Shown here: in pieces, positions 1 through 64,000 of the stretch
Position numbering within the stretch: position 1 is the first letter of the stretch
How the letters are laid out: every line of letters begins with the position of its first letter
Source: Alphaproteobacteria bacterium
GTDB lineage: Bacteria > Pseudomonadota > Alphaproteobacteria > Bin95
Length of the DNA stretch: 64,000 bases
Assembly (NCBI GenBank): GCA_965205265.1
Contig: CBDBGH010000003.1
Coordinates: forward strand, 1,664,001-1,728,000
Direction of reading: 5' to 3'
The notes under the pieces: model-generated
What the model was told of the DNA's origin: nothing
The model's database searches: none
The model's input: only the letters and a program-made list of their open reading frames with translations
Translations under genes and position numbers: made by a program

Positions 1-86
1 TCCATGCGCTGCTTGACGATGCCCGTGGCGCCGCCATGGGCGGTGAGCAGGAAACCGGCGAGCAGGAGGATGGCCGTTCGCTTCAT
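1..86 (-). CDS. Partial CDS (N-terminus), probable cytochrome c'/c556-type periplasmic protein
   Basis: Reverse strand reads MKRTAILLLAGFLLTAHGGATGIVKQRM: signal peptide then an HGGATGIVKxRM segment typical of class II cytochromes c. Runs off the window, so no heme motif is visible. Confidence 0.55.
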   Translation of the reverse strand, partial: MKRTAILLLAGFLLTAHGGATGIVKQRM

Positions 87-149
87 TGCCGCAGCATCTG
101 CCGGTCCCGTTGACGGCGCAAGCGTCCGGGCCTAAAAGGCCGCTCCTTC

Positions 150-224
150 GGCGGGGTAGCTCAGCGGTAGAGCAGGGGAATCATAATCCCTTGGTCGGGG
201 GTTCAAATCCCTCCCCCGCTACCA
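150..224 (+). tRNA. tRNA with CAT anticodon, most likely elongator tRNA-Met
   Basis: Acceptor stem GGCGGGG/CCCCGCT, D arm TAGCTCAG, anticodon loop ATCATAA, T loop GGTTCAAATCC, encoded CCA. Lacks the initiator C1:A72 mismatch. Confidence 0.93.
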
Positions 225-272
225 GTGAAATCCATGCGTTGGACATTGAACGGGCCGGCGGCAGCCGGTCCC

Positions 273-1406
273 TCAAAGCTCCTCCAGCCTCCTGATGAAC
301 CCCCACTTGCGGGAATGCCGCCGCCGCAGGTCATCGAGCCGGTGCGTGAAGGCCGCCGCCGCGCCGTCCTCTTCCGCCAGCGCCTTCAGGTCGGACAACA
401 GCGCCGCGACCCGGTCGTAACCGCTGGCATGGCGCCTGTCGGCTTCGCTCTCGATCTCGTCCCACACCGCCCCGCCCCGCTGCCTGAGGGCGGCGATCCG
501 CGCGCGCTGCGCCTCTTCCGCTTCCCGCTCCTGCCGTAAGAGTTCGGCCTCGCGCCGTTCGGCTTCCGCCGCCTCCCTCTCCTCGTGAATGGCCGCCGCG
601 CGCCTTCGGAGATCGGACACGGTCCGGCGGGCCGTTCGCGCGGCGCTGTCCGACGCCGACGCGGCCTGTCTTGCGCGGCGCCGGACTTCCGCGCCCACAT
701 GCGGGTCGCCTTCGGCGGCGCGGCGAAGCAATTCCGTCTTCTCATCCTCGGACATGGCGGCGACAGCGGCTCCTATGGCGTCGGCCGACAGGTCGCCGTC
801 CGCAACGCCCCCATGCGCCTCCGCCGCGGCCTCGACGAGGTCGGAGTCGATGCGGAAGAATTCGGCGAAGGCGGTGAGCGCGCCGGTCAGCGGGCCGATA
901 CCCGGCAGGGGCTCGATTTCGTCGTCTTTCCGGCCGCCGAATTCCACCTCCGACAGCCATACCAGGTAAAGCAGGCGCAGGTCTCCCGAAAGCAGGTCCG
1001 CGCGAAGCGGCGCCAGGGCAGCGAGCCAGCCGGAGCCGTCGTCCCCGTCATAGTCTTCCGGCTCGCCGTCCTCGCAAATGTCGAGGATCAGCCAGTCGCC
1101 CGACTCGAACACTTCCGCCCAATTGCAGTCATGGAGAAAGGAGTCGAGCCGGGAGCGGTCGACCAGCCGCTTCGGCAGCCGGATCATGAACTGGCGCGTT
1201 CCCCAGTTGGCGAGATAGAGATGCAGGTCGAACCAGCGCGCCATGAGCTTGCGCGGATCGCCTCCGAAATCGCCCCAATTGTAGTGGTTGGCGAAGCTCG
1301 TGGCCGTAATGCGCGCCCGCGACGACAAGGCCCGTAGCGCCTCCCTGTCCGCCTCGTCGAGCGGGCGGTCAACCGCCTGGAACTCCAGATACTGGTATTC
1401 GCTCAA
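273..1406 (-). CDS. Conserved hypothetical protein (MSEYQYxEF N-terminus, C-terminal coiled coil)
   Basis: TTG start at 1406 preceded by GGGGGAG. Begins SEYQYLEFQAVDRPL, a recurrent N-terminus in uncharacterised proteins; E/R-rich coiled coil near the C-terminus. Confidence 0.75.
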   Translation of the reverse strand: MSEYQYLEFQAVDRPLDEADREALRALSSRARITATSFANHYNWGDFGGDPRKLMARWFDLHLYLANWGTRQFMIRLPKRLVDRSRLDSFLHDCNWAEVFESGDWLILDICEDGEPEDYDGDDGSGWLAALAPLRADLLSGDLRLLYLVWLSEVEFGGRKDDEIEPLPGIGPLTGALTAFAEFFRIDSDLVEAAAEAHGGVADGDLSADAIGAAVAAMSEDEKTELLRRAAEGDPHVGAEVRRRARQAASASDSAARTARRTVSDLRRRAAAIHEEREAAEAERREAELLRQEREAEEAQRARIAALRQRGGAVWDEIESEADRRHASGYDRVAALLSDLKALAEEDGAAAAFTHRLDDLRRRHSRKWGFIRRLEEL

Positions 1407-1485
1407 GGCTCCCCCCTTGGCGACTTGCCCGATGTCCCGTGATATTGTGAACCCCGGCGTCCGAACGCCGCAAAGGCAGGGACAG

Positions 1486-1743
1486 ATGGACAAGCCGAAA
1501 ACGAGCGTTTCCGACACGGCACCGGGCGCCGGGCTGTTCGGACGCCTTTCCGGCAGGGCGAAAAGAAACAAATCCCTGACGGCCGTATCGGCGATAATAG
1601 TGGCCGTTGTGGGCTTGTCGTCCTTAATGGCATTGACCGATTCGGAAAATTCTCCAAGCCTTCTCGTAGTCCTGTTTGTGCTCGTAACAATTGGCCTCTT
1701 TTGCACTCTCGGCGTAATTTTCAATGCTCTGGATGACAAATAG
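1486..1743 (+). CDS. Small 85-aa protein with two predicted TM helices, AT-richer than flanks
   Basis: ATG after AGGGA. Hydrophobic stretches AVSAIIVAVVGLSSLMAL and LLVVLFVLVTIGLFCTLGVIF. Confidence 0.6.
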   Translation: MDKPKTSVSDTAPGAGLFGRLSGRAKRNKSLTAVSAIIVAVVGLSSLMALTDSENSPSLLVVLFVLVTIGLFCTLGVIFNALDDK

Positions 1744-1801
1744 GCTCGCCCCTTTCCGCCTTCGTCGAGAAGGCCTCCACGGGGGGCAATCGGAGTGGAA
1801 A

Positions 1802-1834
1802 GCCGGCGGCAGCGGAGGGCTCCGCCGCCGCCGG
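1802..1834 (-). terminator. Intrinsic terminator-like hairpin after the HACL/OXC gene
   Basis: CCGGCGGCAGCGGA pairs with TCCGCCGCCGCCGG; short T-runs flank it on both strands. Confidence 0.6.
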
Positions 1835-1842
1835 AATTTGCG

Positions 1843-3501
1843 TCAGGTCGTCAGCCAGCCGAACTGCTGCGGCTTGCGGCCGGCTTGCGGGTGCAGGCGG
1901 ACATTGACGAGCGCCGGGCCGTCGAAGGCAGTCGCCGCGTCCAGCGTCGCCGGCAGGTCCGCCGGGTCTTCGACAAAAGCCCCGAAGCCGCCGAACGCCT
2001 CCATCATCTTGTCGTAGCGCGCGCCGTAGATGAGCACGCCGGCCGGGTTGTCGAACGGGTCCTCGGGATATTCCGGGATGCCCTGCCCGATGCCGCCATT
2101 GTTCAGCACCACGATCTTGATCGGCAGCTTGTAGCGGCAGGCCGTCTCGATCTCCATGCCGGAGAAGCCGATGGCGGAGTCGCCGGAAACCGAGATGATC
2201 GGGCGGTCCGGATGGACCACCGCCGCCGCGACGGCGAAGCCCATGCCGATGCCCATGGTGCCGTAGCTGCCGGCGTCGAGGCGCAGGCGCGGCGCAGCGT
2301 TGGACAGCTGGGTGCGCCCGATATCCATGGTGTTGGCGCCCTCGCCGACGATGACCGCGTCGTCGCCGGCCCAGGCGCTGATGTCCTTGAGCGCGCGGTA
2401 ATAGTTGGTCGGCGTGGAATCGTCCTCCAGCATCGGGCGGATCTGCTCGGCATTGCCCGCCGCCTTCTCCGCAATCGCGCGGCGCCAGTCCGTATCGGCC
2501 GGGTAGAACCACTGCCGGCCCCCGAGCGCCGCGTTCAGCTGGCCGACAATCGCCTTGCCGTCGCCCACCAGCGCCACCTCCGTCGGCACATTGTTGCCGA
2601 TGGCTTCCGGCGAGATGTCGAGCTGGACGACGCGCACCTTCTTGTTGAAGCGCGGCGGCTTGCCGAAATGCATGATCCAGTTGAACCGCGCGCCCATCAG
2701 GAAGACCACGTCCGCCTCGCGGAGCGCATGGCTGCGCGCGGCGCCCACGGACAGCGGATGGTTGTCGTCGATCACGCCCTTGCCGAGCGGGGACGCAAGG
2801 AACGGCACCTGGGTGCGCTCGATGAAGGCGCGGACCTCGTCCTCGGCGCGCGACCACGCCATGCCCTTGCCGACGATGACCAATGGACGCTCGGCGGATT
2901 CGAGCGCGTCCAGCGCCGCCTCGATGTCCTCACCCATCGCCTGCATCCGGGGCGGATCGGCCACCGGAGCCGCCTCGTAGATGTCGTCTTCCTCGACCGC
3001 CTCCTGGATGATGTCGTCCGGCATGTCGAGATAGACCGGGCCCGGCCGGCCGTAGATCGAGGTGCGCACGGCCTTCTCGACATAGAACGGGATGCGCCGG
3101 GCGTGCTCGACCGCATGTGCGAACTTGCAGTAAGGCGCGGCGAGCTGGACCTGGTTCTCCTCCTGGAACGCGCCCATGCCGTTCTGATAGACCGGCGAAG
3201 CGCCGCCGATCAGGATCATCGGCCAGCAGTTCTGCTCGGCATTGGCGAGGCCGGCGAGCGCGTGGATGACACCCGGTCCGGAGACCGTGAGGCACGCGCC
3301 GGGGCGCCCGGTCAGGTAACCGGCAGCCTGCGCGGCATAGGACGCCGCCTGCTCATTGCGCATGCCGACATATTTTATGCCGACCTCCTGCGCCGCCTTC
3401 GCGATCGGCTGCACCGGAAAGCCGACGATGCCGAACATGTATTCGACGCCGTGCTTCTTGAGTTCGCGCGCCATGATCTCCGCGCCGGTCGAAGTGCCCA
3501 T
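1843..3501 (-). CDS. ThDP-dependent 2-hydroxyacyl-CoA lyase / oxalyl-CoA decarboxylase family
   Basis: MRNEQAA catalytic Glu, RLDAGSYGTMGIG, GDSAIGFSGME...NNGG ThDP motif, C-terminal RKPQQFGW. Confidence 0.9.
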   Translation of the reverse strand: MGTSTGAEIMARELKKHGVEYMFGIVGFPVQPIAKAAQEVGIKYVGMRNEQAASYAAQAAGYLTGRPGACLTVSGPGVIHALAGLANAEQNCWPMILIGGASPVYQNGMGAFQEENQVQLAAPYCKFAHAVEHARRIPFYVEKAVRTSIYGRPGPVYLDMPDDIIQEAVEEDDIYEAAPVADPPRMQAMGEDIEAALDALESAERPLVIVGKGMAWSRAEDEVRAFIERTQVPFLASPLGKGVIDDNHPLSVGAARSHALREADVVFLMGARFNWIMHFGKPPRFNKKVRVVQLDISPEAIGNNVPTEVALVGDGKAIVGQLNAALGGRQWFYPADTDWRRAIAEKAAGNAEQIRPMLEDDSTPTNYYRALKDISAWAGDDAVIVGEGANTMDIGRTQLSNAAPRLRLDAGSYGTMGIGMGFAVAAAVVHPDRPIISVSGDSAIGFSGMEIETACRYKLPIKIVVLNNGGIGQGIPEYPEDPFDNPAGVLIYGARYDKMMEAFGGFGAFVEDPADLPATLDAATAFDGPALVNVRLHPQAGRKPQQFGWLTT

Positions 3502-3569
3502 CTTTCTCCATGTCCTTCTGAGGGGGTTCGGGCGAACCTAGCAGCGCGTGTCCCGCCATGTCATCCCGC

Positions 3570-4712
3570 TCATCGGCCTGCTCGGCCCGCTGCAAAGGCC
3601 GTAAGCCGCGCCGATACGGCTTCCGGCCGCTCCTGCTGGACCCAGTGGCCCGCCCCCTCGATCAGCCAGGTGCCCGCCCAGCGGGCCGCGCGTTCCTCCA
3701 TTGCCTCGAGCGCGCCGGGGCTCTGGTAAACGCCCCAGTCGGCCGCACCCGAAATGAAGCAGGCCGGAACCTCGAAACGGCGCCCGGAATAGAGCTCGTG
3801 CTCGCGGTCGAACAGCCCGCTCGTCCGGCAGCGATACCAGTTCAGCCCGCCCTGGAAGCCGGTGCGCTCGTATTCCTGCGCATAGACCGCGAGTTCCGCG
3901 TCGGGCAGCCAGCGGCAGGCAGCGATTTGCTCCGCGTCCGGCATTTCCCCAGCCACCGTCTCCGCCATCGTCCGGTCGAGGTCCATGATGTAGTAGGTCG
4001 GCATCCGGGCCAGCTCCCCGGCGGTCCATCCCGCCAGCCGGAAGGGGCGGTTCCCGGCCCAGTCGGCGCTCTTGTGGTGGAAATAGGCCCTGAGGAAAGC
4101 ATGGACGCCCTGCGGGCAATCCTGCATGTCGGCATTCGCCTGCCGGGTCGAGTAGTACCAGTGGTAGTGCTTGCGCGGCCGGTCCAGCGCCGACAGGTCG
4201 TCATGGATGGACCTTGCCGGCGGTGGTTGCGGCGAAATGTCCGGCGGTCCCGGAAACGGCGCGCTCATCAGCGCCAGCCTGCGGAAGATGTCGGGCCGGA
4301 TCAGCGCCGCCCACGCCGCCACCGATGCGCCGTAGTCGTGCCCGGCCAACAGCGCCGCCTCCCGGTGGCCGATTGAGTCCAGCAGGCCCATGACATCGCG
4401 CACGAGGTTGAAGAGCCGGTAGGGTGCGAGGTCTCCGTCATAGTCCGCGTCCCAGCCGGTCGTGCGCCCGTAGCCGCGCTGGTCCGGCGCAACGACTTGG
4501 TAGCCCGCCTCCGCAAGCGCCGGCATGACGCGCCGCCAGCTATAGGCCAGCTCCGGGAAGCCGTGCAGCAGCAGGGCGCATGGCCGGCCGGGCTCCTCGA
4601 AGCCGGCTTCGAGGAAGTGCATGTCGAGCCCGTTGCCATTCGCCGCCATGCGCGAGCGAATGCCGGGCGGCAGGGGAACCCGTCCGTAGGCGGTGTCTCG
4701 GTCTTCAAGCAT
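3570..4712 (-). CDS. Epoxide hydrolase-like alpha/beta hydrolase
   Basis: HGFPE, GHDYGA nucleophile elbow, GAGHWVQQE. Confidence 0.9.
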   Translation of the reverse strand: MLEDRDTAYGRVPLPPGIRSRMAANGNGLDMHFLEAGFEEPGRPCALLLHGFPELAYSWRRVMPALAEAGYQVVAPDQRGYGRTTGWDADYDGDLAPYRLFNLVRDVMGLLDSIGHREAALLAGHDYGASVAAWAALIRPDIFRRLALMSAPFPGPPDISPQPPPARSIHDDLSALDRPRKHYHWYYSTRQANADMQDCPQGVHAFLRAYFHHKSADWAGNRPFRLAGWTAGELARMPTYYIMDLDRTMAETVAGEMPDAEQIAACRWLPDAELAVYAQEYERTGFQGGLNWYRCRTSGLFDREHELYSGRRFEVPACFISGAADWGVYQSPGALEAMEERAARWAGTWLIEGAGHWVQQERPEAVSARLTAFAAGRAGR

Positions 4713-4804
4713 CCGGGCATCCTAGCCCGGTTCGCGCCCGCCCTTGCCAGCACGCAAGCCGTGGCGCAGACTTTCCGCCGGTTTCCATCCGACGGGAAAT
4801 GCCG

Positions 4805-5107
4805 ATGACCGCCTATCTGATCGTCCGCGCCGAGGTGCCCGAGAACGACCGGGACGCCTTCGACCGCTGGTATGCCGACGAGCACCTGCCGGATGCGAAG
4901 GCGGCGTTCAGCGTCGAAAAGGCGTTTCGCGGCTGGGGCGACGACGGCGCGCATGTCGCCTTCTACCGCTTCGCCGATCTCGCGGCCGCCGAGAAGGCCA
5001 CGGGCTCGAAGGCGATCGGGGAGCTCATCGCGGAATTCGACCGGGTCTGGCAGGACCGCGTCACCCGCACGCGCCGGGTCGTCGATATCGCGCAGGTGCT
5101 GGACTGA
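4805..5107 (+). CDS. Small EthD-like / dimeric alpha-beta barrel protein
   Basis: MTAYLIVRAEV...FDRWYADEHLPDA motif; lies directly upstream of the TauD-family gene. Confidence 0.7.
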   Translation: MTAYLIVRAEVPENDRDAFDRWYADEHLPDAKAAFSVEKAFRGWGDDGAHVAFYRFADLAAAEKATGSKAIGELIAEFDRVWQDRVTRTRRVVDIAQVLD

Positions 5108-5132
5108 GCGGCCGAAGGGGAGGAGTTCGATC

Positions 5133-5999
5133 ATGGCCTATCGGCATATAGACGTAAGGACGCTCACGCCGGCCGTCGGGGCCGAGATTCGCGGCGTGGA
5201 CCTTCGCGAGCCGCTGTCGGACGAAACATTCGGCGAAGTGCGGTCCGCGTTCCTCCGCCACCAGGTGGTGTTCTTCAAGGAGCAGAACGCGCTCACGCCC
5301 GACCAGCAGGTCGCCTTCGCCCGGCGCTTCGGCGGCCTTCACCTGCATCCGGCCGCGCCGCATCTGGAAGGCCGCCCGGAAATCTTCGTGATCCATACCC
5401 ACAAGGACTCGAAGATCGCGAACGGCAACGATTGGCACACCGACGTTTCCTGCGACGAGGAACCGCCGCTCGGCACGATGCTGCAATTGCACAAACTGCC
5501 GAGCCAGGGAGGCGACACGCTGTTCGCCAGCATGTATGCGGCCTGGGACGCGCTCTCCGGGCCGATGCAGGCGTTTCTGGAGACCCTGACCGCCCGCCAC
5601 GAGTCCGAGCACATTTATCGGGGCCGCTATTCGGACCGGAATGTGGACGACACCGGAAAGGTCTATCCGGAGACCACCCATCCGGTCGTTCGCACCCATC
5701 CGGAAACCGGACTCCGCGCGCTTTATGTCAACCGCGCCTTCACCACGCGTATCGAAGAACTGGGCGCGGCCGAGAGCAAAGCCCTGCTCAAGTTCCTGTT
5801 CGAACATATGGAGCAGGAGCGCTTCCAGGTCCGCTTCAAGTGGGAGGTCAACGACTTGGCCTTCTGGGACAATCGCTGCCTCCAGCACCATGCCATGTGG
5901 GATTACTGGCCGGAGGAGCGCAAGGGCCACCGCGTGACCGTACAGGGCGACCGCCCCTACCTCGCCCCGCTCGAGCTCCCGGCGGAGGCCGCCGAGTAA
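5133..5999 (+). CDS. TauD/TfdA family Fe(II)/2-oxoglutarate dioxygenase
   Basis: RBS GGAGGAG; WHTD, GGDTLF, HPVVRTHPETG, WDNRCLQHHA. Confidence 0.92.
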   Translation: MAYRHIDVRTLTPAVGAEIRGVDLREPLSDETFGEVRSAFLRHQVVFFKEQNALTPDQQVAFARRFGGLHLHPAAPHLEGRPEIFVIHTHKDSKIANGNDWHTDVSCDEEPPLGTMLQLHKLPSQGGDTLFASMYAAWDALSGPMQAFLETLTARHESEHIYRGRYSDRNVDDTGKVYPETTHPVVRTHPETGLRALYVNRAFTTRIEELGAAESKALLKFLFEHMEQERFQVRFKWEVNDLAFWDNRCLQHHAMWDYWPEERKGHRVTVQGDRPYLAPLELPAEAAE

Positions 6000-6071
6000 G
6001 GCCGCTTCCGCCGCGGACGAACGGCACCGCCCGTGCGTATCGGGACAGGACCGAAGGCATCGCCCCCCCTT

Positions 6072-6610
6072 TTCCCGTCATGCCCGACCCCCCTTATCGT
6101 CATGCCCGGATTTGTTCCATTGCTGTCCGGTTTAGCCATTGGGCGAGGCTGAACGGGAGTCCGCCGGGGGTTTCGGGCGCGCGCGGCGTCTGCGATCCGC
6201 CCCTTGCCCGTGAGGCCCGAATGCCCCCTTCGACAGGCTCAGGGCAGGCTCCTTCGACAGGCTCAGGGCAGACTCTTTGGTCATACCCGGACTTGTTCCG
6301 GGTATCTCTCTCAAGCGGCTCCACCGGGCGGCCGTATGGATGCCCGGAACAAGTCCGGGCATGACGATATGGGGGGCGGGCATGACGGGAACAGGGCCGG
6401 GCCGCCGGGCGTCGATCCGAGTCCCGATCCCGCCGAACCCCTCGAAACCCGCTTGAATCCAAGCCATGCGCTCTGTCCACCAAATCTAAGCCGGACAGCA
6501 GTGGACTTGTTCCGGGTATCTCCCGCCACAGCTTCCGTCGGACGGCCGCATGGATACCCGGAACAAGTCCGGGCATGACGGAAGAGCCTGTCGAAGGGGA
6601 CGTTCAGGCA
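6072..6610. repeat. Composite cluster of REP-like palindromes (two families)
   Basis: GTCAT(G/A)CCCGGA(C/T)TTGTTCCGGGTATC units at 6099, 6280 and 6503, with inverted partners at 6336-6365 and 6550-6579. CCTTCGACAGGCTCAGGGCA tandem at 6227 and 6251, with an inverted partial copy at 6584-6598. Confidence 0.9.
6119..6502. mobile_element. Putative non-autonomous MITE-like element inserted in a REP palindrome
   Basis: 17-bp TIRs ATTGCTGTCCGGTTTAG (6119-6135) and CTAAGCCGGACAGCAGT (6486-6502), 2 mismatches. Flanked by direct repeats GGATTTGTTCC (6108-6118) and GGACTTGTTCC (6503-6513). Confidence 0.6.
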
Positions 6611-6750
6611 TGATCGAAAGGGAGCGGATCGGAGACGCCGCGCGGTTTTCCCGCCCGCCGATTTCTGCGCTTTTGTGGGTAAATCGCTCGCTCCGGGCGG
6701 GCGAATCCGGTTAGGACCCGGCTGACCGACAGTCAGGGAGTCCGGGTTCG

Positions 6751-9700
6751 ATGCCTCATGCCGATTTCGTGCATCTCAGGGTGCATTCCGCCTACTCGCT
6801 GTCGGAAGGGGCGGTTCGGATCGAGGACCTGGTTTCGCTCTGCAAACGGTCCCGCATGCCGGCGGTTGCGGTCACGGACAGCGGCAATCTTTTCGGCGCG
6901 ATGGAATTCGCTGTCTATGCCTCGCAAGCCGGCGTCCAGCCTATCGTCGGCACGCTGCTTGCAGTCGGCGATACACCCCGTCGTCATACGCGGCACGACG
7001 ACGAGCCGGCGCCGATCCTGCTGCTGGCGCAGAACGAAACCGGTTACCGCAACCTGCTGGAGCTCGTCACTGCCTCCTTCCTGGAAACGCCCGGAACGGA
7101 AGCGCCGCATGTCGAGTGGAGCCGCCTCGAAGGCCGCACGGACGGCGTGATCGCGCTGAGCGGCGGGCCGCGCGGGCCCGTCGGCCGCGCGCTTGCGGAA
7201 GGCCGGACGGAGCTTGCGCGCCAGCTGCTGGAACGCCTGTCCGGGCTGTTTCCGGGGCGCCTCTATGTCGAGCTGATGCGCCATGGCGATGGCGGGCGCC
7301 CGGAGGAAGAAGAAGCGTCGATAGAGCTCGCCTATGCGCTGGACCTGCCGCTGGTCGCCACCAACGATGTGCATTTCGGCGCGGAGGACGACTACGAGGC
7401 GCACGATGCGCTGCTCTGCATCGCGTCTGCGCGCCGGGTCGAGGAGGAAGACCGGCCGCGCCTGACGCCGGACCATCGCTTCAAGACCGCCGAAGAGATG
7501 CGCGCGCTCTTCGCCGACCTGCCCGAAGCCGCCGACAACACGCTGGCCATAGCGCGGCGCTGCGCCTTCATGCCGACCGAGTCGGAGCCGATCCTGCCGG
7601 CCTTCGATCCCGGTGTGGACGAAGCGGAGGAGTTGCGCCGCCTGGCGCGCGAGGGCCTGGAGGGGCGGCTGGCCGAGCATGTCTTCCCGCAGGGCGCCGG
7701 CGAGGAAGACGCAAAGCCCTATCGCGAACGGCTCGAATACGAACTCGGTGTCATCGTCGACATGAAGTTTCCGGGCTATTTCCTGATCGTTTCCGAGTTC
7801 ATCCGCTGGGCGAAGAGTAAGGACATTCCGGTCGGACCGGGCCGCGGGTCCGGGGCGGGGTCGGTTGTCGCCTGGGCCCTGCAGATCACCGATCTGGACC
7901 CGCTGCGCTGGGGGCTCCTGTTCGAGCGCTTCCTCAATCCCGAACGCGTCTCGATGCCGGACTTCGATATCGACTTCTGCCAGGACCGGCGCGATGAGGT
8001 CATCGCCCATGTCCAGGACCGCTACGGCCACGACCGGGTGGCGCAGATCATCACCTTCGGCAAGCTGCAGGCGCGCGCCGCGCTCCGCGATGTCGGCCGC
8101 GTGCTCGGCATGCCGTTCGGGCAGGTGGACCGGATCAGCAAGCTGGTGCCGCACAACCCCGCGAACCCACCGAAGCTGGAAGACGCCGTCGCCAACGAGC
8201 CAGCCCTGCAGACCATGCGGGACGAGGACGAGACCGTCCGCCAGCTCATCCATCTGGCGCTCAAGCTCGAAGGGCTCTACCGGCACGCCTCGACCCATGC
8301 GGCGGGCGTGGTGATTGCGGACCGGCCGTTGCAGCATATCGCCCCGCTCTATCGGGACCGCGGCTCCTCCGACATTCCGGCGGTGCAATTCAGCATGAAA
8401 TGGGCGGAAGCGTCCGGCCTTGTCAAATTCGATTTCCTCGGCCTCAAGACGCTAACGGTTCTCGAAGATGCCCGCAAAATGTTGGCGGAAAAGGGCCTTG
8501 AAATCGACCTTCTGAAACTGCCGCTCGACGACAAAAAAACCTTTGAAATGCTCTCGAGAGGGGAGACTGTCGGCGTGTTCCAGATGGAAGGAGCGGGCAT
8601 GCGGGATACGCTGAAAAAACTGAAACCGACCCGGTTCGAGGACCTGATTGCCGTCGTTGCGCTTTACCGTCCCGGACCGATGGAGAATATCCCGACTTAC
8701 ATCAAGAGAAAGCATGGAAAGGAAGGCATAGACTACATGTATGAAACCCTCCAGCCGATATTGGAGGAAACATACGGCATTATAATTTACCAGGAACAGG
8801 TGATGCAAATTGCGCAGGTCCTGTCCGGTTACACGCTCGGAGGCGCGGATTTGCTGCGCCGCGCCATGGGCAAGAAAATCCAGTCGGAAATGGACGCCCA
8901 GAGAGAGACCTTCATCAATGGGGCGGTTTCGCGCGGCGTCGAGCCTAAATTGGCTGAAAAGATATTCAACCTGGTGGACAAGTTTGCAGGCTACGGCTTC
9001 AACAAATCCCATGCCGCCGCCTACGCGCTTATCGCCTACCAGACGGCCTGGCTCAAGGCCAACCATCCGGTCGAGTTCATGGCCGCGTCCATGACCCATG
9101 AGCTCGGCAATACGGACAAGCTCGCCCCCCTGCTTCGCGAGCTGGACAGGATGGACGTCGCGCTGCTGCCCCCGGACGTGCAGCATTCCGGCGCCCTCTT
9201 CCAGGTCGAGGCGGCGCCGGACGGCACGCCCGCCATCCGCTACGCCCTGGCCGCGGTCAAGTCCGTCGGCAGGGCCGCCATGGAGGCGGTGGAGAAGGAG
9301 CGCGGGTCCGGCGGCCCCTTCAAGAGCCCGTTCGACTTTGCCGGGCGGCTCGGCCCGAGAGCTTTGAACTCTCGGCTGCTGGAAAAGCTCGCGGAGGCCG
9401 GAGCCTTCGACTCGCTGGAGCCGGACCGGGCGCGCGTCTTCGCCGGCGCGGAAATGCTGATGCGCCACGCGGCCGTCGAGGAAGAGGAGCGGACGACCAA
9501 CCAGACCAACCTCTTCGGCGCCGTCGAGGATTTCGTGCCGGACCCGAAACTGCCCAACGCTCCGAATTGGGAGCCGATGGAGCGCCTCCAGCATGAATTC
9601 GACGCCACCGGCTTCTACCTGTCCGCCCATCCGCTGGACGAGTACGAACGCTATTTCCCGCGCCTGCGCGTCGAACCGATCCGGGCCCTGCCGGGCCTGG

Positions 9701-10197
9701 TGAAGCGGGGGCGCAATGCGGTCAACATCGCAGGCACCGTGCTCTCGAAGCAGGAACGCACCTCGAGGCGCGGCAACCGTTTCGCTTTCGTTGCCGTTTC
9801 CGACAGTTCCGGCCAGTCGGAGATCACCCTGTTCTCGGAAGTGCTGGCTACGGCAAGGACGCTGCTCGATACCGGGAAACCGCTGCTGTTCGCCTGCGAG
9901 GCCGCCATGGACGGCGAGGATGTCCGCCTCACCGCGAAAAGCGTCGAGCCGCTGGACGCGGCGGTCGGCAAGACCGGCAACGGCGTCAGCATCTTCATCG
10001 ACGACTACGAGGCCCTGCCCCGCATCCAGAGCGTGCTGCAACGGGAGCCGGCCGGCCGCGGCGAGGTCCGGATCCTGTTCGACATGGACAGGACGCATGA
10101 GGTCCAGATGTCGCTTGGCAGCCGCTTCACCGTCACGCCCGGCATGCTCTCCGAGTTGAAGGCGATGAAGAATATCGAGGAAATCCAGGAGATTTAG
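6751..10197 (+). CDS. dnaE: DNA polymerase III alpha subunit
   Basis: FVHLRVHSAYS PHP domain, GPGRGSGAGS, SMPDFDIDF, FAGYGFNKSHA, internal clamp-binding motif QTNLF. Confidence 0.98.
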   Translation: MPHADFVHLRVHSAYSLSEGAVRIEDLVSLCKRSRMPAVAVTDSGNLFGAMEFAVYASQAGVQPIVGTLLAVGDTPRRHTRHDDEPAPILLLAQNETGYRNLLELVTASFLETPGTEAPHVEWSRLEGRTDGVIALSGGPRGPVGRALAEGRTELARQLLERLSGLFPGRLYVELMRHGDGGRPEEEEASIELAYALDLPLVATNDVHFGAEDDYEAHDALLCIASARRVEEEDRPRLTPDHRFKTAEEMRALFADLPEAADNTLAIARRCAFMPTESEPILPAFDPGVDEAEELRRLAREGLEGRLAEHVFPQGAGEEDAKPYRERLEYELGVIVDMKFPGYFLIVSEFIRWAKSKDIPVGPGRGSGAGSVVAWALQITDLDPLRWGLLFERFLNPERVSMPDFDIDFCQDRRDEVIAHVQDRYGHDRVAQIITFGKLQARAALRDVGRVLGMPFGQVDRISKLVPHNPANPPKLEDAVANEPALQTMRDEDETVRQLIHLALKLEGLYRHASTHAAGVVIADRPLQHIAPLYRDRGSSDIPAVQFSMKWAEASGLVKFDFLGLKTLTVLEDARKMLAEKGLEIDLLKLPLDDKKTFEMLSRGETVGVFQMEGAGMRDTLKKLKPTRFEDLIAVVALYRPGPMENIPTYIKRKHGKEGIDYMYETLQPILEETYGIIIYQEQVMQIAQVLSGYTLGGADLLRRAMGKKIQSEMDAQRETFINGAVSRGVEPKLAEKIFNLVDKFAGYGFNKSHAAAYALIAYQTAWLKANHPVEFMAASMTHELGNTDKLAPLLRELDRMDVALLPPDVQHSGALFQVEAAPDGTPAIRYALAAVKSVGRAAMEAVEKERGSGGPFKSPFDFAGRLGPRALNSRLLEKLAEAGAFDSLEPDRARVFAGAEMLMRHAAVEEEERTTNQTNLFGAVEDFVPDPKLPNAPNWEPMERLQHEFDATGFYLSAHPLDEYERYFPRLRVEPIRALPGLVKRGRNAVNIAGTVLSKQERTSRRGNRFAFVAVSDSSGQSEITLFSEVLATARTLLDTGKPLLFACEAAMDGEDVRLTAKSVEPLDAAVGKTGNGVSIFIDDYEALPRIQSVLQREPAGRGEVRILFDMDRTHEVQMSLGSRFTVTPGMLSELKAMKNIEEIQEI

Positions 10198-10208
10198 CCC
10201 GGAGGGCG

Positions 10209-11279
10209 CTACTCCCTCCGGCGGGCGGCGGGCCAGAGCATGCGGGCGAGCAGCGCCGCGCCGATCACCACGACGAAGAGGCGTCCGGTGTGGTGCGTCG
10301 CCACGAAGGCGACATCGATATCGAGCGAGAGCGCAATCAGGTTCATTTCAGCGAAGCCGCCGGGCGTATAGGCGAGGTGGACGGCCTTGAAGTCGAAGCC
10401 GCCCAGTGCCGCCACCAGCGCGGCGACGAGGAAGGCCACGGCCAGAAAGAAAGCGTAATACATGACCGAGACGGCCACCGTCCGCCCGAGCTCGCGCGGG
10501 CGGACGCCGACGAAGCGCGCCCCCGCCCCGCAGCCGATGAACACCTGGGCCATCGCCAGCAACTCCGTCGGCGGGCGGGAGGCCGTCAGGCCGCCGATAT
10601 GGGCGGCGGCGCTCACCAGCATCGGCCCGACCATCTGCCAGGCCGGAATGCGCAGCAGCTTCGCCGCGCCGCCGCCGATGACCGCAGACGCCGTGAGCAC
10701 GATCCAGTCCTCGAGGCTGAGGTCCGTCAGCCGCCACCCGCCGAGATCGGGCGGCGGCACATAGTCGGTGAGCAGCCGGTAGGCCGGCGGCACGATGAAC
10801 ATCACCATCAGGATGCGGGTCGAGTGGGACAGCAGAATGGCGCGCTCGTCCGCGCCCAGGGAAGGGCCGAGCAGCGCCATCTCCCCGAGGCCGCCCGGCG
10901 CGGCGCAGAAGAAGGCCGTGCGCCGGTCCATGCGCCCGACGCGGCGAAAGAACCACGCGCCGGCCGCCGCGCCGGAAATGGTGAAGGCGAGCATGCCGGC
11001 GAACACGCCGCCCCAGGTCACCAGCCGGTCCAGCACATCGGGTGCAAAGGCGGCGCCGAGCATGACGCCCAGCACGACCATCCACACGCGCCGCACGTCG
11101 TTCGGCATGTAAAGGCGCACGCCCGCCAGCGCTGCGACCGTGCAGGCGAACAGGCTGCCCATCATCCACGGCAGGGGGCTCTGGATCAGGGTGAACAGGT
11201 AGCCGCCGCTTGCGCCGATTGCGAGCGTCTTGAGAAGCAGGGGCCAGTTCCGCGCGAGCTCGCGCAATGCGCGCATCAC
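10209..11279 (-). CDS. AbrB-family duplicated membrane protein
   Basis: PLPWMMGS, two PGGxxEM repeats, many TM helices. Confidence 0.85.
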
Positions 11280-12043
11280 GGTTGGAACTGCTCCTTCAGG
11301 ATGCGCTCCTCCAGGCTCCGGTCGGGATCGAACAGCAGGTGCAGCTCCGTGCCCTCATCGCGATGCACCAGCACTTCGGCCGCGTCGCGCACTTCGGTAA
11401 AGTCGGCCACCGCGCTCACCGGCCGTTTGCGGGCCTCGAGAACGGTCAGCCGCACAGACACCGTGTCCGGCAGGATCGCGCCCGGCCAGCGCCGCGGCCG
11501 GAAGGCGCTGATCGGCGTGATGCAGAGCGACTGCCCCCGGAGCGGCAGGATGGGCCCGTGCGCGGAGAGGTTGTAGGCCGTGCTGCCGGCGGGCGTCGCC
11601 ACGATGACGCCGTCGCACATCAGCTCCTCCATGCGCACGACGCCGTCCACCTCGACGCACAGCTTCGCCGTCTGCCGCGTCTCGCGCAGCAGCGAGACTT
11701 CGTTGATGGCGCGCGCCCGGCGCATCTGCCCGGCAAGCGTGCGCGCTTCCATCAGCAGCGGGTGGAGGCTGACCGTCTCGGCGGCCCCGATCCGTTCGGG
11801 CAGGTCGTCCACGCGAAAGCCGTTCATCAGGAAGCCGACGCTGCCGCGGTTCATGCCGTAAATGGGCGGCGGGCGGTCGCCGAAGCTGTGCAGGGTCTCC
11901 AGCATGAAGCCGTCGCCGCCGATCGCCACGACAATATCCGCCTCCGCCGGCGGCCTGTCGCCATAGGCGGCCACAAGCGCCCGGCGCGCCTCCTGCGCCG
12001 CAGGCGTCTCGGCGGCAACGAACGCCAGGCGCGGATCGGTCAT
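11276..12043 (-). CDS. nadK: NAD kinase
   Basis: [37 protein letters not shown]. Confidence 0.95.
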
Positions 12044-12061
12044 CCCGAAGAAGCGGCCGCG

Positions 12062-13084
12062 TCAGCCGCCGGTCACGCTCATATGGCGCGGGACCGAGAC
12101 CGCGCCCCGCCGCCGGTCGATGATGAAATCGTGGCCCTTCGGCTTGCGCGAGATCGCCTCGCGCACGGCCTCTTCCAGCGGAGCGTCTTCCGAAGCGGCC
12201 CTGAGCGGCGCACGGAGGTCGGCTGCATCCTCCTGGCCAAGGCACATATAGAGCGTGCCCGTGCAGGTCAGCCGCACCCGGTTGCAGCTTTCGCAGAAAT
12301 TGTGCGTCAGCGGCGTGATGAAGCCGAGCCGCCTGCCGGTTTCCTCCACCACGGCGTATCGCGCCGGGCCGCCCGTCATGTAATCGGTCTCGGCCAGCGT
12401 CCAGTTGCGCTCGATCTTCGCGCGCACCATGGAGAGCGGCATGTACTGGTCGAGGCGGTCCTCGCCGATGTCCCCCATCGGCATGACCTCGATGATGACG
12501 AGGTCGAAGCCGCGCTCGCCGCACCATGCGATCATGGCGTCGAACTCGTCGTCATTGACGCCGCGCAGCGCGACCGTGTTGATCTTGACCGAGAGCCCCG
12601 CGGCCTGCGCCGCGTCCAGCCCGGCCATGACCTGCTCGAACCGGCCCCACCGGGTGATGTCCTTGAATTTGGCCGGGTCCAGCGTGTCGAGCGACACATT
12701 CACCCGGCGTACGCCGGCCTCGAAGAGCCCTTCCGAGAAGCGGCCGAGTTGGCTGCCGTTCGTGGTCAGCGTCAATTCTTCAAGCCCGCCCCCGTCGAGA
12801 TGGCGGCCGAGCGAGTGGATGAGCTGCATCACATTGCGCCGCATCAGCGGCTCGCCGCCGGTGAGCCGCAGCTTGCGCACGCCCATGCGGACGAAGACGC
12901 TGCACAGGCGGTCGAGCTCCTCCAGCGTCAGCAGGTCGCGCTTCGGCAGGAACGTCATGTGTTCCGACATGCAATAGACGCAGCGGAAGTCGCAGCGGTC
13001 CGTCACCGATACGCGCAGATAGGTGATCGCGCGCCCGAACAGGTCGATAATCGGCGCCGCGCCGCCCCAGGGGCCGCCGTCCAT
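12062..13084 (-). CDS. moaA: GTP 3',8-cyclase (molybdopterin biosynthesis)
   Basis: [30 protein letters not shown]-terminal MSVTGG. Confidence 0.97.
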
Positions 13085-13166
13085 CGTTTAGTGCCCTCCT
13101 CCACCCAGTGCGAAGCAATATAGACAGCGCGCGCGCGCCGTGCCAGCCCCGGCGCTTGCCGCCTGT

Positions 13167-13199
13167 CCCCTCCCGCTCGGCGGGAGGAGTTGGGGGAGG
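13167..13199. repeat. Single REP-like palindrome of the CCCCTCCC...GGGAGG type
   Basis: CCCCTCCCGCTCGGCGGGAGGAGTTGGGGGAGG hairpin between moaA and vapC. Confidence 0.5.
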
Positions 13200-13254
13200 C
13201 CCTTCCGGCGACGGGGCGTTCGTCGGGGAGAGTTTCGGGCGGGGAATGGCGCTC

Positions 13255-13683
13255 CTAATCCAGACGGCGCATTCGCAACCCGTCGAACCGTTCGAAGTCG
13301 CGGTCGTTCGTCAGGACCTCATCCACGCCATGCTCGCGGCACAGGGCGACGATCTGCGCATCGAACATCAGGTTGCCGCGCGCATCGGCTTCGTGCGCCA
13401 CCGCGAGAAGGCGGTCGATGAACGCCCCGCCCGGCCGCACGACCTCGCAAGTGGGAGCGGCAACGAGTCCTTCGATGAAAGCGGCCGCCTGCGCAATGCT
13501 CGACGGTGGGCTGAATACGCGCTTGTGCGTAACGACCCGCATAAACTCGGTGACGCAAAAGACCGGCAGCGCCCATCGTTCCGCGCCGGCGGCCAGAAAG
13601 CGGAGCTGCGAAACCGCTCTGTCGTGAAACTCGGTCTCGCCGCGGTGCGCGTAAATCAGGACGTTGGTGTCGACGGCGATCAT
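13255..13683 (-). CDS. vapC: PIN-domain toxin VapC
   Basis: IAVDTNVLIYA, conserved E, FDAQIVA, TNDRDF; 4-bp overlap with the antitoxin. Confidence 0.92.
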   Translation of the reverse strand: MIAVDTNVLIYAHRGETEFHDRAVSQLRFLAAGAERWALPVFCVTEFMRVVTHKRVFSPPSSIAQAAAFIEGLVAAPTCEVVRPGGAFIDRLLAVAHEADARGNLMFDAQIVALCREHGVDEVLTNDRDFERFDGLRMRRLD

Positions 13684-13925
13684 ACGCGGTCGATTACATC
13701 GTAAAGCGCGTCCCGGTCGGAGATGTCGATTTTCGGTGGGCTGTCCCCGGTCACGGTCTCCAGCCGCAGCTGGAACGGGCGCTCCGCTTCGCGCGTGGAG
13801 GACGCGGAGGCCAGCCGGGCGCGAAGCGCGTCCTCGACGAAGCTTGCTAGCGACACGCCGTCCCGCGCCGCGCAGGCCTTCGCCCGGCGCAGCACCTTTT
13901 CGTCCAGATTGAGCGTCGCTTTCAT
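13680..13925 (-). CDS. vapB: VapB-type RHH antitoxin
   Basis: MKATLNLDEKVLRRAK...SLASFVEDALR, C-terminal DISDRDALYD; coupled to vapC. Confidence 0.85.
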   Translation of the reverse strand: MKATLNLDEKVLRRAKACAARDGVSLASFVEDALRARLASASSTREAERPFQLRLETVTGDSPPKIDISDRDALYDVIDRV

Positions 13926-13965
13926 GGCCCGACCGTATCGCAGAAGAACGGCCAGCGAAAGCTCG

Positions 13966-14418
13966 CTACCGCTCCGTCCACCGCTTCCGCCGGCGGCGGG
14001 CGCGGGCGAGGCGGCGTTCGCGCTCGAGGCCGTGGCGCTTCAGGAAGTTCTGCACCGTGGCCGCATGGAACTCCAACCCCTCGGCGGCCAGCGCATCGCG
14101 CAGTCCGTACATGGAAAGCCCCGGGCGCTTCGCCAGGATGCGGACGATCCGCTCCCGCTCCGGCTCGATCCGCGAGGCGCTGCCGCCCATGCGCTCGCGC
14201 CGCACATGGCCGCGCTCGCGAAAGCGCTTCACCCAGCGGCCGATGCTGTCCCTCGACAACCCGAACCGCCGGGCCGCGGCGGAGATGCTCATGCCCTCTT
14301 CCAACACCGCCGCCACCGCCAGGCGCCGCAGCTCCTCGCCGACCGGGCGGCCCCGCACCCCCCGCTGCAGCAACCCACCCGTCGATTCGCCTTCACAACC
14401 TCGGATCGATTCCGCCAT
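13966..14418 (-). CDS. Stand-alone double-HTH protein resembling the IS630 transposase N-terminal part, no DDE domain
   Basis: RPVGEELRRLAVAAVLEEGMSISAAARRFGLS...RWVKRFRERG...MGG follows the IS630 N-terminal pattern. Strong RBS GGAGGAGG; Arg-rich tail. Confidence 0.75.
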   Translation of the reverse strand: MAESIRGCEGESTGGLLQRGVRGRPVGEELRRLAVAAVLEEGMSISAAARRFGLSRDSIGRWVKRFRERGHVRRERMGGSASRIEPERERIVRILAKRPGLSMYGLRDALAAEGLEFHAATVQNFLKRHGLERERRLARARRRRKRWTER

Positions 14419-14656
14419 CGCCGTTCCTCCTCCGGCCGCGCCCGTGTGGCCTCCGTAAGCACCTCAACCCCAATGCAGCTTTCCGGTCCTCCGGCCGCCC
14501 AGGCAGACTTCGACAACCGGCAGCCGGGCCGAGCTCCCCTCTTGTTGCCGCGGAGCGGCGGGTTCGCAGCGGAGGTCCGGAAAAAGCGGCTGGCGCGGCT
14601 CCGGAAGCCCATCAGATCCAGATCATGGCCCTTTCGCTCTGTCAGGGATAACAACG

Positions 14657-14689
14657 GAACATATATAGAACTTACGGGAAGAATGTCAA
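14657..14689 (-). promoter_or_regulatory. Sigma70 promoter overlapped by an alphaproteobacterial LexA (SOS) box
   Basis: Minus strand TTGACA-N16-TATATA. GAAC-ATATATA-GAAC (14657-14671) is the GAAC-N7-GAAC consensus and covers the -10. Confidence 0.75.
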
Positions 14690-14696
14690 GCGGTAG

Positions 14697-15869
14697 CTAC
14701 AGGGCGCTTTCCAGGATTTCGAGAATATCCCCGATGCTGCGCACCGGGCGCGGATTGGCGTGGACGAAGGGTTCGCGCATGGCCTGCTCCGCGATCTCCG
14801 GAAAGCGGTCCCGCCCGACCCCGACATCGCCGAGGCGCGACGGCAGGCCGAGCAGCGAGACAAGCTCGGCCACGAGGTCGGCCGCCGGGCGGTCCGGCTG
14901 CCCCATCGCCTCCGACACGACTCGCTGGCGTTCCGCCACCGCCTGCCGGTTCCAGCGCAGCACCGGGGCCAGCATGATGCAGGAGGTATAGCCGTGCGGC
15001 ACGTCGCAGGCGCCGCCGAGCACATGGCCTATGCCGTGGCTGGCGCCGACCGGCACCCCGGCGGTGACGCCGGCCATCGACATCCAGGCGCCGAGCTGGC
15101 TTTCGAGCCGCGCATCCACATCGCCGGGCGCCGCCTTCGATGCCGCGAGCGAGCGCGACAGAAGCCTGAGCGCCTGCAGATTCATGCCGTCGGTCCAGGC
15201 GTTGGCGCCCGGCGCGCAGAGGCCCTCTACCGCATGGTCCACCGCCCGGATGCCGGTAGAGAACCAGAGCCACTCCGGCGTATGCAGCGCGGCCCGGGGG
15301 TCGAGCACCACCGAAGTCGGGATCATATCCGGGTGCTCGTAGCCCTGCTTCTCCGGAATGCGCGTGTCGGTGCTGCCCTGGTAATGATAGTACTCGCCGC
15401 CGGAAAGCGTTGTCGGCACGGCGATCTGGCCGATATCGGGCCCCCGGAACTCCGGTTTCGTCTTCGTGCCGTCCGGCGCTACGACGGTGCGGAACGGTTC
15501 CATGTCGTCCACGGTTTCGAGCCCGTGCGCCAGCGCCAGCCGCGCCATCTTGCCGACGCCGGAAGCGGAACTGCCGCCGACGGTGACGATCAGGTCCGCC
15601 TTCGCCGCGCGGGCTTCGCGCGCCGCCGCGATCACGGTTTCCCGGTGGACATGGGCCGGAATGCCTTCGAACAGCCCGGCCGCGCGGTTTCCGAGGCCTC
15701 TGCGAATCTCCGAGACGACATCGCTCTCGCGGTTCAGCGTCCGGCTCACGATGAGGAAGACGCGCTCCGCCCCGAGCCGGCCCGCCTCCTCCGCCACGAC
15801 CTCCGCCGCGGGCCGTCCCCACACGACCCTCTGCATCCGCGAGAACACGACCTGGCCTGCCTTCGCCAT
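14697..15869 (-). CDS. Iron-containing alcohol dehydrogenase / maleylacetate reductase family
   Basis: VPTTLSGGE, RAVDHAVE, SHGIGH, VPHG. Confidence 0.88.
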   Translation of the reverse strand: MAKAGQVVFSRMQRVVWGRPAAEVVAEEAGRLGAERVFLIVSRTLNRESDVVSEIRRGLGNRAAGLFEGIPAHVHRETVIAAAREARAAKADLIVTVGGSSASGVGKMARLALAHGLETVDDMEPFRTVVAPDGTKTKPEFRGPDIGQIAVPTTLSGGEYYHYQGSTDTRIPEKQGYEHPDMIPTSVVLDPRAALHTPEWLWFSTGIRAVDHAVEGLCAPGANAWTDGMNLQALRLLSRSLAASKAAPGDVDARLESQLGAWMSMAGVTAGVPVGASHGIGHVLGGACDVPHGYTSCIMLAPVLRWNRQAVAERQRVVSEAMGQPDRPAADLVAELVSLLGLPSRLGDVGVGRDRFPEIAEQAMREPFVHANPRPVRSIGDILEILESAL

Positions 15870-15872
15870 GCC

Positions 15873-16583
15873 TCAGCCCCTCCCAAGCGCAATGCGCCAG
15901 CCCCTGAACCGCAACGGCTCGGCGGCGCGCGAATCGGAGAGATCGTAGCCCAGCCGGTCGAGTTTTCGGATATAGCCGCGTGTCAGCGCCGCGAGCGCGC
16001 GCCCGTAGCTGTCGCGGGCGGGCGCCAGAAGCGCCGCGGCCCGTTCCGCAACGGCGCGCGGCTCGGCGCCTTCGGGCAATGTCCAGCCGAAGAAGGCGGC
16101 GGCGCGCAGCCAGCCGACAAGCGCCCAGGCCGTGCCGGTATCCTCGCTGCCTGCCCGTCCGCTGACGATCTGCCCGGCAAGCGCCGCGAGCGTTCCGCCC
16201 GTCTCCCGCGCATAAGCCGGCAGGTCCGCGGGCGGCGTGGTTTCGAGATCCAGTTCCCGCGCATCGATAAGGCGGCGGAAGCGGTCCTCCGGCAAATCGT
16301 GATCGCGGATGGCGGCGGCCAGCGGCTGAAGCACGGCGTGGCGGCGCTCCCGCCCCAGGGCAGCTTCGTCGAGCGCATCGCGCCACCATTGCAGCCGCAT
16401 GGCGCCGAGAACCGGCTCGCCCGCGGTCTCGCGCAGCTGCGCCACTTCGAGATTGAAGGCGTGCAAGGCGTACAGGGCCGGGCGGGCCTCCGCCGGCTGG
16501 AAGGCAATGACGGCCGCGCGGTCCGGGTCGAAACGGCTGACCCGGTCCCGGCAATAGGCAGCGTCGTCATTCGATTCGGCCAT
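15873..16583 (-). CDS. Squalene/phytoene synthase family protein (NDUFAF6-like)
   Basis: FDPDR, ALYALHAFNLE, MRLQWWRDAL. Confidence 0.85.
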   Translation of the reverse strand: MAESNDDAAYCRDRVSRFDPDRAAVIAFQPAEARPALYALHAFNLEVAQLRETAGEPVLGAMRLQWWRDALDEAALGRERRHAVLQPLAAAIRDHDLPEDRFRRLIDARELDLETTPPADLPAYARETGGTLAALAGQIVSGRAGSEDTGTAWALVGWLRAAAFFGWTLPEGAEPRAVAERAAALLAPARDSYGRALAALTRGYIRKLDRLGYDLSDSRAAEPLRFRGWRIALGRG

Positions 16584-16748
16584 AGTCCATTGTATTCGGG
16601 ACGGGAAGTGTCGAAAGCCCGGACGGCTTTTCGCATTCGAGGCGGGCTTTGCAGCCGGGAAATCCCCAGCGGCAACGCAAACGCTGCTTGCTTTTCAAGG
16701 CGGCCCTGCTGATATAATCGCGCGAAAACCCGACGGGGAGGAGACTCG

Positions 16749-16844
16749 ATGAAGAACCCTTTGGAATCGCTTCACATGACGGTCGGACTGGGGGTCGTGT
16801 TGACCGTCGTCCTGATTATTGTCGCCCAGGCAATCGGCAGCTAG
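16749..16844 (+). CDS. 31-aa single-TM small protein, absent from the ORF track
   Basis: GGGGAGGAG RBS and upstream TATAAT. Sequence MKNPLESLHMTVGLGVVLTVVLIIVAQAIGS. Confidence 0.65.
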   Translation: MKNPLESLHMTVGLGVVLTVVLIIVAQAIGS

Positions 16845-16868
16845 GCGCGGAAGGGAGGACGATACGTC

Positions 16869-17372
16869 ATGGAAAATGAATTCCTTCTCCATCTCGTTCG
16901 CTGGTTCCATGTGCTGAGCGGAGTAATGTGGATCGGCCTGCTCTGGTACCTGAACTTCGTGCAGGTGCCGACCATGCCGAAAATCCCCGATGAGATGAAA
17001 CCCGCCATCGGCAAACACATCGCTCCGGCGGTGTTGTTCTGGTTCCGCTGGTCGGCGGCCTCGACGGTGCTCTGGGGCCTGTTGCTCGCGCTCATGCAGG
17101 GCACGTTCGGCGACTGGCTCGCCATCGGTCTCGCCGACGGCAGCAGCGTCAGCGCCTTTATCGGCATCGGCATGTGGCTCGGCCTCATCATGGCCTTCAA
17201 TGTCTGGTTCGTGATCTGGCCCAGCCAGAAGATCGCGCTCGGCATCGTTGACGCGCCCGATGACCAGAAACCCCCGGCTGCGCGGCGTGCGCTCCTGTTC
17301 TCGCGCACCAACACCATGCTCTCGATCCCGATGCTCTACGGGATGCTTGCAGCGCAGAACCCGCCCTTCTGA
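16869..17372 (+). CDS. PuuD-family (urate oxidase N-terminal-like) membrane protein without a cytochrome c domain
   Basis: RWFHVLSGVMWIGLLWYLNFVQ, FWFRW, NVWFVIWPSQK, SRTNT. Confidence 0.8.
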   Translation: MENEFLLHLVRWFHVLSGVMWIGLLWYLNFVQVPTMPKIPDEMKPAIGKHIAPAVLFWFRWSAASTVLWGLLLALMQGTFGDWLAIGLADGSSVSAFIGIGMWLGLIMAFNVWFVIWPSQKIALGIVDAPDDQKPPAARRALLFSRTNTMLSIPMLYGMLAAQNPPF

Positions 17373-18535
17373 TGGCGGCTGCCGGGCCGGCGTCGCCAGC
17401 GCCGGCCGGCCCGGCAATCAGGGAATATGCGCTGGCGCTCGGCTTCGACGCCGTCGGCTTTGCGCCGGCGGCGTCGCGCCTCGAGGTCCGCCGGAACCTG
17501 CGCGAATTCCTGGCGGAAGGACGCTACGGCGACATGGGCTGGCTCGCCGCGTATGAAGGCCGGCGTTCGAGTCCCGACGGGCTTTGGCCCGAAGCACGGA
17601 CAGTCATTGCGCTTGCCATGAGTTACGGTCCGGCGGCCGACCCGCTCGACCTGCTCTCGAAGAAGGAGCGGGGTACGGTCTCGGTCTATGCCCGCACCGC
17701 GCGCGACTACCACGATGTTATCAAGCGAAAGCTGAAACGGCTGGCCCGCTGGCTGGTCGAAAGCTATGGCGGGGCGGTCAAGGTCTTCGTCGATACCGCG
17801 CCGGTCATGGAGAAGCCCGCAGCCGAGGCTGCCGGTCTCGGCTGGCAGGGCAAGCACACCAATCTGGTATCGCGCCGCTACGGCTCCTGGCTCTTCCTCG
17901 GCGAGATATTCACGACGCTGGCGCTCAAGCCGGACGAGCCGCACGAGGACCGCTGCGGAAGCTGCCGCGCCTGCCTCGATGTCTGCCCGACCGACGCCTT
18001 CACCGCTCCCTACCGGCTGGACCCCCGGCGCTGCATTTCCTACCTCACCATCGAGCACAAGGCGCCCATTCCGCATGAGTTCCGCCGCGCGATGGGAAAC
18101 CGGATTTACGGTTGCGACGACTGCCTCGCCGTCTGCCCCTGGAACAAGTTCGCCGCCCGCGCCAGCGAACCGGAGCTACTGCCGCGCATCGAGCTGACAG
18201 CCCCAAAGCTCGCCGATCTCGCGGGTCTCGACGACAAGGGCTTCCGGGAGGTGTTCGCCGGCTCGCCGATCAAGCGCACCGGCCGCAACCGCTTTTTGCG
18301 CAATGTGTTGATCGCGGTCGGAAACAGCGCCGATGAAAGGCTCGTTCCGACCGCAAGGCAGGCGCTCGACGATCCGGCGCCGCTTGTGCGCGGCGCGGCC
18401 GTCTGGGCGCTCGGGGAGCTGCTGCCGAAAGAGGAATTCGACGGGATCAGGCGCACGCGCCTGCCTGCGGAAACCGAGGCGTCGGTCCGCCGGGAGTGGA
18501 CTTATGAGGAGCCGTCGGCGTCGAGCCGGCGATAG
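17372..18535 (+). CDS. queG: Epoxyqueuosine reductase
   Basis: DYHD, VDTAPVMEK, GWQGKH, two Fe-S Cys clusters, CISYLTIE, GCDDCLAVCPWN. Confidence 0.96.
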   Translation: MAAAGPASPAPAGPAIREYALALGFDAVGFAPAASRLEVRRNLREFLAEGRYGDMGWLAAYEGRRSSPDGLWPEARTVIALAMSYGPAADPLDLLSKKERGTVSVYARTARDYHDVIKRKLKRLARWLVESYGGAVKVFVDTAPVMEKPAAEAAGLGWQGKHTNLVSRRYGSWLFLGEIFTTLALKPDEPHEDRCGSCRACLDVCPTDAFTAPYRLDPRRCISYLTIEHKAPIPHEFRRAMGNRIYGCDDCLAVCPWNKFAARASEPELLPRIELTAPKLADLAGLDDKGFREVFAGSPIKRTGRNRFLRNVLIAVGNSADERLVPTARQALDDPAPLVRGAAVWALGELLPKEEFDGIRRTRLPAETEASVRREWTYEEPSASSRR

Positions 18536-18999
18536 CCGCCCGCGAAAAAGATCAGCGGCCGACCCGCCCCATCCGTCGCCAGCGTCTTGGCGCGGCCGAT
18601 GAGGATGTCGTGGTCGCCGCCGTCATGGATGGCTTCGGTCGCGCATTCGATCTGGGCGACGGCGCCCGCCATCAGCGGCGCGCCGCTCGCCTCACCGAGG
18701 GAATAGTCGAGGTCGTGCCAGGGCCGGGGCGCATTCTTGGTCGCGAAAATCGAGGAGAGCGAAGACTGGTCCTCCGCCAACACGTTGACGGCGAAATGCG
18801 TGCTGTCGAGAAACGCCTGGCGGCAATTCGCATCCTTGTCGAGGCAGAACAGCACCAGCGGCGGCTCCAGCGAAAGCGAACTGAAGGACCCGATGGTCAC
18901 GCCGTGCATTTCGCCGTCCTGCGCCGTGGTGGTTATCACGGTCACGCCGGTCGGCATGCGTCCGAGCGTATCCCGGAAGGCGCGTGGCTCGACGGTCAT
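18502..18999 (-). CDS. Flavin reductase family protein
   Basis: FRDTLGRMPTGVTVIT, SLSLEPPL, GGDHDILIG. Confidence 0.9.
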   Translation of the reverse strand: MTVEPRAFRDTLGRMPTGVTVITTTAQDGEMHGVTIGSFSSLSLEPPLVLFCLDKDANCRQAFLDSTHFAVNVLAEDQSSLSSIFATKNAPRPWHDLDYSLGEASGAPLMAGAVAQIECATEAIHDGGDHDILIGRAKTLATDGAGRPLIFFAGGYRRLDADGSS

Positions 19000-19192
19000 C
19001 CCCGGTTCCCCTCCCATTCCGGCGCGAGGCCCGCCCCTTGCACCGGAACCGGCGACCGGAGCGTCATGCCGATCATCCTATTGGCCCCCGTGCCGGCGCG
19101 CAAACCGGGCATGGCGTCTGGGGACAACCGATACTTGCCGCGCCGGCAGAGGTTCGGCCATATAGAGGCCCGAAGGATCGGGAGAAAATCGA

Positions 19193-20227
19193 GTGGAATA
19201 CCGGAATCTCGGGCGGAGCGGGCTCAAGGTCTCGAAACTGTGCCTGGGCGCCATGATGTTCGGAGGTCCGGCGGCGCCAGAGGACAGCGAGGCGATGATC
19301 GACGACGCGCGCGCCGCCGGCGTCAACTTCATCGACACGGCCGACGGCTACAACCGCGGGCGCTCGGAGGAGGTGGTCGGCCGGGCCGTGGCGCACGACC
19401 GGGACGACTGGGTCATCGCCACCAAGCTCTTCAACCGGATGGCCGAAGGGCCCAATGGCGGCGGCCTCTCGCGCAAGTGGATGAGGCGCGCCTGCGAGGC
19501 CAGCCTGAAACGCCTCGGCACCGACCGCATCGACCTCTACTACCTGCACAAGGAAGACCCGGACACGCCGCTCGAAGAAACCGTGCGGGCGATGGACGAC
19601 CTGATTCGCGCCGGCAAGGTGCTCTATTACGGCGTCTCGAACTACCGGTCCTGGCGCGTCGCGGAAATCTGCCGCATCGCCGATGACCTCGGAGCGCCCC
19701 GCCCCATTGCCAGCCAGCCCTATTACAACGCGGTCAACCGCATGCCGGAGGCGGAGCATCTGCCGGCCTGCAACTGGTTCGGGCTTGGCGTCGTGCCCTA
19801 CAGCCCGGTCGCGCGCGGCGTGCTGACCGGGAAATACCGCCCCGGCGCGGAGCCCGAGACCGGCAGCCGGGCGGCGCGCGGCGACCGGCGCATCCGTGAG
19901 ACGGAATTGCGGGACGAATCGCTGGAAATCGCCGCGAAGGTGGTCGCCCACGCCGGGCGGCGCGGCATGTCGGCGGCGCAGTTCGCGACACTCTGGGTGC
20001 TGAACAACCGCTTCGTCACATCGGTCATCGCCGGCCCGCGAACCGGGGCGCAATGGCAGGACTATCTGGGCGCGATGGACCGCGCTTTCACCGGCGAAGA
20101 CGAAGCGCTGATCGACGCCTTGGTGGCGCCCGGCCATCCATCCACGCCCGGCTACAACGATCCGCAATATCCCGTCGAGGGCCGGCCCGTCTGGACCGCC
20201 GCGCCGGAACAGGAGGCTCTGCAATGA
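19193..20227 (+). CDS. Aldo/keto reductase
   Basis: LGRSGLKVS, IDTADGY, IDLYYLH, YSPVARG. Confidence 0.92.
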   Translation: MEYRNLGRSGLKVSKLCLGAMMFGGPAAPEDSEAMIDDARAAGVNFIDTADGYNRGRSEEVVGRAVAHDRDDWVIATKLFNRMAEGPNGGGLSRKWMRRACEASLKRLGTDRIDLYYLHKEDPDTPLEETVRAMDDLIRAGKVLYYGVSNYRSWRVAEICRIADDLGAPRPIASQPYYNAVNRMPEAEHLPACNWFGLGVVPYSPVARGVLTGKYRPGAEPETGSRAARGDRRIRETELRDESLEIAAKVVAHAGRRGMSAAQFATLWVLNNRFVTSVIAGPRTGAQWQDYLGAMDRAFTGEDEALIDALVAPGHPSTPGYNDPQYPVEGRPVWTAAPEQEALQ

Positions 20228-21453
20228 CGGCCGACCGCTCCGCCTATGCCGGGCTTCGCGTATGCGACCTGACGCAGGGCGTCGCCGGTCCGCATTGCGC
20301 CTTCCTGCTGGCCCAGCACGGCGCCGACGTCATCAAAATCGAGCCGCCGGGCGGAGACTGGGGACGGGGCATCGGCAAGCGCCACGGGCCCTATTCCGCC
20401 TTCTTCCTCCAGGTCAACCGGGGCAAGCGCTCGCTCGCGCTCGACCTCAAGCAAGGGGAAGCCAGGGACGCGGCGGCCAAAATCGCGGCAAAGGCGGATG
20501 TGGTGCTCGAAGCCTTCCGGCCCGGCGTCACCGCAAGGTTCGGCCTCGACTATGAGAGCGTCCGCGCCGTCAATCCCGATGTCATCTATCTCTCCGTCAC
20601 GGGCTACGGCCAGCACGGCCCCTGGAGCGACCGGCCGCTGACGGACTCCATCGCCCAGGCGGTGACCGGCATGATGTCCATGAACCGCGACAAGGACGGG
20701 CTGCCGCAGCGGGTCGGCATGATCGCCATCGACGTGATGACGGGCCTCTACGCCTTCCAGGCCGTCTCGGCGGCGCTCTACGCCCGCGCGGTCCAGGGCG
20801 CTCCCGGCCGCTATATCGACATGAGCCTGCAACAGGCCGCCGGCGCGTTCATGGCCGCCAAGATGATCGAATACCACCTCGAAGGCCCGGTGCCGCAGGT
20901 TGTCGGCGTTCCCGTCGGCACCTTCGAGAGCGCGGACGGCTTCGTGACCGTCAATGCCCGCCGGGAGAAGCATTTCGAGGCGCTTTGCGGCCTGGTGGAC
21001 CGGCCGGAACTCGCCACCGACCCGCGCTTTTCCACCTACGAGGCGCGGATCGAGAACGAAGCCGAGCTGCTGGCGCTTCTGCGCCCGCTCATCGAACAAC
21101 GGCCCACGGCGGAGTGGGTCCGGCTGCTTGGCGAGGCGGACATCATCGCCGGGCCGGTGAACGATTTCGGCGACTATTTCCAGGAGCCGCAGGTCCTCCA
21201 TAACGCTTCCGTCGCCTGGCAGGAGCATGACGCGGTCGGGCGCGTGCCGATGCATGCCGTGCCGGGGATCGAGACGGCGCCGGAAGGCAGCTTTCTTGCA
21301 ACCGCGCCCGACCTGGGAGCTCACAGCCGCACCGTGCTCCGCGAATTCGGCTACACCGAGGCGCATATCGACAGGATGGCGGCCTCGGGCGCGGTCGTCG
21401 ACGGCGCGCGCATGGACAGGGACGACGCGGGGGCGCAAGCTGCCGCGGATTAG
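20224..21453 (+). CDS. CaiB/BaiF family III CoA-transferase
   Basis: GADVIKIEPP, NRGKRSLALDLK; ATGA overlap with the upstream gene. Confidence 0.9.
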   Translation: MTADRSAYAGLRVCDLTQGVAGPHCAFLLAQHGADVIKIEPPGGDWGRGIGKRHGPYSAFFLQVNRGKRSLALDLKQGEARDAAAKIAAKADVVLEAFRPGVTARFGLDYESVRAVNPDVIYLSVTGYGQHGPWSDRPLTDSIAQAVTGMMSMNRDKDGLPQRVGMIAIDVMTGLYAFQAVSAALYARAVQGAPGRYIDMSLQQAAGAFMAAKMIEYHLEGPVPQVVGVPVGTFESADGFVTVNARREKHFEALCGLVDRPELATDPRFSTYEARIENEAELLALLRPLIEQRPTAEWVRLLGEADIIAGPVNDFGDYFQEPQVLHNASVAWQEHDAVGRVPMHAVPGIETAPEGSFLATAPDLGAHSRTVLREFGYTEAHIDRMAASGAVVDGARMDRDDAGAQAAAD

Positions 21454-21477
21454 AGTACCGGGGGGAGGCAAGGGCGG

Positions 21478-23070
21478 ATGGACCGCTTCGACTATATCGT
21501 TATCGGGGCCGGATCCGCCGGCTGCGTCATGGCCAATCGCCTGAGCGAGAACCCGAATGCCAGCGTGCTGCTGCTGGAGGCGGGCGGGCGCGACCTCAAC
21601 CCGTTCATCCATATCCCCGCCGGCTTCTTCAAGACGCTTTACGACACCTCCGTCAACTGGTGCTACGCCACGGAGAAGGAGGAGAACAGCGGCAACCGGG
21701 CCATCCATTGGCCGCGCGGCAAAGTGCTCGGCGGCTCATCCGCGATCAACGGCCATCTCATCGTGCGCGGCCAGCCCGAGGACTATGACGGCTGGGCGCA
21801 GCTGGGCAATCGCGGTTGGTCCTATGAGGAAGTTCTGCCCTATTTCAGGAAATTCGAGAACCGGCCGGGCGGCGACCCGGAGATTCGCGGCCGGGGTGGC
21901 CCGATCAACGTCATCGACCCCATAGAGCAGCACCCCCTGACGCAGCTCTTCATGGAGGCCTGCGTCGAGGCCGGCATCCCGCGCAACAACGACTACAATG
22001 ACGGCGAGCAGGAAGGCGTCGGCTATTTCCAGCATGCCATCCGCAACGGCCGCCGGGAGAGCACCGCGCGAACCTATCTGCGCCAGACGGACGGCCGGAC
22101 GAACCTGCGGGTGGAGACCCATGCGCTTGCCCAGCGCCTCGTCGTCGAGGAGGGGCGCGTCGTCGGCGTCGTGTTCCGGCAAGGCGATGTCGTCCGCGAG
22201 GCGCGCGCCAACGCCGAAATCATCCTCTCGTCCGGGTCCATCGCCTCGCCGCAACTTCTCGAATTATCGGGTATAGGCGACGCGGAACGGCTGAAACCGC
22301 TCGGCATCGAGCCCGTGCATCACCTGCCCGGCATCGGCGAGAACCTGCAGGACCACTATGTCGCCCGCATCTGCATGAAGGCGAAGGGCATCCGCACCTT
22401 CAACGAGCGCTCCCGCGGCCTGCCGCTGCTCTGGGAGACCGTGCGCTACGCGACGACGCGGACCGGGTTGCTCACCGCCGCGCCCGGCAATGTCAGCGCC
22501 TCGGTCAAGATCATGCCTGGCGTGGCGACGCCCGACGCGCAATACAGTTTCGCGCCGGCAAGCTACAAGGACGGCCTCATCGGCGTGCTCGACGACTATC
22601 CGGGCATGACGCTCGGTTTCTGGCAACACCGGCCGGAGAGCATCGGTTCCATCCATATCGACGCCGACGACCCGGACCGCCATCCGGTCATCCGCCCCAA
22701 CTACCTTGCCACGCAGACCGATTGCGACACCATGACGGGGGCGCTGAAACTCGCGCGGAAGATATTCGGGCAGCCGGCCATTGCGCCTTATATCGAGTGC
22801 GAAACCATACCGGGCGCCGAGCGGGCGAGCGACGACGAACTGCTCGACTACTGCCGCAGCAACGGCGCGACGGTTTATCACCCCATCGGCACCTGCAAGA
22901 TGGGAGACGACCCGATGGCCGTTGTCGATTCCTCGCTGCGGCTGCGCGGGCTGGACGGACTGCGGATCGTCGATGCTTCGGTGATGCCGCGCATGGTCTC
23001 GGCCAACACCAATGCGGCCGTGCTGATGATCGCCGAGAAGGCCGCGGACATGATCAAGGCGGGGACCTAA
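21478..23070 (+). CDS. GMC oxidoreductase (choline dehydrogenase-like)
   Basis: GAGSAG, RGKVLGGSSAING, GENLQDH, YHPIGTCKMG, SANTNA. Confidence 0.93.
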   Translation: MDRFDYIVIGAGSAGCVMANRLSENPNASVLLLEAGGRDLNPFIHIPAGFFKTLYDTSVNWCYATEKEENSGNRAIHWPRGKVLGGSSAINGHLIVRGQPEDYDGWAQLGNRGWSYEEVLPYFRKFENRPGGDPEIRGRGGPINVIDPIEQHPLTQLFMEACVEAGIPRNNDYNDGEQEGVGYFQHAIRNGRRESTARTYLRQTDGRTNLRVETHALAQRLVVEEGRVVGVVFRQGDVVREARANAEIILSSGSIASPQLLELSGIGDAERLKPLGIEPVHHLPGIGENLQDHYVARICMKAKGIRTFNERSRGLPLLWETVRYATTRTGLLTAAPGNVSASVKIMPGVATPDAQYSFAPASYKDGLIGVLDDYPGMTLGFWQHRPESIGSIHIDADDPDRHPVIRPNYLATQTDCDTMTGALKLARKIFGQPAIAPYIECETIPGAERASDDELLDYCRSNGATVYHPIGTCKMGDDPMAVVDSSLRLRGLDGLRIVDASVMPRMVSANTNAAVLMIAEKAADMIKAGT

Positions 23071-23104
23071 GGCCGCTTCGGCCCTCAACAAGGGGAGAAA
23101 TCTC

Positions 23105-23809
23105 ATGGTCGAATACGCACCCTACCCGGAGGGCACGCAACCGGCAGTCCAGTCCGAGCGCTATTTCCGGACGAGTCAGCTCGCGCCTTCACAGCCTTTC
23201 GTCGAGGCGCCGGTAACGCTTTCGGAGATCACCGGGCCGCTGTTCACGCGCGAGGGCGTGTCGCCGGAGGAGGCGGACCTGACAGCAGGCGGCAAGGCGC
23301 TCGGTCAGCTGATGGTCCTCGCAGGCCAGGTCCGCGACGAGGATGCGCGCCCGCTTCCGGGTGTCCTGGTGGAAGCCTGGCAGGCGAACGCCTCCGGCAA
23401 ATACCGCCATCCGGTGGACGGGCGCGACGCGCCGCTCGACCCCAATTTCATCGGCTCCGGGCGTGCGGTCACCGATGCTGAGGGCCGCTACCGCTTCGTC
23501 ACCGTCAAACCCGGTGCCTATCCGGTCCCGAATTCCGGCAATTGGTGGCGCCCACCGCATATCCACCTGTCCATCTACGGCTACGCCTTCATGAGCCGGA
23601 TGATTACCCAGATGTATTTCCCGGGCGATCCGCTGAACGAACTCGACTCCATCTTCATGTCCGTGCCGGACGCTGCCGCGCGGGACCGGCTCGTCGCCCG
23701 GGCCGATGTGTCGCTGGGCCTGCACGAGCACGCACTCGGCTACGGCTTCGACATCGTGATGCGGGGCCGGGACCAGACGCCGATGGAAGAGGAAGGGCCC
23801 GCGGCATGA
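23105..23809 (+). CDS. pcaH: Protocatechuate 3,4-dioxygenase beta subunit
   Basis: SEITGP, WQANASGKYRH, PGAYP, WRPPHIH iron ligands, TQMYFPGDP. Confidence 0.88.
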   Translation: MVEYAPYPEGTQPAVQSERYFRTSQLAPSQPFVEAPVTLSEITGPLFTREGVSPEEADLTAGGKALGQLMVLAGQVRDEDARPLPGVLVEAWQANASGKYRHPVDGRDAPLDPNFIGSGRAVTDAEGRYRFVTVKPGAYPVPNSGNWWRPPHIHLSIYGYAFMSRMITQMYFPGDPLNELDSIFMSVPDAAARDRLVARADVSLGLHEHALGYGFDIVMRGRDQTPMEEEGPAA

Positions 23810-24366
23810 ACCTTGCGCCGACGGCTTCGCAGACGCTCGGGCCGTTCTTCAACTATGCCCTGCCGTTCAATGCCGACCTGACCGGCGGCGGCAAGGCCGA
23901 GGGGCGCAGCATCGTCCTGCGGGGCCGGGTCCTGGACGTGAACGCGGCTCCCGTTCGCGACGCGCTTGTCGAGGTCTGGCAGGCCAATGCAGCGGGCAGC
24001 TATGCGCACCCGCTCGACAGGGACGAGGCGCGCCCGCGCGACCCCCACTTCAGCGGCTTCGGGCGGGTCCTGACGGACGCCGGGGGCGGCTTCTCCTTCA
24101 CGACAGTGATACCGGGGCCGGTGCCCTTAGAGGGCAATCGCTGGCAGGCGCCGCATGTCTCGGTCGCGGTGTTCTCCGCCGGACTGCTGCGGCGGGTGCG
24201 GACCCGCGCCTATTTCCCCGGAGAGGAACTGAACGCGGACGACCCGGTGCTGGCCGCCGTGCCGAAAGGACGCCGGGCGCTACTGGTTGCGGTGGCCGAG
24301 GACGATGGCTACCGTTTCGACATTCGCCTGCGGGGCAAGAACGAAACGCCGTTCTTCGGCGACTGA
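23806..24366 (+). CDS. pcaG: Protocatechuate 3,4-dioxygenase alpha subunit
   Basis: TASQTLGPFF, QAPH, TRAYF, ETPFF; ATGA overlap with pcaH. Confidence 0.88.
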   Translation: MNLAPTASQTLGPFFNYALPFNADLTGGGKAEGRSIVLRGRVLDVNAAPVRDALVEVWQANAAGSYAHPLDRDEARPRDPHFSGFGRVLTDAGGGFSFTTVIPGPVPLEGNRWQAPHVSVAVFSAGLLRRVRTRAYFPGEELNADDPVLAAVPKGRRALLVAVAEDDGYRFDIRLRGKNETPFFGD

Positions 24367-24377
24367 GACGGCGCAGG

Positions 24378-25223
24378 TCAGAGACGCGGTCCGAGGCTTT
24401 CCACCAGGGCGTCGAGCTGCTTCAGGCTCTCGGCCTCATCCACCGACGGCAGCATGAAGACTGCCCGCGCGACGCTCGCGGCCTCGGCCCTGTCGAGTAG
24501 CGCTTCGTCGGGCGCCACGCCGAACAGCGTCACCGCGATCTCATCCGGGTTGCGGCCTGCTTCGGCGGCCATCTGCCGGAAGCGGGGCAGGACCTCCAGC
24601 ACATCCTGGTTGCGCCCGCCTATGGGCATCCAGCCGTCGCCATAAGCGATCGCCCGGCGCGCGCCCCAGGGAAAAGCCCCGCCGACGATCACCGGCGGGT
24701 GCGGGCGCTGCACCGGTTTCGGCCACTGCGCCATGGAGTCGAAATCGACGAACTCGCCGTGGAACTCCGCCTTGGCCTCGGTCCAGATCGTCTTCATGGC
24801 GGCGACGCGCTCCTCCATCAGCGCAAAGCGCGTCGAGAAGTCGGTGCCGTGGTCGGCCATCTCCTCGGCATTCCAGCCGCCGCCGATCCCGAACAGGAAA
24901 CGCCCGTTCGAGAGCCGGTCGAGCGTTGACACTTCTTTGGCCGTATAGATCGGGTCGCGCTGCACGACGAGGCATATGCCGGTACCGAGCTTGATCCGCG
25001 AAGTCGCCGTCGCCGCGCTGGCGAGCGCCAGGAACTGGTCCATTACGTCGTAATACTGCTTCGGCAAGTCGGCGCCGCCCGGCCAGGGGGACTGGCGCGA
25101 CCAGGGAATATGCGAGTGCTCGGGAAGCCAGAAGGACTCGAAACCGCGCTCTTCGGCCGCGAGGGCCAGGGTAGCCGGCGCAATGGAATAGTCGGTCGGG
25201 AAATAGGCGATGCCGTAGTCCAT
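24378..25223 (-). CDS. LLM-class flavin-dependent oxidoreductase, probably an F420-type subfamily
   Basis: EHSHIP, GRFLFGIGGGWNAEE, WPKPVQRPHPP. Confidence 0.88.
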   Translation of the reverse strand: MDYGIAYFPTDYSIAPATLALAAEERGFESFWLPEHSHIPWSRQSPWPGGADLPKQYYDVMDQFLALASAATATSRIKLGTGICLVVQRDPIYTAKEVSTLDRLSNGRFLFGIGGGWNAEEMADHGTDFSTRFALMEERVAAMKTIWTEAKAEFHGEFVDFDSMAQWPKPVQRPHPPVIVGGAFPWGARRAIAYGDGWMPIGGRNQDVLEVLPRFRQMAAEAGRNPDEIAVTLFGVAPDEALLDRAEAASVARAVFMLPSVDEAESLKQLDALVESLGPRL

Positions 25224-25339
25224 GGCGTGTTCGTCCTTCTGCTGCAACTCCGGGAAGTGGGCGGCAGCGTAGCCCATTGCCGCAGCATCTACACGGATTT
25301 GCCCTTGAACTGCCACGGAATCGGACCGACTCTTTCCTC

Positions 25340-27804
<2,465 letters not shown>

Positions 27805-27808
<4 letters not shown>

Positions 27809-28077
27809 ACGATTCGCCGGCAGGCCAGAGGCTCGACCGGTGGCTGTGGTGCGCCCGCTTTTTCAAGACGCGCGGGCTGGCCACCAAGCTCTGCCAGGCC
27901 GGCCGGGTGCGTGTGAATCGCCGACCGGTACAGAAGGCCCACCACATTCTCCGGGTGGGCGATATACTGACTTTCCCCCAGGCGGGCGGCATACGGGTTG
28001 TGCGGGTCGAAGCGCTGGCGGAACGGCGCGGACCGGCGCCCGAGGCGGCCCGTCTTTACGCCAGCCTCGACGGTTGA
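27805..28077 (+). CDS. hslR: S4 RNA-binding protein, Hsp15-like
   Basis: [23 protein letters not shown]. Confidence 0.88.
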
Positions 28078-28101
28078 CAGGCACGGCGCGGCTGCTAAAT
28101 G
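28074..28101 (+). promoter_or_regulatory. Putative sigma70 promoter of fdxA
   Basis: TTGACA followed by GCTAAAT, an alphaproteobacterial-type -10. Confidence 0.5.
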
Positions 28102-28147
28102 GTGCCTTCCATTATGCCGCTTCGCTTGCGGCCCGGAGACATTGCCT

Positions 28148-28480
28148 ATGACCTATATCGTCAATGACGCCTGTATCCGGTGCAAATACACCGATTGCGT
28201 CGAGGTATGCCCGGTCGATTGCTTCTATGAAGGCGAGAACATGCTGGTTATACATCCCGACGAATGCATCGATTGCGGCGTCTGCGAGCCCGAATGCCCG
28301 GTCGAGGCGATCAAACCGGACACCGACCCCGGCATGGAGGAATGGGTCGAATTCAACCGGCGCTACTCCGAAAGCTGGCCGAACATCACCTACCGCAAGG
28401 ACGCGCCGCCCGACGCAGAGTCCTGGGAGGGCGTGGAAGGCAAGCTGGAAGCGCATTTCAGTCCCAATCCCGGCGGTTGA
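28148..28480 (+). CDS. fdxA: 7Fe/8Fe ferredoxin
   Basis: [27 protein letters not shown]...[12 protein letters not shown]. Confidence 0.96.
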
Positions 28481-28765
28481 GGCCGTCGCGCGCTGGGTGT
28501 GCCGACACCGCAGGACGGGCCGCATTCCTCCCGCCTGTCTTCCGGCCTTTCGGAGCGAAACCGCCGCCAGCCGCTCCAATGGACAGGGGCAGGCGCCGCA
28601 AGGGTCGCCATTCGGTTGAATTTATGCTAAAGTCGCGCGTGGGTTTTGGAGGAGACCCGACCAGCGGCAACAGAGCGTCGGCGCATTCGCTCGCCGAAAG
28701 CGGCACAGCGAGCTGCGCTCCCGTTTGGTGCATCGTTACGGAATTCTGGGGGCCAACAGGACAGG

Positions 28766-29263
28766 ATGACAAAACGCGCGAATTTCAAGGCAGGTAATCA
28801 CGTGGTCTATCCGGCGCATGGCGTCGGCAAGGTCCTGGCTGTCGAGGAGCAGGCAATTTCCGGTTACGAGTTGGAGATGCTGGTCATCGAGTTCGAAAAG
28901 GAAAAGATGCTCCTGCGCATCCCGACGGCAAAGGTGCAAACGGCGGGCCTGAGGACACTATCCACAAAGAAGGAAATGCAGAACGCATTAAAAACCCTGA
29001 AGGGCAAGGTGCGTATCAAGCGAACGATGTGGAGCCGGCGCGCCCAGGAATACGAGGCGAAGATCAATTCCGGCGACCCGAACCTGATCGCCGAGGTGGT
29101 GCGGGACCTGCATCGCAACGCAGACCAGCCGGACCAGTCCTACAGCGAGCGCCAGATCTACCAGGCCGCGCTCGAACGGCTGAGCCGGGAACTTGCGGTG
29201 GTGGAGAGGATCGACGAGGACAAAGCCGTCAAGAGAGTGGAAATGGTCTTGCAGGCCGCTTGA
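28766..29263 (+). CDS. carD: CarD/CdnL transcription factor
   Basis: VVYPAHGVG, MWSRRAQEYEAKINSG, SYSERQ. Confidence 0.95.
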   Translation: MTKRANFKAGNHVVYPAHGVGKVLAVEEQAISGYELEMLVIEFEKEKMLLRIPTAKVQTAGLRTLSTKKEMQNALKTLKGKVRIKRTMWSRRAQEYEAKINSGDPNLIAEVVRDLHRNADQPDQSYSERQIYQAALERLSRELAVVERIDEDKAVKRVEMVLQAA

Positions 29264-29290
29264 CCCGATAGCGACAAGATATCGCATCGA

Positions 29291-29332
29291 AAGGCGGTCT
29301 GCTCGGAGACGGGCAGACCGCCTTCGGCTTTT
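29291..29332 (+). terminator. Intrinsic terminator-like hairpin after carD
   Basis: AAGGCGGTCTGCTCG-GAGA-CGGGCAGACCGCCTT followed by CGGCTTTT. Confidence 0.7.
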
Positions 29333-29440
29333 CGGGAGGACAGAGCCGAAAGACCGGTTGAATAACAACGCAATGCTGCCCACCTCTTGAAGAGCGGTGC
29401 GCCCGTCCGGGAACCGGAACGCGGCGCAGGAAGGAACGAG

Positions 29441-30325
29441 ATGAGCTATCTGGACCGGTCGGCAAATAGCAGGGGGGCGCTGAATTTCGTCCGCCATGCG
29501 ATGAGCACGCCGCTGCTCACTCGCGAGCGCGAACAGGAACTGGCGCTGCGCTGGCGCGACCTGAAGGACGAGGCGGCCCTGCACGAACTGGTCAACGCCT
29601 ATGCGCGGCTGGTCGCAGCCACGGCCGCGAAATACCGGAATTACGGCCTGCCCATGGCGGACCTGATGCAGGAGGGATCCGTCGGCCTGATGCAGGCGGC
29701 GGCCCGCTTCGAGCCGGAGCGGGAGGTTCGTTTCTCGACCTACGCCTCCTGGTGGATCCGCTCGGCAATGCAGGACTATGTCCTGCGCAACTGGTCCATC
29801 GTCCGTACGGGTTCCACCTCGTCCCAGAAGTCGCTGTTCTTCAACCTGCGCCGGTTGCGCGCCCGCATCGAGGGGCGCACCGGCAAGCCTCTCGACGACC
29901 GGGGACGGGAACGCATTGCTGCCGAACTCAAGGTCGCAACCAGCGATGTGGAGTCCATGGAAAGCCGGCTTACCGGAGCCGATCGCTCGCTCGATGCGCC
30001 GGTCGGCGAGGACGGTGACGAAACCTGGGTACACTTCCTGGCGGACCAGCGCCCGTCTCCCGAAGATAACGCCATGGAGCATCTCGACGGCGACGAGCGC
30101 GCGCGCTGGATCAGGGAGGCCCTGGCCGAATTGCCGGCGCGCGAGGCAAAGATCATCCGCGAACGATTGCTGGAAGACGATGCCCGCACGCTGGAATCGC
30201 TCGGACGGGAGCTCGGCGTAAGCAAGGAGCGCGTCCGCCAGCTGGAGGCCCGCGCGCTGGCGAAGCTGCGCCGCAGCCTGGAAGCTCTCTGGCGCGCGGA
30301 CGGCAACGCTCTCCCCGACGCATAG
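29441..30325 (+). CDS. rpoH: Sigma-32 family factor (RpoH2-like)
   Basis: DLMQEGSVGLM, RFSTYASWWIR, RpoH box QKSLFFNLR, SKERVRQLE. Confidence 0.92.
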   Translation: MSYLDRSANSRGALNFVRHAMSTPLLTREREQELALRWRDLKDEAALHELVNAYARLVAATAAKYRNYGLPMADLMQEGSVGLMQAAARFEPEREVRFSTYASWWIRSAMQDYVLRNWSIVRTGSTSSQKSLFFNLRRLRARIEGRTGKPLDDRGRERIAAELKVATSDVESMESRLTGADRSLDAPVGEDGDETWVHFLADQRPSPEDNAMEHLDGDERARWIREALAELPAREAKIIRERLLEDDARTLESLGRELGVSKERVRQLEARALAKLRRSLEALWRADGNALPDA

Positions 30326-30471
30326 CCGCATAGCTGCGCTGCGCCTGCACGCTAAAATGGGACTCTGCGGCGAGCCGGCATAACGCCGGGCCGGAAGGGG
30401 CTATGCGAGCGTGTGAAGAGATCGGAGTGGATATCTGTCGTATCGAGACGGGGCGAAGACGGACAGGCACT

Positions 30472-30641
30472 GTCACCCTGGACCCCGCTATCGCCACCCC
30501 GGACTTGTTCCGGGGTCCATCCCTGACCGTTTGCGCCTGCCGCAGCCGTTTGAACGGGACCGGACCGCCTGCGTGTGCCGAGAAAGCCGGAGCTGGACCC
30601 CGGATCAAGTCCGGGGTGACAGAGGGGGCGTCTGGGATGAC
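30472..30641. repeat. REP doublet of the same family as 6072-6610
   Basis: GCCACCCCGGACTTGTTCCGGGGTCCA (30493-30519) and inverted TGGACCCCGGATCAAGTCCGGGGTGAC (30594-30620), with short degenerate satellite units on both sides. Confidence 0.85.
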
Positions 30642-30788
30642 GGACGGGGCGTTCGGGGTGATGGTTTGGGGCAGGTCCTGCCGGCCGGCGGGGGCAGACC
30701 CGGACTGTTTCCCGCCGGACGGGCGATGCAGCGCCGGACAGATCCGATTCCTTCACACGCCCATGCTCGGGAAGACGGCGGCACTCAG

Positions 30789-31755
<967 letters not shown>

Positions 31756-31772
<17 letters not shown>

Positions 31773-32724
31773 AACCGTCTGGGCCGTCGTTACCCCGGTG
31801 TACGAAGACGGCGATTCCTTTGCCTCGCTTTGCCGGGACCTCGCGCGTCTCGACGCCGGGGTTTCGCTGGAGGTCTTGGCGGTGGACGACGGAACGATCG
31901 GGGCGCCGCCGGCGGTCGATGCCATCCGGGGCGCCGGGCTGGCCGGCCGGATAGTCCGCCTGAAGCGCAACAGCGGCCACCAGACGGCGATCTGGGTGGG
32001 GCTGGCAGTAGCCGCTTCGGAGCCGCGCTATGCAGGCGCGATCGTCATGGACAGCGATGGCGAAGACCGGCCGGAAAACGTGCCGCAACTGGTCGCCGCA
32101 ATGGGGGCGGACTGCAACGCGGTCGTGGCGCGTAGGGGACGGCGGACGGAATCCCTGCCCTTCCGGCTCTTCTATCGCCTCTACCGCCGTTTTTTCCGGC
32201 TGCTGACGGGCCGGCAGATCCGCTTCGGCAATTTCTGCGCCCTCGACCGCCGCGCCCTGCTGCGACTTAACGCCATGCAGGAGACGCGCATCCATCTCGC
32301 GGCAGCGATCATCAAATCACGGCTGCGGCGGGTGGAAATCTCCTGCGACCGGGGCAAGCGATACGATGGCCGGTCGCAGATGAATTTCTACGATCTGGCG
32401 CTGCACGGCATTCGCGCAGTTGCCGTGTTCGACGACGCCGTGCTGACGAGAATGGGCGCGGTTTGCGCCGGGGCGGCGGTCTCCGGCGTTCTTGTCTTTC
32501 TGGTCGGCCTTGCCCTGAAACTTGCGGGCCAGACGCCGCCGGGCTGGCTCACATTCGTGACCGGATTTCTGGTCCTTGTCTTCCTGCAAACCGCAGTCCT
32601 CAGCCTCGTCGCGCTCATCATGAATGCGCTCGGCTACCGCTCGCCGGCGGACCTCGAAGCGGCGGCGGCCTCGCTCATTCTGAAGACGGAAGCGACCGGG
32701 CCGGACGATCCCGCCGATGCGTGA
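31756..32724 (+). CDS. GT2 polyprenol-phosphate glycosyltransferase (GtrB/ArnC-like)
   Basis: VDDG, NSGHQTA, MDSDGED, two C-terminal TM helices with PPGW. Confidence 0.85.
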
Positions 32725-33124
32725 GGAAGCGGGCCGGGTCCTGCGCTTCGTGCTCAACGGCCTGTTCGCGACTGCTGTGCATTTCGGGGTGCCCGCGGGA
32801 CTGGTCGAGGGCGCCGGAATGGGATCGGCAGCGCTCGCCAATGCTCTCGCGGCGGTCTGCGGCATAACGGTCTCCTATGCCGGCAACCGCAGCTTCGTGC
32901 TGAGGAGCCGCGCGCCTCACCGGCGGGCCGGCGTCCGTTTCCTTGCCTGCTATGCAGCCGTCGTCTCGCTGCATGGCGGCGCTATGGCGCTATGGGCGGA
33001 TATCGGCGGGCTGGACTACCGGATCGGCTTCCTGCTCTTCACGGGCGCAGCCGCCGTCCTTACCTATGCGCTGAACCGCTTCTTCGTCTTCAGGGAGCCC
33101 GGGGCGGAACTATCGTCCAGGTAA
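32717..33124 (+). CDS. GtrA-family flippase-like protein
   Basis: RFVLNG, SYAGNRSFV, NRFFVF; four TM helices. Confidence 0.85.
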   Translation: MREEAGRVLRFVLNGLFATAVHFGVPAGLVEGAGMGSAALANALAAVCGITVSYAGNRSFVLRSRAPHRRAGVRFLACYAAVVSLHGGAMALWADIGGLDYRIGFLLFTGAAAVLTYALNRFFVFREPGAELSSR

Positions 33125-34556
33125 TCCCGATGGGGCGGGCGGTGGCGGAGCCGCTCCACAGGAAAGCCTCCTGCCGCAACTCCCGCCCGGCGGCCAGCGC
33201 AACCAGGCCCGGCGCCGGCTTCGATCCCGTCCGCCATACGACCAGAGCACCCTCGCCGACAATGTCTTCAGCCGTGATCCACGGCGATTTGCGTTCATCC
33301 GCGTCGATGGACACGGAGGGCCTGCCGGGCGCCGCGAGCGCGATCAGCCCCGCCTCCCAGACCGGTCCGGCGACAATGCGCGGCATGGCGCCGGTTTCGC
33401 CTTCATAGGCGCGCAGCAGGCGGGCAGCGATCTCCTCTTGCGGCCAGACGACCCGCGAGGGCTTGTCCGACCGCTCGGCGCGCAGAAGAACCGACGTCGC
33501 ATAGGCCGCGGGCACCAGCGCCAGCATCACGGCAGCGAACAGGGCGACCCGCGCGAGCCTCCGGCCCTCGAACCGCCCCGGCAGCAGCGCCATCAGCAGC
33601 AGGCCGGAGAGGTTGAACATCGGCATGCCCCACATGTCTTTCAGCCCCATGCCGGTTGCCCCGGCCATCAGCGCTGCCAGAAAGGCGGGCAGAAGGCCCA
33701 TGACAAAGAGGAAGCGCCGGGCCCGCGCCTCCCCGGGGGGCAACCGTGCCGCGCCCCTGCCTATCAGGCCGGCCCCGAGCGCCATCAGCAGGAAAACGGC
33801 ATGGTCCGCCGCCTGCGTCAGCAGGAACGAGAGCGGGCCTCCCGGCCTGCCCGAGCCAGCCCGCGCCAACGCATAGTCGAGCGGCAGGAAGCCGGTTTCG
33901 ACCAGGTACTGCGCCTGCGGCGCGGCGACGGCGGCGAAGACCGCCAGCGCCGCCCAGGGGCCGATGCGGGCAAGCTGCGCGCGGGCCTGCGCATCCAGCA
34001 ATATCCAGAGGCCCGCCGCCGCCAGAAGCAGGCCGGAGGAGTATTTCGCCCAGAGCGACAGGCCGGCGAAGACGCCCAGCAGCAGCCACCAGACGATCCG
34101 CCCGCCCGCCGCCGAACGCCAGAGCGCCAGGCATGTCCACGCCCATAACGGCATCTGCATCAGGTTGTGGTTCATCTCCGGCGTCGGCCAGGAATAGTAG
34201 AAGACGCCGGTCAGCAGCAGCGTACCGGCCGCCGCCCGGCCCGGCCCCAGGAGGTCGCGACCGAGCAGATAGACGGCGGCGAAGCTCGCGATGACGCAGG
34301 CCTGTGCGAGCAGGTAAGCCGGCCAGAGCGCGCCGGAGGAGAGGAGCCGCACGGCTTCGAGCAGCAATCCCGGCAGGTTGGGGTGCTTGTAGGTCGCAAC
34401 GACGCCTTCCCGGCCCCAGACCAGCATCTCGACGACATCCAGCGGCGGCGCGCTGTGGGTCAATGCAGGCGCGAGGGTCCAGACAAGCGCCTGCGCGGCG
34501 CACAGCACGGCAACCGCGCGTCCGGGGCGCAACGGGAGTCTTTCGGAATGGATCAT
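33090..34556 (-). CDS. GT-C (GT39/ArnT/Rgt-like) membrane glycosyltransferase
   Basis: PLDVVEMLVWG, YKHPNL, LWAKYS, multiple TM helices plus a periplasmic C-terminal domain. Confidence 0.85.
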   Translation of the reverse strand: MIHSERLPLRPGRAVAVLCAAQALVWTLAPALTHSAPPLDVVEMLVWGREGVVATYKHPNLPGLLLEAVRLLSSGALWPAYLLAQACVIASFAAVYLLGRDLLGPGRAAAGTLLLTGVFYYSWPTPEMNHNLMQMPLWAWTCLALWRSAAGGRIVWWLLLGVFAGLSLWAKYSSGLLLAAAGLWILLDAQARAQLARIGPWAALAVFAAVAAPQAQYLVETGFLPLDYALARAGSGRPGGPLSFLLTQAADHAVFLLMALGAGLIGRGAARLPPGEARARRFLFVMGLLPAFLAALMAGATGMGLKDMWGMPMFNLSGLLLMALLPGRFEGRRLARVALFAAVMLALVPAAYATSVLLRAERSDKPSRVVWPQEEIAARLLRAYEGETGAMPRIVAGPVWEAGLIALAAPGRPSVSIDADERKSPWITAEDIVGEGALVVWRTGSKPAPGLVALAAGRELRQEAFLWSGSATARPIGITWTIVPPRAP

Positions 34557-34582
34557 TGCGGCGAGAACTGCGGGCGCCCGGC

Positions 34583-35056
34583 TCAGCGCCCCTGGCTTCT
34601 ATCCGGCTTGCGCTGGATCACCGGCATGAGCACGCCGGTCAGCATCGTTTCGTTGTACTGGTTCCTTGCGTGGAAGGACATGCGCATATTGCCCCGGTCC
34701 GGACGAGACGACGGCAGCAGTTCCAGCACCTGGCAGCTGACCCGGAGCGTGTCGCCCGGCCGCACGGCGCGCAGCCAGCGCAACTCGTCGATACCCTTTC
34801 CGCCCAGATTGCCCGAGCCGAACACCCGCGCCTGGACGAGCAGGCGAAAAACCACCGACAGGGTGTGGAACCCGCTCGCCACCAGGCCGCCGTAAATGCT
34901 TTCGACGGCGCGTTCCCGGTCCAGATGGAAGTATTGCGGGTCGTATTGCAGCGCGAAGTCGATAATGCTGCTTTCGGTAAAGGTGTAACCGTCCGTTTCG
35001 AAGCGCTGGCCGACCCTGAAGTCGTCGAACCAGCGCCCGGTTTCACCCGCCTCCAT
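34583..35056 (-). CDS. MaoC-family dehydratase
   Basis: YDPQYFHLD, ASGFHT, LRWLRAVRPGD. Confidence 0.9.
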   Translation of the reverse strand: MEAGETGRWFDDFRVGQRFETDGYTFTESSIIDFALQYDPQYFHLDRERAVESIYGGLVASGFHTLSVVFRLLVQARVFGSGNLGGKGIDELRWLRAVRPGDTLRVSCQVLELLPSSRPDRGNMRMSFHARNQYNETMLTGVLMPVIQRKPDRSQGR

Positions 35057-35496
35057 TACCAGGTTCCGGTGTTCTCCATCGACGCCCAGGGTTCGGCCGG
35101 GTCGCGCGGGCCGCCCGCCTGCAGCAGCTCGATGGAAATCCCGTCGGGGGAGCGGATGAAGGCCATATAGCCGTCCCGCGGCGGACGGTTGACGGTCACG
35201 CCGGCTTCGGAGAGGGATTGGCAGAGGCCGTAGATGTCATCGACCTCGAAGGCGAGATGGCCGAAATTCCGTCCCCCCTTGTAGTCCTCGGGGTCCCAGT
35301 TGTAGGTGAGTTCCAGAACCGGCGCCTTCGCATCGCGGGCCACCGCCTCGTCCGCCGATGCAGCGAGGAAGATGTTGGTGTAGCGGCCCTTTTCGCTTTC
35401 GGTGCGCCGGGTTTCGACCATACCCAGCAGGCCGCAATAGAAAGCGAGCGACTTGTCGAGGTCCGAAACGCGGACCATGGTGTGCAGGTAGCGCAT
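35056..35496 (-). CDS. gloA: Lactoylglutathione lyase (glyoxalase I)
   Basis: MRYLHTMVRV, LELTYNW, FGHLA, NRPPRDG, ISIEL. Confidence 0.92.
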   Translation of the reverse strand: MRYLHTMVRVSDLDKSLAFYCGLLGMVETRRTESEKGRYTNIFLAASADEAVARDAKAPVLELTYNWDPEDYKGGRNFGHLAFEVDDIYGLCQSLSEAGVTVNRPPRDGYMAFIRSPDGISIELLQAGGPRDPAEPWASMENTGTW

Positions 35497-35546
35497 GGCT
35501 GGATTTCTCCTGGATTGGAACGGGCCGGCGGCAGAATAGGCGCGGC

Positions 35547-36323
35547 CTAGCGCCCTTGGAAGACCGGCGCCCGTTTCTCCATGAAGGCCGTGCGGCCCTC
35601 GCGGTAGTCCTCGCTTTCCGAAGCCCGCATCTGGAGAGCGCGGTATCCCGCTTCGGTTTCCTCCATCCGGCCCGCTGCGATGGCGTTCAGGCCTATCTTG
35701 GCGCCCATGAGGGAGAGCGGCGCGTTGCCTGCAATGGACTCCGCGAATTCGATTGCCGCCTCCACCGGGTCCCAGTCCACCAGCATGTCCACCAGGCCCA
35801 TCTGCGCCGCCTCTTCGGCCGTGAAACGTTTTGCGGTGTACATGATCTTCTTGGCGTTGGTCACGCCGACGATACTGGCAAGCTTCTGCAGCCCGTCCAT
35901 GCCGTAAATGATGGAGAGCCGCGCCGCCGGGATGCCGAATTGCCCGCTGCGGTCCGAAACCCGAAAGTCCGCGCAGACGATGAGGCCGCATCCCCCGCCG
36001 ACCGCATAGCCGCGAATTGCTGCGATGACGGGCTTGGAAAGTTCGGCGATAGAATGCTCGGCGAAGACCACCTGCCGTCCGTAATCCGCCGCCTGCTCCG
36101 CATCGCCGCGCACTTCGGCGAACTCCGAAATGTCAGCCCCGGTGCAGAAATTGTCGCCGGCCCCGGTGAGCACAACGGCGCGCACGTCCTTGTCCTCATC
36201 GAGTTCGGTGAACAGCCGGCCGAGTTCGGTCCACATAGCCTTGGTGCAGCAGTTCTTCTTCTCCGGCCGGTCGATCGTGACCACCGCGACCTGACCCCGC
36301 CGGCGAAGCTTGATCTCGTCCAT
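35547..36323 (-). CDS. Enoyl-CoA hydratase/isomerase
   Basis: FCTGADISEF, KPVIAAIRGYAVGGG, EGRTAFMEKR. Confidence 0.9.
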   Translation of the reverse strand: MDEIKLRRRGQVAVVTIDRPEKKNCCTKAMWTELGRLFTELDEDKDVRAVVLTGAGDNFCTGADISEFAEVRGDAEQAADYGRQVVFAEHSIAELSKPVIAAIRGYAVGGGCGLIVCADFRVSDRSGQFGIPAARLSIIYGMDGLQKLASIVGVTNAKKIMYTAKRFTAEEAAQMGLVDMLVDWDPVEAAIEFAESIAGNAPLSLMGAKIGLNAIAAGRMEETEAGYRALQMRASESEDYREGRTAFMEKRAPVFQGR

Positions 36324-36437
36324 GGACCTCTTTTCTCCCTGTCGTCCGCCCCCGTTATGCCGCGCCGGCGCCGCCCTTGCCAAGAGAAACCGGTTGGCGA
36401 GAATGGCCGCAGGTTTCCCAAGGGGAGGAAGAGCGCC

Positions 36438-37610
36438 ATGGCCGGGGCACTGGAAGGGCTTAGAGTCATCGACTTTACCACCAATCTTTCGGGGCCCTAT
36501 TGCGCGATGCTGCTCGCCGACCAGGGCGCCGATGTCATCAAGGTGGAGCGTCCCGAAGGCGAAGCGATGCGCCAGACGCCGCCCTTCGTAGCCGGCGAGA
36601 GCGCGCCCTTCATGCTCTGGAACCGCAACAAGCGCTCCGTCACGCTCGATCTCAAGACCGACGACGGATTCCAGGCCGCGTGGGACCTTTGCATCTCGGC
36701 CGATATCGTGGTCGAGAACTTCCGGCCCGGCGTCATGGCGCGGCTCGGCCTCGGCTATGAGGTGCTCGCCGCGGAGAACCCCGGCCTGGTGATGACCTCG
36801 ATCTCCGGCTTCGGGCAGGACGGGCCCTATGGCACACGCGGCGGTTTCGACCTGATTACCCAGGCCATGTCCGGCCTCGCCGCGATCAACGGCCCGGAGG
36901 ACGGTCCGCCCTTCCGCCTGCCGATCGCCATTTCCGATGTCGGCGCCGGCATGTTCGGGGCCTACGCCACCATGGTCGCCATTCACGGCCGCACGCAGAC
37001 CGGCAAGGGCCAGCATGTCGATGTGTCGCTTTACGAGAGCGCCATGTCGTTCTGCGTCTATGAGGCGGCAGCCTATTTCGCGACCGGAAAGACGCCGGAG
37101 CGCATCGGGCAGCGCCACCGCGGCAGTTCCCCCTACCAGATCCTGAAGGCGAAAGACGGCTATCTCGCGGTCGGCGGCGCGCAGCAGAATCTCTGGTTCC
37201 GCATCTGCGACGTGCTCGGCCGCCCCGATCTGACGGACGATCCGCGCTTCCGGACGCGCGCCGACCGGGTGGCGAACAACGATGAACTGATCGAGATCTT
37301 CGAGAAAGTCATGCAGACCCGCACCCGCGACGAATGGCTGGCCGAGCTCGAGGAGGTGGGCGTGCCGGCAGGCCCGGTGATGGACCATGGCGAGGTGTTC
37401 ACCGACCCGCACACGCTCGCCCGCGACATGGTCGTCGAACTGGACCATCCGACGGTGGGGAAAATGAACACCATCGGCACGCCGGTGAAGCTCGCCGCGA
37501 CGCCCGGCGCCGTCGCCCGTCCGGCGCCGCTCCTGGGTGAACACACCGAGGAGGTCCTGGCCGAACTCGCCGCCCGCAAGCAGCCGCCGCTCGCCGCCGC
37601 GGAGGAATAG
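36438..37610 (+). CDS. CaiB/BaiF family III CoA-transferase
   Basis: GADVIKVE, NRNKRSV, ENFRPG, GFDLITQAMSG. Confidence 0.92.
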   Translation: MAGALEGLRVIDFTTNLSGPYCAMLLADQGADVIKVERPEGEAMRQTPPFVAGESAPFMLWNRNKRSVTLDLKTDDGFQAAWDLCISADIVVENFRPGVMARLGLGYEVLAAENPGLVMTSISGFGQDGPYGTRGGFDLITQAMSGLAAINGPEDGPPFRLPIAISDVGAGMFGAYATMVAIHGRTQTGKGQHVDVSLYESAMSFCVYEAAAYFATGKTPERIGQRHRGSSPYQILKAKDGYLAVGGAQQNLWFRICDVLGRPDLTDDPRFRTRADRVANNDELIEIFEKVMQTRTRDEWLAELEEVGVPAGPVMDHGEVFTDPHTLARDMVVELDHPTVGKMNTIGTPVKLAATPGAVARPAPLLGEHTEEVLAELAARKQPPLAAAEE

Positions 37611-37663
37611 CCCTCCCGTTCTCGACAGGCAGCGCGGAAAGGGATAAATCTCGCATCCCGGTG

Positions 37664-37739
<76 letters not shown>

Positions 37740-37775
37740 CCCATCGAAATCGGACCGGTCAGGCGGGAGGCACCC

Positions 37776-38942
37776 ATGGCGCTCAAGGACAGTGTGGACG
37801 GAATCCTGGAGGCTGCGGTTTCGAGGGGCGATGTCCCCGGCGTCGTGGCTGCGGCGACGACGGCTGAGGGGACCGTCTATGAAGGCGGGTTCGGCGAACG
37901 GGCGGTCGGCAGCGGCGCGGCCATGACGCCCGACACGGTCGGCTGGATCGCCTCCATGACCAAGGCCGTGACCGGCGCGGCTGCCATGCAGCTGGTCGAG
38001 CAGGGAAAGCTGGAGCTCGACGGGCCGGCCAGCGCGGTCATCCCGTATCTCGGCGAAGTCGGGGTGCTGGAGGGCTTCGACGATGACGGCCAGCCGAAAA
38101 TGCGCCCGCCCAAGCGGCCGATCACGCTGCGCCACCTGCTGACCCATACCTCCGGCTATGTGTACGAGATCTGGAATACGGACATCCTGGCCTACCAGGA
38201 GGCGAAGGGCATTCCGCAGATCACGAGCTGCGAGAACGCCGCGCTGACGACGCCGCTCTTGTTCGATCCGGGCGAGCGGTGGGACTACGGCATCGGCATC
38301 GACTGGGCCGGCAAGATGGTCGAGGCGGTGAGCGGACAGCGGCTCGGGCAATACATGAAGGAGAACATCTTCGACCCGCTCGGCATGGGCGACACCGCCT
38401 TCAGGGTCTCACCTGCGATGCAGGAGCGGCTGGCGACAGTCCATGTGCGCGGCGAGGACGGCGCCTGGGCTCCGATGGAGTTCATGGTCGAGCAGGACCC
38501 CGAGTTCGAGATGGGCGGCGGCGGCCTCTACTCCACCGTCGGGGACTATCTCAAATTCATCCGCATGATCCTGAGCAGGGGTGCGGCGAACGGCCACCGC
38601 GTGCTGAGGCCTGAGACCGTGGAGGCCATGTCCGTCAACAGCATCGGCGACAACCGCGTCGTCAATCTCGCGACCGCCATGCCGCCCTACTCCAACGATG
38701 CCGAGTTCTTCCCCGGCATGGAGAAGACCTGGGGCCTGACCTTCATGATCAACAATGAGGTGGCGCCGACCGGCCGGACGGCCGGCAGCCTCGCCTGGGC
38801 CGGCCTCGCCAACTCCTATTTCTGGATCGACCCGGCCAAAGGCATCGGCGGCGCCTACATCACCCAGGTCCTGCCCTTCGCCGACGAGAAGTCGCTCCCC
38901 CTCTACCTCGACTTCGAGACGGCGGTTTACCGGAGCCTGTAG
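37776..38942 (+). CDS. Beta-lactamase-family serine hydrolase (family VIII esterase)
   Basis: SMTK (SxxK), LLTHTSG, PGERWDYG, WAG. Confidence 0.9.
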   Translation: MALKDSVDGILEAAVSRGDVPGVVAAATTAEGTVYEGGFGERAVGSGAAMTPDTVGWIASMTKAVTGAAAMQLVEQGKLELDGPASAVIPYLGEVGVLEGFDDDGQPKMRPPKRPITLRHLLTHTSGYVYEIWNTDILAYQEAKGIPQITSCENAALTTPLLFDPGERWDYGIGIDWAGKMVEAVSGQRLGQYMKENIFDPLGMGDTAFRVSPAMQERLATVHVRGEDGAWAPMEFMVEQDPEFEMGGGGLYSTVGDYLKFIRMILSRGAANGHRVLRPETVEAMSVNSIGDNRVVNLATAMPPYSNDAEFFPGMEKTWGLTFMINNEVAPTGRTAGSLAWAGLANSYFWIDPAKGIGGAYITQVLPFADEKSLPLYLDFETAVYRSL

Positions 38943-38950
38943 CCGCGCAG

Positions 38951-40558
38951 CTACGCGGTCTCCGCCGCATAGTCCTCCACCAGCTGGAACTTCCGGATCT
39001 TTCCGGAGCCGGTCAGGGGGAAGGCGGGGACCTCGCGCCAGACGACGGGCGTTTTCTGCGGCGAGAGGCGGGCGCGGCAGTGGCGGCGGAGTTCCTGCGG
39101 GTCCATCTCCCGGCCGGGCTCCATGCGCACGAAGCAGGCGACGATCTCGCCCCATCTCTCGTCCGGCAGGCCGACCACGGCCACCTCCGCCACATCGGGA
39201 TGCTCCAGCAGCGTGTTCTCGATCTCCGCCGGGAAGAGGTTCTCGCCGCCCCGGATAATCATCTCCTTCACCCGCCCGGTGATGCGCAGATAGCCCTGCC
39301 GGTCGAGCGTGCCGAGATCGCCGGTGTGCAGCCAGCCGTCCGCGTCGATGGCGTCCGCCGTGGCCGAAGGGTTGTCGTGGTAGCCGATCATCACGCAATA
39401 GCCGCGCGTGCATATTTCGCCGACCTCGCCGACCGGAACCACGCGGTTCTCGCCGTCCACGCTGCGGATCGAGACCTCCGTCTGCGGCATGGGGAGGCCG
39501 GTCGTATTGCAGACGATCTCCAGGCTCTCGCCCATATGATGCTGGGTGACGAGGGGCGAGGCCTCGGTCTGTCCATAGACTGTCTGGAAGGCGCAGCCGA
39601 ACCGCCCGGTCACATTGCGCACCAGTTCCGGAGCGACCATCGATCCGCCCGAAATGGCGATTTCCACCGACGAGACATCGAACGGCTCCTGGTCCAGGCA
39701 CTCCATCATCGCGACCAGCATGGTCGGCACGCCGAGAAGCGCCGTCACCTTCTCGCGCTCCATCAGGCGGAGGATGGCGGCCGGGTCGAACAGCTTGATG
39801 AGATACATCGCGCAGCCGGCCTGGAGCGCGCCGAGCGTAATCAGGCCGCAGCCGCTGGTGTGGAACATCGGCATGAAGTTCGCCCAGACCGAGTCCGGCC
39901 GGGTGCCCGCGCGGGCAGCACAGTAGCGCGCGTTGTTGGTGAGCGAACGGTGCGACAGCACGGCCCCCTTGGGAAAGCCGGTCGTGCCGGAGGTGTATTG
40001 AATTTGCGCCGCATCGTCCGGGGTGACCTCAGGCAGTTCCGCCGGCCGGTCTCCGATCCGGTAGAGCGCTCCACGGTCGTCCAGATCGACGATTTCCCGC
40101 ACCGCCGCAAGGCCGTCGCAAGCGGCAACGGCGATCTCCGCCATCGGATTGCCCCGGTAGCTCTCCACCGAGAACAGCGCCGAGGCGCCCGACTGCTCCA
40201 GCACATAGCGCAGCTCAGCCGCCTGGTAGGAGGGGTTGGCCGTCACCAGGATGAGGCCGGCGAACCCGCAGGCATATTCCATCAGCACCCATTCCGGCAC
40301 GTTCGGCGCCCAGACCACGAGGCGTTCGCCCGGCGCGAAGCGCGACGCCAGCGCCTTCCCGAGCCGTTCGCTGTCCGCCAGCAGTTCCGCATAGGTCCAG
40401 CGCCGCCCGTTCTCTCCGTCGAGGTTCACCTCCACCAGCGCCGTGCAGTCGCCGCGCCTGGCCGCCATGTCGCGCAGCTGGCCGCCAACCGTCGTCTCCA
40501 GCACCACATCGTCGGTCTGGGCGGGAATGTAGGATTCGGTAAGGTCGAAGCGGTACAT
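38951..40558 (-). CDS. AMP-binding acyl-CoA synthetase
   Basis: YTSGTTGFPKG, YGQTE, HTGDLG, SGKIRK. Confidence 0.93.
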   Translation of the reverse strand: MYRFDLTESYIPAQTDDVVLETTVGGQLRDMAARRGDCTALVEVNLDGENGRRWTYAELLADSERLGKALASRFAPGERLVVWAPNVPEWVLMEYACGFAGLILVTANPSYQAAELRYVLEQSGASALFSVESYRGNPMAEIAVAACDGLAAVREIVDLDDRGALYRIGDRPAELPEVTPDDAAQIQYTSGTTGFPKGAVLSHRSLTNNARYCAARAGTRPDSVWANFMPMFHTSGCGLITLGALQAGCAMYLIKLFDPAAILRLMEREKVTALLGVPTMLVAMMECLDQEPFDVSSVEIAISGGSMVAPELVRNVTGRFGCAFQTVYGQTEASPLVTQHHMGESLEIVCNTTGLPMPQTEVSIRSVDGENRVVPVGEVGEICTRGYCVMIGYHDNPSATADAIDADGWLHTGDLGTLDRQGYLRITGRVKEMIIRGGENLFPAEIENTLLEHPDVAEVAVVGLPDERWGEIVACFVRMEPGREMDPQELRRHCRARLSPQKTPVVWREVPAFPLTGSGKIRKFQLVEDYAAETA

Positions 40559-40599
40559 GGCGGTCGTTCCCAGGAAAGGCGTTTATATCGTTGGCGTCC

Positions 40600-40899
40600 T
40601 CAAGCTGCGAAACCGGCTGTTCCGACCTCGCGTTCCAGCCGGCCTCCAAGCAGCCGGCGCGCTTCCTCCAGATCGTAGTCAGCCTGCAGGCCGAGCCAGA
40701 AGCGCTCCGAAGTGCCGAAATAACGGGCCAGCCGCAGCGCCGTATCGGCGGTGACGCGGCGTTTGCCATGCACGATTTCGTTCAGGCGGCGCGGCGGCAC
40801 GCTCATTTCCCGCGCCGCCCGGTTCTGGCTGAGGCGCAACGGTTCGAGAAATTCCTTCAACAGGACTTCTCCGGGGTGGACGTTCGGAAGCCGCTTCAT
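40600..40899 (-). CDS. higA: HigA-family antitoxin (orphan)
   Basis: HPGEVLLKEFL, TADTALRLARYFGTSERFWLGLQ. Confidence 0.9.
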   Translation of the reverse strand: MKRLPNVHPGEVLLKEFLEPLRLSQNRAAREMSVPPRRLNEIVHGKRRVTADTALRLARYFGTSERFWLGLQADYDLEEARRLLGGRLEREVGTAGFAA

Positions 40900-40933
40900 C
40901 GGAAGAAAGCCTCCCTCGAAACTTACTGGCGCA

Positions 40934-41359
40934 TCAGCATTTTGCCATCCTTGCCTCCACCGTCACCAGACCCGCCGGGGGATCGACGATGACGCGGTCG
41001 CCGGTGGCGATCAGGCGGGTGATGTCGCCGTCCTCGAAGCGGTCGCAGAGCGCCATGCCGGCAAAGGCCGCGCCCTGCGCCAGTATGGTGTTGGCGGCAT
41101 TGAACAGGATCGCCTTCGGCGCGAGCCCACGTTCCTTCATCTCGCGCAGCATCCAGGCGGACGCGACCCCGCCCTTGGCCGTGTTCAGCACCAGCACCCT
41201 GTCCACATAGGAGAGCCCGGCGAGCCTGTGCCCCGGCCGGGAGAAGGTGCCGGCGAGCCGGTCCAAGTCGTAGCGGGCGGAGAAATCGTCCGACGCGACC
41301 AGCGCTTCGCCTTCGACTTTCGGCCCGATGCCGGGATGGCAGCGCAGGCGGAGCGTCAC
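40934..41359 (-). CDS. Aconitase X swivel subunit (DUF126)
   Basis: GTG start overlaps the upstream stop (GTGA); VEGEALV, KGG, PKAI, VIVD. Confidence 0.8.
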   Translation of the reverse strand: MTLRLRCHPGIGPKVEGEALVASDDFSARYDLDRLAGTFSRPGHRLAGLSYVDRVLVLNTAKGGVASAWMLREMKERGLAPKAILFNAANTILAQGAAFAGMALCDRFEDGDITRLIATGDRVIVDPPAGLVTVEARMAKC

Positions 41360-42600
41360 GGGATGCGCCCCGTCTCGGCGGCCGTCACGCAGTCCTCCAT
41401 GCCGACGAGCGCCGGCCGGTAGCCGTAGCCGCCCAGGATGTTGACGATCTTGACCGAATTGCTGAGCAGTCGGGTCCAACCGTTCGCCTCGCCGATCTCG
41501 CGCGCATACTGGTTGTAGAAGCATGTGCCGCGCAGCACGACCGCGCCCGAGGCCTCGATCCGCGCGACGATGCCGAGCCGTTCGCAATCGGCCGCCACCG
41601 TCGGCGAGGTGCACACGATCAGCGCCGTCCGCTCATGCACCCGGCGGCCCTCCAGCAGCTCCGCGACCCGCGCCATCTCCACATGGCTGAGCTGCGGCGC
41701 GGCGAAGACGACCACATCCACCTCGTCGCCGCTCGCGCCGAAATTGCCCCGTAGCCCCTCCAGGTCCTTCCTGCCGATCTCCACCGGCTCCGGCGGCGGA
41801 CCGTCGCATACCGCTTCAAGGTCCGGCGCCTCCGGCGTCACGCCGACGATGTGGAACAGCGGAGTCGAGCCGAAGCTCGCCATGGCGGCGCCGAAATGCT
41901 TCATCTCGTCGGAGGTCGGCGCGCCCTCGATGCCTTCCAGCACCGGCACCTCCCAGTAGGAGCCGCAGAGCCGGCCGATCAACCCGCCGAGCACGCCCCA
42001 ATCCGTCAGCCCCTCCGGTCGTTCCGAGACGATGAAGCGCCTCGTCGCGCGCCGGTTGCGGTCGAGATGCAGGCCGTAGCGCGGCGTCCGCCCGGTGAAG
42101 CCGGCCGCCAGGGCCGAGGGGCCGCCCTCGAAATTGGAGCGCGCGCCCAGCACGCTGTTGCAGTAGATCACCACGCCGGTGTCGCCATAGGCGACATGCT
42201 CGCCCCGCACAGGCGGCATGATCGTCTGGTAGGTGACGCAACTGTCGGTCATCAATATGCCGAGCGCCGTGCAGGCGGCGATCGTGCGGCGTTCGAGCGC
42301 CGCCATTTCTTCCGTCTGGCCGAGCGGGCGGTAATGGGAAAGGTCCACGCCGCGGGGGTCGGTCAGCATCGGCACGGCAACGCGGCGCTCCGCTTCGGGA
42401 TGAGCCGCAAGCCCTTCCAGGAACGCCACGCCGGCCTCACCCAGCGATTCCGTGTCCGCCATCATGTGCGCCTGGGCGACGGGCACGAAGTCTTCCGCAT
42501 CGAACATGCGGCCGACCTCGACCATGTGTTCCACCGCCCAGCGCCGGGGCTCGCCCATCTCTCCGGCCAGCATGGCCCTCTCTTCGTCGTTCAGCCTCAC
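41356..42600 (-). CDS. Aconitase X large subunit (DUF521)
   Basis: MRLNDEERAMLAGE, NSVLGARSNFEGG, GRTPRYGLH, FHIVGVTPEA, NSVK. Confidence 0.88.
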   Translation of the reverse strand: MRLNDEERAMLAGEMGEPRRWAVEHMVEVGRMFDAEDFVPVAQAHMMADTESLGEAGVAFLEGLAAHPEAERRVAVPMLTDPRGVDLSHYRPLGQTEEMAALERRTIAACTALGILMTDSCVTYQTIMPPVRGEHVAYGDTGVVIYCNSVLGARSNFEGGPSALAAGFTGRTPRYGLHLDRNRRATRRFIVSERPEGLTDWGVLGGLIGRLCGSYWEVPVLEGIEGAPTSDEMKHFGAAMASFGSTPLFHIVGVTPEAPDLEAVCDGPPPEPVEIGRKDLEGLRGNFGASGDEVDVVVFAAPQLSHVEMARVAELLEGRRVHERTALIVCTSPTVAADCERLGIVARIEASGAVVLRGTCFYNQYAREIGEANGWTRLLSNSVKIVNILGGYGYRPALVGMEDCVTAAETGRIP

Positions 42601-42787
42601 GGATCGAACAGCCCCCTTCCGACACGCGCCGACCTTACATGCCGGGCCCGCAAGGCACTACCGTTATCCGGACGCGGAACCGCTCGTCCGGCAGCGATTC
42701 CCGGCTCCCGAGCCTGCCCAATGCCCGGAACGGCGTCGCATCGCCTCCTGCGGCAGGGTGCTGGAAAAGAGGTTCCGCAACACACAG

Positions 42788-43168
42788 CTACTTCGCCCGG
42801 CCCCTCCGGTCCAGCGCGAATGCGGCGATCCAGGCCGGCAGGCTCAGCAGGGCCGCCGCAACCGCAATCGCCGGCAGGCCGAGCAGCCCTGCGAACAACG
42901 CCGCCACTGTTGTAGCTGCGCCCAGCGCTATCCCAGCTGCCGAAGCAGCGGCGCGATAGCCGAGACGCCAGAGACGCCGGCAGGCCAGAGCCAGAGGCAG
43001 GCCGCAAACCGTTACCGGTGCCAGAGACAACAGCGCGCCGCCGAGGCCGGCACCTGCCAGCAGCCCGTCCCCGAACCGAATTACGGCCGTCACCGCAATT
43101 CCCGCCGGCAACCAGAGCAGCGCCGGAACCCAGAAGCCGAACGGCACAATGCGTCTTCGGTCGTTCAT
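42788..43168 (-). CDS. Hypothetical membrane protein (about 4 TM)
   Basis: Almost entirely hydrophobic 126-aa ORF filling an intergenic gap. Confidence 0.55.
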   Translation of the reverse strand: MNDRRRIVPFGFWVPALLWLPAGIAVTAVIRFGDGLLAGAGLGGALLSLAPVTVCGLPLALACRRLWRLGYRAAASAAGIALGAATTVAALFAGLLGLPAIAVAAALLSLPAWIAAFALDRRGRAK

Positions 43169-43347
43169 GCGCTATTCGAGCGCGAAGGGCCGGACCAATG
43201 CCAGCGGCACCGGTATGCGACTCACGAAGAATGCCGCCCCGGCCCCGGCTTCCCCGCTGCCGGGAAAGGTTCCGGATCGCCCCGGATCGGGGTCCGTGAC
43301 AAGCTGCTGGCGCGCCGTCCGGGACGATGGAAGAGGCTTATCGGTTC

Positions 43348-44130
43348 TTACCCGCAGCCGTCGGTGCAAGGCAGCGAATATTCCGCCTCCGAGACCGGCT
43401 TGCCCTCGGGATTGACGAGGCGCATGCGGCCGTTGCGGCGCTGGAGGCTCAGGCGGTCGTCCCAGAACATCGGGCGCAGGAAGCGTATGGCGAGGTCGAG
43501 GCGTCCGGGCATGATGTCCCCGGCAAGCGCGGCGACATAATAGTGGATGCCCATGAGGCCCGCGGCTATCGGGGCCCGGAAGCCGTAGCGCGCCGCGACC
43601 TCGGGATCGTTGTGGATCGCGTTCAGCGAATCGTCGCTGTAAGCCGCCACGCCCTCCGGCGTCAGCCGGTGTTCGGCGATCCGTTCGAAGGCGTCTTCGT
43701 CGGGAACGGGCGCGCCGCCCCCGCCGGGGCCCCGCTTGCGCGCCGGGTCGGGCCTGAGCCCGGAGCGTTCCGTCTCGCAAACCTCCCTGCCCTCGCGGTC
43801 GCGGTAGCTGAACCGGCACCACACCCGCCGCCCGCGCGGCACGGCCTCGATCCGCGTGACCTCGCCTGCGACGGTCAAGGGCTCTTCCACCCGCACGGCG
43901 CGATGCAGGCGGAAGCGCTGCGTCATATGCACCTGCCCCAGCAGAGAGATGCCGGACTCGTGCATCGCCTTGAGCGCGCCGTGCCCGAGGAAGGTCGGAT
44001 CGGCCAGGTCTCCGTAACGCCCGGCATCGATGCCGGCCGCGCCGAGTTTCGCTTCCTGGAAGGCGCGTTCGACGGAAAACGCCACCGTCTCGAACGCGAA
44101 CCCGGGCTCCAGCAGTTCATCCCCTTGCAT
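43348..44130 (-). CDS. Double hot-dog / MaoC-like protein
   Basis: HMTQRFRLHRAV first domain; NAIHNDPEVAARYGFRAPIAAG hydratase motif; FLRPMFWD. Start could also be 44157. Confidence 0.75.
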   Translation of the reverse strand: MQGDELLEPGFAFETVAFSVERAFQEAKLGAAGIDAGRYGDLADPTFLGHGALKAMHESGISLLGQVHMTQRFRLHRAVRVEEPLTVAGEVTRIEAVPRGRRVWCRFSYRDREGREVCETERSGLRPDPARKRGPGGGGAPVPDEDAFERIAEHRLTPEGVAAYSDDSLNAIHNDPEVAARYGFRAPIAAGLMGIHYYVAALAGDIMPGRLDLAIRFLRPMFWDDRLSLQRRNGRMRLVNPEGKPVSEAEYSLPCTDGCG

Positions 44131-44195
44131 CGGTCCCGACCCTCGTTTCGTCCCCATCCCGCCGCGGCGGGCGAGCGCGCCTGCGAACATCCGGC

Positions 44196-46514
44196 TCAAC
44201 GCGGCCAGTCGTCCTCGCGGTAGAGGAACATCGGGCTGCTCCACGCCTGGAACCCGTCCTCCGTGAACACCGACACCCAGACCGGGTTGTCGCCCTTTGC
44301 CGAGAGCGGCACCTCCAACTCGGTCGAGAATTCCCGGCAGGAGAGTTCGTCGGGCAGCCGGAACACCCTGATCCGCCGCTCGAGGCCGCCCGCTTCCATG
44401 ATCCAGTCCTCGAGGCCGATCTCGGAGAGCGGATGGTCGAGCGCGCCCAGATTGCTGGTCAGGTGGAACATGCTGTCCGACGTCTCGGCGAGCCAAGCAT
44501 CGAAGCCCCCGAAATTGCCGGTGGTGATGGCGTCGAACACGACCGTGTCCCGCCCCCTCTGCTCCAGCAGCCGTTCCTTGTTCCAGGCATTGATGGGCTC
44601 CATGCGCAGGATCGACGCATGCTGGAAGCGCGCCCGGCCCTTCCAGTTGGTTTCGCGCCCGCGCCCCCTGTATTCCGCGCCGCTCCACAGCACGCGGATG
44701 CGGGAGCCGAGCGCGTCCGCGCCGTGGGGACGGAGCGTGCGGAACACCTGCGTGCCGTTGCGGACCTCGATCCGCTCGATGGGCGACTGCGTCACGACTT
44801 CGAGCGAGAGCGTGACCGCCGCATCGTCCGTCTGCGCGATGTCGCCCATCATGATCTCGCCGACCGGCTGCGGCGCCTCGCCCTCGAAAGCGTGCGGGTC
44901 GCGCTCGAAAAGCTTACCCCCGGCCCGGAACCGGGCGCGGACATCGAGATGCATCCGGGTGCCGGTGGTACCGTAGGTGTGACGGCGCTGGACCGCATCC
45001 ATGATGCCGTCCCGGCTCAGCTCCGTCGCGTAGAAGCAGGTGAGCCCCCCATACGCCCCGAAGGTCGAGGCGCCGGGGTAACTTGCTCCCGGCCGGCCCT
45101 TGTGGCCATCGCTGTTGCAAACCACGCCCGAGCGGTGGCCGAGGGGGAAGCCGTCGGTCAGCAGCCACTCGAAGGTGCCCCAGGCCGAATGGATCTCCAT
45201 TGCGGCTTCCCGGCACGGATCGTGGGCATAGCCGATGTCGGCGTAGCGGCCGCCCACATGCGCGTAGATGAAACAATCCTCGTCGGCCAGCATCTCGAAC
45301 AGGCGGTTGGCGTTGGGCGCATCCGTGTCGAGATCGGAGCGGTCGGTCAGCAGGGCATGCGAGGAGCGGTGGATCGGCCGGCCCTCGCGGCGGAAATACA
45401 CATTGCGGTCGCCGCCGACCGCCGTGTTGCCGGACCACTCGTAACCGGGAAAGGTGACGAAGCGGCCGTCCTGGTGGTGCTCCGCCGTCAACTGGTTCAC
45501 ATGCTCCCAGAAGGTGTTGTTGACCTGGAAGTCGTTGGCCTGGTGGGCGGTCGCATCGAGGAAGGACTTGTTGCGGGCGAAGTCGAAATACTGCCGCGCC
45601 GTGGTGATGCCGATGCTCTCGCCGCTCTGCCCGTGCAGGTCGCCCCAATAGCCGCCGAACGGCCCGTCCCGGACGACAAGCGGATGGGATTCCGCCGCAA
45701 TCGTCCCGTCTTCGCCTCGCACAACGATGCGCAATATGCCCGGCTCGCTCACCGAGAGGCCCTCGAAACAGACCGATTTGCGGCCGAGCGGATAGTCCAC
45801 TTCGGCCGGCAGCCCGGATACCGGCATGGTGCTGTCCAGCGTGAACCGCCCGCTCGCCCGGTCCGTCGGGTTGCCCCAGACATCCTCCGCCTTCAGGCCG
45901 AACTGGAACGTCTCGCCGGGCCGGCGGAGCGACGGCAGCACCGCGCGCCAGCAGACCGGCGGCCCGGGCACGACGGAAATGGCCGGCGACTCCGGAATGG
46001 GCACATGGTGGCCGACGGCGCAGACATCGGCGAGGACGCGGAACTGGAAGTCCATCTCCACCATGGTCTGCATCCGCATGCCGGGGGATCCGCCGGAGGT
46101 GTCCCCGAAGGTGATGTGGATGCTGTCGCCCTCGCGCAGGAAACCGCCCATGACATGCGCCGTCAGCGCCTTCCAGCGGGGCCTGGGCGCGCCGTGCGAA
46201 ACATAGGACAGCCGGATCGGCACCCCCTTGCTGGAGCGCGCCGTGACATAGTTGTAGCCGGCGGGATCGTCCATCTGGAGCCCGCCCCAGTCCCCGAGGG
46301 AGCGGAACGAGACCCGGATGCTGCCGGTATCGTCGAGGCCGTAGCGCCCGACGGTATAGACCAGCTCGAATGTCTGGAGGCTGCGCACCTCGACCGGGTC
46401 GTTCGGGCGCAGTTCGGCATAGCCGTAGAGCACCGGGTCGGCGCCCGGCTGCACCGCCGGCCACGCCTCGCCCATCATCTCGTCCGCAAGCGGCCCGTCC
46501 CTGAATTCCTTCAT
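44196..46514 (-). CDS. DUF3604 PHP-fold putative metallohydrolase
   Basis: WGDLHGQS, PGYEWSG, EIHSAWG, NSDGHKGRPG, RRHTYGTTG, AWSSP. Confidence 0.82.
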   Translation of the reverse strand: MKEFRDGPLADEMMGEAWPAVQPGADPVLYGYAELRPNDPVEVRSLQTFELVYTVGRYGLDDTGSIRVSFRSLGDWGGLQMDDPAGYNYVTARSSKGVPIRLSYVSHGAPRPRWKALTAHVMGGFLREGDSIHITFGDTSGGSPGMRMQTMVEMDFQFRVLADVCAVGHHVPIPESPAISVVPGPPVCWRAVLPSLRRPGETFQFGLKAEDVWGNPTDRASGRFTLDSTMPVSGLPAEVDYPLGRKSVCFEGLSVSEPGILRIVVRGEDGTIAAESHPLVVRDGPFGGYWGDLHGQSGESIGITTARQYFDFARNKSFLDATAHQANDFQVNNTFWEHVNQLTAEHHQDGRFVTFPGYEWSGNTAVGGDRNVYFRREGRPIHRSSHALLTDRSDLDTDAPNANRLFEMLADEDCFIYAHVGGRYADIGYAHDPCREAAMEIHSAWGTFEWLLTDGFPLGHRSGVVCNSDGHKGRPGASYPGASTFGAYGGLTCFYATELSRDGIMDAVQRRHTYGTTGTRMHLDVRARFRAGGKLFERDPHAFEGEAPQPVGEIMMGDIAQTDDAAVTLSLEVVTQSPIERIEVRNGTQVFRTLRPHGADALGSRIRVLWSGAEYRGRGRETNWKGRARFQHASILRMEPINAWNKERLLEQRGRDTVVFDAITTGNFGGFDAWLAETSDSMFHLTSNLGALDHPLSEIGLEDWIMEAGGLERRIRVFRLPDELSCREFSTELEVPLSAKGDNPVWVSVFTEDGFQAWSSPMFLYREDDWPR

Positions 46515-46632
46515 CGTCGGCTCCTGGGTCTCCGGCGGCGCTCGGGCTGCCCTTCCGGTCCCGCCACGCTCCTCCGCCGGACTCATAAACGACCCGCGCG
46601 CCGGCGGCAAAGGCGGCAGGGACGGGGAAAAA

Positions 46633-47031
46633 TCAGGTCAGCACATCGACCAGTTGCGCCTCGACGATTCTGCGGTCCTGGGTCAGAAGCGTCGCGCCGG
46701 TCACACGGGCGGTTGCGACCAGAATGCGGCCCGCCGGGTCACGATGAAAGAAGTCCGGCAACGAAGCCAGTTCGGCCGCCACCGCCGGCGAGATTCCGTG
46801 CCGCCGCACCAATGGGCGCGCGACCGCCTTTTCCAGCCACTCCCGCAGGGGAATCGCCAGACGAATGCGGCCCAGATCGTGCAGCATCGCCACTTCCCAC
46901 AGCGAAATATCGGAGACCAGCAAGGGCGACTCCGCATTCGCGGACGCAATTGCCTCCCGCTGACGCCGGGACAGCCGGTCGCGGTCTCCATGCCACCAGA
47001 GCAATATATGCGTGTCCAGCAGCGCCTTCAC
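46633..47031 (-). CDS. vapC: PIN-domain toxin VapC, possibly catalytically impaired
   Basis: LLDTHILLW, SLWEV, HRDPAGR (usually DPxDR), TQD. Confidence 0.85.
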   Translation of the reverse strand: MKALLDTHILLWWHGDRDRLSRRQREAIASANAESPLLVSDISLWEVAMLHDLGRIRLAIPLREWLEKAVARPLVRRHGISPAVAAELASLPDFFHRDPAGRILVATARVTGATLLTQDRRIVEAQLVDVLT

Positions 47032-47267
47032 CGCTTCAGGCTGTCCCAGCGCTCCTCCGGAAACACCGGCTCGACGATGTCTTCGAGAATGACGACCGTT
47101 CCCTCCAGCTCGGTCTGGGGGTATCCGTCGCTCTCCCCGGTCGCGCGCGTCAGCTCCGCAACCGGCCGCCCGCGCTTCAGGATCACCACCCGTTCGCCCG
47201 TCTCATGGACGCGGTCGAGAATGGCGAGGCACCGCGCCTTGAAATCGGATGCGTTGATCGTCACCAT
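47028..47267 (-). CDS. Phd/YefM antitoxin
   Basis: INASDFKARCLAILDRV...KRGRPVAEL; GTGA overlap with vapC. Confidence 0.88.
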   Translation of the reverse strand: MVTINASDFKARCLAILDRVHETGERVVILKRGRPVAELTRATGESDGYPQTELEGTVVILEDIVEPVFPEERWDSLKR

Positions 47268-47302
47268 ATGACCAGTATTCGTGACCGGTCATATGACGTC
47301 AA
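47265..47302 (-). promoter_or_regulatory. Leaderless sigma70 promoter with palindromic operator for phd-vapC
   Basis: Minus strand TTGACG-N17-AATACT-N6-ATG. Inverted repeat CATATGACC/GGTCATATG and internal palindrome TGACCGGTCA. Confidence 0.65.
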
Positions 47303-47414
47303 GATCGACAAACGGCCAATGGCGTTTCTTTTCCGCACGCCGCGCAATGCCTCTATAGTCGAGGATACGGCCGCTGGCGGACGGCGCGGCCGGTCCGCGG
47401 GAGGCTTCGGGACG

Positions 47415-48071
47415 ATGATCCACTACACCTACTGGCGCAGCACGGCCGCCTACCGGGTGCGCATCGCGCTCAACCTCAAGGGCGTGCCCCATGAGTCCGC
47501 CTATGTGCATCTCTCGCGCGACGGCGGCGAGCACAAGCAACCGGCGTACCGGACCAAGAATCCTCAGGGCCTCATCCCGGCGCTCCAGGTCGGAGACACA
47601 GTCTTCGGCCAGTCGCTGGCGATCCTCGAATATCTGGAGGAGACGCACCCCGAGCCGCCGCTATTGCCGAAGGACCCGGTCGAACGGGGCCGCATTCGCG
47701 CGCTTGCCGGCCTGATCGCCTGCGACATGCACCCGGTGAACAATCTCCGCATCCAGATCTATCTGCGCCGGGAGATGGGATGCTCGCGGGAGCAGGTGCT
47801 CGCCTGGTACCGGCACTGGATCGCGGAAGGCTTCGGCGGCATCGAGCCGGAGCTCGCCCGGACGGCGGGCGACTGCTGCTTCGGCGACGAGATCACCATG
47901 GCGGATGTCTGCCTTGTCCCGCAGGTCTTCAACGCCCGGCGCTTCGATTGCGACCTCTCGCCCTATCCGAACATTACCGCCATCGACGCGCGCCTCTCCG
48001 CCCACCCGGCCTTCGCGGCGGCCGAACCGCTCGCGCAGGAAGATGCCGAACCGGACAACGACCCCGGCTGA
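47415..48071 (+). CDS. maiA: Maleylacetoacetate isomerase (GST zeta)
   Basis: YWRSTAAYRVRIALNLKG, NPQGLIP, QSLAILEYL, CDMHPVNNLR, PQVFNARRF. Confidence 0.92.
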   Translation: MIHYTYWRSTAAYRVRIALNLKGVPHESAYVHLSRDGGEHKQPAYRTKNPQGLIPALQVGDTVFGQSLAILEYLEETHPEPPLLPKDPVERGRIRALAGLIACDMHPVNNLRIQIYLRREMGCSREQVLAWYRHWIAEGFGGIEPELARTAGDCCFGDEITMADVCLVPQVFNARRFDCDLSPYPNITAIDARLSAHPAFAAAEPLAQEDAEPDNDPG

Positions 48072-48120
48072 CGGCAACGACACCAATCGTTCATTACGGA
48101 ACTTCCGGAGGCCCTGCCCC

Positions 48121-49110
48121 ATGAACCGGCGACGCTTCGGCCGCACGAATATCGAGATTTCGGAACTCACGCTCGGCGGCGGCTTCGTCGGCGGCCTGCT
48201 GCTCCACGCACCGGACGAGGTGAAGCGCGAATGCATCGCGGCCTGCCTCGACGCGGGCATGAACTGGCTCGACACGGCCGCCGACTATGGCGGCGGCGAG
48301 TCCGAGAAGGCGATAAGCTGGCTGACCGCGGAACTGCCGGCGGAGAAGCGCCCGCATATCAGCACCAAGGTCCGGCTGGACGCGGCACGGCGCGACAATT
48401 TCCCGGACCAGGTGCGCGCGTCGATAGAGGGCAGCCTCGAGCGCCTCAAGGTGGACCGGGTGGACCTGCTGATCCTCCACAACCCGCTGGTGCCGGAACC
48501 CGACCGCGCGACGCTGACGCTGGACGAGGCGCTCGGCGTCATCGACTGTTTCGACCGGCTGCGCGAGGAAGGCCTGTTCGACCATGTAGGCTTTACCGCG
48601 CTCGGCGACGGCCCGACGGTCCGCGCCGCCATTGCGTCCGGCCGCTTCGACATGGCGCAGGTCTATTACAACATGCTGAACCCGACGGCCGGCTTCGCAT
48701 TGGGCGGCGGAGCGGGCGCGAACTGGTCGAGCTCGGATTTCACCGGCCTGCTGGACGCCTGCCGGGAGCACGATGTGGGGGTGATGAACATCCGTATCTT
48801 CGCGGCCGGCGTGCTGGCGGCGGACGAGCGCCACGGGCGCGAAATCCCGATCACGGCAAACGCGGAAATGGCGGCCGAAGAGGCCCGTGCCCGGGCAGTG
48901 GTCGAAGCGCTCGGCGAACGCAACGAGACCCGCTCGCAGACCGCGATCCGTTTCGGCCTCAGCCACCCGGCCGTCTCGACCGTCGTGTTCGGCGTCGCCG
49001 AGATGTCTCATGTCCACCAGGCGCTCGCAGCCCCCGGCCTCGGGCCGCTGGAGGAAGACGCGCTCGCCGCGCTCAGGCGGGCATGGTCTTCCGATGCCTT
49101 CCGCGATTAG
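48121..49110 (+). CDS. Aldo/keto reductase
   Basis: FGRTNIEISELTLG, LDTAADYG, STK, VDLLILHN. Confidence 0.88.
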   Translation: MNRRRFGRTNIEISELTLGGGFVGGLLLHAPDEVKRECIAACLDAGMNWLDTAADYGGGESEKAISWLTAELPAEKRPHISTKVRLDAARRDNFPDQVRASIEGSLERLKVDRVDLLILHNPLVPEPDRATLTLDEALGVIDCFDRLREEGLFDHVGFTALGDGPTVRAAIASGRFDMAQVYYNMLNPTAGFALGGGAGANWSSSDFTGLLDACREHDVGVMNIRIFAAGVLAADERHGREIPITANAEMAAEEARARAVVEALGERNETRSQTAIRFGLSHPAVSTVVFGVAEMSHVHQALAAPGLGPLEEDALAALRRAWSSDAFRD

Positions 49111-49117
49111 GACGCCC

Positions 49118-50383
49118 GTGACCGCCGGCCGGACACACTACGACGTCATCGTCGCCGGCGGCGGGTCGGCAGGCGTGGCCGCCGCCGTCGCCAGCGCGCG
49201 CATGGGCGCCAATACCCTCCTTCTCGAACGGTACAACTGCCTGGGCGGCGCCGCGACGATGCGCAATGTCGTCACCTATTGCGGCCTCTACACGCTTGGG
49301 GAGACGCCGCGCCGCGTCGTTGGCGGCATCGCCGAAGAGGTCATGCAGGGCCTCAGAAGGCAAGGCGCCGTCGATGGGCCGCACCGGCACCGGGGCGTAT
49401 TCGTCACCTTCGAGCCGGAAGCGGTGAAACCCGTCCTCGACGACCTGGCCGCGGCGGCCGGCGTGACCGTGATGTTTTCCAGTTTCGTCGCAGCCGCGGA
49501 ACGGCGGGACGGCCGGGTGCGGACCATCACCGTTGCCGGCCATTCGGGCCTGAAAAGCTTCACCGCCGGGGCCTTCGTGGATTGCACGGGCGAAGGCGAC
49601 CTTGCGGCCTTCTCCGGCGCCGGCACCCGCTACGGCAATGGCGCGGATGTGAATCTCGGCACGCTCGGCACACGGTTCGGCGGCGTGCCCCGCGCCGTGC
49701 CGGTGACAGCCGAGCGCATTGCCGAGGCGGTCGCAGGACTGGGCGCGAGGGCGGAATCCGTCACCAAGGACCGCAGCGTCGTCGCGCGCCTGCCGATATC
49801 GGGCGATGTCGTCGTCTATCTCGCCTCGGAGGACTACGACCCGCGCGACAGCCTTTCCATGTCGGCCGCGGAGGCCCGCGGCCGGCGGCAGGCCTGGGTC
49901 TATCTGGACGCGCTCCGGACCATCGAAGGCTGCGAGAATGCTTACCTCGTCGCGACGGGCCCGGAATTCGGCACGCGCGAGTCGCGCCATCTCAACTGCC
50001 TGCGGCAACTCGCCTGGGCCGACATCGAAAACCGCGCGAGGTTCGACGACTGCATCGCGCTCGGCGGCTGGGGCGCGGAGTGGCACGACCGCGCCACATA
50101 TTGGAGCACCTTCGACTACGCGCCGGACCGGGGGGCCTATGAGATACCGCTCGGCTGCCTGCGCAGCGCGGACACGGCGAACCTGTTCTGCGCCGGGCGC
50201 CTCGCCGACGGGGACCGGAAGGCCGGCGCCGCCATCCGGGTCATGGGCACCGCCTTCGCCACCGGCCAGGCTGCGGGCATCGCCGCCGCGCTCGAAGCCG
50301 ACGGGCGCTTCGCGGTCTCCGCTGTGCAGGCCGCACTGAAGAAGCAGAACGCCATCCTAGACCCCGCCGATATCCCGGCGTGA
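49118..50383 (+). CDS. FAD-dependent oxidoreductase
   Basis: YDVIVAGGGSAG, VDCTGEGD, RESR, YEIPLGCL, GQAAG. Confidence 0.85.
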   Translation: MTAGRTHYDVIVAGGGSAGVAAAVASARMGANTLLLERYNCLGGAATMRNVVTYCGLYTLGETPRRVVGGIAEEVMQGLRRQGAVDGPHRHRGVFVTFEPEAVKPVLDDLAAAAGVTVMFSSFVAAAERRDGRVRTITVAGHSGLKSFTAGAFVDCTGEGDLAAFSGAGTRYGNGADVNLGTLGTRFGGVPRAVPVTAERIAEAVAGLGARAESVTKDRSVVARLPISGDVVVYLASEDYDPRDSLSMSAAEARGRRQAWVYLDALRTIEGCENAYLVATGPEFGTRESRHLNCLRQLAWADIENRARFDDCIALGGWGAEWHDRATYWSTFDYAPDRGAYEIPLGCLRSADTANLFCAGRLADGDRKAGAAIRVMGTAFATGQAAGIAAALEADGRFAVSAVQAALKKQNAILDPADIPA

Positions 50384-50401
50384 AAGGGGTCGAAGGCGGG
50401 G

Positions 50402-51325
50402 CTATTCCTTCGGCGCGGCGATCAGGCCGTAATGCTGCGGCTGGCGATGCAAGGCGAAGTCGAAGATCTGGCGGCGGATTTCGTCGCAGCGGTCGAGGTC
50501 GCAGTCCGCAACGACCACCTCGTCGCCAACGCCCTGGGCCATGGCCACGATCTCGCCCGTGGGCGCGACGATGGCGCTCTGGCCGATCAGGTCGCAACCC
50601 TCCTCCCGGCCGGCCTTGGCCACGCCCACCACCCAATTGCCGTTCTGGTAGGCGCCGGCCTGCATGGAGAGGTGGTTGTGGAACCACATCAGATGGTCGT
50701 GCTCGGGCACGGGCGGGTTGTGGGTCGGGGTGTTGTAGCCGAGCATGACCAGTTCGACCCCTTGCAGGCCCATCACCCGGTAGGTCTCCGGCCAGCGGCG
50801 GTCGTTGCAGATGCACATGCCCATCTTGCCGCCGAAGGCCTCGAACACCGGAAAGCCCAGGTCGCCCGGCTCGAAATAGGCCTTCTCCAGGTGCTGGAAC
50901 GGTCGCCAGGGCTCATGCTCGGCATGGCCCGGAAGGTGGATCTTGCGGTATTTGCCGACGATCTCGCCCTTGCCGTCCACCAGGATGGAGGTGTTGAAGC
51001 GCCGCTTGCCGCCGCCCGGCTCCCGGACCAGTTCCGCATAGCCGAGATAGAAGCCCACCCCGAGTTCCGCCGCCAGTTCGAACAGCGGGCGCACGGCCGC
51101 ATTCGGCATCTCGGTTTCGTAGAAGGCGTCGAGTTCCGCCTCGTCCTCCAAATACCAGCGGGGGAAGAAGCTGGTGAGCGCAAGTTCGGGAAAAACCACG
51201 ATCTTCGCGCCCTTGGCGTGAGCCTCGCGCATCATCTCGCACATGCGCGCAACGCAGGATTGCCGCGACTCCTCGCGGGCGATGGGGCCCATCTGGGCGG
51301 CGGCAACGCCTATCCGTCTGGCCAT
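50402..51325 (-). CDS. N-carbamoyl-D-amino acid amidohydrolase (nitrilase superfamily)
   Basis: FPELALTSFFPRW, YRKIHLPGH, FQHLEK, ICNDRRWPE. Confidence 0.92.
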   Translation of the reverse strand: MARRIGVAAAQMGPIAREESRQSCVARMCEMMREAHAKGAKIVVFPELALTSFFPRWYLEDEAELDAFYETEMPNAAVRPLFELAAELGVGFYLGYAELVREPGGGKRRFNTSILVDGKGEIVGKYRKIHLPGHAEHEPWRPFQHLEKAYFEPGDLGFPVFEAFGGKMGMCICNDRRWPETYRVMGLQGVELVMLGYNTPTHNPPVPEHDHLMWFHNHLSMQAGAYQNGNWVVGVAKAGREEGCDLIGQSAIVAPTGEIVAMAQGVGDEVVVADCDLDRCDEIRRQIFDFALHRQPQHYGLIAAPKE

Positions 51326-51344
51326 GGCGGTCTCCTCCCGGGTG

Positions 51345-52343
51345 TCACACCGCCGGTTGCTCGGCGCCGGGCACAAGATGGCAGGCGACCTGGTGGCCGG
51401 CTTCGACGAAGCGCATGGCCGGCTCCTCGACGCGGCAGCGCGCCTCGGCCAGCGGGCAGCGCGTGTGGAAGCGGCAGCCGGCCGGCGGGTTGATGGGGCT
51501 CGGAATGTCCCCCTTGAGGATGATGCGCTCGCGCTTGGCGCCGGGCTCCGGCACCGGCGCAGCGGAAAGAAGGGCGCGGGTATAGGGATGGCGGGGATCG
51601 GCAAACAGCGTTTCGCGGTCCGTCAGCTCGACGATCTTGCCGAGATACATGACCGCGACCCGGTGGCTGATATGCTCGACCACGGCAAGGTCGTGGCTGA
51701 TGAAGAGATAGGCGAGGTCGAACTCGTCCTGCAGGTCCATCAGCAGGTTCAGCACCTGGGCCTGGACCGAGACATCGAGCGCCGAGACAGGCTCGTCCGC
51801 AACGATCAGGCCGGGCTCCAGCGCCAGCGCCCGCGCCACGCCGAGCCGCTGGCGCTGGCCGCCGGAGAATTCATGCGGGTACTTGGCCATCTGGTCCGGC
51901 CGGAGTCCTACCCGGCCGAACAGCGCGCGCACGCGCTCCTCGATCTCCATGCGCGGGATTTCGCTGTAGTTCTCCAGCGGTTCGGCCACGATGCGCCGCG
52001 CCGAGAGCCGGGGGTTGAGCGAAGCATAGGGGTCCTGGAACACCATCTGCATCTGTCGGCGCAGCGTCCGCATCCGGGCGGCGCCCGCATGGGTCACATC
52101 CTCTCCGCGCACCAGGATTTCGCCCGAGGTAGGGTCGATCAGGCGCAGCACCGTCTTGCCGACCGTGGACTTGCCCGAACCGCTCTCGCCGACAAGGCCC
52201 AGCGTCTCGCCCCGGCGGATGTCGAAGCTGACACCATCGACCGCCAGCACCGACCCTACCCTGCGCCTCAGAAGCCCCGCATGGACCGGGAAATGCTTCT
52301 TGAGATCGCGCACCTCAAGCACGATATCGGCCTCGCCGTTCAT
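51345..52343 (-). CDS. Peptide-type ABC transporter ATPase (DppF/OppF-like)
   Basis: [26 protein letters not shown]-terminal Cys motif. Confidence 0.93.
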
Positions 52344-53347
52344 GCCGCCCGCTCCGCCACGCGTTCCCACTCCCAGCATGCCACCAAGCGCTCCCCGTCC
52401 CGGCTTTCGAGCCCCGGCGTCTCGACCCGGCAGCGCTCCTGCGCGAAGGGGCAGCGCGGCGCGAAGGTGCAGCCCGGCATCTCCTGCCGGAGCGACGGCA
52501 CCACGCCCGGTATCTCGGCAAGGCGTCCCCGCCCGCCCGCGAGCGCCCGCGCGGCCAGCTTGGGGATCGAGCCCATGAGGCCGAGCGTGTAGGGATGCAG
52601 CGGCCGTGCGAAGAGGTCCGCCACCGCCGCCTCCTCCACCTTGCGCCCGGCATACATGACCACGACGCGCTGCGCGGTCTCGGCCACGACGCCTAGATCG
52701 TGGGTGATGAATACGATGGCGGCGCCGATCTGCTCTTTCAACTGGAGCATGAGGTCGAGGATCTGGGCCTGGATCGTGACATCGAGCGCGGTGGTCGGCT
52801 CGTCGGCAATCAGGATCGAGGGATTGCAGGCGAGCGCCATGGCGATCATCACCCGCTGGCGCATGCCGCCGGACAGCTGGTGGGGATATTCGCTGGCGCG
52901 GCGCCGGGGCTCCGGAATCTGCACGAGGTCCAGCATCTCCACCGCACGCTCGGCGGCGGCGCGGCGGCCGAGCCCCTGGTGCAGCTCCAGCGACTCCGCG
53001 ATCTGGCGGCCCACCGGCATGACAGGATTGAGCGAGGTCATCGGCTCCTGGAAGATCATGGAGATCTCGTTGCCGCGGATATCCCGCATCCGCTCCTCGG
53101 TCGCCTGCAACAGGTCCTCGCCGTCGAACAGGATGCGCCCCGCCTCGATCTTTGCGGGCGGGATCGGCAGCAGCCGCAACACCGACATCGCCGTTACGCT
53201 CTTGCCGCACCCGGACTCGCCGACGATGGAAAGCGTCTCGCCCCGGTCCACCCGGATCGAGACGCCGTCCACGGCCCGCACGATGCCGTCGCGGGTGTGG
53301 AAATGCGTCTTGAGGCCGTCGATTTCGAGGATTGCGCCGTTCGCCAT
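52340..53347 (-). CDS. Peptide-type ABC transporter ATPase (DppD/OppD-like)
   Basis: [26 protein letters not shown]. Confidence 0.94.
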
Positions 53348-53351
53348 CGGA

Positions 53352-54251
53352 TCACATCCGCCGGGCGATGCGGGGGTCGAGGGAGTCGCGCAACCCGTCC
53401 CCCAATATGTTCACCGCCAGCACGGTGACGGCGAGGAAGATGCCGGGGAAGAAGATCATCCAGGGCGCGAACTGGAAGTAGGTCCGCCCCTCGGCCATGA
53501 TGTTGCCCCAGCTCGGGATTTCGGGCGGCGTGCCGGCCCCGAGGAAGGACAGGATCGCCTCGATCACCACCGCCGACGCGCAGACATAGGTCGCCTGCAC
53601 GATCAGCGGCGCGAGCGTGTTCGGCAGGATGTGCTTCAGCAATATCTTGGGCAGCTTGGTCCCTACGGAGACGGCGGCCTCGACATAGGGCTGCTCGCGC
53701 ACCGTCAGCACGACGGCGCGGACAAGGCGCACGACGCGCGGAATTTCGGGAATCGAGATCGCGATGATGACATTCACGATGCTGGCGCCGGCCAGGCTGA
53801 TGAGCGCGATCGCGAGCAGCACGCCCGGTATGGCCATCAGGCCGTCCATGACCCGCATCACGACCGCATCGACCCAGCGGATATAGCCCGCAACCAGGCC
53901 GATGGAGAGCCCGATGACCGTGCTGATTACCGCCACGGCAAGCCCCACCATGAGCGAGATCTGGCCGCCATAGATGGTGCGCGCATAGACGTCGCGGCCG
54001 AGGAAGTCGGCGCCGAACCAGAAGGCTTCGCCCGGCGGCTTCAGCCGGTTGATCGGGTTCAGCCTGAGCGGGTCCGGGGCGATCAGGGGCGCCGCCACCG
54101 CCGCCAGTGCCATGAGGATCAGGATGCCCCCTCCGACGATTACCGTCGGGTGTCGGCGGGAATATTCCCGGAAGCGCGCCCAGGCGCCGGGGCGCGGACC
54201 CTCGTCCTCGACCTCGCCCGGAAACGCGGCGACCTGCGGCGCGTCGGCCAT
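53352..54251 (-). CDS. Peptide-type ABC transporter permease (DppC-like)
   Basis: [19 protein letters not shown] loop, [11 protein letters not shown]. Confidence 0.93.
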
Positions 54252-55192
54252 CAGTAGCGGATCCTCGGGTCGAGAATAGTGTATGAGAGGTCGATGATGA
54301 GGTTCACGATCACATAGGCGCCCGAGAAGATCAGGATGACGCCCTGGATGATCGGATAGTCGCGCCTGAGCACGGCGTCGATGGTGAGCCGCCCGAGGCC
54401 CGGAATGTTGAACACGCTCTCCGTGACCACCACGCCGCCGATCAGCAACGCAATGCCGATGCCGATGATGGTGACAATGGGCACGGAGGCGTTGCGGAGC
54501 GCGTGACGGATGAGGAGCGCGTTGTTGTCGAGGCCCTTGGCCCGCGCGGTGCGCATGTAGTCCTCGGTCAGCACCTCCAGCATGCTCGCGCGGGTGATGC
54601 GGGCGATGAGCGCCACATAGATGATGCCGAGCGCGACCGTGGGCAGCGCGATGGAGCGCAGGAACGGCCAGAAGCCCTCGCCGATGGGCTTGTAGCCCTG
54701 CACCGGGAACCAGCCGAGCGTGATCGAGAAGAGCCACATCATGGCGTAGCCGATGACGAAGACCGGCACAGAGAAGCCCAGCACGGCGAAGACCATGATG
54801 ACCCGGTCCGTCATCGTGCCCGCGCGCCAGGCGGCGATCACGCCCATCGGCACGGCGACGAGGATGGCGAAGATGATGGTGGCGATGGCGAGCGCGAGCG
54901 TCGGCTCGAGCCGCTGGCCGATCAGCTTGGCGACCGGAAGGTTCGAGAAGATCGAGGTCCCAAGGTCGCCGGAGAGCAGCGCCCCTACCCAGCTGAAGAA
55001 CTGGATGTGCAGCGGCTCGTTCAGTCCGAGGTTCTCCCGGATTTTTTCGATGTCCTCAGGCCGCGCGTAATCGCCGGCGATGACGACGGCCGGGTCGCCG
55101 GGCGTCAGGTGCAGCAGCAGGAAGACGGCAATGCCCACGACCGCCATGACAGGCAGGGTCGCCAGCAGGCGGCGGGCGATATAGGCGTACAT
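54251..55192 (-). CDS. Peptide-type ABC transporter permease (DppB-like)
   Basis: PGDPA, YMRTARAKG, ESVFNIPGLG, LDPRIRY. Confidence 0.94.
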   Translation of the reverse strand: MYAYIARRLLATLPVMAVVGIAVFLLLHLTPGDPAVVIAGDYARPEDIEKIRENLGLNEPLHIQFFSWVGALLSGDLGTSIFSNLPVAKLIGQRLEPTLALAIATIIFAILVAVPMGVIAAWRAGTMTDRVIMVFAVLGFSVPVFVIGYAMMWLFSITLGWFPVQGYKPIGEGFWPFLRSIALPTVALGIIYVALIARITRASMLEVLTEDYMRTARAKGLDNNALLIRHALRNASVPIVTIIGIGIALLIGGVVVTESVFNIPGLGRLTIDAVLRRDYPIIQGVILIFSGAYVIVNLIIDLSYTILDPRIRY

Positions 55193-55216
55193 TCAGAACC
55201 GGTCCGAAAGAGGCGC

Positions 55217-55244
55217 CGCCGGGCGGAAGGGACTCCGCCCGGCG
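55217..55244 (-). terminator. Stem-loop after the solute-binding protein gene (mRNA stabiliser or partial terminator)
   Basis: CGCCGGGCGGA pairs with TCCGCCCGGCG; no clear T-tract. Confidence 0.5.
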
Positions 55245-55257
55245 GCTCCGGGACCCG

Positions 55258-56865
55258 TCATCCGGCGTCCTTGGAGATGTTCCAGAAGAACGGCACCGGC
55301 GAGACCAGCACGCCCTTCAGGCCCTTTCGCCAGGCAACCGGCTGGAACCACTGGCCGTAGTTCACATAGGGCACCAGATGGCTGAAGAGGCGGCCCTGCA
55401 GCTTGTCGATGATCGCCTTCTTGCCCATCGGATCCGCTTCCCGGGCGAACATGTCGCGCAGTTCCTCGGTCTCCGCATCCGTCGGCCAGCCGAACCAGGC
55501 CCTTTCGACGCCGCCGCCCGACACGCCGATATTGGCGATGGGCGAGGTGGCGTCAGCGCCGGTCGCATAGGTGTGGAAGATGTTCCAGCCGCCGTCGGCC
55601 GGGCTCTTCTTCTCTGCGCGCCGGGAGGTCAGCGTGGACCAGTCCATCGCCTGCACTTCCACATCCATGCCGATGTCGCGCAGCACCTGCGCCGTCACCA
55701 GCGCGGCGTTGTTCAGCACCGGAATGTCGGTGGACTGCATCAGGATGATCTTCTCGCCCTTGTAACCGGCCTCCGCCAGAAGCTGCTTGGCCTTCTCCGG
55801 GTCATGCGACTGGAGCGCCTCGACGCCGACATCGGACTCGTTCGGCGTGCCGCAGATGAAATAGGCGGCGCATTCCTTGTAGAGCTTCGGATCTCCGACG
55901 ATGGCCTGCAGATACACCTCCTGATCGACGGCGTAGAGCAGCGCCTGGCGCGCCTTCGGGTTGTCGAAGGGTGGGTGCAGGTGGTTCGGCCGGAGCCAGC
56001 CCTGTGTGCCCAGCGGGTCGATCACGGCGAGCTCGATATTGTCGTTCTGCTCCAGCAGCGGCACCATATCGACGGCCGGCGTCTCCCAGAGATCGACCTC
56101 CCCGTTGATGAGCGCGTTCATCGCCGTCGCCGGATCGGGAATGTAGATCCACTCGACCCGGTCGAAATGCACGACCTTGCCGCCGGCGGCGCCCGAAGCG
56201 GGCTCGCTGCGCGGCACATAGTCCTCGTTCTTGACATAGACGACCTTGGCGCCCGGCACCCACTCCTCCTTCACGAACCGGAACGGGCCGGAGCCGACCA
56301 CTTCCGGAACCTGCTGGTTCGGGTCGGTCTCGGCGTGCTCCTTCTTCATCATGAAGGGGGTGTTGGAGCTGATCTTGCCGATGGAATCGAGAACGAGGCC
56401 GTAAGGCTCGTTCAGCGTGAGCGTGAAGGTCTTGTCGTCGACCGCCTTCAACTCCTTGGTGAAGTCCATGAGCTTCTGGCCCATGCCGTCCTTCTGGCCC
56501 CAGCGCTTGATCGAAGCCACGCAGTCCTCGGCCTTCACCGGGTCGCCGTCATGCCATTTGAGGCCGTCGCGCAAGGTGAAGGTATAGACGAGGCCGTCAT
56601 CGCTGACGGAATGCTCGCCCACCATCTGCGGGTGGATGTTCAGCTTGTCGTCCTGGGCGAAAAGCGTGTCATACACCATGTAGCCGTGGTTGCGGGTGAT
56701 GTAGGCCGTGGTCCAGATCGGATCCAGGTTCTTCAGGTCGGCATGCGGCACGATGCGCAGCACCGACTCCGCCGATGCCGGCCCCATGCCGAGGCCGAGC
56801 GCCATCGGCGCCGCAGCCAGCGCGGCAAGCGCTGCGCGCCGCGTCGCGGTCAAAAATCGTGGCAT
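55258..56865 (-). CDS. Family 5 ABC solute-binding protein
   Basis: Signal peptide with TRRAAL (possible Tat); LDPIWTTAYITRNHGYMVYDTL; GSGPF. Confidence 0.92.
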   Translation of the reverse strand: MPRFLTATRRAALAALAAAPMALGLGMGPASAESVLRIVPHADLKNLDPIWTTAYITRNHGYMVYDTLFAQDDKLNIHPQMVGEHSVSDDGLVYTFTLRDGLKWHDGDPVKAEDCVASIKRWGQKDGMGQKLMDFTKELKAVDDKTFTLTLNEPYGLVLDSIGKISSNTPFMMKKEHAETDPNQQVPEVVGSGPFRFVKEEWVPGAKVVYVKNEDYVPRSEPASGAAGGKVVHFDRVEWIYIPDPATAMNALINGEVDLWETPAVDMVPLLEQNDNIELAVIDPLGTQGWLRPNHLHPPFDNPKARQALLYAVDQEVYLQAIVGDPKLYKECAAYFICGTPNESDVGVEALQSHDPEKAKQLLAEAGYKGEKIILMQSTDIPVLNNAALVTAQVLRDIGMDVEVQAMDWSTLTSRRAEKKSPADGGWNIFHTYATGADATSPIANIGVSGGGVERAWFGWPTDAETEELRDMFAREADPMGKKAIIDKLQGRLFSHLVPYVNYGQWFQPVAWRKGLKGVLVSPVPFFWNISKDAG

Positions 56866-56985
56866 GTTCGCTTGTCCTCCTCTTGACTCCCGAATCGGCC
56901 GCACAGCGTCGCTGCCGAGCCGGCCGATCGGCAATGCAAGCACGGTTGCGCGCGCTTGTCACCTTCGCCGGCGGACACCTCGTAG

Positions 56986-57015
56986 GCGCAATGTCGCGGG
57001 CGGGCGACATTGCGC
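56986..57015. promoter_or_regulatory. Perfect 12-bp inverted repeat in a divergent promoter region
   Basis: GCGCAATGTCGC-GGGCGG-GCGACATTGCGC between the divergent SBP and GMC genes. Confidence 0.45.
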
Positions 57016-57046
57016 GACGCGGCGGCTTCTTTATGGTCCCCCGTCC

Positions 57047-58684
57047 ATGACCGACAGTTTCGACTATGTGATCGTCGGCTCGGGCACGGCCGGGTCCGTG
57101 CTGGCCGCGCGGCTGGCCGCAGGCGGCATCCATTCCGTCTGCGTGCTGGAGGCCGGGCCGCCGGACCGCCACCCTTTCATCCACATACCGGCCGGCTTCA
57201 TGAAGACGCTGACCGACCCGGCCGTGAACTGGCTCTATTCCACCGAGCCGAGCGAATGGACTGGCGGCCGGCGCATCCTTGCCGCGCGCGGCAAGACGCT
57301 CGGCGGCTCCAGTTCGATCAACGGCCACATCTACAATCGCGGCCAGCGGCTCGACTATGACGGCTGGGCGCAACTCGGCAACCGCGGCTGGGGCTATGCC
57401 GACGTGCTGCCCTATTTCAAGCGTAGCGAAAGGCGTGTCGGCGAGGGCGACGACACCTTCCGCGGCCGCGAAGGCAGCCTGGTCGTGACCGACAACCCCT
57501 ACCGCCACCCGCTCTGCGAGGCGTTCATCGAAGGCGCAGTCGGGCTCGGCATCCCCCGCAACCCGGACTACAACGGCGCCGACCAGGACGGCGTCGGCTA
57601 TTTCCAGCGCGCGATCCACAACGGCCGGCGGGTGAGCGCGGCGCGGGGCTTCCTGCATCCGGCCATGCGCAAGCGCGGCAACCTGCTGGACGTGCGCACC
57701 CGCGCCCATGCAACGCGCATCCTGTTCGAGGGCAAGCGCGCAGTGGGCGTGCGCTACCGCACGGACGGCAACCCCTATGAGGTGCGCGCGCGCCGCGAGG
57801 TCATCCTCTGCGGCGGCACGGTCAATTCGCCCCAATTGCTGCAGGTCTCCGGCGTCGGCCCGCCCGAATTGCTGGGCCGCTTCGGCATACCCGTGCTCCA
57901 TGCGCTGCCCGGCGTCGGCGAGAACCTGCACGACCACTACGCCGTTAGGATCGTCGCGCGGGTCAGGGACATGGAGACGATCAACCAGCGCGTCCGGGGG
58001 CCCGCCTTCCTGGCGGAAGCCGCCCGCTACTTCGCCGGCGGCCCGAGCGTGCTCGGACTCTCGCCGTCGCTCGTGCATGTGTTCTGGAAATCCGACCCGT
58101 CGCTCGACAAGGGCGACCTCCAGATGACCTTCACGCCCGCCAGCTACAAGGAAGGCGTGCAGGCCGCGCTCGACGACTATCCCGCCATGACGATCGCGCC
58201 CTGGCAGCAGCGGCCGGAAAGCCGGGGCCATATCCGCATTACCTCCGCCGACCCCCTGGCGCCGCCCGAAATCCAGCCCAACTACCTGGCGCACGAGATG
58301 GACCGGCAGGTGCTGCTGGCCGGCCTCCGCCTCGCGCGGCGCCTGCTGCGCACGCCGGAACTCGCGCCCTACAACGCCGGCGAGGAGTATCCGGGGGACG
58401 GGGTCGAGAGCGATGACGAGTGGCTCGATGTCGCCCGCCGGCGCGGCACGACCACCTTCCACCTGGTCGGGAGCTGCCATATGGGGCCGGAGGCGGACCC
58501 GCTCGCCGTCGTGGACGACCGGCTGCGGGTCCGCGGGCTGGACGGCCTCAGGGTCGCCGACGCCTCCATCGTCCCGCGCATGCCGTCGGCCAATACCAAC
58601 GCCGCCGCCTTCATGATCGCGGAGAAGGCGGCCGACATGATCCTCGACCGGCCGGCCCCCGCGCCCGTCACCCTTCCCGACTAG
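57047..58684 (+). CDS. GMC oxidoreductase
   Basis: GSGTAG, RGKTLGGSSSING, GENLHDH, FHLVGSCHMG, SANTNA. Confidence 0.93.
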   Translation: MTDSFDYVIVGSGTAGSVLAARLAAGGIHSVCVLEAGPPDRHPFIHIPAGFMKTLTDPAVNWLYSTEPSEWTGGRRILAARGKTLGGSSSINGHIYNRGQRLDYDGWAQLGNRGWGYADVLPYFKRSERRVGEGDDTFRGREGSLVVTDNPYRHPLCEAFIEGAVGLGIPRNPDYNGADQDGVGYFQRAIHNGRRVSAARGFLHPAMRKRGNLLDVRTRAHATRILFEGKRAVGVRYRTDGNPYEVRARREVILCGGTVNSPQLLQVSGVGPPELLGRFGIPVLHALPGVGENLHDHYAVRIVARVRDMETINQRVRGPAFLAEAARYFAGGPSVLGLSPSLVHVFWKSDPSLDKGDLQMTFTPASYKEGVQAALDDYPAMTIAPWQQRPESRGHIRITSADPLAPPEIQPNYLAHEMDRQVLLAGLRLARRLLRTPELAPYNAGEEYPGDGVESDDEWLDVARRRGTTTFHLVGSCHMGPEADPLAVVDDRLRVRGLDGLRVADASIVPRMPSANTNAAAFMIAEKAADMILDRPAPAPVTLPD

Positions 58685-58702
58685 ACAGGACAAGCCCCGA
58701 CC

Positions 58703-60067
58703 GTGGCCGCAGCCGACCTCCTGCCGCTGTTCATGTTTGCGGCGCTCGCCGCCTTCCTGTTCACCGGATTCCCCGTAGCCTTCGGGCTCGCCGGCCTGAC
58801 GATCCTGTTCGGCATCGTCGGCAACCTGATGGGCGTGTTCCAGTACATCGAGTTCACCAACATGGTGTACCGCATCTGGGGCGGCGTCGCGGAGAACCTG
58901 GTGCTGACGGCCGTGCCGACCTTCGTCTTCATGGGCGTGATGATGGAGCGGAGCGGCATCGCGCAGGACCTGCTCTACTGCCTCCAGGTGCTGCTGAAGC
59001 GCGTTCCCGGCGGCCTCGCGCTCTCGGTCACCGTGATGGGCACCATCATGGCGGCGATGACCGGCATCATCGGCGCCTCCGTCACCTTGATGAGCGTGCT
59101 CGCCCTGCCCCACATGCTGAAGGCGAAATACGACCACGCGCTCGCCTGCGGCACGATCTGCGCCGCCGGCACGCTCGGCATCCTCATTCCACCTTCGATC
59201 CTGCTGGTCATCATGGGCGACCTGATGGCGGTCTCGGTCGGCAACCTCTTCCTGGCCGCCCTTTTCCCCGGCCTGCTGCTCTCCGGCCTCTATTTCGTCT
59301 ATATCTCGTCCTATTCGGCTATCCGCCCGCAGGTGGCGCCGCCCCTGGACGACCTGGATACGCCGCAGACGGTCCCCGCCTATGCGGGCATGCTGCTCAA
59401 GGGCTTCATCCCGCCGGCGGTACTCATCCTGATGATAAAGGTCGCGATCTTCGGCGGCTGGGCGACGCCGACCGAGGGCGGCGCGGTCGGCGCTTTCGGC
59501 GCAACCCTGCTCGCGCTTGCCAACGGGCGCCTCACGCTCGACCTGATGAAGGACTGCTGCGACCGCACGGCGCTCACCGTCGCGATGATCTTCTTCGTCT
59601 TCGTCGGCGCCACCGGCTTCTCCTACGTCTTCCGCTCGCTCGGCGGCGACGAGGTGGTGGACCATCTCATCCTCTCGGTCGGGCTGGGGAACTGGGGCCT
59701 GCTGATCGTGCTCATGGCGATCGTGTTCGTGCTGGGCTTCTTCCTTGACTGGGTCGAGATCACGCTGATCGTGCTGCCGGTGTTCCTGCCCATCGTCGAC
59801 ATGCTGACCTTCGGCGCGCACGTGCCGGACCACGAGGTCGTTTACTGGTTCGCCATCCTGATTGCGGTCAATCTCCAGACCTCCTTCCTGACGCCCCCCT
59901 TCGGCTTTGCGCTCTTCTACATGAAGGGCGTGGCGCCGCCCGAGGTGAAGCTGACGGCGATCTACCGGGGCATCGTGCCCTTCGTGATCCTGCAGGTGAT
60001 CGGCCTCGCGACCGTGATCGCATGGCCCGATATCGCGCTCTGGCTGCCCCGCCAATTGTTGGACTGA
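58703..60067 (+). CDS. dctM: TRAP transporter large permease
   Basis: [29 protein letters not shown]. Confidence 0.92.
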
Positions 60068-60107
60068 CCGCTTGCCCCCGCCGGCCCGTTCGGGCGACAC
60101 TGGAGCC

Positions 60108-61196
60108 ATGAACGACGCTCCGGACTCCGGCGAACCCGGCGGCGGACCGGCGGTCCGCCCGGAATGGGAGGCCACGGCGCCGACCCGCCGGGAGACGGTG
60201 CCAGCGCTTGAGGAAATTCTGGGTAAAGAGTTCAAGGTGCTGGACCCCGGCCCCAAACACGGTCCCGGCCCCCACCCCAGCCCCGGCTTTGTGCGCGTCG
60301 TGGACTATATGGGGGGCGATGACGCCATCGTGCAGGCCGCGCGCGTCTCCTACGGCAAAGGAACCAAGCGCCGTTCGACCGACGCCGCGCTTATCCGCTA
60401 CCTGCTGCGCCACCGGCACACTACGCCCTTCGAGATGTGCGAGATCAAGCTGCACATCAAGCTGCCGATCTTCGTCGCCCGGCAATGGATCCGCCACCGC
60501 ACAGCAAATGTGAATGAATACTCAGCCAGATATTCGAAGATGGACCCGGAGTATTACATTCCGGAGCCCGAACGCCTGAAATCCGTGCTGGACGAGCAAA
60601 AGCGGAGCCGCCGTGAGCGAGAAGCTCAACTGGACCTGTTCGCGCCGCCGCGCCAACAGCCGGCCCTGTCGCTGACGGCCCAGTCAACTTCCAACAAGCA
60701 GGGCCGGGAAGGCCAGCTGACCGATGCCGAGGTCCACGATTCCCTTTCGCGGCTCAACTGGGTGTCCACCCGCGCCTACGGTGTTTACCGCAACTTGCTG
60801 AACGAAGACGAAGACGGCGCAAAGATACGGGAGGATCGGGCAGGCATCGCGCGCGAACTCGCCCGGTCCGTCCTGCCGGTCAACTATTACACCCAGTTCT
60901 ACTGGAAGTGCGACCTTCACAACCTGATGCATTTCCTTTCGCTCCGCGCCGACAGCCACGCGCAATATGAAATCCGCGCCTATGCCGACCTCATTCTCGA
61001 CGAGATCGTGAAGCGCTGGGTGCCGGTGACATACCAGGCCTTTCAGGACTATGTGCATCGTGCGGAGTTTCTTTCGGCCGGTGCTCTCGCAGTTGTGCGG
61101 CGCAAGTTGGCGGACGAACAGGTCACACAGGACAACAGCGGCCTCTCCCCGCGCGAGTGGGACGAACTGGAGGCCATTCTGAACAGGAAGCCGTAG
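60108..61196 (+). CDS. thyX: FAD-dependent thymidylate synthase with two insertions
   Basis: AARVSY, HTTPFE, ThyX motif [30 protein letters not shown]. Confidence 0.95.
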
Positions 61197-61224
61197 CGTC
61201 CGGCCTCAACTCCTGGAGAAAGCA

Positions 61225-61635
61225 ATGAAAATCGAGCTCCATCACATCAATGTCTGCACGAAGAACGTGCCCGGGCTGGACGAGTTCTACCGCTCGGTCT
61301 TCGGCATGGAGACCATGGAGGGCCGCGAGGGCAACCGGGACCTGAAAGGGGGCTATTCCGGCGGCGTCTCCTTCCTGACCGACGGGCGCACCGAATTCCA
61401 CCTCGCCACGCAGGACCTGGGCGTCGGCCACCGCATGGGCCACGCCGTCAACCCGCTGGAGCGCGGCCACATCGCCTTCCGCACGGACGATATCGAGGCA
61501 GTCAAGCAGCGCCTGACCGACCTCGGCATTCCCTTCTCGGACTATGGCGCCTGGGCCATGGGCGGCTGGTACCAGATCTTCTTCCAGGACCCCGAAGGCA
61601 CGATCATCGAGATCCATCAGCCCGGCTACGAATAA
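61225..61635 (+). CDS. VOC / glyoxalase family protein
   Basis: LHHINV, GHIAFRTDDI, FQDPEGTIIE. Confidence 0.88.
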   Translation: MKIELHHINVCTKNVPGLDEFYRSVFGMETMEGREGNRDLKGGYSGGVSFLTDGRTEFHLATQDLGVGHRMGHAVNPLERGHIAFRTDDIEAVKQRLTDLGIPFSDYGAWAMGGWYQIFFQDPEGTIIEIHQPGYE

Positions 61636-61683
61636 CGGCCGCCGGGCTATACTGCCTCCGCCTTCACACGGGATATCCACATC

Positions 61684-62628
61684 ATGCAGTTTCGCAATCT
61701 GGGCCGTTCCGGCCTGCAGGTTTCGCTCGTCGGCGTCGGCTGCAACAATTTCGGCCAACGCCTCGACCAGGCCGGCACCGACGCCGTCGTCCATGCCGCG
61801 CTCGACGCCGGCATCACGCTGTTCGACACCGCCGACATCTACGGAGGGCGGGGCAAGTCCGAAGAATTTCTCGGCAAGTCGCTCGGCGCGCGCCGCAAGG
61901 ACATCGTGCTCGCCAGCAAATTCGGGATGCGCATGGCCGACGGGCCCTACGGCATCGGCGCGGCGCGCTTCTACATCATGCATGCGGTCGAGGCGAGCCT
62001 CAGGCGGCTCGGCACGGACTGGATCGACCTCTACCAACTCCACCAGCCCGACCCGCTGACTCCCATCGAGGAGACGCTGCGCGCACTCGACGACCTGATC
62101 CGCCAGGGCAAGGTGCGCTATATCGGCCACTCCAATTTCTCCGCCTGGCAGACGGTCGAGGCGGAGCTGACCGCGGAGATGCACGGCCTCAATGCCTTCG
62201 TCTCCGCGCAGGACGAATACAGCCTCGCCATGCGCGGCCTGGAAGATGACCGTCTGGCGATGATGGAGAAATACGACCTCGGGCTCCTGCCCTTCTTCCC
62301 GCTCGCGAGCGGCCTGTTGACCGGAAAGCATGGCGACAAGCCGCTCGCCGGCACGCGCATGGCCGACAGCAGCCGCTTCATCGACCGCTACTGGACCGAC
62401 GCCAATCTCGCCATGGTGCGCGAACTCACCGCCTTCGCCCGGGAGCGCGGCCGGACCATGCTGGACCTCGCCATGTCGTGGCTGGCGGCCCGCCCGCAGG
62501 TCTCCAGCGTCATCGCCGGCGCCATGTCGCCCGAGCAGATCAGGTCCAATGCGGTCGCCTGCGACTGGACGATGAGCGCGGAAGAACTCGCGGCCATCGA
62601 CGAAATCTGGACCCGCACCCACTCATGA
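61684..62628 (+). CDS. Aldo/keto reductase
   Basis: LGRSGLQVS, FDTADIYG, IDLYQLH, PLASGLLTGK. Confidence 0.92.
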   Translation: MQFRNLGRSGLQVSLVGVGCNNFGQRLDQAGTDAVVHAALDAGITLFDTADIYGGRGKSEEFLGKSLGARRKDIVLASKFGMRMADGPYGIGAARFYIMHAVEASLRRLGTDWIDLYQLHQPDPLTPIEETLRALDDLIRQGKVRYIGHSNFSAWQTVEAELTAEMHGLNAFVSAQDEYSLAMRGLEDDRLAMMEKYDLGLLPFFPLASGLLTGKHGDKPLAGTRMADSSRFIDRYWTDANLAMVRELTAFARERGRTMLDLAMSWLAARPQVSSVIAGAMSPEQIRSNAVACDWTMSAEELAAIDEIWTRTHS

Positions 62629-63845
62629 ACATGCCGCGCGCCGCCGGGCGCCCCTTCATGGCCCTGCCCGGACCGACCAACATCCCGGAGCCGATCCTCC
62701 GGGCGATGGACCGGCCGACCGAGGACTTCAACAGCCCGGCCTTCGAGGCGCTGGCGGCCGGCTGCTACCGGGACCTGAAACGGATCTTCAAGACGGACGG
62801 CACCATCCTCTGCTGGGCGTCCTCCGGACACGGCGCCTGGGAGAGCACCATCGTCAACCTCTTCCGGCCGGGCGACGCTATCGTCATCCCGGAGACGGGC
62901 GCGTTTTCGACATGGTGGGCGGAGATGGCCGGGCTCTTCGGGGCCGAGGTCGTCACGCTGCCGGGCGACTGGCGCGGCGCCGCCGATCCGGACGCCGTCG
63001 AAGACGCGCTGCGGAAGGACACGGAACGGCGCATCAAGGCGGTCGGCGTCGTCCACAGCGAGACCTCGACCGGCGTGCTGAGCGATGTGGCAGCCATCCG
63101 GCGCGCGATGGACGCGGCCGGCCACGACGCACTGCTGATGGTCGATACCATCTCCTCGCTCGCCTCGATGGACTACCGCATGGACGAATGGCGCGTGGAT
63201 GTCACCGTCGGCGGCTCGCAGAAGGGGCTGATGCTGCCGACCGGGCTTGGAATCGTCGCCCTGAACGACCGGGCGCTCGCCATTGCCAGGGAAGGCGGCT
63301 CGCCGCGCCGCTACTGGAGCTGGCAGCGCATGCTGGACCAGGGCGGCGAGCTGCCGAAATTCCCCGGCACGGCGCCGACGCAGATTTTCTCCGGCATGCG
63401 GGTGGCCCTCGACCTCCTGTTCGAGGAGGGGCTCGACAATGTGTTCGCCCGCCACCGCCGGATGGCGGACCTTGTGCGGCTCGCCGTCGAGGAATGGGGC
63501 CTCGAACTGAATGCGCGCCGCCCGGAAGAGCGGTCGGATACGGTAACGGCCGTCCGCTGGCCCGAGGGCCACGACCCCAACGCCTTCCGCGACAGCCTGC
63601 GCGACCGCTTCAATGTCGCCGTCAGCCACGGCCTGCTCGACCTCGCCGGCAAGATCGTGCGCATCGGCCATCTGGGCGACCTGAACGAAACCATGATCCT
63701 CGGCCTGCTCGGCGCCATAGAGGCCAATCTTGCCATCGACGGCGTCCCCCACAGGCCGGGCGGCGTCCGGAAGGCCATCGAGCGCGTGGCGGCGGAGCGC
63801 GTCCTGGGCTCGCATGAGAGGATCATTCTTTCGGCGGAGGACTAG
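62625..63845 (+). CDS. Class V PLP aminotransferase (serine-glyoxylate aminotransferase-like)
   Basis: PGPTN, HSETSTG, VDTISS, GSQKGLM (PLP Lys), RIGHLG. Confidence 0.92.
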   Translation: MNMPRAAGRPFMALPGPTNIPEPILRAMDRPTEDFNSPAFEALAAGCYRDLKRIFKTDGTILCWASSGHGAWESTIVNLFRPGDAIVIPETGAFSTWWAEMAGLFGAEVVTLPGDWRGAADPDAVEDALRKDTERRIKAVGVVHSETSTGVLSDVAAIRRAMDAAGHDALLMVDTISSLASMDYRMDEWRVDVTVGGSQKGLMLPTGLGIVALNDRALAIAREGGSPRRYWSWQRMLDQGGELPKFPGTAPTQIFSGMRVALDLLFEEGLDNVFARHRRMADLVRLAVEEWGLELNARRPEERSDTVTAVRWPEGHDPNAFRDSLRDRFNVAVSHGLLDLAGKIVRIGHLGDLNETMILGLLGAIEANLAIDGVPHRPGGVRKAIERVAAERVLGSHERIILSAED

Positions 63846-63938
63846 GAGGCCTTCCATGACGCGCTGCTCGCGCCTTCGGAACCGAACGCTGCGCTGAGGG
63901 AGGCTGTCCGCCGATATCGCGAGCGTTTCGGTGACTGA
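63789..63938 (+). pseudogene. Remnant of a DUF1778 (TacA/AtaR-like) antitoxin C-terminus
   Basis: In frame with the aminotransferase: AAERVLGSHERIILSAED*EAFHDALLAPSEPNAALREAVRRYRERFGD*. Resembles the DUF1778 C-terminus, with TAG where TGG (Trp) is plausible. Confidence 0.6.
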
Positions 63939-64000
63939 ACCTCCGCTTGTTGCCGAGCCGCTCGGCCCCGTCGATGTGATTGGCCGCGCGTTCATTGCGG
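63931..64000 (+). pseudogene. Possible degenerate 5' end of a GNAT (TacT-like) toxin, truncated by the window
   Basis: GTG start just inside the antitoxin 3' end gives VTEPPLVAEPLGP. A HCG-like motif (cat tgc gg) appears in a shifted frame, reminiscent of EPL...DRxxFxCG. Confidence 0.4.

Follow-up and report, generated by a model that had tools for sequence, protein, structure and literature searches.

The locus lies on the minus strand of the window, by which we mean the whole 64,000-nucleotide stretch of DNA that was analysed, and consists of a promoter, a long leader, a gene for a protein with two helix-turn-helix (HTH) domains and a toxin-antitoxin gene pair.

14689-14684, minus strand: -35 element TTGACA, as read from the sequence (CTTGAC at 14690-14685)
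14668-14663, minus strand: -10 element CTATAT, after a 16-nt spacer from CTTGAC
[quoted passage not shown]
14650-14419, minus strand: 5' leader of ~232 nt, G-rich and of varying length among paralogues
14626-14612, minus strand: leader mini-ORF ATGATCTGGATCTGA, reading M-I-W-I-stop, 45 nt after the start of the box
14433-14426, minus strand: RBS GGAGGAGG, 7 nt before the ATG of the HTH gene
14418 (ATG)-13966 (stop), minus strand: stand-alone paired-like double-HTH protein of the IS630 orfA type, 150 aa
13925-13680, minus strand: vapB-type antitoxin, 81 aa, DUF6364 / RHH-like
13683-13255, minus strand: vapC, toxin of 142 aa with a PIN domain, its gene sharing 4 nt with vapB

A preliminary description of the locus had named a TTGACA -35 element with GAAC-N7-GAAC lying over the -10 element, a ~230-nt leader in front of a strong RBS and a double-HTH ORF of 150 aa, and, 40 bp beyond the HTH gene on the same strand, vapB-vapC. 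All of these were present. Read on the plus strand, the box at 14671-14657 is GAAC-N7-GAAC, and it lies 12 nt after CTTGAC. The length of the leader follows from the 238 nt between the end of the box and the ATG. The stop codon of the HTH gene is separated from vapB by a 40-nt gap, and no terminator was predicted between 13000 and 15000. A sigma-70 promoter scan did not report the candidate promoter at 14690-14663, because no -10 hexamer at a spacing of 16-18 nt fits its A2/T6 rule. The -35 sequence cTTGAC is kept in most of 45 aligned type-A promoters of the gene family described below, and stands in the same geometry before the lexA genes. As a bare pattern, GTTC-N7-GTTC is not present in the window beyond chance (3 observed vs 1.41 expected, with 17/100 shuffles reaching 3); it is the context of the box, and its conservation in paralogue and lexA promoters, that mark it as non-random.

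Pfam models matching the 150-aa ORF were HTH_23, HTH_28, HTH_29, PAX and HTH_Tnp_Tc3_2. Residues 31-145 aligned with positions 1-124 of the NCBIfam IS630 transposase model NF033545 (299 positions; E 1.4e-16), although the IS481 model scored equally on the ORF (7.5e-17) and both models remained below their cut-offs. A profile search of the PDB retrieved the Prd paired domain (2.7e-6) and the PAI and RED subdomains of Sleeping Beauty. The predicted structural model contains two three-helix bundles (pLDDT 71), and its top fold matches, which were weak (best Foldseek E 1.3e-3), were Prd, Pax5 and Pax6, followed by SETMAR, Tc3 and Mos1. The predicted protein would resemble the Paired and Tc1-mariner domains (Prd, Pax5/6, Sleeping Beauty, Tc3, Mos1, SETMAR) in having two linked three-helix bundles, but differs from them in that it is bacterial, stands alone and has an additional basic helix at the C-terminus. 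This helix is conserved and ends RRRKRWTER.

The genome also contains two-ORF IS630 elements, whose orfA products (133-137 aa) are 37-39% identical to the family. In one such element with separate orfA (HTH) and orfB (DDE) genes, L092, the likeness extends to the bipartite paired-like HTH, the size of orfA, a basic C-terminal stretch and a ATGATCTG(G)ACCTGA motif upstream of orfA. Unlike this element, the family has no orfB or DDE domain, no terminal inverted repeats (TIRs) and no TA-flanked ends, and it carries a LexA-like box in a promoter of its own, a long leader and an RWTER end that is conserved; moreover, orfA of the IS ends in an AAAAAAA slippery run, whereas the window ORF ends in cggaagcggtggacggagcggtag. 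Searching with the DDE parts of the genome's IS630 elements by tblastn found nothing in 12000-16000 or in 75 family loci. A search for longer, DDE-bearing close relatives returned none, the only candidate being a 296-aa protein that has HTH domains and no others, which is weak evidence. The border check and tblastn thus bear out the earlier statement that neither TIRs nor a DDE remnant is present, and NCBIfam, profile, fold and tblastn results agree with the description of a stand-alone, IS630-derived double HTH without DDE, which in addition has a conserved C-terminal tail of its own. The family descends from the orfA (PAI+RED double HTH) of IS630 elements and has no DDE domain.

We also asked whether the unit could be a mobile element that has its own ends. 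No inverted repeats were detected at the borders of the module, and nothing was conserved in the flanks of the paralogues upstream of the -35 element or after the stop codon, whereas the genuine IS630 copies of the genome have TA-flanked ends. This possibility was rejected, given the lack of TIRs and of conserved flanks.

Although it had been described as a single module, the locus belongs to a set of 16 paralogous transcription units in this genome, and the genus as a whole has hundreds of them. The 16 stand-alone paralogues of the genome share 50-78% identity, and nearly all are ~140-150 aa long. A further 59 family loci were found in named alphaproteobacterial metagenome-assembled genomes, several per genome, and 12 of the 16 other species of the genus hold 1-37 copies each. 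None was found in 8 genomes from other genera of the taxonomic family or in 16 genomes from other families, and an exhaustive search gave only 2 representatives at E<=1e-30. Copy numbers of 0-37 within one genus look more like those of a selfish or fast-turnover family than of a core regulator. As a separate observation, assemblies from four sequencing runs were interrupted within this multi-copy gene.

The best-conserved element of these loci is a 2-4 codon ORF, found at the same position of the leader in 64/73 family loci. It reads MT-stop in 43 of them, M[IT]W[ITSVL]-stop in 18, MTW-stop in 2 and MA-stop in 1; variants with ACC, ACT or ACG codons, a GTG start or a TAG stop occur, and the ORF is retained in a subfamily that has a different promoter. 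The mini-ORF is thus conserved, lying ~45 nt after the start of the box and ~28-30 nt into the predicted transcript. Its distance from the promoter is fixed, and its distance to the start of the HTH gene ranges from 106 to 444 nt among the copies of this genome, so that direct translational coupling is unlikely. Shine-Dalgarno (SD)-like sequence precedes the mini-ORF (-6.3 vs -2.0 kcal/mol in controls), and in 40/55 cases only 0-3 nt separate the end of the SD-like tract from the ATG. Such a distance would be too short for efficient initiation. Most of the four-codon forms trace to a single duplication of 6 nt by which the stop codon is restored, and independent ORF-preserving events are therefore few.

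An intact IS630 of the genome has the motif at its left end as well: this 1056-bp element begins with TA followed by GAGCATGATCTGACCTGA, which is the four-codon motif of the family minus one G. Since the motif is common to the IS630 left end, it could be a protein-binding site. On such a reading ATGAYCTG(A) would be untranslated, a relic of the IS630 left end that serves as a DNA- or RNA-binding site, for example for the HTH protein, and autoregulation or cross-regulation between paralogues would follow. The invariance of the 8-mer ATGAYCTG, the closeness of the SD-like tract to the ATG and the variable distance to the HTH gene are all compatible with this. However, in every variant a start codon is followed in frame by a stop within 2-4 codons, and the ORF survives GTG starts, ACT or ACG codons, TAG stops and even the one-base-shorter form of the IS, which reads M-I-stop. 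The motif is, moreover, found neither at the right end of that IS nor in a related IS630 type with an otherwise similar left end, which indicates that it is not a shared transposase-binding part of the ends. We consider the binding-site reading possible but rather unlikely.

Two-codon minigenes in the leaders of LEE1 ler (EHEC) and of axe-txe are translated and act in cis on the next gene (PMC3262186, PMC8708949). The likeness is that of a very short ORF in a long leader, predicted here from sequence, while the mini-ORF of this family differs in being kept across a whole paralogous family, in deriving from an IS end, and in having a fixed distance to the promoter and a variable one to the gene.

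No conserved RNA structure was detected in the leader, in which GCCGCG-N4-CGCGGC hairpins are repeated. An Rfam scan of 13200-14800 gave no match at E<=1, the folded leader was no more stable than shuffles (z +1.16), and hairpins following the mini-ORF in 53 leaders had a mean z of -0.09. RNAalifold on 8 close leaders gave a covariation term of +0.49 with changes on both sides in 4/46 pairs, and hence no covariation support. A conserved riboswitch-like or attenuator structure was rejected on the basis of these Rfam, folding, hairpin and covariation results, and a Rho-loading site was rejected because the leader is G-rich rather than C-rich.

The preliminary description had taken GTTC-N7-GTTC for the alphaproteobacterial LexA operator motif, in agreement with the lexA promoters of the genus and with PMC3323433, where this repeat is given as the alphaproteobacterial LexA site. 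Both lexA genes of the genome carry cTTGAC-N9/10-GAAC-N7-GAAC with a perfect box over the -10 element, and a perfect GAAC-N7-GAAC lies over the -10 element of lexA in 5/5 congeners. Reverse-complemented, the lexA2 box reads GTTCTATATAAGTTC, the same 15-mer that is used by family promoters. The recA gene of the genome has only a one-mismatch box. Among the 14 perfect boxes with A/T-rich spacers in the genome are those of 5 family promoters and the 2 lexA genes; another precedes an MmcB-like repair gene adjoining mutY, and yet another an S24 peptidase/HhH-GPD pair. In the 45 aligned family promoters, the box positions were as informative as the -10 element. A box with <=1 mismatch is found in 8/16 copies of this genome (5 perfect) and in 31/57 external loci (15 perfect), the external counts being based on the 59 loci minus L061, where the match lies at the edge of the locus, and L069, where it spans 32 residues. 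Since only about half of the copies keep the box at this threshold, LexA control is not a property of the whole family.

The repeat could instead be unrelated to LexA, being either an inherited extended -10 element (TTGTTCTATAT) or an operator for the family's own proteins, and the family genes would then be constitutive or autoregulated rather than SOS-induced. More distant stand-alone HTH genes have promoters of the form TTTACA-N17-TTGTTCTATAT without a second GTTC, and the first half-site may be a part of the promoter that was inherited. A good second GTTC is missing from about half of the family, and because all copies come from one ancestor, a shared box sequence may reflect descent and not selection. 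Against this, the same repeat is found at both lexA genes and at lexA in 5/5 congeners, one of which has no copy of the family, and there too it has the A/T-rich spacer and lies over the -10 element; other perfect A/T-spacer boxes lie at the DNA-repair genes mentioned above; and in the 45 aligned promoters the second half-site carries 0.9-1.3 bits, compared to 0.1-0.6 bits in the neighbouring spacer. We regard a non-LexA origin of the repeat as unlikely, and the box at 14671-14657 is probably a LexA operator. It resembles alphaproteobacterial SOS boxes in being a direct repeat, in its core-promoter position and in its identity with lexA operators of the same genus. It differs from them in that it stands before a multi-copy family of HTH genes derived from a transposase and not before a repair gene, and in that both half-sites are kept in only about half of the family copies. 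Among the papers listed by a literature search, none dealt with the HTH family or with a LexA-controlled, IS630-derived HTH gene.

The vapC product contains a PIN domain (PF01850, 5e-15) and scored 101.7 bits with TIGR00028, above the cut-off of 73.6, and the vapB product scored 29.0 bits with DUF6364 (cut-off 27.3), its match to a FitA-like RHH model being below cut-off. Together with the small upstream antitoxin gene and the 4-nt overlap, the PIN toxin gives the pair the appearance of a type II VapBC system, but here the pair lies behind an SOS-type promoter and the HTH gene, not only its own autoregulated promoter, and the antitoxin matches DUF6364 and not the classical VapB model. The earlier proposal of vapBC as a partner of the HTH gene was upheld in part. 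In its favour, 3/42 PIN hits of the genome immediately follow a family copy on the same strand, where ~0.1 would be expected by a rough estimate, and a promoter-leader-HTH-vapBC unit recurs at L067 in a different genomic context. However, the genes downstream of most family copies are unrelated, housekeeping and on either strand, and in L011, the locus orthologous to the one described here (own0/L011), vapBC does not directly follow the HTH gene.

A dedicated three-gene SOS operon, with the HTH protein as a regulator of, or a third partner to, vapBC, would fit the 40-nt gap lacking a predicted terminator, the excess of PIN genes just downstream of family copies, and the movement of the L067 unit from promoter to vapC. 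The unrelated genes after most copies and the separation at L011 speak against it. So does L067 itself, where promoter, minigene, leader and vapBC are 86% identical to those of the present locus and the HTH gene is half deleted, with loss of the first HTH; since vapBC persists there, it is independent of the HTH protein. We find a dedicated operon very unlikely, and on this comparative evidence vapBC is a passenger of the HTH unit.

Estimates of dN/dS, obtained without L011, L013, L015, L048, L049, L055, L057, L067, own13 and own15, in which the anchor motif was not found, were below 1 in 58/59 of the closest pairs that gave a value (range 0.17-1.19; the pairs are not independent), and values of 0.2-0.8 correspond to moderate constraint only. 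The expectation that homologues would share the layout of the locus therefore holds in that they are stand-alone and DDE-free with dN/dS mostly below 1, but not for the box, which only about half of them have. It is highly improbable that the copies are neutral, decaying orfA leftovers of an old IS630 burst with no present function, as might be thought from copy numbers of 0-37 between congeners, the truncated copies own15, L067 and L057, two orphan promoter-minigene leaders without a gene (C3:801971 and C3:1028845) and dN/dS values of up to 0.8-1.2 in some pairs, since at 50-78% identity 146/150 among the matches listed have no internal stop, length and C-terminal motif are conserved, promoter, box, minigene and RBS are kept while TIRs and DDE are gone everywhere, and several copies have syntenic counterparts in other genomes (own1/L015, own7/L043, own5/L037 and own0/L011).

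Taken together, we hold with moderate confidence that the locus belongs to a genus-restricted, multi-copy family of domesticated IS630 orfA genes with a LexA-repressed promoter and a cis-acting minigene, to which vapBC has been added as a passenger. This suggests a domesticated transposon gene family that may be switched on by DNA damage. Each copy is a unit of its own, with an alphaproteobacterial sigma-70 promoter (CTTGAC-N16-CTATAT), the mini-ORF, a long G-rich leader of variable length, a strong RBS and a gene for a protein of ~145 aa. LexA bound to the repeat would block RNA polymerase, and its removal on DNA damage would permit transcription. Ribosomes on the 5'-proximal minigene might then tune the yield of the downstream gene in cis, by analogy with LEE1 and axe-txe. 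The protein would bind DNA, and its candidate targets are sequences that resemble IS630 ends, among them the motif of its own leader. At the present locus, vapBC would be a later passenger, read through from the same promoter.

A more far-reaching proposal, which we offer as speculative and doubtful, is that these copies (<=37 per genome), multiplying without transposase or TIRs, switched on jointly through LexA and gated by a translated minigene that came from the IS left end, make up a damage-induced bank of proteins binding IS630 ends in trans. If this were true, it would point to transposon immunity or control, and toxin-antitoxin pairs would hitch-hike on SOS promoters.

Domesticated DNA-binding domains of transposases are well known in eukaryotes (Pax, CENP-B, SETMAR) and are, to our knowledge, poorly documented in bacteria. 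The family described here is clearly delimited and genus-specific, and has lost all features of transposition while a complete regulatory cassette of promoter, probable LexA operator, minigene and RBS was kept and multiplied. It offers a case in which to study how a transposase DNA-binding domain, standing alone, serves the host or the parent IS, and could reveal whether transposon control is coupled to the SOS response in a lineage of uncultured Alphaproteobacteria. It could also show how an ORF of 2-4 codons, set at a fixed distance from the start of transcription, might control a gene that lies hundreds of bases farther on. Finally, the enrichment of vapBC downstream of family copies suggests a route by which toxin-antitoxin pairs may gain damage-responsive expression.

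Every feature of the module in the window lies on the minus strand:

15869-14697, minus strand: upstream gene, an iron-type alcohol dehydrogenase-like ORF (identity from reading of the sequence)
14690-14685, minus strand: -35 element CTTGAC (sequence)
14671-14657, minus strand: GTTC-N7-GTTC direct repeat (the box) GTTCTATATATGTTC, which encloses CTATAT (sequence)
14668-14663, minus strand: -10 element CTATAT, after a 16-nt spacer from CTTGAC (sequence)
14626-14612, minus strand: leader mini-ORF ATGATCTGGATCTGA, M-I-W-I-stop, 44-45 nt past the box start
14418 (start) to 13966 (stop), minus strand: HTH ORF of 150 aa by ORF call, a double HTH of transposase type (Pfam and NCBIfam)
13925-13680, minus strand: vapB, DUF6364/RHH-like antitoxin (Pfam/NCBIfam)
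13683-13255, minus strand: vapC, VapC-type PIN toxin, overlapping vapB by 4 nt (Pfam/NCBIfam)

CTTGAC follows the stop of the upstream gene by 6 nt, GGAGGAGG precedes the start of the HTH ORF at a spacing of 7 nt, and a gap of 40 nt separates the HTH stop from vapB. No terminator was predicted over 13000-15000, and neither inverted repeats at the module borders nor a DDE remnant at this locus were found. The preliminary description had reported a promoter with the box over its -10, the 150-aa double-HTH ORF with vapBC 40 nt further on, and an absence of TIRs and DDE remnant; the results above bear out each of these features, and the observation was therefore correct.

The locus had been taken to be a single module, and is instead one of 16 family copies in its own genome (G000, 5.7 Mb). 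These are 50-78% identical to the window protein, and almost every one is a stand-alone ORF about 140-150 aa long. Logan contigs (public assemblies) of four runs break within the HTH gene, at window positions 14100-14200, where depth from other copies piles up, as expected of a multi-copy family. Named alphaproteobacterial MAGs contain a further 59 family loci, with several to a genome. In a survey of 40 relatives at E<=1e-20, 12 of the 16 other species of the genus carried the family, in 1-37 copies; at the same threshold it was not found in 8 genomes drawn from two other genera within the same taxonomic family, nor in 16 genomes representing 16 other families within the class. When 1.84 billion representatives were searched exhaustively with HMMER, only 2 passed E<=1e-30 and 92 passed E<=1e-10, and many of the more distant matches were likewise short proteins.

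Among the matches listed in the survey of relatives, 146 of 150 lacked internal stops, and a basic C-terminal helix ending in RRRKRWTER is conserved across the family. Of the 59 closest pairs for which Nei-Gojobori dN/dS gave a value, 58 lay below 1 (range 0.17-1.19; ten sequences were omitted, the pairs are non-independent and the ratio is inflated by GC3 bias), which reads as moderate purifying selection. Shared downstream genes place own-genome copies own1, own7 and own5 in synteny with loci L015, L043 and L037 of other MAGs, respectively, and a shared upstream gene links own0 to L011. Copies own15, L067 and L057 are truncated. Two orphan stubs, with promoter, mini-ORF and leader and lacking the HTH gene, lie at G000 C3:801971 (+) and C3:1028845 (-); one is upstream of a gene that, from reading of the sequence, looks like a luciferase-like monooxygenase.

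IS630 and IS481 transposase models matched the N-terminal 115 residues equally, both under cut-off. A family profile search led to Prd/Pax paired domains and to the PAI and RED subdomains of Sleeping Beauty. The AlphaFold model (pLDDT 71) has two three-helix bundles and a C-terminal helix; its fold matches, all weak, were best for Prd, Pax5 and Pax6, followed by IstA, SETMAR, Tc3 and Mos1. Two types of genuine IS630 are present in the genome, one with a single ORF of 373 aa, the other of 1056 bp with orfA and orfB (the DDE part), and orfA of the latter (133-137 aa) is 37-39% identical to the family. No DDE remnants were found near 75 family loci, and a search of longer proteins gave no close relative bearing DDE. 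The family thus amounts to orfA without orfB. The 1056-bp element has at least 5 near-identical copies in the genome; one intact copy (within G000 C3:1504000-1507500) has TA-flanked ends, overlapping orfA and orfB, and near the end of orfA an AAAAAAA run that is likely a frameshift site.

PMC3323433 gives GTTC-N7-GTTC as the alphaproteobacterial LexA motif. Taken alone, the motif is no rarer in the window than chance predicts (3 observed vs 1.41 expected), and the HTH promoter was not among the predictions of a strict sigma-70 scan. The rhizobial sigma-70 consensus is CTTGAC-N17-CTATAT. Both lexA paralogues of the genome have cTTGAC followed after 9-10 nt by GAACCAATATAGAAC or GAACTTATATAGAAC, the latter being the reverse complement of GTTCTATATAAGTTC, the form at many family promoters; cTTGAC-N9-GAACCAATRTAGAAC precedes lexA in 5/5 congeners, one of them without the family. 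The genome has 120 perfect boxes, and the spacer is A/T-rich in 14 of them. Among these 14, five are family promoters and two belong to lexA; another overlies the beginning of an MmcB-like repair gene adjoining mutY, and another stands ahead of an S24 peptidase gene and the HhH-GPD glycosylase behind it. In Caulobacter, mmcB is SOS-regulated. In an alignment of 45 family promoters, information content is 1.4-2.0 bits in the first GTTC and up to 2.0 in the -10 core; it is 0.9-1.3 in the second GTTC vs 0.1-0.6 in the neighbouring spacer. Against LexA, the box is within one mismatch in only 8/16 own copies (5 perfect) and 31/57 external loci (15 perfect), distant stand-alone relatives carry TTGTTCTATAT with the second half-site missing, and the recA box is a one-mismatch form only. 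The expected homologues, with no DDE and with dN/dS mostly below 1, do exist, and only about half share the box layout. We judge LexA control of the window copy somewhat probable. The second lexA paralogue (G000 C3:5303211-5303876, minus strand) scores above the TIGR00498 cut-off and carries a perfect box of its own; only a single lexA is present in each of the five congeners examined.

In 64/73 loci the place of the mini-ORF is filled by a start codon, then 1-3 sense codons, then a stop, as MT-stop (43), M[IT]W[ITSVL]-stop (18), MTW-stop (2) or MA-stop (1); MV-stop at L057 fell under the score threshold. Variants include ACC/ACT/ACG codons, a GTG start and TAG stops, and C directly follows the stop in 49/64. 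The distance to the promoter is fixed, and that to the HTH start is 106-444 nt in own-genome copies. Because it is retained even in a box-less subfamily with a different promoter (own8, own9, own13 and relatives), the mini-ORF is the unit's most conserved element; 13 of the 16 genome motifs of this type with an upstream A/T-rich patch are at family copies. The 1056-bp IS630 starts with TA, then GAGCATGATCTGACCTGA, which is the mini-ORF motif less one G and again a two-codon ORF; the mini-ORF thus derives from the left end of an IS.

The mini-ORF may be a translated minigene acting in cis, like the two-codon ORFs in the leaders of LEE1 and axe-txe (PMC3262186, PMC8708949), or it may be an untranslated binding site. 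The survival of ORF-ness in all variants favours the translated minigene. The binding site is favoured by an SD-like tract too near the ATG in 40/55 cases, by the origin of most four-codon forms in one duplication, and by the derivation of the motif from an IS end.

No RNA structure of the leader was supported by Rfam, folding or covariation. Hairpin units GCCGCG-N4-CGCGGC, variable in number and with a period of ~30 nt, occur in leaders directly upstream of the HTH RBS (five copies in the leader of the external locus L014, at about 2300-2480), and could be protein-binding sites. GC-rich palindromic repeats of the type CCCCTCCCGC..GCGGGAGG at window 13157-13200, elsewhere CCGGAACAAGTCCGGGCATGACG, recur adjoining family copies, including upstream of several paralogues, and look like REP-like intergenic repeats.

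The proposed partnership with vapBC did not extend to the family. Downstream of the 73 copies there are mostly unrelated housekeeping genes, on either strand. Toxin-antitoxin genes nonetheless recur: 3/42 PIN matches in the own genome directly follow a family copy and share its strand. The orthologous locus L011, which shares the upstream gene and is 85% identical, has no vapBC directly behind its HTH gene. A block from moaA to AbrB (a portion of moaA, the gene after it and an AbrB-family gene; window 10207-12565) is inverted in L011, with the breakpoint just past the HTH gene. Locus L067, in another genome and context, has box, minigene, leader, an HTH gene that has lost its first HTH, and vapBC, at 86% identity; homology with the window runs from the box to the vapC stop. 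From these comparisons we conclude that vapBC travels as a passenger with this paralogue lineage and is probably transcribed by read-through from the SOS-type promoter; for the family it is a non-defining partner and an occasional hitch-hiker. A further PIN match in the window (46660-47022, minus strand; G000 C3:1710660-1711022) has a GTTC-N7-GTTC with a GC spacer (46401-46415) ~250 nt away.

A literature search found no description of such a family. Judged from sequence, the HTH ORF belongs to a multi-copy, genus-specific family of domesticated IS630 orfA proteins with a conserved leader minigene; about half of the members also have what is probably a LexA operator. The function and regulation of the family are inferred. 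The finding is real and of wider interest than one locus, and its earlier interpretation as a single SOS-inducible module needs rewriting.

Follow-up and report, generated by a model that had tools for sequence, protein, structure and literature searches.

For decades it has been debated whether DNA precursors are synthesized at the replication fork, both for the replitase and for the dNTP synthetase complex of phage T4. In the T4 system, the idea is that enzymes that produce dNTP precursors are physically coupled to the replication machinery, as a multi-enzyme complex of phage proteins. This idea of coupling is shared by the reading proposed here for a bacterial locus; to our knowledge, no clamp-binding peptide is known on the thymidylate synthase of the T4 complex. 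In eukaryotes, a two-hybrid interaction between SHMT1 and PCNA and a replitase proposal have been reported (PMC2688753). Nuclear de novo thymidylate synthesis follows the concept considered below, namely synthesis at the fork by way of the processivity clamp. The eukaryotic proteins are unrelated (ThyA-type TYMS, SHMT1 and PCNA), the contact is made by SHMT1 and not by the thymidylate synthase, and no homology is implied.

The beta sliding clamp of bacteria (DnaN) recognizes short peptides with the canonical motif Q-phi-x-[L/M]-[F/L], and the available sections of a clamp review name QLDLF as the strongest binder (PMC11139829). The key residues in these sections are L or M at position 4 and F or L at position 5. 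Position 3 varies greatly, with a slight preference for Asp, and the initial Gln is important without being essential; a single natural ligand is known to do without it, and its peptide binds poorly. The flanks are mostly acidic, and internal motifs are known in loops of folded proteins (PMC11139829). The ligands covered there (Pol III alpha, Pol II, Pol IV, Pol V, Hda and delta) are DNA-handling proteins; the word 'thymidylate' has 0 occurrences in the text of the review. A link between ThyX, or any thymidylate synthase, and the bacterial clamp was not found in the openly accessible articles searched, as judged from listed titles and the openings of abstracts. The one listed article on the replisome that mentions ThyX is a review of tuberculosis drug targets, and none of the articles on proteome-wide screens for clamp motifs has ThyX as its subject according to the titles. 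The statement in a first-pass annotation of this DNA that no such tether had been described for ThyX agrees with these searches.

A thymidylate synthase with an additional loop

The gene in question lies in a stretch of 64,000 nucleotides of alphaproteobacterial DNA, which is called the window in the following (Table 1). Its frame, 60072/60108..61196 (+), is open and offers an in-frame TTG at 60072 upstream of the ATG at 60108. The ATG is taken as the start because the N-termini of homologues match it (same first residues, MNDAP). The deduced protein (P0001) matches the Pfam family Thy1 (PF02511) with residues 63-307 over profile positions 1-191 of 191 (E 4.5e-55; 186.8 bits, cut-off 24.8). 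Its closest solved relative is the Thermus thermophilus enzyme 6j61 (E 2.8e-67), and the best Foldseek matches of an AF2 monomer model (mean pLDDT 69) are all ThyX (E 5e-18, TMt 0.63-0.66).

The ThyX signature has the general form RHR ... S.RY. Here it comprises R129, H130, R131, A133, N136, E137, S139, A140, R141 and Y142, which are invariant in 110 homologues, and in the alignment it pairs with the same stretch of the Thermotoga maritima and T. thermophilus enzymes. The full-length profile, the signature and the fold are thus common to this protein and to canonical ThyX (PF02511; 6j61; T. maritima 1o26), with core identities of 40% to 6j61 and 34-36% to T. maritima in the Foldseek alignments. 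The gene product is best explained as a working ThyX that belongs to a separate subfamily in the Alphaproteobacteria, and it is predicted to be an FAD-bound homotetramer that converts dUMP to dTMP.

What sets the protein apart from canonical ThyX is the addition of 32 residues, including a conserved x-x-D-L-F, between the YIP.PE.L segment and the QS..N.QGR loop. In the alignment with 6j61, query residue 156 pairs with chain residue 109 and query residue 191 with chain residue 110, leaving 157-190 unpaired. The spacer that separates the RY terminus of the signature from the QS..N.QGR loop measures 17 residues in most of 150 library representatives and 49 in this protein, which therefore carries 32 extra residues. 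The insertion is absent from all 21 distinct solved ThyX sequences that match the protein. Translation of 60579-60674 gives the residues quoted in the first-pass annotation, and positions 60627-60641 read CAACTGGACCTGTTC, that is QLDLF. The insertion of about 32 residues with its motif, as originally proposed, is confirmed by translation, alignment and spacer length alike. The accompanying statement that the flanking segments are nearly contiguous in ordinary alphaproteobacterial ThyX is borne out by 17 fetched loci that are cleanly free of the stretch.

Table 1. Coordinates of the thyX gene and of its features in the window.
Feature	Position	Strand	Remarks
thyX, flavin-dependent thymidylate synthase	60108..61196	+	362 aa plus stop; from ORF list and translation
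ThyX signature stretch	60492..60533	+	Residues 129-142; covers part of the AT-richer DNA
Predicted charged helix	60567..60620	+	Residues 154-171 (AF2 DSSP); pLDDT blocks 54-59; L157 and R169 at least 90% conserved
32-residue insertion	60579..60674	+	K158-L189; not in canonical ThyX; gap placement ambiguous by a few residues
QLDLF, candidate beta-clamp-binding motif	60627..60641	+	Q174-F178; L177 and F178 at least 90% conserved
Variable Pro/Ala/Gln-rich linker	60642..60674	+	Leads back to the QS..N.QGR substrate loop; pLDDT <50; lineage-variable

The layout read from the letters, a charged helix followed by the motif and a Pro-rich linker, agrees with the AF2 model, in which residues 154-171 are predicted to be helical and 172-205 to have no regular structure. 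The motif lies away from the core in this model, at a pLDDT below 50. Values below 50 extend over residues 172-200 but also over residues 135-152, which include part of the invariant signature, and the low score was accordingly downgraded as a proof of loop disorder. On its C-terminal side, the insertion directly precedes the loop with the invariant residues Q192, S193, Q198, G199 and R200. Among homologues it adds between about 22 and 55 residues, and the segments before and after the motif both vary in length.

The hand count of 29 G+C in 60 bases at 60481-60540 was exact; the lower value there is due to the overlap with the signature and its N, Y, K and I codons, and the AT-richer DNA was rejected as a sign of acquisition. 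A footprint of foreign or mobile DNA was likewise rejected, since the G+C content of the insertion (64/96; gene, 685/1089) resembles that of the window (43065/64000) and no second copy of its 96 bases occurs in the genome, where the longest other match is 20 bases.

The same enzyme has a second insertion at 60246-60281, where 12 Pro/Gly-rich residues (47-58) take the place of the His of a conserved LDHGF. Among 13 homologues inspected, it is present only in this protein and in a 92%-identical relative (P0002). It lies in GGCCCC-rich DNA and looks like a slippage-type expansion at the species level.

Conservation of the motif

Of 317 ThyX sequences collected, the 268 with both anchor patterns were kept and the other 49 dropped. 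A spacer of at least 35 residues occurs in 152 of the 268 and yields 125 distinct spacers, 118 of which contain x-x-x-[LM]-F or Q-x-x-[LMIV]-[FL]. In five of the seven others, the corresponding site reads DFF, DLL or DVF, and the remaining two (P0131 and P0224) are unrelated or garbled insertions. Among the 118 anchored distinct insertions, L is found at position 4 in 116, F at position 5 in 111 (L in 7), D at position 3 in 97, and E or G at position 6 in 53 and 37, respectively. Since close relatives are among the sequences counted, these numbers do not stand for independent events. Position 1 is more variable (M 43, Q 42, W 16, T 9). In the alignment of 110 homologues with 59-92% identity, A190 is the only residue between 153 and 191, besides the four marked as conserved in Table 1, that reaches 90%.

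A loose form of the motif is present in 13 of 13 representatives of separate lineages, and shuffled versions of each insertion match it in 1-10% of cases. Between these lineages, the identity amounts to 66% in the core and to 16% in the insertion outside the motif. Selective conservation of the motif among insertion-bearing homologues, the test that had been set beforehand, was found: outside the motif, the similarity between insertions has dropped nearly to the random level. In addition, QL[SDN]LF occurs only 4 times, ThyX included, in the 7.3 million residues of the six-frame ORFs of at least 100 aa of this genome. The reservation that a five-residue motif can arise by chance is disfavoured by both the cross-lineage conservation and the genome-wide rarity, and chance was rejected as an explanation. 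Because the motif is kept while the surrounding insertion is only 16% identical, x-x-D-L-F is, as judged from comparative sequence data, a selected short linear motif in a free-running, fast-evolving loop.

Distribution and ancestry of the loop

The insertion marks a distinct ThyX subfamily, which occurs in the genus of the window and in about eight further families of the class. It is missing from the majority of alphaproteobacterial ThyX, those of sister genera included. A ThyX match was obtained in 236 of 401 genomes sampled from the class, a tally that takes in one unpublished genome (G263). Leaving aside the genome of the window itself, the match was high-scoring and in one piece over residues 157-189 in 13 of 235 ThyX-matching genomes. 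For the remaining genomes shown, it is broken at 157|189, and its two parts lie directly next to each other on the DNA. Sixteen loci of the class were fetched, and the insertion was found in all 13 one-piece loci and in none of the 3 others. Among the best 150 representatives of 50%-identity clusters, only two (P0124 and P0232) have the insertion together with the motif.

Within the genus of the window, the match runs in one piece through the insertion in 15 of 16 other genomes, and one species (G013) is cleanly without it. In two sister genera of the same family, ThyX is free of the insertion in all eight genomes. In a tree calculated by a quick method from the core columns of 47 rows, with many forks open, the genus of the window joins ThyX of other families and not its sister genera. 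This tree needs two state changes, one between the insertion-bearing group and a 16-sequence insertion-less clade (support 83) and the other a loss in G013. Such a placement fits a distinct subfamily that may have spread partly by transfer.

The ThyX fold does not depend on the loop and, to judge from natural loop-less relatives, catalysis probably does not either. The loop-less ThyX of G013 (L017, G013:C1:990595-994119) provides a natural loop-deletion control; a protein of 316 aa (P0037) is likewise without the loop.

Likeness to clamp ligands

The first-pass annotation had recognized QL[S/D]LF as the consensus of DnaN-binding peptides, and rightly so with respect to the accessible review sections, in which the very peptide of this ThyX is the consensus sequence that binds best (PMC11139829). 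Residues 174-178 fit the Q-phi-x-[L/M]-[F/L] definition given there, and the motif resembles that of Pol III alpha in being internal, in a loop of a folded protein, with L and F conserved at positions 4 and 5. Measured against the ligands described in these sections, three features differ. The carrier is an enzyme of nucleotide biosynthesis and not a DNA-handling protein; across the subfamily, Gln-1 is not conserved whereas Asp-3 is; and the upstream flank is strongly basic (RSRRERE), whereas the flanks of known motifs are mostly acidic (PMC11139829).

In the same genome, DnaE contains QTNLFG (window 9502-9516), Hda starts with QFVLHL and DinB ends with PPELFAGAR. The two ThyX peptides of the genome, QLDLF and the QPDLF of a second copy, fit this apparent repertoire of clamp motifs. 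The DnaN protein (P0122) has the stretches TDGHRL and MPMR, both invariant in 29 relatives, which we take to be residues of the clamp pocket. A search for clamp motifs elsewhere in ThyX returned only 5 regex matches in the best 150 representatives of 50%-identity clusters, all of them in folded core segments and none terminal, and a general ThyX-clamp link through motifs outside the loop was rejected on these grounds.

The dnaE gene (Pol III alpha) is itself located in the window, at about 6715-10194 (+), with a DNA_pol3_alpha match of E 1.9e-99. It is about 50 kb away from thyX.

Possible docking on the sliding clamp

The favoured reading, given about an even chance, is that the loop peptide lets ThyX dock in the hydrophobic pocket of the clamp. 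The 32-residue loop, inserted just before the QS..N.QGR substrate loop, begins with a predicted charged helix and ends with a variable linker; between them lies a conserved [Q/M/W]-x-D-L-F-[E/G] peptide, the part that would dock in the pocket of DnaN. The loop is regarded as accessory because natural loop-less ThyX occur in the same genus. The ThyX tetramer with its four peptides could attach to DNA-loaded clamps in the wake of replication or repair forks. As the tetramer would offer four peptides and the clamp two pockets, avidity might allow weaker variants with M or W at position 1 to work. Docking could serve to supply dTMP locally, or to link the activity or stability of ThyX to DNA synthesis in progress. 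A simple benefit of local supply is not obvious, because dTMP presumably requires two kinase steps and diffuses fast. That ThyX of this subfamily is a true clamp client, carried as a tetramer by four QLDLF-type peptides on DNA-loaded clamps so that the synthase is placed or switched by replicating and repairing DNA, is judged to fall just short of an even chance. With DnaN as the putative partner, we infer that docking places or regulates dTMP synthesis where DNA is made.

The proposal was approached by co-folding the DnaN of the genome with ThyX residues 158-197. Three runs scored 0.35, 0.47 and 0.29, and the median of 0.35 falls in a weak band; the highest score among three controls, in which either the partner or the receptor was unrelated, was 0.00. 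The runs agree in at least 58% of contacts, with a partner pLDDT of at least 50. Of the solved complexes, 58 of 80 attain the mark applied, as do 2 of 110 mismatched pairs. Passes at or below 0.60 comprise only 7 of the 80 solved complexes and both passing mismatches, and so low a pass is more often false than true for a complex that was not already likely. Clamp-peptide complexes have already been solved, and memory of the model may contribute to the score. The co-fold with DnaN that had been suggested as a check gave weak support to the pair, in a band of mostly unreliable passes. The idea of a ThyX tethered to the clamp is upheld in part: the motif is selectively conserved and equals the best consensus, but a Gln in 42 of 118 and an Asp in 97 of 118 insertions are atypical and the co-fold score is low.

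The main alternative accepts x-x-D-L-F as functional and directs it elsewhere, either to another partner, such as an enzyme of the folate cycle or of nucleotide metabolism or a protease adaptor, or back onto the ThyX tetramer, where it could act as a lid or regulator of the neighbouring substrate loop; the likeness to the clamp consensus in this species would then be partly coincidental. This reading is a serious possibility, although distinctly below an even chance. It would account for a D-L-F-[E/G] profile that differs from the Q-centred ligands in the available review sections, for the basic upstream flanks that are atypical of clamp motifs there (PMC11139829), and for the modest co-fold score. 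The direct adjacency of the insertion to the invariant substrate-loop residues and the retention of L157 and R169 in the helix, which suggests contact with something, point in the same direction. A fixed intramolecular docking is hard to reconcile with the length variation on both sides of the motif, and the position of the motif off the core in the monomer model, where its pLDDT is below 50, also speaks against the alternative, as do the co-fold controls at 0.00. We know of no other bacterial hub that recognizes x-x-D-L-F.

A neutral, tolerated loop expansion in which QLDLF is a functionless chance match is very improbable: short motifs do arise by chance, the loop is dispensable in the same genus and position 1 drifts, but L and F are conserved like residues of the catalytic core inside a loop that has otherwise diverged between lineages, and the motif is far more frequent in these insertions than in composition-matched shuffles and very rare in the six-frame residues of the genome.

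Should docking on the clamp prove correct, ThyX would be, as far as the literature was searched, the first enzyme of nucleotide biosynthesis in the bacterial clamp interactome, which would be widened beyond DNA-handling proteins. The long-debated replitase coupling, by which dNTP synthesis is tied to the fork, would then have a bacterial version that is amenable to genetics. The question of precursor synthesis at the fork would become directly testable, with the loop-less ThyX of the same genus as the natural control, and it would be seen how a slow, essential enzyme such as ThyX might be coupled to replication. If the partner is not DnaN, the loop would still be a clean case of a short linear motif that is under strong selection in a metabolic enzyme of bacteria.

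Thymidylate metabolism and other clamp-like peptides in the genome

ThyA as a second route to dTMP was rejected, since the genome, with a completeness of 98.98%, yielded no match to PF00303. A second ThyX copy (L099, G000:C3:5267334-5268506, -) is 71% identical to the first (Pfam Thy1 E 6.8e-53), lies on the same 5.46-Mb contig and also has the loop, with QPDLFV. From its gene content, the genome appears to rely on ThyX as the sole type of thymidylate synthase found, present in two copies that both carry the loop.

Thymidylate kinase was considered as another carrier of a similar motif and rejected, as its frame is absent from the 53 motif-bearing frames of the genome and no such motif was seen in its ORF. 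The tmk gene (Pfam E 3.8e-44; L100, G000:C3:1447857-1451411; ORF 1456-2430, -) overlaps the start of the downstream ORF (446-1459, -) by four bases. From its sequence, we read this ORF as holB, encoding the clamp-loader subunit delta prime. The tmk-holB arrangement is of a known type and also links thymidylate metabolism with the clamp machinery.

Several other proteins of the genome contain clamp-like peptides. Two copies of an RPA-type plasmid replication initiator (PF10134, E 6.5e-57; G000:C2:8761-10083 and C2:37060-38382, L096) are encoded on a 43-kb contig. Near their N-terminus they have HQPDLFV, the same seven residues as the second ThyX copy, which may be a clamp-binding motif of the initiator. 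The large subunit of exonuclease VII (C3:997155-998957, L093) ends with KQGTLF, apparently a terminal motif, and a Fic-domain protein (C3:3884005-3885213, L092) ends with RQSSLFAANI. In a TrwC relaxase-helicase (C3:3423127-3426210, L091), RQADLFE is found between domains. About 35 near-identical AAA-type ORFs of 338-340 aa on C3 weakly match an Hda/DnaA-like profile. They probably encode the ATPase of a multi-copy insertion sequence, so that the genome would be rich in insertion sequences.
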